Source of the DNA: a virus
Taxonomy: Duplodnaviria > Heunggongvirae > Uroviricota > Caudoviricetes
Length of the DNA: 15,105 nucleotides
Direction: 5' to 3' (one strand)
IMG/VR virus record: IMGVR_UViG_3300025466_001444
Below the pieces are notes generated by a model. It had not been told where the DNA came from. It saw only the letters and a list, made by a program, of their open reading frames with translations, and did not search any database. The position numbers were made by a program, and so were the translations under genes. This document shows, one piece after another, positions 1 through 15,105 of this stretch. Position 1 is the stretch's first letter. The number at the start of each line of letters is the position of its first letter.

Positions 1-107
1 TCTAATAAACCATTGTCTTCCATTCTCTTATAATTTTCTAGTAAATAAGATGACCATGCACCATTATCTTCTGTCAAATACATATGATAATAGGCATATT
101 TTTTCAC
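1..107 (-). CDS. Hypothetical protein, N-terminal part only (runs off the window's left edge)
   Basis: GTG at 105-107 overlaps the TGA of the upstream gene (GTGA). The frame is open to position 1: MKKYAYYHMYLTEDNGAWSSYLLENYKRMEDNGLL. Not in the supplied ORF track. Confidence 0.5.
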   Translation of the reverse strand, partial: MKKYAYYHMYLTEDNGAWSSYLLENYKRMEDNGLL

Positions 108-1378
108 TCTTTGATCTCCACACGGGGGAAATAAGTAATAAACTTATCATATCTGTGGTCTTCTTCATTCCTACGTTCCTTGATCTTCTTACGAATTTCA
201 TCAAAGAAATTCCATGCAAGTGGAACAAACATAGTTGTACCAAGCTTATCGATATGATCTGCAGATACAATCGGAATAGAAGTGCCGGGTGTAAATCGAC
301 CTTGCTTAAGAGGATTATCATCAACAATAAAATCAAGATTAATTTTAGAATAATTAAGAAGAGTCATTCCCTTTGCTGCAGCGCCATATCCAACAACATT
401 CCAACCAATCATATTTTGACGAACAAAATCAGTTTCATACTTAAGTTGCTTTACGATTTCATTGGCTCGTTTTGCATATCTCTCATATGTTCCTTCATCA
501 TATACACCAGCTTTTTCCTCAATACCAATCAGCTGCTCAATCTTGGTTTCCATGAAAGGAAAACGAATGACAGGATTTTTTGAAATAACAAATACAAAGC
601 TAGTACCATGAATAGGCATATATTGAACATCAACAAGAGTAAGACCAGCCCTTTTACACAATTCATTCATAGACTTTACATTAAAAAATGAAATATGCTC
701 GTGATAGATAGTATCAAATTCGTTATTACGAATCATAAATGCCTGTGAAGTTTGAATAAACAAAAGAGTATCATCATTCATAATTTTCTTTGCAGTTTGT
801 AAAAATCCTAGAGGATCAGGACCATGTGCAAAAACATTCTGGGCAGAAATGATATCAAAAGTTAAAGAATTGCCTACTCTATCGACAAGTTCTTCCTTGA
901 TAAAATTATTATTAAAATAATCACACCATACTTCATGATTCTTATAAGTGAGTGAAAAAAGATTTTGAGCAGGGTCAACACCAAAAGTTGTATGCCCCAA
1001 TTTCTTAAAATAATCTAACTGCGTCCCATCATTACACCCAATATCAAATACCTTCTTAGGTTGGCCCTGTGAATCGGTATAATTTGAATGAGTGGTCGAT
1101 GCATATTGAGCAAAATGATCACAATGACTATGCATTGTAGTAGAAGTACCACTAACATAAAGATAATCATCAAACATAAGATGAGGATCAACAGAATGAG
1201 TTAACTGAATATGATAGCAATCGGTACAACGATTAATAGCAAGAGGATATTCTTCTTGAACATCATCCTTATTCAACTTATAAGAATTAGCAAGGGGTTG
1301 AGTATTAAGATCGAGAGTCAATTTTAAATTGTGCGATCCACAAGCAACACATGAAGTAAGTTCTGTGCAATTTTCCAT
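104..1378 (-). CDS. Class I SAM-dependent NDP-sugar C-methyltransferase (TylCIII/EryBIII/NovU-like architecture)
   Basis: N-terminal Zn site CVACG...CTDC, SAM motif FDIGCNDG, YHEH motif, C-terminal GYGAAAKG and VDDNPLKQG...PG motifs typical of the C-methyltransferase C-terminal domain. Confidence 0.9.
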   Translation of the reverse strand: MENCTELTSCVACGSHNLKLTLDLNTQPLANSYKLNKDDVQEEYPLAINRCTDCYHIQLTHSVDPHLMFDDYLYVSGTSTTMHSHCDHFAQYASTTHSNYTDSQGQPKKVFDIGCNDGTQLDYFKKLGHTTFGVDPAQNLFSLTYKNHEVWCDYFNNNFIKEELVDRVGNSLTFDIISAQNVFAHGPDPLGFLQTAKKIMNDDTLLFIQTSQAFMIRNNEFDTIYHEHISFFNVKSMNELCKRAGLTLVDVQYMPIHGTSFVFVISKNPVIRFPFMETKIEQLIGIEEKAGVYDEGTYERYAKRANEIVKQLKYETDFVRQNMIGWNVVGYGAAAKGMTLLNYSKINLDFIVDDNPLKQGRFTPGTSIPIVSADHIDKLGTTMFVPLAWNFFDEIRKKIKERRNEEDHRYDKFITYFPRVEIKE

Positions 1379-1392
1379 ATTATATTTCCTTA

Positions 1393-2049
1393 TTATTTGC
1401 TAAATACACATTTCATTTCGACAAGAGGTGTTTTTTCGAATACGACCATACTATCATAGTAAGAAATAGAAGACAATCCTTTTGAAAGATTTGCCTTATC
1501 TTTTATTTGCCCATGTCCATTACGCATAAATTCGTAATGAAGAACATCTACAAAATTCTTACTATATTCAATAAAAGATGCCATGTTCTTATATCCACCA
1601 GAATAATCATCCCAATAGCTAGTATGAGTATCTTCACAAATATAAACGCCATTAGAATTTATTATAGGAAAAACTTTTTCAAAAGTTACAATTTGCTGTT
1701 TCATATGATGGCCACCATCTTCAACCATAATATCAACAGGACCAATTTCTAAAAGTGTCTTATCCCAAAATTCTTCTGATGCTTGATCACCAATAATAAT
1801 CTTTACGTTTGGATTATCATATACTAGATCAGAACATTTAGGATCAACATCAATACCATATATCTTACTTTCTGGACCAAAATAACGAGACCACATTTCA
1901 AGTGATCCGCCATTTTGTACGCCAACTTCAATAAATGTGATATTTTTTCCTTTAAACTTTTCGAAGTGGCGATCATAGACATCAAAATACCTATCCCACT
2001 TATCAGATATCTTTGGAATGGTATAAAATATTTCTCTGAGTGTACTCAT
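1393..2049 (-). CDS. Class I SAM-dependent methyltransferase, probable sugar O-methyltransferase (MycE/ElmM-like motifs)
   Basis: EVGVQNGGSL SAM motif, YGIDVD, IIGDQ, EDGGH and YICEDTHTSYW motifs; SD AAGGAA upstream. Confidence 0.85.
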   Translation of the reverse strand: MSTLREIFYTIPKISDKWDRYFDVYDRHFEKFKGKNITFIEVGVQNGGSLEMWSRYFGPESKIYGIDVDPKCSDLVYDNPNVKIIIGDQASEEFWDKTLLEIGPVDIMVEDGGHHMKQQIVTFEKVFPIINSNGVYICEDTHTSYWDDYSGGYKNMASFIEYSKNFVDVLHYEFMRNGHGQIKDKANLSKGLSSISYYDSMVVFEKTPLVEMKCVFSK

Positions 2050-3086
2050 AGTTCAATCCATTCTTTATTAGCAAGAGACCAATCAACAACTTCTTGAATG
2101 CGTTCCTTTAGAGTTAGACGAGGTTCCCAACCAAGCATACGCATAAAATCACCATCCAATGCATAACGAAGATCATGACCGGGGCGTGATGTATGAAAAT
2201 CGACCATTTCATGATTGAATTTCTTACCTTGTGCATCCGCAATATATGTTGCAAGCTGAAGATTATCAATTTCTTCCTTACCAACGACATTAAACTTGGG
2301 GCACTTTGCATTTCCATAATCTGGAATATTAATCAAAGTTTTCTGTTGCTCATTCAAATGCAGAAGGAAATACATTGCTTCTGCAACATCCTTAGCATGA
2401 ATATAATAACGAGAACCGGGAATAGTCTTAGAAGAATCTGAATGAATAGTAAGAGTCTCACCATTACGAATCTTACGAATACACATAGGAATAAACTTTT
2501 CTGGATGCTGACGTTCACCAAAAACATTCATTGTATGAGTGATAAAGATAGGAAGATTATATGTGTTTTCATAAGCAACACAAAATTCTTCTGCAGCTGC
2601 CTTAGAAGCAGAATAAGGATTTGTTGAATTGTATCTATCACGTTCTCTATACGAAACGCCGGGAGGAGCAACACCAAAAATCTCATCTGTACTAAAATAA
2701 ATGAAACGTTCCAGATTCTTTAGTGTTCTAGCAAAGTTAAGAATATTAACTGTGCCGACAGTATTATCCATAACAAATTCCATAGGATGTGTAATAGAAC
2801 GGTCAACATGACTACTAGCAGCAAGATGCAAAATTACATTAACATCACCAATAAAATTATTATTAATTTCCGTAATTTCTGCCTTAAGATCATGCCATAC
2901 AATCTTAACTCTCTTACGAGTTTCAGGATCATATTGAGATACAACATTATGTAACCGATTCAGATTGCCAGAGTAATCTAGACGATCCAAAGTAACAATT
3001 TCCCAATCAGTCTTCTTAAGGAAAAGATCAATAATATGATGACCGATAAATCCAGCACCACCAGTAATAAGAACACGTTTTGTCAT
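2046..3086 (-). CDS. rfbB: NAD-dependent NDP-glucose 4,6-dehydratase (RmlB/RfbB-like extended SDR)
   Basis: TGGAGFIG Rossmann motif, LAASSHVDRS, STDE, YSASK (YxxxK), RPGHDLRYALD; SD GGAG upstream. Confidence 0.85.
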   Translation of the reverse strand: MTKRVLITGGAGFIGHHIIDLFLKKTDWEIVTLDRLDYSGNLNRLHNVVSQYDPETRKRVKIVWHDLKAEITEINNNFIGDVNVILHLAASSHVDRSITHPMEFVMDNTVGTVNILNFARTLKNLERFIYFSTDEIFGVAPPGVSYRERDRYNSTNPYSASKAAAEEFCVAYENTYNLPIFITHTMNVFGERQHPEKFIPMCIRKIRNGETLTIHSDSSKTIPGSRYYIHAKDVAEAMYFLLHLNEQQKTLINIPDYGNAKCPKFNVVGKEEIDNLQLATYIADAQGKKFNHEMVDFHTSRPGHDLRYALDGDFMRMLGWEPRLTLKERIQEVVDWSLANKEWIEL

Positions 3087-3133
3087 TTTTTCTCCATATC
3101 AAATTTGATTATTTAAACAACTTATCACAGTTA

Positions 3134-3874
3134 TTAATCGTTGTCAACAATTTTCCATGCTCTCAGAACCTTTTGAGAATTGATATAATTACAATCAATA
3201 TCAAACTTTTCCTTCATATACTTTGGATACAATACATCAGTTACATACTCTAATGCCTTGAACCCATCAGCTTTATCATAAGAACTTTCTTCTGGACGCA
3301 TATGTTTTACAGTATTTGTATGAATGACATGTGCTGTAGTTTGAAGAAACTGGCACATAACTCTATCAATACCCCAACATGATTTTTCATACTTATAATC
3401 ATGAAGAAAATCAGTTACTTTCTTAAAAATATCATTTCTAAAAAAAGGACAACCAGATTCAATAAAATCTGTTTCAGTAAAAATATATTCTGGATTATGT
3501 CTCATACATTCATATGTATTATATGAAATAGCGGCTTGATGAAATAGTCTAAAATCATAATGTCTTGCAATAGCAAGAGATTCATTTACTGATTGAATAT
3601 CAGTAGCATAATCATCATCAAAACAACCAATATAATCATAATTTTCTAAATTAATTATATTAGAAACTTCTTCCATAAGATTCCACTTTAGCCCCTTACG
3701 ACGAATAATAAAATCATAAGTTCCTACTTCTGGTTGATAATCATTAAATACAACAACACATGTATCATACGTCCTTTGAGATTTCGTATATCTCCAATGA
3801 TTATCCCTATCATAGGCATCATCAAAAAACATGTCAGTTCCTGTAGGCGTAATAATTAATGCTTTCTTTTCCAT
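3134..3874 (-). CDS. Glycosyltransferase-like protein (DUF707/GT-A-like)
   Basis: GLKW, YDYIGCFDDD (DxD), FIESGCPFF and WGID motifs. Start moved from ORF-track 3946 to ATG at 3874 (MEKKALII), which has GGAG 9 nt upstream and avoids overlap with the upstream gene. Confidence 0.65.
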   Translation of the reverse strand: MEKKALIITPTGTDMFFDDAYDRDNHWRYTKSQRTYDTCVVVFNDYQPEVGTYDFIIRRKGLKWNLMEEVSNIINLENYDYIGCFDDDYATDIQSVNESLAIARHYDFRLFHQAAISYNTYECMRHNPEYIFTETDFIESGCPFFRNDIFKKVTDFLHDYKYEKSCWGIDRVMCQFLQTTAHVIHTNTVKHMRPEESSYDKADGFKALEYVTDVLYPKYMKEKFDIDCNYINSQKVLRAWKIVDND

Positions 3875-3875
3875 A

Positions 3876-4751
3876 TTAAATGACTCCATACATTTTTTCA
3901 ATATATTCTTTCCACTGACCATAATCTTGAACAACACCATTTCCAAGATTTACTGATCTAATGTATTGATGAACAATACACATAGTTTCTCCAAATTCAT
4001 TATAAACATAACTTCCATCAAACTTTGGTTCACCTTCAAGAAGATTTGGTCTAAACATGGTAATCTTACGTTCATCAGCAACTGTACCAAGATTAGCAGC
4101 CCACCCATCTTTCATCTGTGAAAAGAAAGTAGAATCTTCATATATCTTATTATCAATGAGTTGATTGAAAACAGCTTGATCACATATCTTAATGGGTTTA
4201 CCAGAAGAATGCAATGCAATATTAAAACATAAATCCCTAATATATTCACCTTCTCCAGCAAGGACACCAACATTATATATTGTGTTTGTTTTCAATATAT
4301 TATGAACATATGGTCCAAATGTTTCAAGGAGATTATTGTTTCCCCAACCTTCATCCATATACTTTAGACACTCAGAAGCAACAACAATTTTTTTATCACC
4401 AAGATTTTTTTCTAACCATTTCACAGGGTTATATTGAAAAACAACATCACGAACATCTGTTGTAATAACATAACGAGCAGGATAGTTTCTAATATAATCA
4501 GAGATAGCAAGAAATCTTTGTACATGTATTGAGCCGCTATTAACATTATTTGATAACTCAGCATTAAAAACATCAAACCCTGTATCGACTACTTGCTTCA
4601 TAAATTCATGATCAGCAGTTTTATTTCCACTATTGAAGACAACCAAAACTTTGTCGCCTTCAAATCCACTCATGTTAATTGAATTTATCCAACCTTTTAC
4701 TTTATCAAATGTATATCCACAACATCCACCAATAATTAAATCACGCATCAT
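3876..4751 (-). CDS. Putative GT-A-fold glycosyltransferase
   Basis: YVITTDVRDVVFQ (DxxD), NVGVLAG and DQAVFN motifs; 4-nt ATGA overlap with the upstream gene; cluster context. Confidence 0.6.
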   Translation of the reverse strand: MMRDLIIGGCCGYTFDKVKGWINSINMSGFEGDKVLVVFNSGNKTADHEFMKQVVDTGFDVFNAELSNNVNSGSIHVQRFLAISDYIRNYPARYVITTDVRDVVFQYNPVKWLEKNLGDKKIVVASECLKYMDEGWGNNNLLETFGPYVHNILKTNTIYNVGVLAGEGEYIRDLCFNIALHSSGKPIKICDQAVFNQLIDNKIYEDSTFFSQMKDGWAANLGTVADERKITMFRPNLLEGEPKFDGSYVYNEFGETMCIVHQYIRSVNLGNGVVQDYGQWKEYIEKMYGVI

Positions 4752-5458
4752 AAAAATCCTGTACGATAAGAGTTGTCACTTATGAGTTTATTTATTATAG
4801 CTGGCATATCCCTATTATATACAATTCCTTCTGCATTCATCATATCAATAGCTTCTGGGATAGTAGAAGTTGTTGTTGCATAAGGTGTATGATGAAGAAG
4901 ATTTGTGATAAGATAATTTTGATTCATCATATAATATTGAGTATCATAAACAAAATTATCACCCCAACAAATATCTAAACCATCAATAACAGGAATCCAA
5001 TTGTTCCTATGAAGAAACATAAGCATTCCAAAACCAAGATGCTGACGAAAATGATAAGGCATCGGGCTATGAATAATACTAATTTCTCCAGTAGTAATTG
5101 GTATTTGTGGCGTATCTTTCACACCGGGACTTATACCATAAACTCCACGTTCTGGAGAAATGTGTGGATAAATTCTGTGAAATAACTTAAGATCAAAGAT
5201 AAGATCATCACCATACAAACAAATTTTATCATACTTTACTTGTGGTACTGCAAAATTCCATGCAGGATTTACGTAAATGTTTTTACCAAAAGTACGAATA
5301 GTGATATTAGGATGATTAAGAACTTCAATTTTTGGTCTTTCAGATGGATTGTTATCGATAATAAAAATTTCTCCGACATATGGACTAGATAACATATCGG
5401 ATAAAAATGTATAGAATGGCTTATACCGCCACATTGTAGGAACAATTATACTGATCAT
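4748..5458 (-). CDS. Glycosyltransferase family 2-like protein
   Basis: MISIIVPT, FIIDN, NPAWNFAV and GDD motifs typical of the GT2 N-terminal domain. Confidence 0.75.
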   Translation of the reverse strand: MISIIVPTMWRYKPFYTFLSDMLSSPYVGEIFIIDNNPSERPKIEVLNHPNITIRTFGKNIYVNPAWNFAVPQVKYDKICLYGDDLIFDLKLFHRIYPHISPERGVYGISPGVKDTPQIPITTGEISIIHSPMPYHFRQHLGFGMLMFLHRNNWIPVIDGLDICWGDNFVYDTQYYMMNQNYLITNLLHHTPYATTTSTIPEAIDMMNAEGIVYNRDMPAIINKLISDNSYRTGFL

Positions 5459-5468
5459 TTTTCCTCGC

Positions 5469-6173
5469 TTATAGACTAATTAACCCATGACCAAAGAATT
5501 TAGTTTCTTTAGTTCCAAATCTACTATTATTAACTTGATTATAATAATAACCATGCCAGCTCAATTTAGCAAAATACATTTTATTATTGCCAACAGCAAA
5601 TGGGATGAGTGTTGGATATGTAAGCATATACTTACAAACACCTTCAACAACACTCATCCACCAGTGATTAGTAATATCATCAATAATAACAATACCTTCA
5701 TTATGAATAAGTTCGCTGGCAATCTTCAAATCATTGATTGTGTGTTCAACGCTATGACCACCATCAACAGACATAAACCTAAGTGAACCAGAAGGAATAT
5801 TCTTACGCATAACATCTTTAGGATCAGTAGAATCTTCTTCAAGAAGAACAATATTGTTTCCTCTATGTCGATCATAGCTTATGATATTCTGAGCAAAAAT
5901 ATCTTTCTTGCCTTGACCAGACTGATCAATATTTAAATGTTGAAAATCAAATACATCTACTGCATATGACTTATATTGTTCTTCAATTGTTTGATTGAGG
6001 AGAAGAAATAGTTTGCCATGATGAATGCCAATTTCACATGCACCACCAATTTTATTAAGAGATAGACTATCAAGAAAATCTACAAACTCTGCTACTCTAG
6101 GATGACACCATCCTTCAACATCATCAAATCCATTATTAATATAATTTTCAATATACTTATTATTAAATGACAT
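5469..6173 (-). CDS. Class I SAM-dependent methyltransferase (Methyltransf_24-like)
   Basis: EIGIHHGK, VDGGHS and IIDD motifs. Start placed at ATG 6173 (MSFNN) because of GAGG 6 nt upstream. Confidence 0.8.
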   Translation of the reverse strand: MSFNNKYIENYINNGFDDVEGWCHPRVAEFVDFLDSLSLNKIGGACEIGIHHGKLFLLLNQTIEEQYKSYAVDVFDFQHLNIDQSGQGKKDIFAQNIISYDRHRGNNIVLLEEDSTDPKDVMRKNIPSGSLRFMSVDGGHSVEHTINDLKIASELIHNEGIVIIDDITNHWWMSVVEGVCKYMLTYPTLIPFAVGNNKMYFAKLSWHGYYYNQVNNSRFGTKETKFFGHGLISL

Positions 6174-6203
6174 TTTACACCTCACAGTATCATATTTTAT
6201 ATA

Positions 6204-6278
6204 TGGTAGTCCGTGACAGGATTGAACTGCCGACCTTTCCCGTGTAAAGGGACTGCGCTACCGCTGCGCCAACGGACC
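6204..6278 (-). tRNA. trnV: tRNA-Val(UAC)
   Basis: GGTCCGT/ACGGACT acceptor stem, loop TT-TAC-AC, T-arm GGCAG-TTCAATC-CTGTC, encoded CCA. Confidence 0.92.
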
Positions 6279-6286
6279 TTATTTTT

Positions 6287-6361
6287 TGGTAGAGCATAGC
6301 GGAGTCGAACCGCTCTCAAAGGAATGAAAATCCTGTATCCTAACCGATAGACGAATGCTCC
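6287..6361 (-). tRNA. trnE: tRNA-Glu(UUC)
   Basis: GGAGCAT/ATGCTCT acceptor stem, loop TT-TTC-AT, T-loop TTCGACT, encoded CCA. Confidence 0.92.
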
Positions 6362-6367
6362 AAAATA

Positions 6368-6508
6368 TTAAACTTTCTTTTTACTTCCACGACTATGAGA
6401 AAACCCAGAAGCTTTCCAACCACTAGATGATTTACTGTAAGTAGTAGTCGAACCAGATTTATTTTTAACAACTTTAGTAGTTTTATTCTTAACAATTGTT
6501 TTAGCCAT
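6368..6508 (-). CDS. Small highly basic protein (46 aa)
   Basis: ATG 6506-6508 with GGAG about 8 nt upstream; MAKTIVKNKTTKVVKNKSGSTTTYSKSSSGWKASGFSHSRGSKKKV; fills the gap between 6510 and tRNA-Glu. Below the ORF-track size cutoff. Confidence 0.65.
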   Translation of the reverse strand: MAKTIVKNKTTKVVKNKSGSTTTYSKSSSGWKASGFSHSRGSKKKV

Positions 6509-6509
6509 A

Positions 6510-7157
6510 TCATTCATCTCCGATAAGCCTATCTACAAATTCTAACAACAGTCGGTGATGTTCACCATCATGCCAGTATTTATGTATATACTGATAAGGC
6601 TTATCATACCAAAACTCTTCACTTTCTGGATGACAACCAATCAATCCTATATTACCTTGAATGATTGCCATTGGCAACCCGTCTGCATATTTAGCAACAG
6701 TTTTATACTTACCATCACCAACATATGTACACCCATCATAAAAGAACATATGATAGGGAAGATCATCCCAAAACACAAATGCTACAGTACCATATGATCT
6801 TTTAACAATAGCAGTTGGTTGTTTAATATATTGTACTGCGTCTACGTTGTCAAGTATGTCAAAATATCTAGAGCCAGCCCAATAAGCACCCATGCAAATG
6901 CCGATATACCTACCACCTCTAGCAAGAAACGCTGCGATTTTGTTAGCTTTAGTACGTGTAAAGAAATCGTGATAGCTGTCACTATCACCAATACCACCGG
7001 GGAAGCATACTGCAACAACGTCATTTAACACCTCGTCTAGATCATCATCAACAGTAAATAACTTTATTTCATAATTATAAGATAATGATTTAGTAATACC
7101 ATTACAGCATTGTTTAGAACACTCAGGATGATTTTGAAATAAAGCAATTTTTTTCAT
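6510..7157 (-). CDS. Class I glutamine amidotransferase-like protein (BPL_N-like)
   Basis: FPGG, GGRYIGICMGAY nucleophile elbow and CHPE His-x-Glu: intact Cys-His-Glu triad. Confidence 0.8.
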   Translation of the reverse strand: MKKIALFQNHPECSKQCCNGITKSLSYNYEIKLFTVDDDLDEVLNDVVAVCFPGGIGDSDSYHDFFTRTKANKIAAFLARGGRYIGICMGAYWAGSRYFDILDNVDAVQYIKQPTAIVKRSYGTVAFVFWDDLPYHMFFYDGCTYVGDGKYKTVAKYADGLPMAIIQGNIGLIGCHPESEEFWYDKPYQYIHKYWHDGEHHRLLLEFVDRLIGDE

Positions 7158-7173
7158 AACAACCTTTTAAAAA

Positions 7174-7260
7174 TGGTGAGTAGGGTAGGATTCGAACCCA
7201 CAACGCTCTTAGAGGCTAGATTTACAGTCTAGTGCAGTCCACCGTCTCTGCAGCCTACTC
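7174..7260 (-). tRNA. trnY: tRNA-Tyr(GUA)
   Basis: GAGTAGG/CCTACTC acceptor stem, CTAGA-CTGTAAA-TCTAG anticodon arm, long variable arm, TTCGAAT T-loop, CCA. Confidence 0.93.
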
Positions 7261-7269
7261 ATTATCTTA

Positions 7270-7298
7270 TCTATAACACAATCAAAAAATTATGTCAA
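7270..7298 (-). promoter_or_regulatory. Sigma70-like promoter upstream of tRNA-Tyr
   Basis: TTGACA (7298-7293), 17-nt spacer, TATAGA (7275-7270) with TG just upstream of the -10. Confidence 0.6.
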
Positions 7299-7306
7299 AT
7301 ATTTTT

Positions 7307-7380
7307 TGGTGCTCTCTGACAGAATCGAACTGCCAATAGATGATTACTAATCAACTGTTATACCATTTAACTAAGAGAGC
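7307..7380 (-). tRNA. trnT: tRNA-Thr(AGU), unusual A34 anticodon
   Basis: GCTCTCT/AGAGAGC acceptor stem (G1-C72, C2-G71), anticodon arm GTTGA-TTAGTAA-TCATC, TTCGATT T-loop, CCA. Confidence 0.88.
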
Positions 7381-7517
7381 CAATCCAATACAAAAGCAAG
7401 AATTGTCAATGCAATAACAGGCATCCAAAAAAGAATAATAATAACCTTAGCTACTTCAAAAGCAGATTCAGCTTTATTAAACATTTTTGTTCTTCTATAC
7501 TCATCATTATATGACAT
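7371..7517 (-). CDS. Small putative membrane protein (48 aa)
   Basis: ATG with AAGGA upstream; MSYNDEYRRTKMFNKAESAFEVAKVIIILFWMPVIALTILAFVLDWLS with one hydrophobic segment. The TAG stop lies inside the 5' end of tRNA-Thr. Confidence 0.6.
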   Translation of the reverse strand: MSYNDEYRRTKMFNKAESAFEVAKVIIILFWMPVIALTILAFVLDWLS

Positions 7518-7534
7518 TTTTTTCCTTAATTTTT

Positions 7535-7611
7535 TGGTGCGCTTGAAGGGACTCGAACCCCCAAAACTCAGTTTCTAAGACTGATACGTATACCAATTCC
7601 GTCACAAACGC
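7535..7611 (-). tRNA. trnL: tRNA-Leu(UAG), short variable loop
   Basis: GCGTTTG/CAAGCGC acceptor stem, TCAGT-CTTAGAA-ACTGA anticodon arm, 5-nt variable region GTTTT, TTCGAGT T-loop, CCA; 77 nt. Confidence 0.9.
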
Positions 7612-7619
7612 ATTTAATT

Positions 7620-8435
7620 CTAAATTATTATCTCATACTTTTCAAAGATAGTCAATACTTCTGGATCAATTGTATTTCTATCTACAGGTAAAAGTACTTT
7701 ACCTTTTCTCTCATATATATCTTTCCCCATAATCATATTATGACGAATATTGTCCAAATCTCTAATTTTTTCATTATTAAATTCTTGATGAGGAGCAATA
7801 ATTATTTTTTGTTGAATTTTTTCTGGTGTTGCCCAAAAACTTAAATGATAACCACCAAATTCTACAAATGGAATTTGATGATCCCATCTATGTTCTCTTA
7901 TCCACTGAGGTGAAACATCTTTCACTGTGTAATTTTTACAAAGAACGGTTCCATAACATGGAGTTTGTTGTACTTGATTGAAATTATAAAAAAACATTCC
8001 TTGTTTAAATCCAATAAAAGGATTATCGGGAGCAAGATGAACTAAAGCAATATCAATAGCACTCTTTAATGGAATTTCATCGACATCACTAATCATAACT
8101 ATATCATCATCATCAAAAAAATTCAAGGCATTTTGTATATAATTTCTTTGAAAATTTTCAACTTTCCAATATCCTGTATCTCTACTAGCCGGATCATCAG
8201 GTTTTAATGTAAAATCATAGTGATCTGGATTAATATGAACAGGATAATAAAATATTTTACTCATATATTTTGTATAACGCTTAATATTATCAAGAAAATT
8301 TAAACGTTTTTTTGTTCCATTATGAGTAATATCAGACTCAATAATGATAAATTTATCAACTTTTGGATATAGATATTCTAATCTACCTTCAAGAATATCA
8401 TATTCATTGGTGAACATAAAGCAATCAAGTATCAT
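7620..8435 (-). CDS. Glycosyltransferase family 17 (beta-1,4-N-acetylglucosaminyltransferase III-like)
   Basis: DCFMFTNEYDILEGRL N-terminus, ENFQRN, SDVDEIP and GGYHLSF motifs characteristic of GT17. Confidence 0.85.
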   Translation of the reverse strand: MILDCFMFTNEYDILEGRLEYLYPKVDKFIIIESDITHNGTKKRLNFLDNIKRYTKYMSKIFYYPVHINPDHYDFTLKPDDPASRDTGYWKVENFQRNYIQNALNFFDDDDIVMISDVDEIPLKSAIDIALVHLAPDNPFIGFKQGMFFYNFNQVQQTPCYGTVLCKNYTVKDVSPQWIREHRWDHQIPFVEFGGYHLSFWATPEKIQQKIIIAPHQEFNNEKIRDLDNIRHNMIMGKDIYERKGKVLLPVDRNTIDPEVLTIFEKYEIII

Positions 8436-8448
8436 AGCAAAAACCTAT

Positions 8449-9492
8449 TTAAATAATAATTGTACTAAGTTTTTTTCTTAGTTCTTTTATCTGTGTGTCA
8501 AAAACAAAGTTAGAATTTTGATCTTCAAGATTAGCAATTTCAATCATGATTAAATCTTTTAAGGCTTTAGGATAATAATCATTAGAATTAGTCATCAAAG
8601 TATTCACTCTGTACTTCATATTACAAAATTCATATACAAGATATTCAGAATATTCGCCAAGCATCTTTTGAATTATTTCTCTGGTTATCTCTGGATTATT
8701 ATAATTGAAGTACTCTGTTCCATATACAGAATGATACAATCCAGCCAAAAGAACATCATCCGAAACGTTTCTATTTTTATGTTCTATATTTAACATAGTT
8801 CCAAAAAGATGTTCAAAAAACGATTTTCCACTATGTTTGACTTTGAACGTTAAGTCAGAAATAAAATTAACTAATGGAGAAACAACAGAAGGATCAATTG
8901 TTTTAATAACAAGAACACTTCTTAAGTCAGGACATGATCTTGAAAGTGGTCTGGCTGCATGTAATGCTGTAGATTCAAATATAAATATTCTTCCCATTTT
9001 TGGGAGAACAGAAACAACAATTTCATTATCAGCATTATCAATTTTCATATCACTATATATAACTGTTTCACCACCCCAATCTATATGCCATTTATTATTA
9101 AGATAGATTACTGCTGTTTCAGAAAGAGCAGTTGATCCATATTTTTCTTTTATCCAAACATCATCTTGATGAGCATACCCTTCAGTTCCATAAGTATAAC
9201 CATTAATATATGTTCTATAAAATCCTCTAGAACCAACAGTTGCCTGTAAAATTCCCCATATATTTTTAATTTCTGGATGATTATTTAAATATGATGTTTG
9301 ATTATGATCACATGGAAAACGAGTACTATTTGGTACAATTAATTTATTCCAGTGGCCCTGATCATATGATCTATTATTATTTGCTTTCCATCCATATGTA
9401 AGACCAGTGCTGACATATTTTCTATTAATATCATTTATAAGATCGAGGTCATCACCTTCTAAATCAAACACAGCACTTTTTATAGTATTCAT
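8449..9492 (-). CDS. 2OG-Fe(II) oxygenase fused to a C-terminal HD-like (DUF6817-like) domain
   Basis: HQD (HxD), WGGET and LHAARP...R oxygenase motifs; C-terminal HSGKSFFEHLFGT...LAGLYHSVYGT. Start moved to ATG 9492 (MNTIKS), which has SD AAGGAA and a late promoter upstream. Confidence 0.75.
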   Translation of the reverse strand: MNTIKSAVFDLEGDDLDLINDINRKYVSTGLTYGWKANNNRSYDQGHWNKLIVPNSTRFPCDHNQTSYLNNHPEIKNIWGILQATVGSRGFYRTYINGYTYGTEGYAHQDDVWIKEKYGSTALSETAVIYLNNKWHIDWGGETVIYSDMKIDNADNEIVVSVLPKMGRIFIFESTALHAARPLSRSCPDLRSVLVIKTIDPSVVSPLVNFISDLTFKVKHSGKSFFEHLFGTMLNIEHKNRNVSDDVLLAGLYHSVYGTEYFNYNNPEITREIIQKMLGEYSEYLVYEFCNMKYRVNTLMTNSNDYYPKALKDLIMIEIANLEDQNSNFVFDTQIKELRKKLSTIII

Positions 9493-9523
9493 ATTATTTT
9501 CCTTCATTCTCACATGATATACA

Positions 9524-9537
9524 TATTTATATAAATA
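9524..9537. promoter_or_regulatory. Overlapping divergent T4-type late promoters
   Basis: Perfect palindrome TATTTATATAAATA gives TATAAATA on both strands (9530-9537 +, 9531-9524 -), exactly between the divergent genes at 9492 and 9566. Confidence 0.7.
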
Positions 9538-9565
9538 TCTTATAGCCATAACAAGGATATCATAG

Positions 9566-10474
9566 ATGTGTACAGCTGTCGCCAAATATTTTAAAGGAAA
9601 AGGATGGGTCATTGCTAAAAATCGTGATCAAGATTACGTTTCCGAAGTTTCCTTTAAAGACTATAAAACCAAAAAAGTTGGCGAAATATTTTTCATGTAT
9701 GATTTTGAAACAAAATACAGAGAAGGTATGAACTATAAAGGTCTTGTCATTATCACAACAAGCTTAACCCCTACCCTTCTTGGTGAATCAAATGCAAAAG
9801 ATGGCGATGATATAGAAAAAGCATTACATATGACCGATCCAAAAGAAGCTGCAGAATTTTTAGTAAAACAAAAAATGACAGGGTTTATTTTTTGCTGTAC
9901 ACCAGAAAAGTTAGTTCTCGTAGAGGCTGCTAAAATGGATCAAGGTAAAGGCGAATATCATAGTATTATAAAAGAAATTCCAAAGTCGGAAGTTATTTCC
10001 CGTACAAATCATGGTATCGAATTGCCATGGGCTGGATTTCAAAGTGGTGTTAAAAAACAACAAGATATTTGGAGAAAATCTAGTGAAATGCGTATGGAAC
10101 AAGCATTAAAAACAACAAAAAATGCTAAAGATGCTAAAGAAATGCTTGAAGGATTGGCCAGCAAAATGACTGACGATTTTCAATATAATGTGTTTAGAAT
10201 TGAAAATAAACCAAGACAGATGCGTACAATTTTTCAATCAGCATATGTACCATCAGACGAATTAATTATAATAAGACCAATTCAGACCAAAATGGATATA
10301 AAAGTATCTCGTGAAATGATCCATGTCGATGTTCTTGATAACTCTTCACTTCATAAATTATATGATGGAAAAATAAAACATTTTTCTAAAATTGTTCCTA
10401 AAAATGATGAAGAAATAAAAACTGTTATACAAAAAGAACAATTTTTAGGGTTTAAAGAATTTGTAAATTATTAA
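9566..10474 (+). CDS. N-terminal nucleophile (Ntn) cysteine hydrolase-like protein
   Basis: Cys2 after Met (MCTAVAKY), KNRD motif and RTNHG motif, as in C45/choloylglycine hydrolase/NRDE-type Ntn hydrolases. Confidence 0.7.
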   Translation: MCTAVAKYFKGKGWVIAKNRDQDYVSEVSFKDYKTKKVGEIFFMYDFETKYREGMNYKGLVIITTSLTPTLLGESNAKDGDDIEKALHMTDPKEAAEFLVKQKMTGFIFCCTPEKLVLVEAAKMDQGKGEYHSIIKEIPKSEVISRTNHGIELPWAGFQSGVKKQQDIWRKSSEMRMEQALKTTKNAKDAKEMLEGLASKMTDDFQYNVFRIENKPRQMRTIFQSAYVPSDELIIIRPIQTKMDIKVSREMIHVDVLDNSSLHKLYDGKIKHFSKIVPKNDEEIKTVIQKEQFLGFKEFVNY

Positions 10475-10525
10475 AATTATTTTTAATAATTGATTGTTTT
10501 TTCACACAATTGTAACATTAAAATT

Positions 10526-10532
10526 CTAAATA
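10526..10532 (+). promoter_or_regulatory. Possible late-promoter variant (CTAAATA)
   Basis: CTAAATA about 48 nt upstream of ATG 10580 in an AT-rich intergenic region; chance occurrence is possible. Confidence 0.35.
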
Positions 10533-10579
10533 TATTTGAGTGATAGTGATTTATATTATGTCATTTAGAGGAGATTTCT

Positions 10580-10855
10580 ATGCCAAGCATCGACGATACT
10601 CTCAATACAATTCTAAAGCGCCTTGCTGAACTTGAAGATACTGTAGAATTTCTTTCTACAGAAGATTATACTGTTGATTCAGATGAAGAATTTTCTGAAG
10701 ATGATACTGAATCAACTGAAGATGATACTGAATCAACTGAAGATGATACTGAATCAACTGAAGATGATACTGAATCAACTGAAGACGATACTGAATCAAC
10801 TGAAGACGATATTGCACCTGATGCAACAACTGTTGAAGACGATATTGCAGCATAA
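10580..10855 (+). CDS. Small very acidic protein: N-terminal amphipathic/coiled-coil segment plus EDDTEST repeats
   Basis: Strong SD AGAGGAG; 91 aa; in-frame 21-bp repeat; followed by an intrinsic terminator. Confidence 0.8.
   Translation: MPSIDDTLNTILKRLAELEDTVEFLSTEDYTVDSDEEFSEDDTESTEDDTESTEDDTESTEDDTESTEDDTESTEDDIAPDATTVEDDIAA
10697..10816 (+). repeat. 21-bp coding tandem repeat GAAGA(T/C)GATACTGAATCAACT x5 plus a partial copy
   Basis: Units start at 10697, 10718, 10739, 10760 and 10781; a degenerate unit starts at 10802. Confidence 0.97.
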
Positions 10856-10861
10856 TAAATT

Positions 10862-10892
10862 AAAAGAGGGGATCAAAAATCCCCTCTTTTTT
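10862..10892. terminator. Bidirectional intrinsic terminator
   Basis: AAAAGAGGGGAT-CAAAA-ATCCCCTCTTTT hairpin with T-tracts on both strands, between convergent genes. Confidence 0.85.
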
Positions 10893-11094
10893 CATTAATA
10901 GTTATACGTAATAACTCTTTAATCAAACTTTTAGTTTCTTCTTCTGTAAAATGATTTAAAAATATTCTACAGGATGATTCGCACATATTAGATGCAAGAA
11001 GAAGCAAATCATTTGGCTCATCAGTCATTAAAATTTGTTGCTCAATTGGAGCAAACAATTCTGTTTTTCTTTTCAATAGTTTTTCAGTATTCAT
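10873..11094 (-). CDS. Hypothetical protein (73 aa)
   Basis: ATG 11092-11094 (MNTEKLLKRK) with AGGT upstream. The longer ORF-track version (to 11226) runs through two tRNA genes and is rejected. Confidence 0.6.
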   Translation of the reverse strand: MNTEKLLKRKTELFAPIEQQILMTDEPNDLLLLASNMCESSCRIFLNHFTEEETKSLIKELLRITINEKRGDF

Positions 11095-11109
11095 TTTATA
11101 ACCTGTTTT

Positions 11110-11187
11110 TGGAAGGGAAGATGGGAGTCGAACCCACCTAAAAAGGTTTTGCAGACCTTGCCATAACCGCTCTGGACTCACTTCCCC
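11110..11187 (-). tRNA. trnC: tRNA-Cys(GCA)
   Basis: GGGGAAG/CTTCCCT acceptor stem, U73 discriminator, AAGGT-CTGCAAA-ACCTT anticodon arm, TTCGACT T-loop, CCA. Confidence 0.9.
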
Positions 11188-11198
11188 GTATAAAGTAA

Positions 11199-11271
11199 TG
11201 GTGGAGTAAGTGGGACTCGAACCCACCTCAGATTCCTTGCAAAGGATTCCTGCTTGCCCTGAGCCTACCCC
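11199..11271 (-). tRNA. trnA: Atypical tRNA-Ala(UGC) with shortened D-arm region
   Basis: GGGGTAG/TTACTCC acceptor with G3:U70, loop TT-TGC-AA, perfect T-arm GTGGG-TTCGAGT-CCCAC, CCA. Only 16 nt lie between the acceptor and anticodon stems, and the anticodon stem has one mismatch. Confidence 0.7.
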
Positions 11272-11791
11272 AAGTATTTACATATTCTAGTACCTTATCT
11301 TCTATAAGGTATTTATGTTTGCTGTGCATGTACTGATGATGTGTCGGACATAATGGAACAAGATTTTCTGGTCTATTATCATTATGATTTTCATTTAAAT
11401 GATGAACAGCTACAACATTAACTTCTTCGCATACTAAACATTTTCTTTCATGATATCTCCAAGCAATAGTAACATATGTAGCTACCTCATCATAGTGATA
11501 TTTTTCAGATTTGGCTTTACCACCAATACTATTGGCACAACTTCTTGAACAAAAATATTGAGATTTAGAAGGGAATAAATTTTTTCTTTCTTCAACTTCA
11601 AATTCATTATTACAAGATTTACAAATAACAGAAAATTTTATGAAAGTTCCAAATCTTTTATCACTAGATTTGCTTATTTTATCATACGAAACTTTTCTAT
11701 TAGGATTTTTCTCACAATGTTTACTATGATTACCTTTTTCAGTTGTACGATTAAAATCAAATTCTTGATTGCAGTGTTTACATTTCCACAT
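11228..11791 (-). CDS. Zinc-finger HNH endonuclease (putative free-standing homing endonuclease)
   Basis: CKHC...HSKHC and CKSC...CSRSC Zn-binding motifs; C-terminal CLVC...VHHLNENHNDNRPENLVPLCPTHH HNH motif; SD GGAG. Confidence 0.85.
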   Translation of the reverse strand: MWKCKHCNQEFDFNRTTEKGNHSKHCEKNPNRKVSYDKISKSSDKRFGTFIKFSVICKSCNNEFEVEERKNLFPSKSQYFCSRSCANSIGGKAKSEKYHYDEVATYVTIAWRYHERKCLVCEEVNVVAVHHLNENHNDNRPENLVPLCPTHHQYMHSKHKYLIEDKVLEYVNTWGRLRASRNPLQGI

Positions 11792-11813
11792 TTTAATACT
11801 CCGTTTCTTGGAG

Positions 11814-11821
11814 TATTTATA
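11814..11821 (-). promoter_or_regulatory. T4-type late promoter for the HNH gene
   Basis: TATAAATA on the minus strand, 23 nt upstream of ATG 11791. Confidence 0.65.
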
Positions 11822-11866
11822 AATTGCAGAATTTCAACAATCTAATTGATTTCCCAAAAAATAAAA

Positions 11867-11965
11867 TGGACCCCTGCTAAATGCAAATCCTGAGAAGGAA
11901 TTTAACGGTTTTACCAGCAATTCTGCAGTGCAACGAGTTGTCTCAGTTACTCTCGTTTAGGTCCA
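11867..11965 (-). ncRNA. Putative 99-nt structured RNA downstream of the TROVE gene
   Basis: Terminal stem TGGACC/GGTCCA; internal helices AACGAG/CTCGTT, TGCT/AGCA, GGT/ACC and AAAT.CCT/AGG.ATTT; loop-loop complementarity CTGAGA/TCTCAG. The minus-strand reading ends in CCA followed by a T-rich run. Strand is uncertain. Confidence 0.55.
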
Positions 11966-11990
11966 TATTAGGGAGTTTCCCCCCTAATAT
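11965..11990 (-). other. 11-bp GAAA-tetraloop hairpin immediately after the TROVE stop codon
   Basis: ATATTAGGGGG-GAAA-CTCCCTAATAT. No U-tract follows on the minus strand, so it is more likely a processing/stability element than a terminator. Confidence 0.6.
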
Positions 11991-13424
11991 TTAGAAAGTA
12001 TAACGCTCATTCATGACTGCCTTCATCATAATAGCCTCTGGAGTAAATTCTTCCATGCCACCAGCAAGAACTGCCTTTAGAATGGAAGGAGAAAACCCAG
12101 AAACAAGTGCTGTTCCATTCTTATCGAACTTCACAGGAACATTATCATTAGAATTGAGATTCCAGAAAACAATCTTAGGAACTTCATATCCAGACTCAGC
12201 ATACTTACGCTCAATCATTTCAATACCAGAATCATCATAAGTGGCACATGAATCAAATTGCATATCAGAAAGAATCAAAAGAATCTTTGGCATTTCAGAC
12301 TGAGGAACATCACCAGCAACTGCTACCCCAAGAATCTTATGAATAGCCTTATGCAAATCAGTATTCATAGTCCAATTAGACCCAACCATTTGCTCAATCT
12401 TTTGAACAATATTTCCCTTAAGATGAAGCAATTCAGGATTGGCAGAGAAAGTTAGAAATGTATCCTTGAACTTACCAGTGTTTTTATCAGCAAGATACAA
12501 ACCAAGAGACACAGCAACATCAAGACAAGTAGTTCCAGACTTACTATTATATCTCCCAGCAGGACAAGTCATTGAACCAGAAACATCAACCAAAGGAAGA
12601 ATGTTTGCATCACCAACATAGTTGGGAAGAGCATCCCATTGGGCAGTAATATGATCAAGATTGGACTTGTTATAATCCATACGATAATGAGTAATTACAC
12701 CCTTTAATATATCGTAAGGATACACTGCACCAGCATTGACCTTAACAGAAGCCTTCACCTCTGGATCGGTAGAAACAAGAGCAGAAGTCCACTCCTTATA
12801 CTTATCGGTATGACGGGCAAATGCCTTCTTATAACGAGTAGAAGCAACAGAAGGAACATTATTGAAATTGATATTATCCCAATCCTTAGCACACATCTGA
12901 GTTTCGACAACCTTGGTCAATTCAACCAGACGCTTACGATAGAACTTAGGAGTCCAACCAAGGTGCTTACGGAGCTTCACAGCTACTTCACCCTGACGAG
13001 GCATCCACTTTGCGCAGAGACCCATATTGTCTTCAAGAGCAATACGGATCATATAGAATGCCTGTTCCTCCATAGGAGTACCAACAAGTACAAGCAGATC
13101 ATCCCAACGACCAAGCTCAGGAACCTTACGCATCACATCAGATGCACGAACCCGATCAGTGTTTGCCATATCAACAAGGATATCACGGAAGATCTTACGT
13201 TCGCCAGCACCACCACGAACGTCACGAGCCCAAAGAGCAATACGAGTTGCAAGCTCCTTGTCCTGAACATAAGCAGCAGTCCAAGCAGGAATTACATTTT
13301 GACCACGCATAGCGCCGATTTTGAAGAAAAGTGATGTTAATGCATTACCTGTATCTTTACGAGCTTTCATTCCATTAGTTGTTCTTTCAGATTGATTTTT
13401 CACTGCTTCTGTAAAAGTAGTCAT
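11991..13424 (-). CDS. TROVE/Ro60-like protein with C-terminal vWA domain (DUF2828-like)
   Basis: WARDVRGGAGER, GRWDDL, AKWMPR, vWA MIDAS DVSGSM, LSDMQFD, FWNL and VSGFS motifs; SD AAGGAG. Confidence 0.88.
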   Translation of the reverse strand: MTTFTEAVKNQSERTTNGMKARKDTGNALTSLFFKIGAMRGQNVIPAWTAAYVQDKELATRIALWARDVRGGAGERKIFRDILVDMANTDRVRASDVMRKVPELGRWDDLLVLVGTPMEEQAFYMIRIALEDNMGLCAKWMPRQGEVAVKLRKHLGWTPKFYRKRLVELTKVVETQMCAKDWDNINFNNVPSVASTRYKKAFARHTDKYKEWTSALVSTDPEVKASVKVNAGAVYPYDILKGVITHYRMDYNKSNLDHITAQWDALPNYVGDANILPLVDVSGSMTCPAGRYNSKSGTTCLDVAVSLGLYLADKNTGKFKDTFLTFSANPELLHLKGNIVQKIEQMVGSNWTMNTDLHKAIHKILGVAVAGDVPQSEMPKILLILSDMQFDSCATYDDSGIEMIERKYAESGYEVPKIVFWNLNSNDNVPVKFDKNGTALVSGFSPSILKAVLAGGMEEFTPEAIMMKAVMNERYTF

Positions 13425-13452
13425 TTTATATCTCCTTTGCTGTTATCAATCT
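13389..13452 (-). promoter_or_regulatory. Putative translational operator: array-type stem/CAGCA motif enclosing the TROVE SD and start codon
   Basis: AGATTGAT-AA-CAGCAAAGGAG-ATATAAA-ATG...ATCAATCT-G. 8-bp stem, CAGCA at position 11 and G after the stem, as in the array units. Confidence 0.65.
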
Positions 13453-13507
13453 TAACGTTTCTTATAAATACATTATCAATCACACATAGGACCGACAATG
13501 AAATATT

Positions 13508-13536
13508 ATATTAATATACTCTCTAATTATTGTCAA
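13508..13536 (-). promoter_or_regulatory. Sigma70-like promoter for the TROVE gene
   Basis: TTGACA (13536-13531), 17-nt spacer, TAATAT (13513-13508). Confidence 0.6.
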
Positions 13537-13542
13537 CTCAAC

Positions 13543-13715
13543 AGGTTAGTCGCATCATTATGGTACACCACTCAGATTGTAATACAAGACTACAACAAGT
13601 CAGGTTATTATGCAGTCCCCGCAGGAACCACGACCATCCAGTAGGCAAATGCCTTCGCTCTACCGCCTGCGCTGTTATCACGCTTTCAAATGCAGCTGTT
13701 TGCTGTATCTAACCT
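13543..13715 (-). ncRNA. Array unit E1 (173 nt), stem/CAGCA handle with degenerate tRNA-like cargo
   Basis: AGGTTAG-ATA-CAGCAAAC...CTAACCT-G. Internal D-arm-like AGCGCAGGCGGTAGAGCG and GGTCGTGGTTC. Confidence 0.7.
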
Positions 13716-13724
13716 TTATTCAAC

Positions 13725-13783
13725 AGGGTCAACTTTGGTCTTTTGTATGCAAAAAGATTTTTTATAGTTGCTGAACTGACCCT
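13725..13783 (-). ncRNA. Array unit E2 (59 nt)
   Basis: AGGGTCA-GTT-CAGCAAC...AAGT-TGACCCT-G; apical TCTTTT/AAAAGA hairpin. Confidence 0.75.
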
Positions 13784-13799
13784 TAAACTCTAACTCATC

Positions 13800-13857
13800 A
13801 GGATTGCCCTTTGCAGGTTTGATTACAAGTCAAGTGCATATATGCTGTAACAATCCT
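13800..13857 (-). ncRNA. Array unit E3 (58 nt), carries a Thr(UGU)-type anticodon stem-loop
   Basis: AGGATTG-TTA-CAGCATA...CAATCCT-G; internal TTGA-CTTGTAA-TCAA. Confidence 0.75.
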
Positions 13858-13867
13858 AAAACTCTAC

Positions 13868-13956
13868 AGGTTTCACTTTTTGCTGGGTTTGAACCAGCTA
13901 AAAAACCACGTAAAAGGCAGTTTTTATTATCCTAGAATGTTTGCTGAAGGAAACCT
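13868..13956 (-). ncRNA. Array unit E4 (89 nt), carries a T-arm
   Basis: AGGTTTC-CTT-CAGCAAAC...GAAACCT-G; internal GCTGG-TTCAAAC-CCAGC. Confidence 0.75.
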
Positions 13957-13975
13957 AAAACTTAATACTTATAAC

Positions 13976-14111
13976 AGATTGACTTCTACTTTCATTTTTT
14001 AAAGTGGATTCTATCGAAACATAACCACTTAAATTATGCCACATGGACACAATTATACGTAACAACAAAGTTACTAGACCGATAAAATGAGGTTTGCTGG
14101 AAGGTCAATCT
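13976..14111 (-). ncRNA. Array unit E5 (136 nt), cloverleaf-like cargo
   Basis: AGATTGAC-C-TTC-CAGCAAAC...GAA-GTCAATCT-G (bulged C); inner TCATTTT/AAAATGA stem carrying three hairpins. Confidence 0.7.
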
Positions 14112-14121
14112 TAAATTTTAC

Positions 14122-14179
14122 TGGATCAACTTGGGTCTTTTTTTGCGAAAGATTTTTGTTAGGTTGCTGAACTGATCCA
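14122..14179 (-). ncRNA. Array unit E6 (58 nt), paralog of E2; first unit in transcription order
   Basis: TGGATCA-GTT-CAGCAAC...AAGT-TGATCCA-G; compensatory stem changes relative to E2. Confidence 0.75.
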
Positions 14180-14187
14180 TAAACAGT

Positions 14188-14216
14188 ATATTAAACTACT
14201 TTCTTAAAGGTGTCAA
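14188..14216 (-). promoter_or_regulatory. Sigma70-like promoter driving the RNA array
   Basis: TTGACA (14216-14211), 17-nt spacer, TAATAT (14193-14188). The predicted start (about 14180) abuts the first base of E6. Confidence 0.7.
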
Positions 14217-14400
14217 TATCAAAAATGCCTTCTACGAAATTTTCTGCACAATCTTCTGCATAATGCAAACTGTGCTTAGTAACATCACGAACTTCTTCTA
14301 ATACATTATCAATGAATAATCTAACATGATAACCATCATCACATTTAATAATTTCTGCTCTACGGTTACGCTCATAATTGTAAAAACTAGAAAGAATCAT
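14191..14400 (-). CDS. Small hypothetical phage protein (69 aa)
   Basis: ATG 14398-14400 with GGAG 6 nt upstream (preferred to 14412); MILSSFYN...HSLHYAEDCAENFV. Confidence 0.7.
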   Translation of the reverse strand: MILSSFYNYERNRRAEIIKCDDGYHVRLFIDNVLEEVRDVTKHSLHYAEDCAENFVEGIFDIDTFKKVV

Positions 14401-14419
14401 ATCATTCTCCATATTAAAG

Positions 14420-14503
14420 TGGCGGAGGATAAAGGAATCGAACCATCAACCTTGCGGTGGCAGAGTTTTCAAGACTCTTTGAGCACCTTGCTCGCTATCC
14501 TCC
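14420..14503 (-). tRNA. trnS: tRNA-Ser(UGA)
   Basis: GGAGGAT/ATCCTCC acceptor stem, G73, AGAGT-CTTGAAA-ACTCT anticodon arm, long variable arm ACC-GCAA-GGT, TTCGATT T-loop, CCA. Confidence 0.92.
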
Positions 14504-15105
14504 AATTATCAACTCAGTAATCATTTCGGCTGTTGCAGGACTTAGTGTCCACCCCAAATGACCATGACCTGTATTATACCATATATTTTTCACTTTAGAC
14601 CTTCTAACCACTGGAAGCATAGTCGGTGTCATAGGACGCAAACCAGCCCAAGGATTAGTGTGTTCTGTAGATATATATGGGAAATTCTTACGCACCCATT
14701 TTACCAGTGGATCAATTCTGTCCTTACGAATATCATAGTTAATACCAGCAAGCTCTGCCGTACCAGCTACTCTAAATCTTGAACCTAATCGTGATGTTAC
14801 AATCTTTGCTTCATCATCAAGAAGACTTACCATAGGTGCATCTTCCCATCCATTACCAACTTCTAGTGTAATACTATACCCCTTTACTGGATAAATGTCA
14901 AGTGGGTCTCCAATATTTTTTGAAAATTCTGCACTTTTTACACCAGCACAAAGAACAACATGATCATATACATCTGCATCTGTAGGTTTTGCAGATTTTC
15001 CGTACATAAACTTAACATTATATTTTGATTTAAGAACTTTCTCCATACCAACACAAAACTTGTGGATATCTCCTGTCATATCAGACGGCGTATACGTACC
15101 ACCAA
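14495..15105 (-). CDS. dadA: FAD-dependent D-amino acid dehydrogenase (DadA/DAO family), C-terminal part; continues past the window's right edge
   Basis: TGDIHKF, VVLCAG, YPVKGYSIT, RVAGTAE, WAGLRPMTP and NTGHGHLGWTLS motifs. The frame is open to the window edge. Confidence 0.8.
   Translation of the reverse strand, partial: GGTYTPSDMTGDIHKFCVGMEKVLKSKYNVKFMYGKSAKPTDADVYDHVVLCAGVKSAEFSKNIGDPLDIYPVKGYSITLEVGNGWEDAPMVSLLDDEAKIVTSRLGSRFRVAGTAELAGINYDIRKDRIDPLVKWVRKNFPYISTEHTNPWAGLRPMTPTMLPVVRRSKVKNIWYNTGHGHLGWTLSPATAEMITELIIGG

What the first reader, a model, noticed from the sequence alone, without database searches (positions are those of the whole stretch)
11991..14216. TROVE/Ro60-like protein coupled to a promoter-driven array of six 'handle + variable cargo' small RNAs
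Seen in sequence: the apparently empty 13.53-14.19 kb region is six back-to-back units (58-173 nt, spacers 9-19 nt). The closing stems differ in sequence but always pair: AGGTTAG/CTAACCT, AGGGTCA/TGACCCT, AGGATTG/CAATCCT, AGGTTTC/GAAACCT, AGATTGAC/GTCAATCT, TGGATCA/TGATCCA. CAGCA starts at nt 11 of the 5' strand in five units (nt 13 in E5), and a G follows every stem. Interiors are unrelated except E2/E6, and several contain tRNA parts. Established: Ro60/Rsr TROVE proteins bind Y RNAs through a basal helix, and bacterial/phage YrlA RNAs carry a tRNA-like module. Inference: this is a phage RNP system in which a divergent TROVE-vWA (DUF2828-like) protein loads a repertoire of processed RNAs via a common CAGCA handle. 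Possible roles are decoys or tethers for host anticodon nucleases, tRNA repair, or RNA decay. I do not recognise the CAGCA handle or the multi-unit array as a described family.
Basis: partly seen in the sequence, partly recalled or inferred. Interest (0 to 1): 0.95.

Follow-up and report, generated by a model that had tools for sequence, protein, structure and literature searches.

The report
Phage Ro60-like protein with Y-like RNAs
An uncultured freshwater T4-like phage encodes a ring-shaped relative of the RNA-binding protein Ro60, and just upstream six small RNAs that share one conserved "handle" but carry different bodies; the same protein-RNA pairing recurs in many unrelated phages and is in no RNA database or paper I could find.

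Summary
On the minus strand, 14179-13543, lie six tandem units of 58-173 nt with 9-19 nt spacers. Each has a 7-8 bp closing helix, a short linker, a CAGCA(A) box and a G after the helix. Shuffled sequence gives 0.03 such units.

The gene downstream (13424-11991) matches Pfam DUF2828 and DUF7788. Its predicted fold is Ro60: a TROVE ring plus a vWA domain with an intact MIDAS site.

The pairing is conserved. In 80 IMG/VR relatives, units reach 4 per kb just upstream of the gene and about 0.05 per kb elsewhere. A covariance model built without window sequences gave 101 of 101 hits on the gene strand, and six of seven helix pairs covary. The same RNA sits beside homologues in Listeria, Mycobacterium, Campylobacter, Vibrio, E. 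coli and Synechococcus phages.

No Rfam family reaches its threshold. The handle is not the GNCGAA site of YrlA. It does resemble Dictyostelium Class I RNAs, below threshold.

The Bas63 homologue gp130 is reported to counter the Ppl defence.

Most likely this is a second, undescribed kind of Ro/Y-RNA particle. Binding and function are untested.

This scan has found the same family before on other DNA.

The parts
11991..13424 (-). Gene for a 477-aa Ro60-like protein: an N-terminal helical ring domain and a C-terminal vWA domain.
   Evidence: Pfam DUF7788 at 2.6e-49 and DUF2828 at 2.5e-15. AF2 model with pLDDT 76.8. Foldseek matches to Ro60/TROVE structures 9kop, 2i91, 1yvp, 9l5y and 2nvo at E 1e-8 to 1e-7 and TM 0.5-0.6. 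MIDAS residues D280, S282, S284, T355 and D387 are invariant in 31 homologues.
13389..13452 (-). Seventh, handle-like element in the mRNA leader. An 8-bp helix AGATTGAT/ATCAATCT encloses a CAGCAA box, the Shine-Dalgarno sequence and the ATG; the 3' strand lies in codons 10-12. It is a possible autoregulatory operator.
   Evidence: Descriptor hit. Covariance model R1 scores it 30.2 bits, E 1e-4 to 9e-4, which is within the range of the true units. It is not conserved in relatives, and the complementarity test against shuffled stems was not significant.
13508..13536 (-). Sigma-70-like promoter TTGACA-17-TAATAT, between U6 and the gene.
   Evidence: 10 of 12 consensus positions match. It is one of the two best sites in 11700-14600. 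This is a consensus match only.
13543..13715 (-).
   Evidence: Metatranscriptome contigs of 145 and 203 nt from two studies lie on 13549-13693 and 13554-13743, at about 93-95% identity, so they come from relatives. This is weak evidence.
13725..13783 (-). U5 (E2), 59 nt, stem AGGGTCA/TGACCCT, paralogue of U1.
   Evidence: R1 scores it 36.7 bits. It is 83% identical to U1.
13800..13857 (-). U4 (E3), 58 nt, stem AGGATTG/CAATCCT, body with an anticodon-arm-like hairpin.
   Evidence: R1 scores it 39.7 bits. Fold. A metatranscriptome contig covers 13802-13863 with no differences.
13868..13956 (-). U3 (E4), 89 nt, stem AGGTTTC/GAAACCT, body with a T-arm-like hairpin.
   Evidence: R1 scores it 25.4 bits. 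It is the best weak hit of RF01414, at 23.9 bits. Fold.
13976..14111 (-). U2 (E5), 136 nt, stem AGATTGAC/GTCAATCT extended past a bulged C, three-hairpin body.
   Evidence: Folding z-score -2.58.
14122..14179 (-). U1 (E6), 58 nt, stem TGGATCA/TGATCCA.
   Evidence: R1 scores it 24.9 bits.
14188..14216 (-). Sigma-70-like promoter TTGACA-17-TAATAT, ending 8 nt before U1. The 5' end of U1 would then be at or next to the transcription start.
   Evidence: A similar promoter ends 7-40 nt before a unit in 29 distinct promoter-unit pairs; 28 of them are in related loci and one is this phage's own copy, L004.

Best explanation
The array encodes six small non-coding RNAs that are the partner RNAs (functional 'Y RNAs') of the Ro60-like ring protein encoded just downstream.

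All six RNAs share one handle:
- a 7-bp helix that joins the 5' and 3' ends, with A-U as the first pair, an invariant G-C as the second and U-A as the fifth;
- a 3-nt U-rich linker;
- a single-stranded CAGCAA box;
- an unpaired G straight after the helix.

I infer that the handle is the protein's binding site. The bodies differ, and some show isolated tRNA arms. I infer that they give each particle its own specificity, as tethers or decoys for tRNA- or RNA-directed enzymes. By analogy with Rsr-Y RNA-PNPase, and given the homologue's reported role against the Ppl defence, the particles most likely protect or manage RNA during infection.

Transcription probably starts at the promoter 8 nt before U1. 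The gene has a second, identical promoter. A seventh handle copy around its ribosome-binding site may let the protein repress its own translation.

Shown here: the units, helix covariation, linkage to the gene, and the predicted Ro60 fold. Inferred: binding, processing and function.
For: 1. The units are real and far above chance: 7 observed against 0.03 in shuffles.

2. In 83 loci holding homologues of 42-100% identity (80 from IMG/VR, three from cultured phages), units with the same geometry occur at 3.97 per kb in the 500 nt upstream of the gene. On the opposite strand and downstream they occur at 0.0-0.1 per kb.

3. Model R1 was built from six units, none from the window. It gave 101 hits at E <= 0.01 over 713 kb searched on both strands, and all 101 lie on the gene strand. 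It finds U1, U3, U4 and U5 in the window.

4. All 546 helix cells in the alignment are paired. 151 cells carry changes on both sides, and 6 of 7 pairs covary. Slid controls pair only 34-46% of cells.

5. The same handle lies beside 30-49%-identical homologues in cultured phages of Listeria, Mycobacterium, Campylobacter, E. coli, Vibrio and Synechococcus. In whole-genome scans of five of these phages, every hit lies within about 7 kb of the gene on its strand. Those hosts have different RNases, so a phage-encoded reader of the handle is the simplest explanation.

6. The predicted fold is Ro60/TROVE plus vWA, with invariant MIDAS residues.

7. There is precedent. Y RNAs are encoded within 4 kb of Ro60 orthologues on the same strand (PMC4201824). 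Thermus phage phiLo Ro60 binds two Y-like RNAs encoded upstream of its gene (PMC12135203).

8. Bas63 gp130 is 37% identical over the full length. It is reported to counter the Ppl defence (bioRxiv 10.1101/2024.10.10.617714). Bas63 carries three units in the gaps between its tRNA genes.
Against: - No binding, expression or processing data exist for this phage or for any member of this RNA family.
- In the preprint, gp130 expressed alone from a plasmid rescued T7 on a Ppl host. At least that activity therefore does not need the phage's own handle RNAs.
- The protein has no detectable sequence similarity to Ro60. The handle differs from the known Ro60-binding site, the GNCGAA bulged helix.
- The tRNA likeness of the bodies is fragmentary. 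The tRNA covariance model finds nothing in the array.
- Gene and RNAs both sit in tRNA clusters, so part of the linkage could reflect a shared 'RNA module' rather than a physical complex.
Confidence: 0.75

Rival explanations
1. The handle is a processing or stability signal read by a ribonuclease or another RNA-maturation factor, not by the Ro60-like protein. On this view the small RNAs belong to the phage tRNA operon. They sit next to the gene only because both are part of the same tRNA/RNA-repair module.
For: The units sit in or beside tRNA clusters in every phage examined. Their flanks are conserved: U-rich on the 5' side and GUU on the 3' side. gp130 works against Ppl without the RNAs.
Against: The handle is conserved across phages of Firmicutes, Actinobacteria, Proteobacteria, Campylobacterota and Cyanobacteria, whose processing enzymes differ. 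Density peaks within 500 nt of this gene rather than along the tRNA arrays. In whole genomes the hits cluster by the gene.
Confidence: 0.12
2. The units act mainly in cis. They would be repeated operator or leader structures that titrate the protein and set the expression of its gene, and would not be free-standing trans-acting RNAs.
For: Arrays most often lie directly upstream of the gene on the same strand. In this window a seventh copy encloses the Shine-Dalgarno sequence and ATG. KVP40 has a 6-bp handle-like element across its start codon, with the same stem as its true unit.
Against: In Mycobacterium phage Jubie and in the Felix O1-type phages the units lie downstream of the gene, between tRNAs. 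In KVP40 a unit lies 7 kb away. Many units have their own promoter 7-40 nt upstream. The start-codon copy is not conserved, and the complementarity test was not significant.
Confidence: 0.08
3. The units are non-functional repeats, such as miniature mobile elements or recombination scars, with no role as RNA.
For: They are tandem and vary in number between relatives.
Against: Strand bias is total, at 101 of 101. The helix is kept through compensatory changes while the bodies diverge. The design is conserved across phages whose proteins are only 30% identical. The units have promoters.
Confidence: 0.02

Closest known systems
Ro60/Rsr with Y RNAs: Deinococcus Yrn1, Salmonella and mycobacterial YrlA/YrlB (PMC4201824), and Thermus phage phiLo Ro60 with Yrl1/Yrl2 (PMC12135203; PDB 9KOP, 9L5Y)
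   Same: The protein is a ring-shaped TROVE plus vWA protein with a MIDAS site. One or more small RNAs are encoded within a few kb on the same strand. A terminal helix joins the RNA's 5' and 3' ends and has a conserved motif on its 5' strand. The bodies are variable and some resemble tRNA. The genes lie in an RNA-repair or tRNA context.
   Different: The protein belongs to other Pfam families (DUF2828/DUF7788) and shows no sequence match to TROVE or Ro60. The handle is a 7-bp helix plus a single-stranded CAGCAA box and a 3' G, not the GNCGAA bulged helix. Arrays hold up to six or more units instead of one to four RNAs. No Y_RNA or YrlA match appears even at E <= 10.
Dictyostelium Class I RNAs (Rfam RF01414; Kjellin et al. 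2021, PMC7919456)
   Same: A short covarying helix joins the ends. A conserved 5' (A)AG pairs with a 3' C(U). A U-rich linker precedes a CAGCAA box, and the same positions (C1, C4, A5, A6) are the most conserved in both. An unpaired G(U) follows the helix. The body is variable and A/U-rich, 42-65 nt in the amoeba against a 48-62 nt main size class here. RF01414's best hit in the array, and in four of five whole phage genomes, is a handle unit.
   Different: Scores of 13-24 bits lie well below the gathering score of 41.5. The box starts one nucleotide earlier in the phage RNAs. Class I RNAs are single eukaryotic genes with a DUSE promoter. Their only shown binder is the RRM protein Rnp1A/Cibp, and the paper reports them as unique to Dictyostelia. 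I could not test whether dictyostelids encode a DUF2828/DUF7788 protein.
Bas63 gp130, reported as a counter of the Ppl defence (bioRxiv 10.1101/2024.10.10.617714)
   Same: It is a homologous protein: 37% identity over the full length, E 2e-96. It has the same position beside a tRNA array, and handle RNAs are present in the gaps between its tRNA genes.
   Different: The preprint noted only the structural likeness to Ro60. It guessed that some annotated tRNAs might be Y RNAs and did not identify the handle RNAs. gp130 alone was enough to counter Ppl in T7.

Membership tests
Pfam DUF2828 (PF11443) / DUF7788 (PF25043) proteins | Score above Pfam's curated cut-off for both domains | tested here: met
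   DUF7788 scores 167.9 bits against a cut-off of 27.1. DUF2828 scores 56.7 bits against 29.
Ro60/TROVE proteins | Sequence match to the TROVE domain or to solved Ro60 proteins | tested here: not met
   Pfam lists no TROVE hit. A profile search of PDB sequences finds no Ro60 at E <= 1.
Ro60/TROVE proteins | Helical-repeat ring followed by a vWA domain with a MIDAS site | tested here: met
   The predicted model aligns to Ro60, Rsr and phiLo Ro60 over residues 12-471 at E 1e-8 and TM 0.5-0.6. The MIDAS residues DxSxS, T and D are invariant. This rests on a prediction with pLDDT 76.8, not on a solved structure.
Ro60/TROVE proteins | Binds Y RNA through a conserved helix | not testable with these tools
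   This needs EMSA, RIP-seq or a solved structure.
Bacterial/phage Y RNAs of the YrlA type | GNCGAAN0-1G motif in the Ro60-binding helix (PMC4201824), or a match to the Rfam Y RNA models | tested here: not met
   The box is CAGCAA. No Y_RNA or YrlA hit appears in the window at E <= 10, or in six related loci at gathering score.
Bacterial/phage Y RNAs of the YrlA type | Encoded within about 4 kb of the Ro60-type gene, on the same strand | tested here: met
   The array ends 119 nt upstream of the start codon, on the same strand. The same holds in relatives.
Bacterial/phage Y RNAs of the YrlA type | A tRNA-like domain with D and T arms | tested here: inconclusive
   Isolated T-arm-like (U3), anticodon-arm-like (U4) and D-arm-like (U6) hairpins are present. 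The tRNA model gives no hit in the array.
Dicty_Class_I_RNA (RF01414) | Score at or above the Rfam gathering score of 41.5 bits | tested here: not met
   The best score is 23.9 bits for U3 and 17.8 for U5. Other phages give 13-24 bits.
Dicty_Class_I_RNA (RF01414) | Terminal short helix, adjacent conserved motif ending in CAGCAA, conserved (A)AG start and CUGU end | tested here: met
   The phage consensus is uuAGGAUnn-nUw-CAGCAA...nnAUCCU-GUU. The Rfam consensus is GaUcuC-CUUA-CAGCAA...GagAuC-UG (PMC7919456). The box is offset by one nucleotide.
Dicty_Class_I_RNA (RF01414) | Dictyostelid gene with a DUSE promoter about 60 nt upstream | tested here: not met
   This is a phage locus with sigma-70-like promoters.
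CAGCAA-handle RNAs beside DUF2828/DUF7788 genes (undescribed; defined in this scan) | Covarying 7-bp terminal helix, 3-nt linker, CAGCAA box and 3' G, on the strand of a DUF2828/DUF7788 gene and near it | tested here: met
   All six units meet the descriptor. Four are found by model R1, which was built from other phages.

The most novel reading that the evidence does not exclude
The phage handle RNAs and the orphan Class I RNAs of Dictyostelium are one RNA class. On this reading Class I RNAs are the Y-RNA-like partners of an amoebal DUF2828/DUF7788 (Ro60-like) protein. This protein family, with a CAGCAA-handle RNA, would then form a widespread second Ro/Y-type ribonucleoprotein shared by phages, bacteria and some eukaryotes.
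Probability: 0.1. Interest if true: 0.9.

Novelty: new variant of a known kind. Interest (0 to 1): 0.75.

Why it matters
Ro60 and its Y RNAs are a classic RNA-surveillance particle and a human autoantigen. In bacteria and phages only the YrlA/Yrn1 type of partner RNA has been described.

Here a much larger protein family adopts the Ro60 fold. 710 cultured-phage records also hold a homologue. This family travels with its own, different RNA handle, often as multi-unit arrays whose bodies display pieces of tRNA.

That gives a testable RNA partner for a protein already implicated in countering a bacterial defence (Bas63 gp130 against Ppl). It supplies unannotated RNA genes for hundreds of well-studied phages, including the Felix O1, P100/A511, KVP40, Campylobacter and Vilmaviridae-family mycobacteriophage groups. 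It also offers a concrete, falsifiable lead on what the unexplained Class I RNAs of social amoebae bind.

Tried and rejected
- **Rfam.** At gathering score the window gives only tRNAs. At E <= 10 the array gives no Y_RNA, YrlA or tRNA, only sub-threshold RF01414 hits.
- **Megablast of 11900-14500 against cultured phages.** No match.
- **PDB sequence profile search.** No Ro60; only the fold search shows the relation.
- **MAFFT alignments of whole units (A1, A2).** They put the 3' stems out of register. I therefore built the model from six equal-length units. Model R1 misses the long units U2 and U6, which only the descriptor finds.
- **Conservation of the start-codon handle.** Only 5 distinct loci show any complement in the coding region. 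Among loci with a gene-proximal handle, 3 were observed against 1.7 expected from shuffled stems (486 of 2000 shuffles reached 3). This is not significant.
- **Whether dictyostelids encode the protein.** I could not answer this. The AFDB Swiss-Prot search lists no Dictyostelium DUF2828 protein. AFDB cluster rows carry no organism. The Atlas rows are viral. The 5.8-billion-protein search was filled by close relatives. Avesson 2011 is not held.
- **Sequencing runs.** The first search listed no RNA holder. The second found six metatranscriptomes, each holding a small share. When laid, short contigs from four studies cover U6-like and U4-like sequence and tRNA-Ser. They are contigs of relatives, chosen by this very stretch, and may include DNA, so they do not show expression.
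- **Complex prediction.** Not used, because it cannot take RNA.
Full report
**Setting.** The window is bases 28550-43654 of a 44.7-kb IMG/VR virus record, about 22% complete. It comes from freshwater metagenomes. Most genes are on the minus strand. The window holds tRNA genes for Val, Glu, Tyr, Thr, Leu and Ser, an HNH-like ORF and other small ORFs. The closest cultured relatives of the protein studied here are T4-like phages of Synechococcus, Citrobacter, Cronobacter and Vibrio, at 42-49% identity.

**Observation.** Read on the minus strand, 14179-13543 holds six back-to-back units:

| Unit | Coordinates | Length |
|---|---|---|
| U1 | 14179-14122 | 58 nt |
| U2 | 14111-13976 | 136 nt |
| U3 | 13956-13868 | 89 nt |
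| U4 | 13857-13800 | 58 nt |
| U5 | 13783-13725 | 59 nt |
| U6 | 13715-13543 | 173 nt |

The spacers are 9-19 nt. Each unit opens with a 7-8 nt strand that is perfectly complementary to the unit's last 7-8 nt. CAGCA starts at nt 11, or nt 13 in U2. A G follows each closing strand.

Seven of the eight CAGCA sites on this strand of 13380-14220 have such a helix plus G. In 300 dinucleotide-preserving shuffles the mean was 0.03 and the maximum 1. Minimum-free-energy folds keep every closing helix. U1 and U5 are 83% identical, with two compensatory stem changes.

**The protein.** ORF 13424-11991 (477 aa) matches Pfam DUF7788 (2.6e-49) and DUF2828 (2.5e-15), and no TROVE model. A profile of 31 homologues finds no Ro60 among PDB sequences.

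The AlphaFold model (pLDDT 76.8) has a helical N-terminal half and an alpha/beta C-terminal half. Foldseek aligns nearly its whole length to the following, at E 1e-8 to 1e-7 and TM 0.5-0.6:
- the TROVE crystal structure 9KOP and the Ro60 of Thermus phage phiLo (9L5Y);
- Xenopus Ro60 (1YVP, 2I91);
- Deinococcus Rsr (2NVO);
- human, mouse and worm Ro60.

The MIDAS residues D280, S282, S284, T355 and D387 are invariant. The protein is thus a structural Ro60 relative from a different sequence family. That family is very large: 710 cultured-phage records hold a homologue, and the capped big search returned at least 8000 proteins.

**Is the RNA tied to the gene?** I fetched 80 IMG/VR loci with homologues of 52-100% identity. 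One of them, L004, is this same phage. I added three cultured-phage loci.

A descriptor (7-bp helix with at most one G-U pair, 3-nt linker, CAGCA, 20-300 nt body, G after the helix) gave these densities:
- 147 hits in the 500 nt just upstream of the gene on its strand, or 3.97 per kb;
- 0.1-0.6 per kb further upstream;
- 0.0-0.1 per kb downstream and on the opposite strand.

There are 144 distinct units with 55 different 5' stems. Lengths run from 48 to 298 nt, with a main class at 48-62 nt.

I then built covariance model R1 from six equal-length units, none from the window. Over 713 kb searched on both strands it returned 101 hits at E <= 0.01, all on the gene strand. In the window it finds U4 (39.7 bits), U5 (36.7), U3 (25.4) and U1 (24.9).

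On the resulting alignment all 546 helix cells are paired. 151 cells carry changes on both sides and six of seven pairs covary. Sliding the partner columns drops pairing to 34-46%. The alignment is fitted to the model, so the 100% figure leans its way. The descriptor counts and the strand bias do not depend on that fit.

The consensus is uu-AGGAUnn-nUw-CAGCAA ... nnAUCCU-GUU. The invariant positions are the second pair (G-C), C1, G3, C4 and A5 of the box, and the G after the helix.

**Breadth.** The same design lies beside 30-49%-identical homologues in very different cultured phages:
- Synechococcus phage BUCT-ZZ01: three units upstream.
- Listeria phage LP-048: three units upstream.
- Campylobacter phage CPX: two units upstream.
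- Mycobacterium phage Jubie: three units downstream.
- E. coli phage VpaE1: four units downstream, between tRNAs.
- Vibrio phage KVP40: one unit beside tRNA-Ser.

In whole-genome scans of five of these phages with R1, every hit at E <= 0.1 lies within about 7 kb of the gene on its strand. These hosts span five phyla with different RNA-processing enzymes. The simplest reader of a handle conserved across them is therefore the phage protein that always accompanies it. That step is inference.

**Transcription.** The two best sigma-70-like sites in 11700-14600 share identical hexamers, TTGACA-17-TAATAT, on the minus strand. One ends 8 nt before U1. The other lies between U6 and the gene. A similar promoter ends 7-40 nt before a unit in 29 distinct promoter-unit pairs. 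One of these is the window's own copy (L004) and 28 are in related loci. These are consensus matches, not mapped transcription starts.

Public metatranscriptomes gave only short contigs of relatives over U6-like and U4-like sequence. I do not count that as evidence of expression.

**A seventh copy.** The stretch 13452-13389 has the 5' strand AGATTGAT, then AA, then CAGCAA running straight into the Shine-Dalgarno sequence and the ATG. The 3' strand ATCAATCT lies in codons 10-12 and is followed by G. R1 scores it 30.2 bits, within the range of the true units. Binding of the protein there would enclose the ribosome-binding site, which suggests autoregulation.

The element is not conserved, however. 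Close relatives instead have an ordinary unit ending about 20 nt before the ATG, with a CCGCAA variant of the box. Complementarity between proximal stems and the coding region is no more frequent than with shuffled stems. KVP40 has a 6-bp analogue. I rate this part as possible but unproven.

**Comparison with what is known.**

- **Bacterial and phage Y RNAs.** They are defined by a Ro60-binding helix with a GNCGAA motif and, for YrlA, a tRNA-like domain. They lie within 4 kb of the Ro60 gene on the same strand (PMC4201824). phiLo Ro60 binds two Y-like RNAs encoded upstream of its gene and forms a complex with host PNPase (PMC12135203). The arrangement here is the same. The protein family and the handle are different, and no Rfam Y RNA model matches.
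- **Dictyostelium Class I RNAs.** RF01414 is the only Rfam family that responds to the array (23.9 and 17.8 bits against a gathering score of 41.5). Run over five whole phage genomes, its best hit is a handle unit in four of them, with genome-wide E of 0.003-0.35. Kjellin et al. describe Class I RNAs as 42-65 nt long, with a 6-bp terminal helix, an adjacent 11-nt motif ending in CAGCAA, an (A)AG start and a CUGU end. They report them only in Dictyostelia, with an RRM protein as the one shown binder (PMC7919456). The design matches closely, including which box positions are invariant. The scores fail the family threshold, and I could not find out whether dictyostelids have the protein. I therefore treat this as a resemblance, not as membership.

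**Function.** A preprint reports that Bas63 gp130 counters the Ppl defence and notes its Ro60-like fold. It guesses that some neighbouring tRNAs may be Y RNAs. I confirmed that gp130 is a full-length homologue (37% identity, E 2e-96). I also found that Bas63 has three handle units in the unannotated gaps between its tRNA genes.

gp130 alone rescued T7 on a Ppl host. The RNAs are therefore not needed for that effect, or host RNAs can substitute.

My best reading is a Ro/Y-type particle whose RNAs specialise or regulate the protein during infection. I put 0.75 on the RNA-protein partnership and well under 0.5 on any particular downstream role.

**Earlier work in this scan.** After reaching the points above, I found that earlier agents had reported the same handle-RNA family beside DUF2828-type genes on other genomes, including the Class I resemblance. 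No paper or Rfam entry describing the family turned up.

Noticed in passing
window 11867-11965 (-), with a hairpin at 11965-11990 (-): Directly after the stop codon of the Ro60-like gene comes a strong hairpin. After it lies a 99-nt element closed by TGGACC/GGTCCA and followed by a T-run. It has no CAGCAA box and no Rfam match at E <= 1. It may be another small RNA or an unusual terminator.
   Followed up: partly
window 11113-11187 (-): A tRNA-like gene is found by the Rfam tRNA model (36.6 bits) but not by ARAGORN. Its anticodon loop reads GCA (Cys), and its D arm carries a 3-nt insertion. It lies inside the mechanical ORF 10873-11226, next to an HNH-like ORF (11228-11791). A weak tmRNA-like hit lies at 11199-11271.
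   Followed up: partly
L005-L009, L011, L014-L016, L025: about 75 to 20 nt upstream of the gene start: In the closest relatives, the unit nearest the gene has the box CCGCAA instead of CAGCAA (stem AGATTCA/TGAATCT). The second box position therefore tolerates change. The same position is among the less conserved in Dictyostelium Class I RNAs.
   Followed up: partly
L003 (Vibrio phage KVP40) 3966-4005: A 6-bp handle-like element with a CAGCAA box spans the start codon of the KVP40 homologue. It uses the same stem (GACATT) as the true unit at L003 595-841.
   Followed up: partly
L088 (Escherichia phage Bas63, MZ501086) 32071-32142, 32238-32300, 32693-32765: Handle RNAs lie in the unannotated gaps between annotated tRNA genes, just downstream of gp130. 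The last one overlaps a small annotated hypothetical ORF on the other strand.
   Followed up: yes
window 11814-11821 (-): A T4-type late-promoter-like TATAAATA lies just upstream of the HNH-like ORF.
   Followed up: no
L085 (Listeria phage LP-048) 7852-11503: The Listeria phage locus also carries an RtcB-like ligase, a second RNA ligase and a 'tRNA amidotransferase' within 5 kb of the Ro60-like gene. This echoes the rsr-rtcBA linkage known in bacteria.
   Followed up: no
window 8449-9612 (-), 9566-10474 (+), 14495-15103 (-): Neighbouring ORFs match 2OG-Fe(II) oxygenase plus DUF6817, an AAT-type acyltransferase fold, and an FAD-dependent oxidoreductase (DAO). I did not examine any relation to the RNA system.
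   Followed up: no

What the first reader, a model, noticed from the sequence alone, without database searches (positions are those of the whole stretch)
13389..13452. Seventh copy of the array motif wraps the TROVE gene's own SD and start codon: candidate autoregulatory operator
Seen: the minus strand reads AGATTGAT-AA-CAGCA-AAGGAG-ATATAAA-ATG-ACTACTTTTACAGAAGCAGTGAAAA-ATCAATCT-G. It has an 8-bp stem, CAGCA at nt 11 abutting the SD, and a G after the stem. The 3' stem strand lies in codons 10-12 (N-Q-S). The stem sequence AGATTGA/TCAATCT is the same as in E5. Inference: the protein binds this site to repress its own translation, and the array RNAs titrate it, as in ribosomal-protein feedback. 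This is independent support that CAGCA plus stem is the TROVE protein's binding site.
Basis: partly seen in the sequence, partly recalled or inferred. Interest (0 to 1): 0.88.

Follow-up and report, generated by a model that had tools for sequence, protein, structure and literature searches.

The report
Y-RNA-like handle around Ro-like start codon
In this uncultured T4-like phage, the ribosome-binding site and start codon of a Ro60-like RNA-binding protein gene sit inside a copy of the short stem-plus-CAGCAA "handle" carried by the neighbouring small RNAs, so the protein may control its own synthesis; the copy is real but unique to this phage among its close relatives, and its function is untested.

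Summary
On the minus strand, 13452-13389 reads AGATTGAT-AA-CAGCAA-SD-ATG-...-ATCAATCT-G. This is a perfect 8-bp stem whose 3' arm lies in codons 10-12.

Support for a real family member:
- A covariance model built only from 52 handle RNAs of other phages hits it at 30.9 bits, equal to two array members. The best background hit is 10.3 bits.
- The gene product folds like Ro60, although Pfam calls it DUF2828/DUF7788.

Weaknesses:
- The wrap is not conserved. None of about 100 other distinct homologous loci has it.
- In 95 of 103 loci, a complete handle instead ends 6-38 nt upstream of the ATG.
- In this phage that last handle was replaced by a promoter-like cassette plus the 5' half-handle.
- The 3' arm is set by the near-invariant N10-Q11 codons.
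- I estimate chance pairing at 0.1-4%, depending on what is held fixed.
- Folding energy is not better than shuffled sequence.

Independent support comes from the KVP40-group vibriophages. They carry one CAGCA handle in the leader of the same gene, enclosing the SD, with the AUG in its 3' arm.

This scan had already noted the RNA family on other DNA. An autoregulatory operator is plausible (about 0.4) but unproven.

The parts
13389..13452 (-). E7: handle-type element (8-bp closing stem, AA, CAGCAA) with the SD, the ATG and codons 2-9 in its 46-nt loop
   Evidence: Sequence. Strict scan. Model R1, built from other phages, gives 30.9 bits over 13455-13386. The element meets all 11 invariant positions of the 52-sequence alignment A2.
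13445..13452 (-). 5' arm AGATTGAT, preceded by TTA as in other units
   Evidence: The eighth base, T, is unique among 224 genuine 5' halves. These have C in the E2 type or G in the last-element type. The T pairs with the fixed second base of the Asn10 codon.
13437..13442 (-). CAGCAA handle motif, overlapping the first A of the SD AAGGAG (13437-13432)
   Evidence: C, G, C and A are invariant in alignment A2.
13422..13424 (-). ATG start codon of the 477-aa Ro60-like gene (CDS 13424-11991)
   Evidence: ORF list. The N-terminus aligns with 38 homologs from residue 1.
13389..13396 (-). 3' arm ATCAATCT within codons 10-12 (N-Q-S), followed by G13388 of codon 13
   Evidence: N10 and Q11 are conserved in at least 90% of homologs. 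The same 8-mer sits at the same codons in 4 of 103 other distinct homologs that have no wrap.
13508..13536 (-). P2: sigma-70-like promoter match TTGACA-17-TAATAT between the array and E7. It has the same hexamers as P1 at 14216-14188.
   Evidence: a consensus match only. It lies in the roughly 110-nt segment that replaces the ancestral last handle.
13471..13500 (-). 11-bp hairpin at the predicted 5' end of a P2 transcript. Its 3' strand holds a second copy of GATTGATAA (13481-13473).
   Evidence: and the sequence.
13543..14179 (-). Array of six handle RNAs (14179-14122, 14111-13976, 13957-13867, 13859-13798, 13783-13725, 13715-13543), the proposed competitors of E7
   Evidence: Orthologous units occur in relatives.
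11991..13424 (-). Ro60-like protein gene (DUF2828 + DUF7788; helical-repeat ring plus vWA domain with a DxSGS MIDAS motif)
   Evidence: Pfam. PHROG 850 'RNA-binding protein'. AlphaFold model with pLDDT 77. The top 13 PDB fold matches are all Ro60/TROVE, with E down to 2e-8 and TM 0.55-0.58.

Best explanation
E7 is a genuine cis copy of the stem-plus-CAGCAA handle that marks the small RNAs travelling with this Ro60-like protein. It is built into the protein's own mRNA.

Proposed mechanism:
- The closing stem joins positions -28 to -21 with +29 to +36.
- The handle motif sits at -18 to -13, directly against the SD at -13 to -8.
- When the protein exceeds its free handle RNAs (units E1-E6, transcribed from P1), it binds this site, covers the SD and blocks 30S binding.
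- This sets protein level to RNA level, as in the autogenous control of ribosomal proteins, T4 gp32 and gp43, and the MS2 coat protein.

Shown here:
- the sequence and its pairing
- family membership by an independent model
- the Ro60-like fold of the protein
- the replacement history of the locus
- recurrence of RBS-embedded handles in a second phage lineage

Inferred only:
- that the protein binds the handle
- that binding represses translation
- that the array RNAs compete
For: 1. Model R1 was built from 52 last-position handles of other phages. Their closing stem is 100% paired over 7 bp, with changes on both sides at four of those pairs. R1 scores E7 at 30.9 bits, level with array units at 30.2 and 29.7 bits; the best background hit is 10.3 bits.
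2. Every hit of at least 7 bp on the gene strand of the 44.7-kb genome piece is an array unit or E7.
3. Chance pairing is low. Only 0.12% of 23,296 chimeras of genuine 5' halves with homolog CDS starts reach 8 bp plus G. None of 224 genuine halves reaches 8 bp on this CDS.
4. The eighth arm base, T, is unique in the family and matches a base fixed by the invariant Asn10 codon.
5. In 95 of 103 distinct homolog loci a complete handle ends 6-38 nt before the ATG. This phage lost that unit to a promoter-like cassette, yet it still has a handle at the RBS.
6. Independent recurrence. Seven KVP40-group phages have their own promoter, then GACATT-N3-CAGCA, the SD, and AATGTC containing the AUG. D479 differs in both arm and partner (AGAAAT/ATTTCT-G), with the SD in the 3' arm. 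Scrambled-motif controls give 0-1 of 201 loci.
7. The protein folds like Ro60. A phage Ro60 has been shown to bind Y-like RNAs encoded upstream of its gene (PMC12135203).
Against: - The wrap is unique to this phage. 0 of 102 other distinct loci in the clade have it, and no relative closer than 78% protein identity was found, so there is no covariation for this stem.
- The 3' arm needs no selection for pairing. N10 and Q11 are near-invariant, AAT-CAA-TCT is the likeliest spelling, and the same 8-mer occurs at these codons in four homologs without a wrap.
- The 5' half can be read as a leftover or copy of an E2-type or last-unit half. 10 of 224 family halves already give 7 bp with this CDS, which raises the conditional chance to 1-4%.
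- The folding energy is no better than shuffles.
- The close spacing of the last handle to the SD in relatives may only reflect compact packing.
- The KVP40-group stem is only 6 bp, is invariant in seven phages, and is thermodynamically weak.
- No binding or expression data exist.
Confidence: 0.4

Rival explanations
1. Evolutionary leftover with accidental pairing. A rearrangement put a promoter-plus-hairpin cassette in place of the ancestral last handle and left or copied only a 5' half-handle next to the SD. That half happens to match a coding 8-mer that exists for protein reasons. The stem has no role.
For: - The closest relatives (L088, L085, L011) share the two preceding units, then carry a complete last handle plus SD where this phage has about 110 nt of unrelated sequence.
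- The 3' arm is coding-constrained and spelled with the commonest codons.
- The arm core AGATTGA is a common family arm: 10 of 224 halves pair 7 bp with this CDS.
- There is no conservation elsewhere in the clade.
- The fold energy is not significant.
Against: - The full 8 bp plus G is reached by 0 of 224 real halves on this CDS and by 0.12% of all chimeras.
- The unique eighth base extends the helix.
- The element's total span (64 nt) and layout match ordinary short units, and the external model scores it as a complete unit.
- RBS-embedded handles recur in the KVP40 group.
Confidence: 0.3
2. The handle in cis is functional but is not a translational repressor. It could load newly made protein onto its own mRNA or mark the transcript for the protein's partner nuclease. 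It could also act as a processing or stability signal, as the last array unit next to the SD may do in relatives.
For: - A handle lies next to the RBS in 95 of 103 loci, where it could define the mature 5' end of the mRNA.
- Ro60 with Y RNA is known to direct PNPase to RNAs (PMC4201824, PMC12135203).
- A P2 transcript would also carry a 5' hairpin typical of stabilisers.
Against: - Cutting at the 3' side of E7, as expected for a released unit, would sever the mRNA at codon 12.
- E7 lacks the GTTGA-type spacer that follows free units.
- The motif-to-SD contact makes interference with initiation the simplest consequence of any binding.
Confidence: 0.18
3. An RNA-only switch. The CDS arm pairs either with the E7 arm or with the second GATTGATAA copy in the 5' hairpin (13481-13473), tuning translation without the protein.
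For: The 9-nt direct repeat GATTGATAA occurs twice, 30 nt apart (13481-13473 and 13451-13443). The first copy lies in the 3' strand of the predicted 5' hairpin.
Against: - Neither pairing sequesters the SD or the AUG themselves.
- All the helices are weak.
- No homolog shows the repeat.
Confidence: 0.07

Closest known systems
Autogenous translational operators that mimic the protein's main nucleic-acid ligand: E. coli ribosomal proteins (L1, S8, L20, S15), T4 gp32, gp43 and RegA, MS2/R17 coat protein, ThrRS (my own knowledge of the literature)
   Same: A cis site at the RBS resembles the protein's normal RNA partner. Excess free protein would bind it and block initiation. T4-type phages use this logic repeatedly. 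In MS2 the start codon lies inside the bound hairpin, as in the KVP40-group variant.
   Different: - Binding and repression are not shown here.
- The SD and AUG sit in a 46-nt loop closed by a long-range 8-bp stem, not in a compact hairpin.
- The proposed competitors are an array of phage-encoded small RNAs.
- The protein is a Ro60-type ring. My searches found no paper describing such a feedback for Ro60.
Ro60 (Rsr/TROVE) with Y RNAs in bacteria and phages: YrlA/YrlB, Yrn1, and Thermus phage phiLo Ro60 with Yrl1/Yrl2 (PMC4201824, PMC12135203)
   Same: - A ring-shaped Ro60 fold with a vWA/MIDAS domain.
- Small RNAs encoded on the same strand just upstream of the gene.
- A 5'-3' closing stem next to a short conserved single-stranded motif.
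- One unit with a tRNA-like body.
   Different: - The protein matches Pfam DUF2828/DUF7788, not TROVE, and has no sequence-level PDB match.
- The motif is C[AC]GCA(A), not GNCGAA/CGAA.
- No Rfam Y RNA family matches at E up to 1.
- A Y-like handle enclosing the protein's own RBS is not described in those papers.
Dictyostelid Class I RNAs (PMC7919456)
   Same: They are 42-65 nt long, with a short stem joining the 5' and 3' ends, a conserved motif directly 3' of the 5' stem strand, and a variable body. Earlier notes of this scan report that the handle sequences match.
   Different: They are eukaryotic and reported as unique to Dictyostelia. The Rfam scan of this window gave no such hit at E up to 1. 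I did not compare the motif sequences myself, and no link to an RBS is known.
Leader handle of the Ro60-like gene in KVP40-group vibriophages (found here; L161:1466-1505)
   Same: The same gene family, with its own sigma-70-like promoter and then a single stem-N3-CAGCA element whose loop holds the SD. The block GA[C/A]ATT-NN-ACAGCA is invariant in 8 phages while its flanks vary.
   Different: - The stem is 6 bp, and the AUG lies in the 3' arm rather than the loop.
- The arms lack the AG...CT-G signature of the freshwater clade.
- Model R1 found no handle array within 1.5 kb.
- The element is lost in D480 and D490 after a homing-endonuclease insertion.

Membership tests
Stem-C[AC]GCA(A) handle RNAs that accompany DUF2828-type Ro60-like genes | Closing helix of at least 6-7 bp joining the two ends | tested here: met
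   8 contiguous Watson-Crick pairs, 13452-13445 with 13396-13389.
Stem-C[AC]GCA(A) handle RNAs that accompany DUF2828-type Ro60-like genes | C[AC]GCA(A) 0-5 nt after the 5' arm, plus the invariant positions A-G..T / A..C-T-G of the clade | tested here: met
   The gap is AA, followed by CAGCAA. All 11 invariant columns of alignment A2 are satisfied (one search compared with the sequence).
Stem-C[AC]GCA(A) handle RNAs that accompany DUF2828-type Ro60-like genes | Scores above background with a covariance model built without this genome | tested here: met
   R1 gives 30.9 bits and a rough E of 7e-6. The next non-array hit scores 10.3 bits.
Stem-C[AC]GCA(A) handle RNAs that accompany DUF2828-type Ro60-like genes | Free-standing non-coding unit followed by a GT(T/A)GA-type spacer | tested here: not met
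   The loop holds the SD, the ATG and codons 2-9. The 3' arm is coding and is followed by GAAAG.
Stem-C[AC]GCA(A) handle RNAs that accompany DUF2828-type Ro60-like genes | Orthologous unit with a covarying stem in related phages | tested here: not met
   No other locus of 103 distinct ones has it. L001 is identical DNA.
Autogenous translational operator | Cis element overlapping or touching the RBS of the regulator's own mRNA | tested here: met
   The motif ends at the first base of AAGGAG. The stem brackets -28 to +36.
Autogenous translational operator | Element resembles the regulator's primary RNA ligand | tested here: inconclusive
   It resembles the array units. That these units are the protein's ligands is inferred only from co-occurrence and from the Ro60 fold.
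Autogenous translational operator | The protein binds the element and binding lowers translation | not testable with these tools
   This needs EMSA or filter binding, toeprinting and reporter fusions.
Autogenous translational operator | Arrangement conserved or recurrent in homologs | tested here: inconclusive
   The wrap is absent from the clade, but a handle abuts the SD in 95 of 103 loci. A separate wrap exists in 7-8 KVP40-group phages.
Canonical Y RNA (Rfam Y_RNA / YrlA type) | Match to Rfam models; GNCGAA or CGAA Ro-binding motif | tested here: not met
   No Y RNA family hit in the window at E up to 1. The motif here is CAGCAA.
Ro60/TROVE proteins (for the gene the element belongs to) | Ring of helical repeats plus a vWA domain with MIDAS | tested here: met
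   Full-length fold matches to 9kop, 9l5y, 1yvr, 2i91 and 2nvo (E 2e-8 to 6e-7). D280-x-S282-G283-S284 is invariant.
Ro60/TROVE proteins (for the gene the element belongs to) | Match to the Pfam TROVE model | tested here: not met
   Only DUF7788 and DUF2828 are reported, even at E up to 10. There is no sequence match to PDB chains.

The most novel reading that the evidence does not exclude
Ro60-type proteins of phages sense the ratio of protein to partner RNA through a Y-RNA-like handle built around their own ribosome-binding site. This design arose at least twice: as a loop-type wrap in this freshwater T4-like phage, and as an AUG-in-stem type in KVP40-group vibriophages. It may also underlie the near-universal placement of the last handle against the SD. 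If true, it would be the first feedback loop described for the Ro60 family, and it would directly define the protein's RNA recognition site.
Probability: 0.3. Interest if true: 0.7.

Novelty: new variant of a known kind. Interest (0 to 1): 0.5.

Why it matters
If the element works as proposed, it gives the undescribed DUF2828-type Ro60-like proteins a minimal, testable binding site: an 8-bp stem plus CAGCAA. These proteins occur in over 700 sequenced phages, and a Felixounavirus member, whose membership of the family I infer, is reported to counter the Ppl defence system (PMC11482910).

It would also give a simple reporter assay for binding in vivo and a regulatory logic that links the protein to its partner RNAs. 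KVP40 and Synechococcus phage BUCT-ZZ01 are cultured systems in which the related arrangements could be tested.

If the element is only a leftover, the finding still documents how a promoter cassette replaced the conserved last RNA unit in one lineage.

Tried and rejected
- Closer relatives to test covariation: protein-guided scans of viral contigs and of metagenome contigs found nothing between 78% and 100% identity. The single 100% hit, L001, is identical DNA over 4,238 nt.
- Thermodynamic support: none. z is -0.8 to +0.1 for three windows around E7 and +0.6 for the KVP40 leader.
- Codon-level selection for the 3' arm: rejected, because the codons used are the commonest ones.
- Long-range pairing of the upstream E2-type arm with the CDS as a conserved feature: the co-occurrence of E2-type arms with TCARTCTG in the CDS follows one clade and is not strict, so I do not count it as evidence.
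- Apparent wraps of other loci at +86 to +99: these rest on G-U pairs and A/T runs against the conserved V-D-L-F-F codons, and each has a proper 3' arm upstream. I treat them as chance.
- The P2-hairpin cassette as a repeated PeSL-type shuffling module: no second copy exists in the 44.7-kb genome piece or in the fetched loci.
- Megablast of the region against GenBank phages: no match.
- Rfam: no family matches the array or E7.
- The literature searches turned up no paper on the RNAs that accompany DUF2828 proteins, and none describing Ro60 autoregulation.
- Felixounavirus wV8, Klebsiella phage FBKp34, Listeria phage cka15, mycobacteriophage Jobypre and Staphylococcus phage CF9 show no CAGCA handle at the start of the gene, so the arrangement is not universal.
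Full report
**What is in the sequence**

- AGATTGAT at 13452-13445
- AA
- CAGCA at 13442-13438, followed by A
- the SD AAGGAG at 13437-13432
- seven bases of spacer
- ATG at 13424-13422
- codons 2-9
- ATCAATCT at 13396-13389
- G at 13388

The two 8-mers are perfect complements. The 3' arm covers the last two bases of Asn10, then Gln11 and Ser12. The 7-nt core is the same as in the array unit at 14111-13976.

The gene (13424-11991, 477 aa) matches Pfam DUF7788 and DUF2828 rather than TROVE. It has no sequence-level match in the PDB. An AlphaFold model built on 39 homologs (pLDDT 77) nevertheless finds only Ro60/TROVE structures as its top 13 hits, aligned over the full length (E 2e-8, TM 0.55-0.58). 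A DxSGS MIDAS motif is invariant. "Ro60-like" is therefore justified by fold.

**Is it a member of the array family?**

Upstream, on the same strand, lie six units. Each has an arm of 7-10 bp, then 0-4 nt, CAGCA(A), a variable body, the complementary arm, and G. A strict scan of the 44.7-kb genome piece finds seven such hits on this strand. These are the six units and E7. Only three unrelated hits lie on the other strand.

For an independent test I collected the unit nearest the gene from 52 other phages (alignment A2).
- Its first seven stem pairs are paired in all 52 sequences.
- Four of those pairs show changes on both sides.
- A covariance model built from this alignment (R1) contains nothing from this phage.
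- R1 scores E7 at 30.9 bits, between the array units (50.1, 41.6, 30.2 and 29.7 bits).
- The best background hit in the window is 10.3 bits.
- E7 also satisfies all eleven invariant columns of A2.

I fetched 160 loci with homologs of 52-78% identity, plus one identical copy. I then added about 150 more from the KVP40 and Cronobacter S13 branches.
- Among 103 distinct start regions of the first set, none but this phage has a handle around the RBS.
- Instead, 95 of 103 have a complete handle whose 3' arm ends 6-38 nt (mostly 13-21 nt) before the ATG.
- Synechococcus phage BUCT-ZZ01 and Campylobacter phage F207 show the same layout.
- The motif lies 54-75 nt from the ATG in most loci, with a minority at 31-44 nt. 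In this phage it lies 18 nt away, a clear outlier.

The nearest relatives (L088, L085, L011) share the two preceding units almost base for base. They then carry the last unit (AGATTCAGTT-CCGCAA ... AGTGAATCT-G) and the SD. This phage instead has about 110 nt of unrelated sequence:
- a sigma-70-like match, TTGACA-17-TAATAT, at 13536-13508, with the same hexamers as the match in front of the array
- an 11-bp hairpin at 13500-13471
- the 5' half-handle fused to the SD

The wrap is therefore a lineage-specific novelty that came with a rearrangement.

**How likely is the pairing by chance?**

The 3' arm needs no special explanation.
- N10 and Q11 are conserved in at least 90% of homologs.
- AAT, CAA and TCT are the preferred codons here (0.89, 0.71 and 0.46).
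- The same 8-mer followed by G sits at the same codons in four other distinct homologs that have no wrap.

The arm core AGATTGA is also a common family arm. Ten of 224 genuine 5' halves pair 7 bp with this CDS.

Against that:
- No genuine half reaches 8 bp on this CDS.
- Only 0.12% of 23,296 half-by-CDS chimeras reach 8 bp plus G.
- The eighth arm base, T, is unique among the 224 halves. It pairs with the second base of the Asn codon, which cannot change.

I put the chance probability between about 0.1% (family-wide) and 1-4% (holding one side fixed). This is suggestive but found post hoc. Folding energy gives no help. The stem is in the minimum-energy structure, but z is only -0.5 to -0.8.

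**An independent second case**

I scanned all 201 distinct start regions for a CAGCA or CCGCA motif within 60 nt of the ATG whose 5' arm pairs at or beyond the start codon. The scan returned this phage (8 bp) and KVP40 with VH7D (6 bp). Scrambled motifs returned 0-1 loci.

Seven KVP40-group phages were examined: KVP40, VS2, VH7D, nt-1, K566, F86 and 1.081.O, with proteins down to 77% identity.
- The gene has its own promoter-like site.
- It is followed by GACATT-N3-CAGCA, the SD, and AATGTC, in which ATG is the start codon.
- The block GA[C/A]ATT-NN-ACAGCA is invariant while the surrounding leader varies.
- Phage D479 begins ATG-AGC instead of ATG-TCA. Its arm is AGAAAT(T), and it pairs with (GG)ATTTCT-G, which holds part of the SD.
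- D480 and D490, with a homing endonuclease inserted upstream, have lost the arrangement.

The stems are weak and mostly invariant, so this is not proof. It is, however, the same architecture as in the window: an own promoter, a short leader, and one handle over the RBS of the same gene family, in a distant lineage. I could not check it.

**Mechanism**

With the stem formed, the motif occupies -18 to -13 and the SD -13 to -8. The stem brackets -28 to -21 and +29 to +36. From what is known of 30S initiation complexes, which need roughly -20 to +15 single-stranded, a 53-kDa ring bound to the stem and motif would exclude the ribosome. RNA pairing alone would not, because the SD and AUG stay in the loop.

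The best reading is therefore protein-dependent translational autorepression, with the array RNAs as competitors. Confidence is 0.4. Neither binding nor repression has been shown.

Rivals:
- a leftover half-handle with accidental pairing (0.3)
- a cis handle with another role, such as loading, decay targeting or end definition (0.18)
- an RNA-only switch involving the second GATTGATAA copy at 13481-13473 (0.07)

**Comparison with the known**

The logic is that of autogenous operators: ribosomal proteins, T4 gp32, gp43 and RegA, and the MS2 coat protein. The partners are those of Ro60 and Y RNAs.

Phage Ro60 is known to bind Y-like RNAs encoded upstream of its gene (PMC12135203, PMC4201824). 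My searches found no report of a Y-like element around the Ro60 start site or of Ro60 feedback. The handle RNAs are not in Rfam. This scan has already noted the RNA family on other DNA several times. Those notes give Dictyostelium Class I RNAs as the closest match in architecture, which agrees with the description in PMC7919456.

**Verdict**

- It is not conserved in the clade, and its function is untested.
- I rate it a new variant of a known kind of control, with interest 0.5.

Noticed in passing
window 13508-13536 and 14188-14216 (minus strand): Two sigma-70-like matches with identical hexamers, TTGACA-17-TAATAT. One lies in front of the six-unit array. The other lies between the array and the Ro60-like gene. 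The second sits inside sequence that relatives lack.
   Followed up: partly
window 13473-13481 and 13443-13451 (minus strand): A 9-nt direct repeat, GATTGATAA, 30 nt apart. The first copy forms the 3' strand of the 11-bp hairpin at 13500-13471 and could pair with the coding arm in place of the E7 arm.
   Followed up: no
L161:1466-1505 (Vibrio phage KVP40), and L318, L320, L321, L322, L333, L165, L319: KVP40-group phages carry a conserved GA[C/A]ATT-NN-ACAGCA block in the leader of the Ro60-like gene. It pairs with AATGTC across the start codon. D479 has a different arm and partner, with the SD in the stem. Model R1 found no handle array within 1.5 kb of the KVP40 gene.
   Followed up: partly
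L332 and L324 (Vibrio phages D480, D490), about 40 nt before the annotated start: A homing-endonuclease gene is inserted on the opposite strand just upstream of the Ro60-like gene. The leader is rebuilt so that CAGCA directly abuts a new ATG, and the protein gains a different N-terminus (MTSLF instead of MSAF).
   Followed up: no
L082 and L007/L095, 330 nt before the Ro60-like start: A small ORF is inserted between the last handle (with its SD) and the Ro60-like gene. The Ro60-like gene then starts at a coupled GTGAAATG junction, so the handle-SD module now serves the inserted ORF.
   Followed up: no
window 11113-11187 and 11199-11271 (minus strand): Rfam tRNA (36.6 bits) and tmRNA-like (21.8 bits, below threshold) matches that ARAGORN does not call. 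They overlap a 117-aa ORF with no family and the end of an HNH-endonuclease ORF (11228-11791), just downstream of the Ro60-like gene.
   Followed up: no
L328:~295-375 (Campylobacter phage F207) and L162:1334-1481 (Synechococcus phage BUCT-ZZ01): Cultured phages from distant hosts also carry a complete stem-CAGCAA handle ending about 20 nt before the start of the Ro60-like gene. These are possible experimental systems.
   Followed up: partly
L118, L124, L023, L028, L025, L121, L038: last-unit 5' arm versus +86 to +99 of the CDS: In several loci the 5' arm of the last unit can also pair with the codons for the conserved V-D-L-F-F motif, using G-U pairs. The pairing recurs at the same place, but it is probably a by-product of arm and codon composition.
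   Followed up: partly
L161:1431-1455 and the same place in L318, L320, L333: The spacer between the -35-like and -10-like hexamers of the KVP40-group promoter holds a conserved inverted repeat. In KVP40 it reads like a tRNA T-arm (GGGTTCAAATCC).
   Followed up: no

What the first reader, a model, noticed from the sequence alone, without database searches (positions are those of the whole stretch)
13819..13837. Unit E3 displays an isolated tRNA-Thr(UGU)-type anticodon arm
Seen: GCACTTGA-CTTGTAA-TCAA, i.e. a TTGA/TCAA stem with a canonical 7-nt loop (C32 U33 UGU A37 A38) on a TGCA/TGCA lower helix. There is no D-arm, T-arm or CCA. It resembles the anticodon arm of the phage's own tRNA-Thr(AGU) (TTGA-TTAGTAA-TCA). 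Inference: an anticodon-loop decoy for a tRNA-Thr-cleaving host nuclease, or a substrate mimic for ThrRS or t6A machinery.
Basis: partly seen in the sequence, partly recalled or inferred. Interest (0 to 1): 0.7.

Follow-up and report, generated by a model that had tools for sequence, protein, structure and literature searches.

The report
Anticodon-arm mimic on phage Y-like RNA
The hairpin is real and conserved: it copies the anticodon loop of a threonine tRNA and is carried by a small RNA whose gene lies just upstream of a phage gene for a Ro60-shaped RNA-binding protein, so related phages appear to display different tRNA anticodon loops on one shared RNA "handle", possibly as bait for host enzymes that attack or modify tRNAs.

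Summary
Observation confirmed. On the minus strand, 13837-13819 reads GCAC-UUGA-CUUGUAA-UCAA. It lies in a 58-nt unit (13857-13800), the third from the gene of six tandem units between a sigma-70-like promoter and a gene whose product has a predicted Ro60 fold (DUF2828+vWA).

Every unit has a 7-bp terminal stem followed by a UUACAGCAA-type motif (the "handle"). E3 adds only a two-helix arm capped by a canonical tRNA-Thr(UGU) anticodon loop.

- Orthologues in seven other viral contigs keep YUUGUAA; one has a compensatory stem change.
- Across 14-19 homologous arms, 7-8 of 8 base pairs covary.
- One scaffold carries UCU, UUU or GCU in other phages. Other units hold the same loop between a D arm and a T arm.
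- Displayed anticodons are strongly biased to N36=U/A with A37.

Interpretation partly supported. It is an anticodon-arm mimic, but as cargo of a Y-RNA-like RNA that is probably bound by the Ro60-like protein. A decoy role against anticodon nucleases is plausible: E3 carries the U36AAUC|A41 site that PARIS AriB cleaves. It is untested, and that site is not enriched across cargo arms.

This scan has already reported the handle family, and its likeness to Dictyostelium Class I RNAs, in at least 30 other genomes. I found no published description.

The parts
13819..13837 (-). The finding: upper stem UUGA/UCAA with the 7-nt loop CUUGUAA (tRNA numbering C32 U33 U34 G35 U36 A37 A38), plus part of the lower helix.
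   Evidence: Sequence read. The hairpin is in the MFE fold. The loop is conserved in orthologues.
13812..13838 (-). The whole cargo arm: 3-bp lower helix UGC/GCA, one unpaired A (plus a C.A mismatch), the 4-5-bp anticodon-like stem, the 7-nt loop, and a 3-nt bulge ACC on the 3' side.
   Evidence: Alignments A3 and A4 with pair counts. The lower helix covaries: UGC/GCA, UGG/CCA, UAC/GUA, AAC/GUU.
13800..13857 (-). Unit E3, a 58-nt predicted small RNA. Handle 5' strand AGGAUUG (13857-13851), motif UUACAGCA (13850-13843), cargo arm, handle 3' strand CAAUCCU (13806-13800), followed by G.
   Evidence: Coordinates. Orthologues are in L003, L004, L006, L007, L011 and L013/L014. Handle-stem test.
13543..14179 (-). 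Array of six tandem handle RNAs: E6 14179-14122, E5 14111-13976, E4 13956-13868 (T-arm cargo), E3 13857-13800, E2 13783-13725, E1 13715-13543 (tRNA-like body).
   Evidence: In 128 of 141 distinct 5' motifs in related loci there is a perfect 7-bp partner downstream, against 3.75 for permuted stems.
14188..14216 (-). Sigma-70-like promoter (TTGACA, 17 nt, TAATAT) directly upstream of the array.
   Evidence: 10 of 12 matches. It is repeated at 13508-13536 (family D4).
13508..13536 (-). Second copy of the same promoter, between the array and the Ro60-like gene.
11991..13424 (-). Gene for a 477-aa Ro60-like protein (Pfam DUF2828 + DUF7788, phrog_850 'RNA-binding protein'), the presumed binding partner of the handle.
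   Evidence: Pfam and PHROGs. The AlphaFold model has pLDDT 78. The top 13 Foldseek PDB hits are all Ro60/TROVE proteins, E 3e-8 to 3e-5, TM about 0.55.
13389..13452 (-). Seventh handle copy, enclosing the ribosome-binding site and start codon of the Ro60-like gene.
   Evidence: No matching copy lies this close to the start codon in the closest relatives (L002-L011).
7307..7380 (-).
   Evidence: It is conserved in L003, L004, L006 and L007.

Best explanation
E3 is one gene in an array of six small non-coding RNAs, probably transcribed from one promoter and cut into pieces of about 60 nt.

Each RNA has a constant handle: a 7-bp terminal stem, the single-stranded motif UUACAGCAA, an A-rich 3' strand, and a G after the stem. 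I infer that this handle is the binding site of the Ro60-like ring protein encoded just downstream, as Y RNAs bind Ro60.

The variable middle is cargo made of tRNA parts. In E3 the cargo is an anticodon arm alone, bearing the exact loop of tRNA-Thr(UGU).

The most likely role is to present this loop as bait or tether for a factor that reads anticodon loops. In a lytic phage with a large tRNA island, the favoured candidate is a host anticodon-arm nuclease that the RNA would soak up or mark. The second candidate is a tRNA-modifying or repair enzyme.

Shown here: the structure, its conservation, the anticodon swaps, the linkage to the Ro60-like gene, and the predicted fold of that protein.

Inferred, not shown: expression, processing, protein binding, and the bait function.
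For: Structure and conservation:
- E3 orthologues retain the loop, and one has a compensatory stem change.
- 7 of 8 (A3) and 8 of 8 (A4) pairs covary, far above shuffled and slid controls.

tRNA origin of the cargo:
- Units carry D arm + anticodon arm + T arm in tRNA order inside the handle (L060:2598, L054:763, L043:367, L059:547). Others carry arm + T arm (L021:2376, L039:2862).
- Rfam tRNA and YrlA give sub-threshold hits inside sister units.

Anticodon swaps:
- The identical scaffold UAC-A-UUUGA-CUNNNAA-UCAAA-ACC-GUA carries UCU, UUU or GCU.
- Positions 33, 36, 37 and 38 are invariant and 34-35 vary. Rows L093-L167 were found with a pattern that fixes 32-33 and 37-38; in A3, which has no such rows, 33 and 36-38 are also invariant.

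Bias in what is displayed:
- Of 67 Y32-U33-R37 loops on stems of 5 bp or more, in 227 handle-defined units, N36 is U in 46, A in 14, G in 6 and C in 1.
- Real tRNAs of the same contigs have U 121, A 96, C 94, G 75 (binomial 3e-9).

Linkage to the protein:
- 12 of 22 independent contigs with handle+arm units hold a Ro-like gene in the fetched stretch, against 1 of 58 chance pattern hits (Fisher 1e-7).
- The same handle sits beside the gene in Listeria phage P100, E. coli phage dune and mycobacteriophage MsGreen.

Protein: the model's best PDB matches are all Ro60.

Published context:
- Three highly transcribed regions lie upstream of the Ro-like gene of a P100-like phage (PMC12282133).
- The Ro60-like gp130 of Bas63 counters the Ppl defence (PMC11482910).
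- AriB of PARIS cleaves tRNA Lys(UUU), Thr(UGU) and Asn(GUU) at U36AAUC|A41 (PMC12409363). E3 reads U36-A-A-U-C-A41 exactly.
Against:
- The hairpin is thermodynamically marginal on its own: 4 A/U-rich pairs, z = -1.17, absent from the centroid.
- The AriB-type U39-C40 element is not enriched among cargo arms (30% against 36% in real phage tRNAs). It is simply typical of real tRNA-Thr(UGU).
- Cargo stems are not closer to same-anticodon tRNAs than to other tRNAs.
- The host and its defence systems are unknown.
- Relatives with an E3 orthologue also carry a normal tRNA-Thr(UGU), so the arm is not a replacement.
- The N36 bias is only weakly significant when counted by anticodon kind (8 of 9, p 0.045). 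Part of the census comes from contigs found with a loop-containing pattern.
Confidence: 0.5

Rival explanations
1. Substrate or tether for tRNA anticodon-loop modification or repair enzymes rather than a nuclease decoy. The Ro-like particle would bring t6A37 (TsaBDE/TsaC), i6A37 (MiaA) or wobble-U enzymes, or RNA-repair enzymes, to itself, or titrate them. This would parallel YrlA, which is modified by tRNA enzymes, and Y RNA, which tethers PNPase.
For: - Displayed loops are almost all U36-A37 (t6A class) or A36-A37-A38 (i6A class).
- YrlA is a substrate of tRNA-modifying enzymes (PMC4201824).
- The Ro-like gene lies about 1.3 kb from an RtcB ligase gene in Listeria phage P100.
Against: - No RtcB or T4-type RNA ligase lies on this 44.7-kb fragment, though only 22% of the genome is held.
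- No modification data exist.
- The bias towards A/U at position 36 could partly reflect the A/T-rich composition of these RNAs.
Confidence: 0.2
2. The loop is a structural or protein-contact element with no tRNA-related target, for instance a U-turn heptaloop that contacts the Ro-like protein itself or another unit. The likeness to anticodon loops would then be inherited from a tRNA ancestor without present meaning.
For: - Sister units E2 and E6 carry 7-nt loops that are not anticodon-like (UGCAUAC, CGCAAAA) on similar hairpins.
- Many handle RNAs in Felix-O1-like and P100-like phages have no canonical anticodon loop.
- Cargo stems bear no specific relation to cognate tRNAs.
Against: - Conservation follows the anticodon-loop rule: 32, 33, 37 and 38 are fixed and 34-35 free.
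- The triplets are exchanged on an otherwise identical scaffold.
- Stems are mostly exactly 5 bp.
- The arm occurs in tRNA order with D and T arms.
Confidence: 0.2
3. A ThrRS-specific mimic, like the E. coli thrS operator, that titrates or regulates threonyl-tRNA synthetase.
For: E3 has G35 and U36, the ThrRS anticodon identity bases (established knowledge of the thrS operator and of tRNA-Thr identity, recalled and not tested here).
Against: Homologous units display at least ten different anticodons, so the family is not Thr-specific. E3 is not in an mRNA leader.
Confidence: 0.05
4. Not an RNA gene at all: the repeats would be DNA-level elements such as protein-binding sites or recombination repeats, or chance hairpins in an A/T-rich spacer.
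For: There is no direct expression evidence for this phage. The fold z-score of E3 alone is not significant.
Against: - Compensatory changes preserve pairing in both helices and in the terminal stem.
- Units are strand-specific and co-oriented with tRNA genes.
- A promoter precedes the array.
- Abundant transcripts are reported from the region upstream of the Ro-like gene of a P100-like phage (PMC12282133), where P100 carries three handle units.
Confidence: 0.05

Closest known systems
Bacterial and phage Y RNAs of the YrlA type bound by Ro60/Rsr (Rfam RF02553; Chen et al. 2014, PMC4201824; Thermus phage phiLo Ro60 with Yrl1/Yrl2, PMC12135203)
   Same: - Small RNAs encoded next to a Ro60-fold protein gene, often several per locus.
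- The 5' and 3' ends pair in a terminal stem next to a conserved unpaired motif.
- The variable part mimics tRNA.
- Sister units in related contigs score as YrlA at 39-40 bits, E about 3e-5.
   Different: - The protein is the DUF2828 branch, not Pfam TROVE.
- The motif is UUACAGCAA, not GNCGAA/CGAA.
- YrlA keeps T, D and acceptor-like arms and lacks the anticodon arm. E3 keeps only the anticodon arm.
- No Rfam hit covers E3.
Dictyostelium Class I RNAs (Rfam RF01414; Kjellin et al. 2021, PMC7919456)
   Same: - Length 42-65 nt; E3 is 58 nt.
- A short covarying terminal stem beginning (A)AG and ending C-UG(U).
- The motif CCUUACAGCAA directly after the 5' strand, an A-rich 3' side and a variable middle.
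- RF01414 is the best Rfam hit in the gap (23.9 and 17.8 bits on E4 and E2; E 8e-4 per genome).
- Real DdR sequences read GUUGAC-CUUACAGCAA...GUCAAC-UG. Window unit E5 reads AGAUUGAC-CUUCCAGCAA...GUCAAUCU-G.
   Different: - All phage hits fall below the gathering score of 41.5, and E3 itself gets no hit.
- Class I RNAs are eukaryotic, have a DUSE promoter, and are reported as unique to Dictyostelia.
- Their known partner is the RRM protein Rnp1A, and no tRNA-like cargo is described.
- Whether they bind a DUF2828 protein is unknown, and I could not test it.
thrS translational operator of E. coli (anticodon-arm mimics of tRNA-Thr bound by ThrRS); recalled from established literature, not checked here
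   Same: An isolated hairpin that copies the anticodon loop of tRNA-Thr outside a tRNA.
   Different: The operator sits in an mRNA leader and represses translation of one gene. E3 is a free-standing unit on a Ro-type handle, and its homologues display many other anticodons.
Phage tRNAs that neutralise tRNA-targeting defences (T5 tRNAs against PARIS AriB, PMC12409363 and PMC11464382; anticodon-loop variants, van den Berg et al. 2023, as cited in PMC11482910)
   Same: - Phage-encoded RNAs bearing the anticodon loops of Lys(UUU), Thr(UGU) and Asn(GUU), which are among the anticodons seen on handle RNAs.
- E3 carries the U36AAUC|A41 cleavage context.
- The authors raise the possibility that viral tRNAs also act as competitive inhibitors.
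   Different: Those are complete, functional tRNAs that replace cut host tRNAs and carry escape mutations. E3 cannot be aminoacylated and keeps the sensitive-type sequence. No nuclease is known for this phage's host.

Membership tests
Bona fide tRNA | Cloverleaf with an acceptor stem plus discriminator/CCA, a D arm, an anticodon arm and a T arm. | tested here: not met
   ARAGORN and Rfam tRNA find nothing in 13425-14190. The 58-nt unit holds only the handle and one arm.
tRNA anticodon arm (as a motif) | 7-nt loop with pyrimidine 32, U33, purine 37, closed by a stem of about 5 bp. | tested here: met
   The loop is C-U-UGU-A-A. E3 has 4 pairs plus a C.A mismatch. Homologues mostly have exactly 5 bp (16 of 22). 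Covariation is shown.
YrlA / Y RNA (RF02553) | Encoded next to a gene for a Ro60-fold protein. | tested here: met
   The gene 11991-13424 starts 119 nt after the last unit of the array. The top 13 Foldseek PDB hits of its model are all Ro60/TROVE.
YrlA / Y RNA (RF02553) | Score at or above the Rfam gathering threshold (69 bits), with the GNCGAA-type Ro-binding motif. | tested here: not met
   No YrlA hit in the gap at E <= 10. Sister units elsewhere reach only 23-40 bits. The motif here is CAGCAA.
YrlA / Y RNA (RF02553) | tRNA-like domain with T and D arms. | tested here: not met
   E3 has neither arm. E4 has a T arm, and units in L003, L011 and L028 have T and D arms.
YrlA / Y RNA (RF02553) | Physical binding to the Ro60 orthologue. 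| not testable with these tools
   This needs EMSA or immunoprecipitation.
Dictyostelium Class I RNA (RF01414) | Length of 42-65 nt, with a short terminal stem that covaries. | tested here: met
   E3 is 58 nt. Terminal-stem test: 128 of 141 against 3.75 in the control, with 40 different stem sequences.
Dictyostelium Class I RNA (RF01414) | 11-nt motif CCUUACAGCAA next to the 5' stem, with invariant T3, C6, C9, A10 and A11 (PMC7919456). | tested here: inconclusive
   E3 reads G-UUACAGCA-U, matching T3, C6, C9 and A10 but not A11. The family consensus is gTtCAGCAA, with C 100%, G 100%, C 100%, A 100% and A 81% (the regex fixed C-[AC]-G-C-A).
Dictyostelium Class I RNA (RF01414) | Score at or above the Rfam gathering threshold (41.5 bits). 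| tested here: not met
   The best hits in the window are 23.9 and 17.8 bits, on E4 and E2, with none on E3. Control genomes also give hits at E <= 10.
CAGCAA-handle RNAs beside DUF2828 Ro60-like genes (provisional family of this scan, unpublished) | 7-bp terminal stem, 3 nt, then C(A/C)GCA(A); a G after the 3' strand; located within a few kb of a DUF2828 gene, usually among tRNA genes. | tested here: met
   E3 has AGGAUUG, UUA, CAGCA ... CAAUCCU-G. The spacing is 3 nt in 136 of 137 units, and the G after the stem is 100% without being required. Gene linkage.
Decoy substrate of an anticodon-arm nuclease (for example PARIS AriB) | Carries the nuclease's recognition and cleavage context. | tested here: inconclusive
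   E3 has U36-A-A-U-C-A41, equal to the published AriB site (PMC12409363). The element is not enriched across cargo arms, and it is common in real tRNA-Thr(UGU).
Decoy substrate of an anticodon-arm nuclease (for example PARIS AriB) | Is cut by, or competes for, a nuclease present in the host. | not testable with these tools
   The host is unknown, and a biochemical assay is needed.

The most novel reading that the evidence does not exclude
Phages use a Ro60-like ring plus a set of interchangeable handle RNAs as a display library of anticodon loops, mostly of the ANN-decoding, t6A37 class (Lys, Thr, Arg, Asn, Ile, Ser). These would capture or inhibit host tRNA-targeting immune nucleases of the PARIS/OLD, PrrC or colicin-like kinds, and possibly Ppl. 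That would be an RNA-based counter-defence distinct from supplying replacement tRNAs. The same handle in Dictyostelium Class I RNAs would then point to an ancient, unrecognised Ro-like ribonucleoprotein shared by phages and eukaryotes.
Probability: 0.2. Interest if true: 0.85.

Novelty: new variant of a known kind. Interest (0 to 1): 0.62.

Why it matters
tRNA cleavage is now recognised as a common bacterial defence, and phage tRNA islands as the answer to it. If small RNAs that carry only an anticodon arm on a Ro60-binding handle act as bait, that would be a second, cheaper counter-measure.

It would also give the first concrete function to the Ro60-like proteins found in hundreds of phages, including Felix O1, P100/K-like, T4-like, Campylobacter phages and mycobacteriophages.

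The swapped-anticodon series offers a ready-made specificity experiment. The handle's likeness to Dictyostelium Class I RNAs offers a testable partner hypothesis for an orphan eukaryotic RNA class.

Even if the bait idea fails, these units are unannotated RNA genes that genome annotation currently misses.

Tried and rejected
- **Rfam on the window and on the gap alone:** no family covers E3. Only sub-threshold RF01414 hits fall on neighbouring units.
- **blastn of the gap against isolate phages:** no match, so homologues had to be reached through the protein.
- **PDB by sequence:** no significant hit. The Ro60 relation appears only at fold level.
- **Single-sequence folding of the whole gap and of E3:** z-scores of -0.86 and -1.17, so thermodynamics alone do not support the structure.
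- **Idea that E3's arm is a recent copy of the phage tRNA-Thr arm:** rejected. Cargo stems are no closer to same-anticodon tRNAs than to others.
- **Idea that cargo arms are enriched for the AriB element U39-C40(-A41):** rejected as a general rule, 30% against 36%.
- **Idea that the mimic replaces a missing tRNA-Thr(UGU):** rejected. L002, L003, L004 and L013 carry a real one.
- **Neighbouring FAD oxidoreductase as a possible MnmC-like tRNA enzyme:** rejected. It matches D-amino-acid dehydrogenase.
- **RtcB and T4 Rnl1 searches on the phage fragment:** nothing found, but uninformative. Only 22% of the genome is held, and the Rnl1 control rang nowhere.
- **Papers:** Avesson et al. 2011, on the Class I RNA-binding proteins, is not held. 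No paper found links DUF2828, Ro60 and Class I RNAs.
- **MAFFT on whole units (A2):** it misaligned the 3' ends, so pair counts were made on the arms only (A3, A4).
Full report
**1. The observation**

In tRNA numbering:
- stem U28-U29-G30-A31 pairs with U39-C40-A41-A42, and C27 faces A43;
- the loop is C32-U33-U34-G35-U36-A37-A38;
- below it, UGC (13838-13836) pairs with GCA (13814-13812).

ARAGORN and Rfam find no tRNA in the 766-nt gap 13425-14190, so this is an arm without a tRNA.

On its own the hairpin is weak. It is in the minimum-energy fold of the 58-nt unit but not in the centroid, and the z-score against shuffles is -1.17. The case therefore rests on comparison with related sequences.

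**2. Where it sits**

All genes in this part of the window are on the minus strand. The gap lies directly upstream of a 477-aa ORF (11991-13424) that matches Pfam DUF2828 + DUF7788 and PHROG 850 "RNA-binding protein".

Sequence searches of the PDB give nothing significant. An AlphaFold model built on 38 homologues has pLDDT 78 and pTM 0.75. Its 13 best Foldseek PDB matches are all Ro60/TROVE proteins: Xenopus and human Ro60, Deinococcus Rsr, and Thermus phage phiLo Ro60. E-values run from 3e-8 to 3e-5, TM is about 0.55, and the alignments span most of the length.

The gap holds six tandem units:
- E6: 14179-14122
- E5: 14111-13976
- E4: 13956-13868
- E3: 13857-13800
- E2: 13783-13725
- E1: 13715-13543

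Each unit begins with (U)UUAGG and has a terminal stem of 7 bp (8 bp in E5). Three nucleotides follow the stem (four in E5), then C-A-G-C-A-A. Each ends with the complementary strand followed by G.

A sigma-70-like promoter (TTGACA, 17 nt, TAATAT) precedes the array at 14216-14188. A second copy precedes the protein gene at 13536-13508.

E3 consists of the handle plus the arm in question and nothing else.

**3. The handle is a real, selected RNA structure**

The protein brought in 80 related viral contigs. I located 5' motifs by sequence only. Of 141 distinct motifs, 128 have a perfect 7-bp Watson-Crick partner within 305 nt downstream. Permuting the stems among motifs gives 3.75 on average and 7 at most.

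Forty different stem sequences occur. The spacing to CAGCA is 3 nt in 136 of 137 units. The G after the stem is invariant although the search did not require it.

The same design lies beside the Ro-like gene in three distant isolates:
- Listeria phage P100 has three units directly upstream of gp165.
- E. coli phage dune (Felixounavirus) has four units among the tRNA genes.
- Mycobacteriophage MsGreen has three units, one of them YrlA-like.

**4. The arm is conserved and covaries**

I found E3 orthologues through their handle sequence, not their arm. They are present in L003, L004, L006, L007, L011 and L013/L014.

All of them keep YUUGUAA. L003, L004 and L006 have U32. L011 has the stem UUGU/ACAA, a change on both sides.

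On 14 homologous arms (A3), 7 of 8 pairs show double-sided changes. Cells paired are 82% against 62.6% in shuffles. The covariation score is 0.50 against 0.148, and 0 of 500 shuffles reach it. Sliding the partners gives at most 0.087.

The lower helix covaries as UGC/GCA, UGG/CCA, UAC/GUA and AAC/GUU. This rules out the alternative pairing with the CAGCA motif that appears in the E3 minimum-energy fold.

A 19-arm set that includes contigs from an independent pattern scan gives 8 of 8 covarying pairs. Those extra rows were selected for pairing, so only the variety of pair types counts there.

A sequence-only test also supports the arm. Anticodon-type heptamers are flanked by stems of 4 bp or more in 22 of 49 cases inside units and in 57 of 874 outside, where many are real tRNAs (Fisher 1.5e-12). 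In 16 of the 22 the stem is exactly 5 bp.

**5. The loop behaves as an anticodon loop**

Within the aligned arms, U33, U36, A37 and A38 are invariant, while positions 34-35 vary. Rows L093-L167 were found with a pattern that fixes 32-33 and 37-38; in A3, which has no such rows, 33 and 36-38 are also invariant.

The scaffold UAC-A-UUUGA-CU-NNN-AA-UCAAA-ACC-GUA carries UCU in L093, UUU in L116 and GCU in L135, with no other difference. Related scaffolds carry GAU, CUU, GUU and UGA.

In the 80 protein-anchored contigs the recurrent loops are:
- CUUGAAA (7 distinct units)
- C/UUUGUAA (8)
- CUUCUAA (5)
- C/UUUAUAA (4)
- CUGAAAA (2)
- single cases of UUU, GUU, GUA, GCA and CAU

Y32-U33-R37 loops, a class that also takes in T-loops, number 54 against 5.3 +/- 2.2 in shuffled interiors.

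Several larger units place the same loop in tRNA order between a D arm and a T arm inside the handle, for example L060:2598-2688, L054:763, L043:367 and L059:547. Others carry arm plus T arm (L021:2376, L039:2862, L044:2860). Others are permuted T-then-D bodies that score as YrlA at 39-40 bits.

The cargo set is therefore a series of tRNA parts, and E3 is the anticodon-arm-only member.

**6. What is displayed**

In 227 handle-defined units, 67 Y32-U33-R37 loops sit on stems of 5 bp or more. N36 is U in 46, A in 14, G in 6 and C in 1. The 386 distinct real tRNAs of the same contigs have U 121, A 96, C 94 and G 75. The binomial tail is 3e-9.

Two caveats apply. The units are not independent, and half of the contigs were found with a loop-containing pattern. 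Counted by recurrent anticodon kind, the bias is 8 of 9 (p 0.045). It is real but should be re-measured.

The favoured class is ANN decoders with A37, which in bacteria carry t6A (established knowledge). UNN decoders with A36-A37-A38 come second.

**7. Tests of the functional ideas**

(a) Copy of the phage's own tRNA-Thr? The arm of tRNA-Thr(AGU) at 7307-7380 is similar, but so are unrelated arms. Cargo stems match same-anticodon tRNAs no better than others.

(b) Replacement for a lost tRNA? No. Relatives with E3 orthologues carry a true tRNA-Thr(UGU).

(c) Nuclease bait? AriB of PARIS cuts E. coli tRNA Lys(UUU), Thr(UGU) and Asn(GUU) between positions 40 and 41, in the context U36AAUC|A41. 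Its authors suggest that viral tRNAs might also act as competitors (PMC12409363).
- E3 has exactly U36-A-A-U-C-A41.
- L011's orthologue has U39->A, the change called Mut1 in T5 tRNA-Lys.
- This is a lead only. U39-C40 is no more frequent in cargo arms (30%) than in real phage tRNAs (36%), and it is typical of true tRNA-Thr(UGU) (67%).

(d) Anti-defence context. The Ro60-like gp130 of Bas63, a Felixounavirus, counters the Ppl system. Its authors guessed that some neighbouring "tRNAs" are Y RNAs (PMC11482910).

(e) Expression. None is available for this phage. A P100-like phage shows three very abundant transcripts upstream of its Ro-like gene (PMC12282133), and P100 has three handle units directly upstream of its Ro-like gene.

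**8. Comparison with what is known**

The closest described system is Ro60/Rsr with YrlA-type Y RNAs, including those of mycobacteriophages (PMC4201824). Shared features are adjacency to a Ro60-fold gene, a terminal stem plus conserved unpaired motif, and tRNA mimicry.

The differences are:
- the DUF2828 protein branch;
- a CAGCAA motif rather than a CGAA motif;
- the anticodon arm, which YrlA lacks, serving as the only cargo.

The handle closely resembles Dictyostelium Class I RNAs. RF01414 is the best Rfam family in the gap (23.9 and 17.8 bits, below the gathering score of 41.5). Real DdR sequences share the AG...stem, CUUACAGCAA, the A-rich 3' side and the ...stem-UG design.

Kjellin et al. 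report Class I RNAs as unique to Dictyostelia. I found no paper linking them to Ro60 or DUF2828. I could not test whether Dictyostelium has a DUF2828 partner.

**9. Relation to earlier notes of this scan**

The handle family, its link to DUF2828 and the Class I likeness have already been reported by this scan in at least 30 other genomes. I reached the same reading independently before looking.

This report adds four things:
- a formal test of the E3 arm;
- the anticodon-swap series on one scaffold;
- the composite units in tRNA order;
- the census and bias of displayed anticodons, with negative results on stem derivation and on the AriB element.

**10. Verdict**

The functional reading is plausible but unproven.

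I file the finding as a new variant of a known kind: Ro60/Y-RNA tRNA mimicry.

Approximate odds:
- E3 is an expressed handle RNA bound by the Ro-like protein: about 0.8.
- Its loop is read as an anticodon loop by some partner: about 0.55.
- That partner is a defence nuclease: about 0.25.

Noticed in passing
window 7307-7380 (-); L003:4501-4576, L004:4504-4579, L006:2978-3053, L007:5879-5954: A tRNA-Thr with anticodon AGU (A34) is conserved in this phage clade, followed directly by tRNA-Leu(CAA) in L003, L004, L006 and L007. A34 is unusual outside tRNA-Arg(ACG) in bacteria. Its stem equals that of the tRNA-Thr(UGU) of L002, which suggests a U34->A change.
   Followed up: partly
window 11113-11187 (-) and 11199-11271 (-): Rfam gives tRNA (36.6 bits) and tRNA/tmRNA-like (21.8 bits) hits that ARAGORN does not call. 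They overlap the ORF 10873-11226 and abut an HNH endonuclease gene (11228-11791, phrog_1271). The ORF may be spurious, and the tRNA genes may flank a homing endonuclease.
   Followed up: no
window 13389-13452 (-): A seventh handle copy (AGAUUGA...CAGCAAAGGAG...AUG...UCAAUCU) encloses the ribosome-binding site and start codon of the Ro60-like gene, which could allow autoregulation. No matching copy lies this close to the start codon in the closest relatives (L002-L011).
   Followed up: partly
window 13501-13536 and 14181-14216: The two promoters belong to a 36-nt direct repeat of 72% identity. The array is therefore bracketed by duplicated promoter segments.
   Followed up: partly
window 13471-13500 (-): A terminator-like hairpin (11 pairs, then a U-rich tail) lies between the second promoter and the ribosome-binding site of the Ro60-like gene, that is, in its 5' leader.
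   Followed up: no
L081 (Listeria phage P100) 3662-3717, 3750-3805, 3819-3926: Three handle RNAs lie directly upstream of gp165 (the Ro-like gene), and an RtcB ligase gene lies about 1.3 kb downstream. The number and general position fit the three unexplained, highly transcribed regions reported for the P100-like phage CKA15 (PMC12282133).
   Followed up: partly
L060:2598-2688; L036:2670-2733: These units contain almost a whole tRNA body (D arm, anticodon arm, T arm). Its place in the handle is that of a tRNA whose acceptor stem has been replaced by the 7-bp handle stem plus the CAGCAA insert. L036 scores 35 bits on Rfam tRNA over model positions 5-66.
   Followed up: partly
L003:25-102, L011:1703-1776, L028:3695-3766, L035:1343-1417 and 2398-2469: ARAGORN calls tRNAs with anticodons UCA and CUA (labelled SeC/Pyl) in several related phages. 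They could be suppressor tRNAs.
   Followed up: no
L013:6087-6193 (-): An Rfam hit to the Rhizobiales sRNA Atu_At1 lies above its gathering score (70.8 against 60 bits) in a phage contig. It abuts the 5' end of the opposite-strand tRNA-Ser gene at 6203-6292.
   Followed up: no
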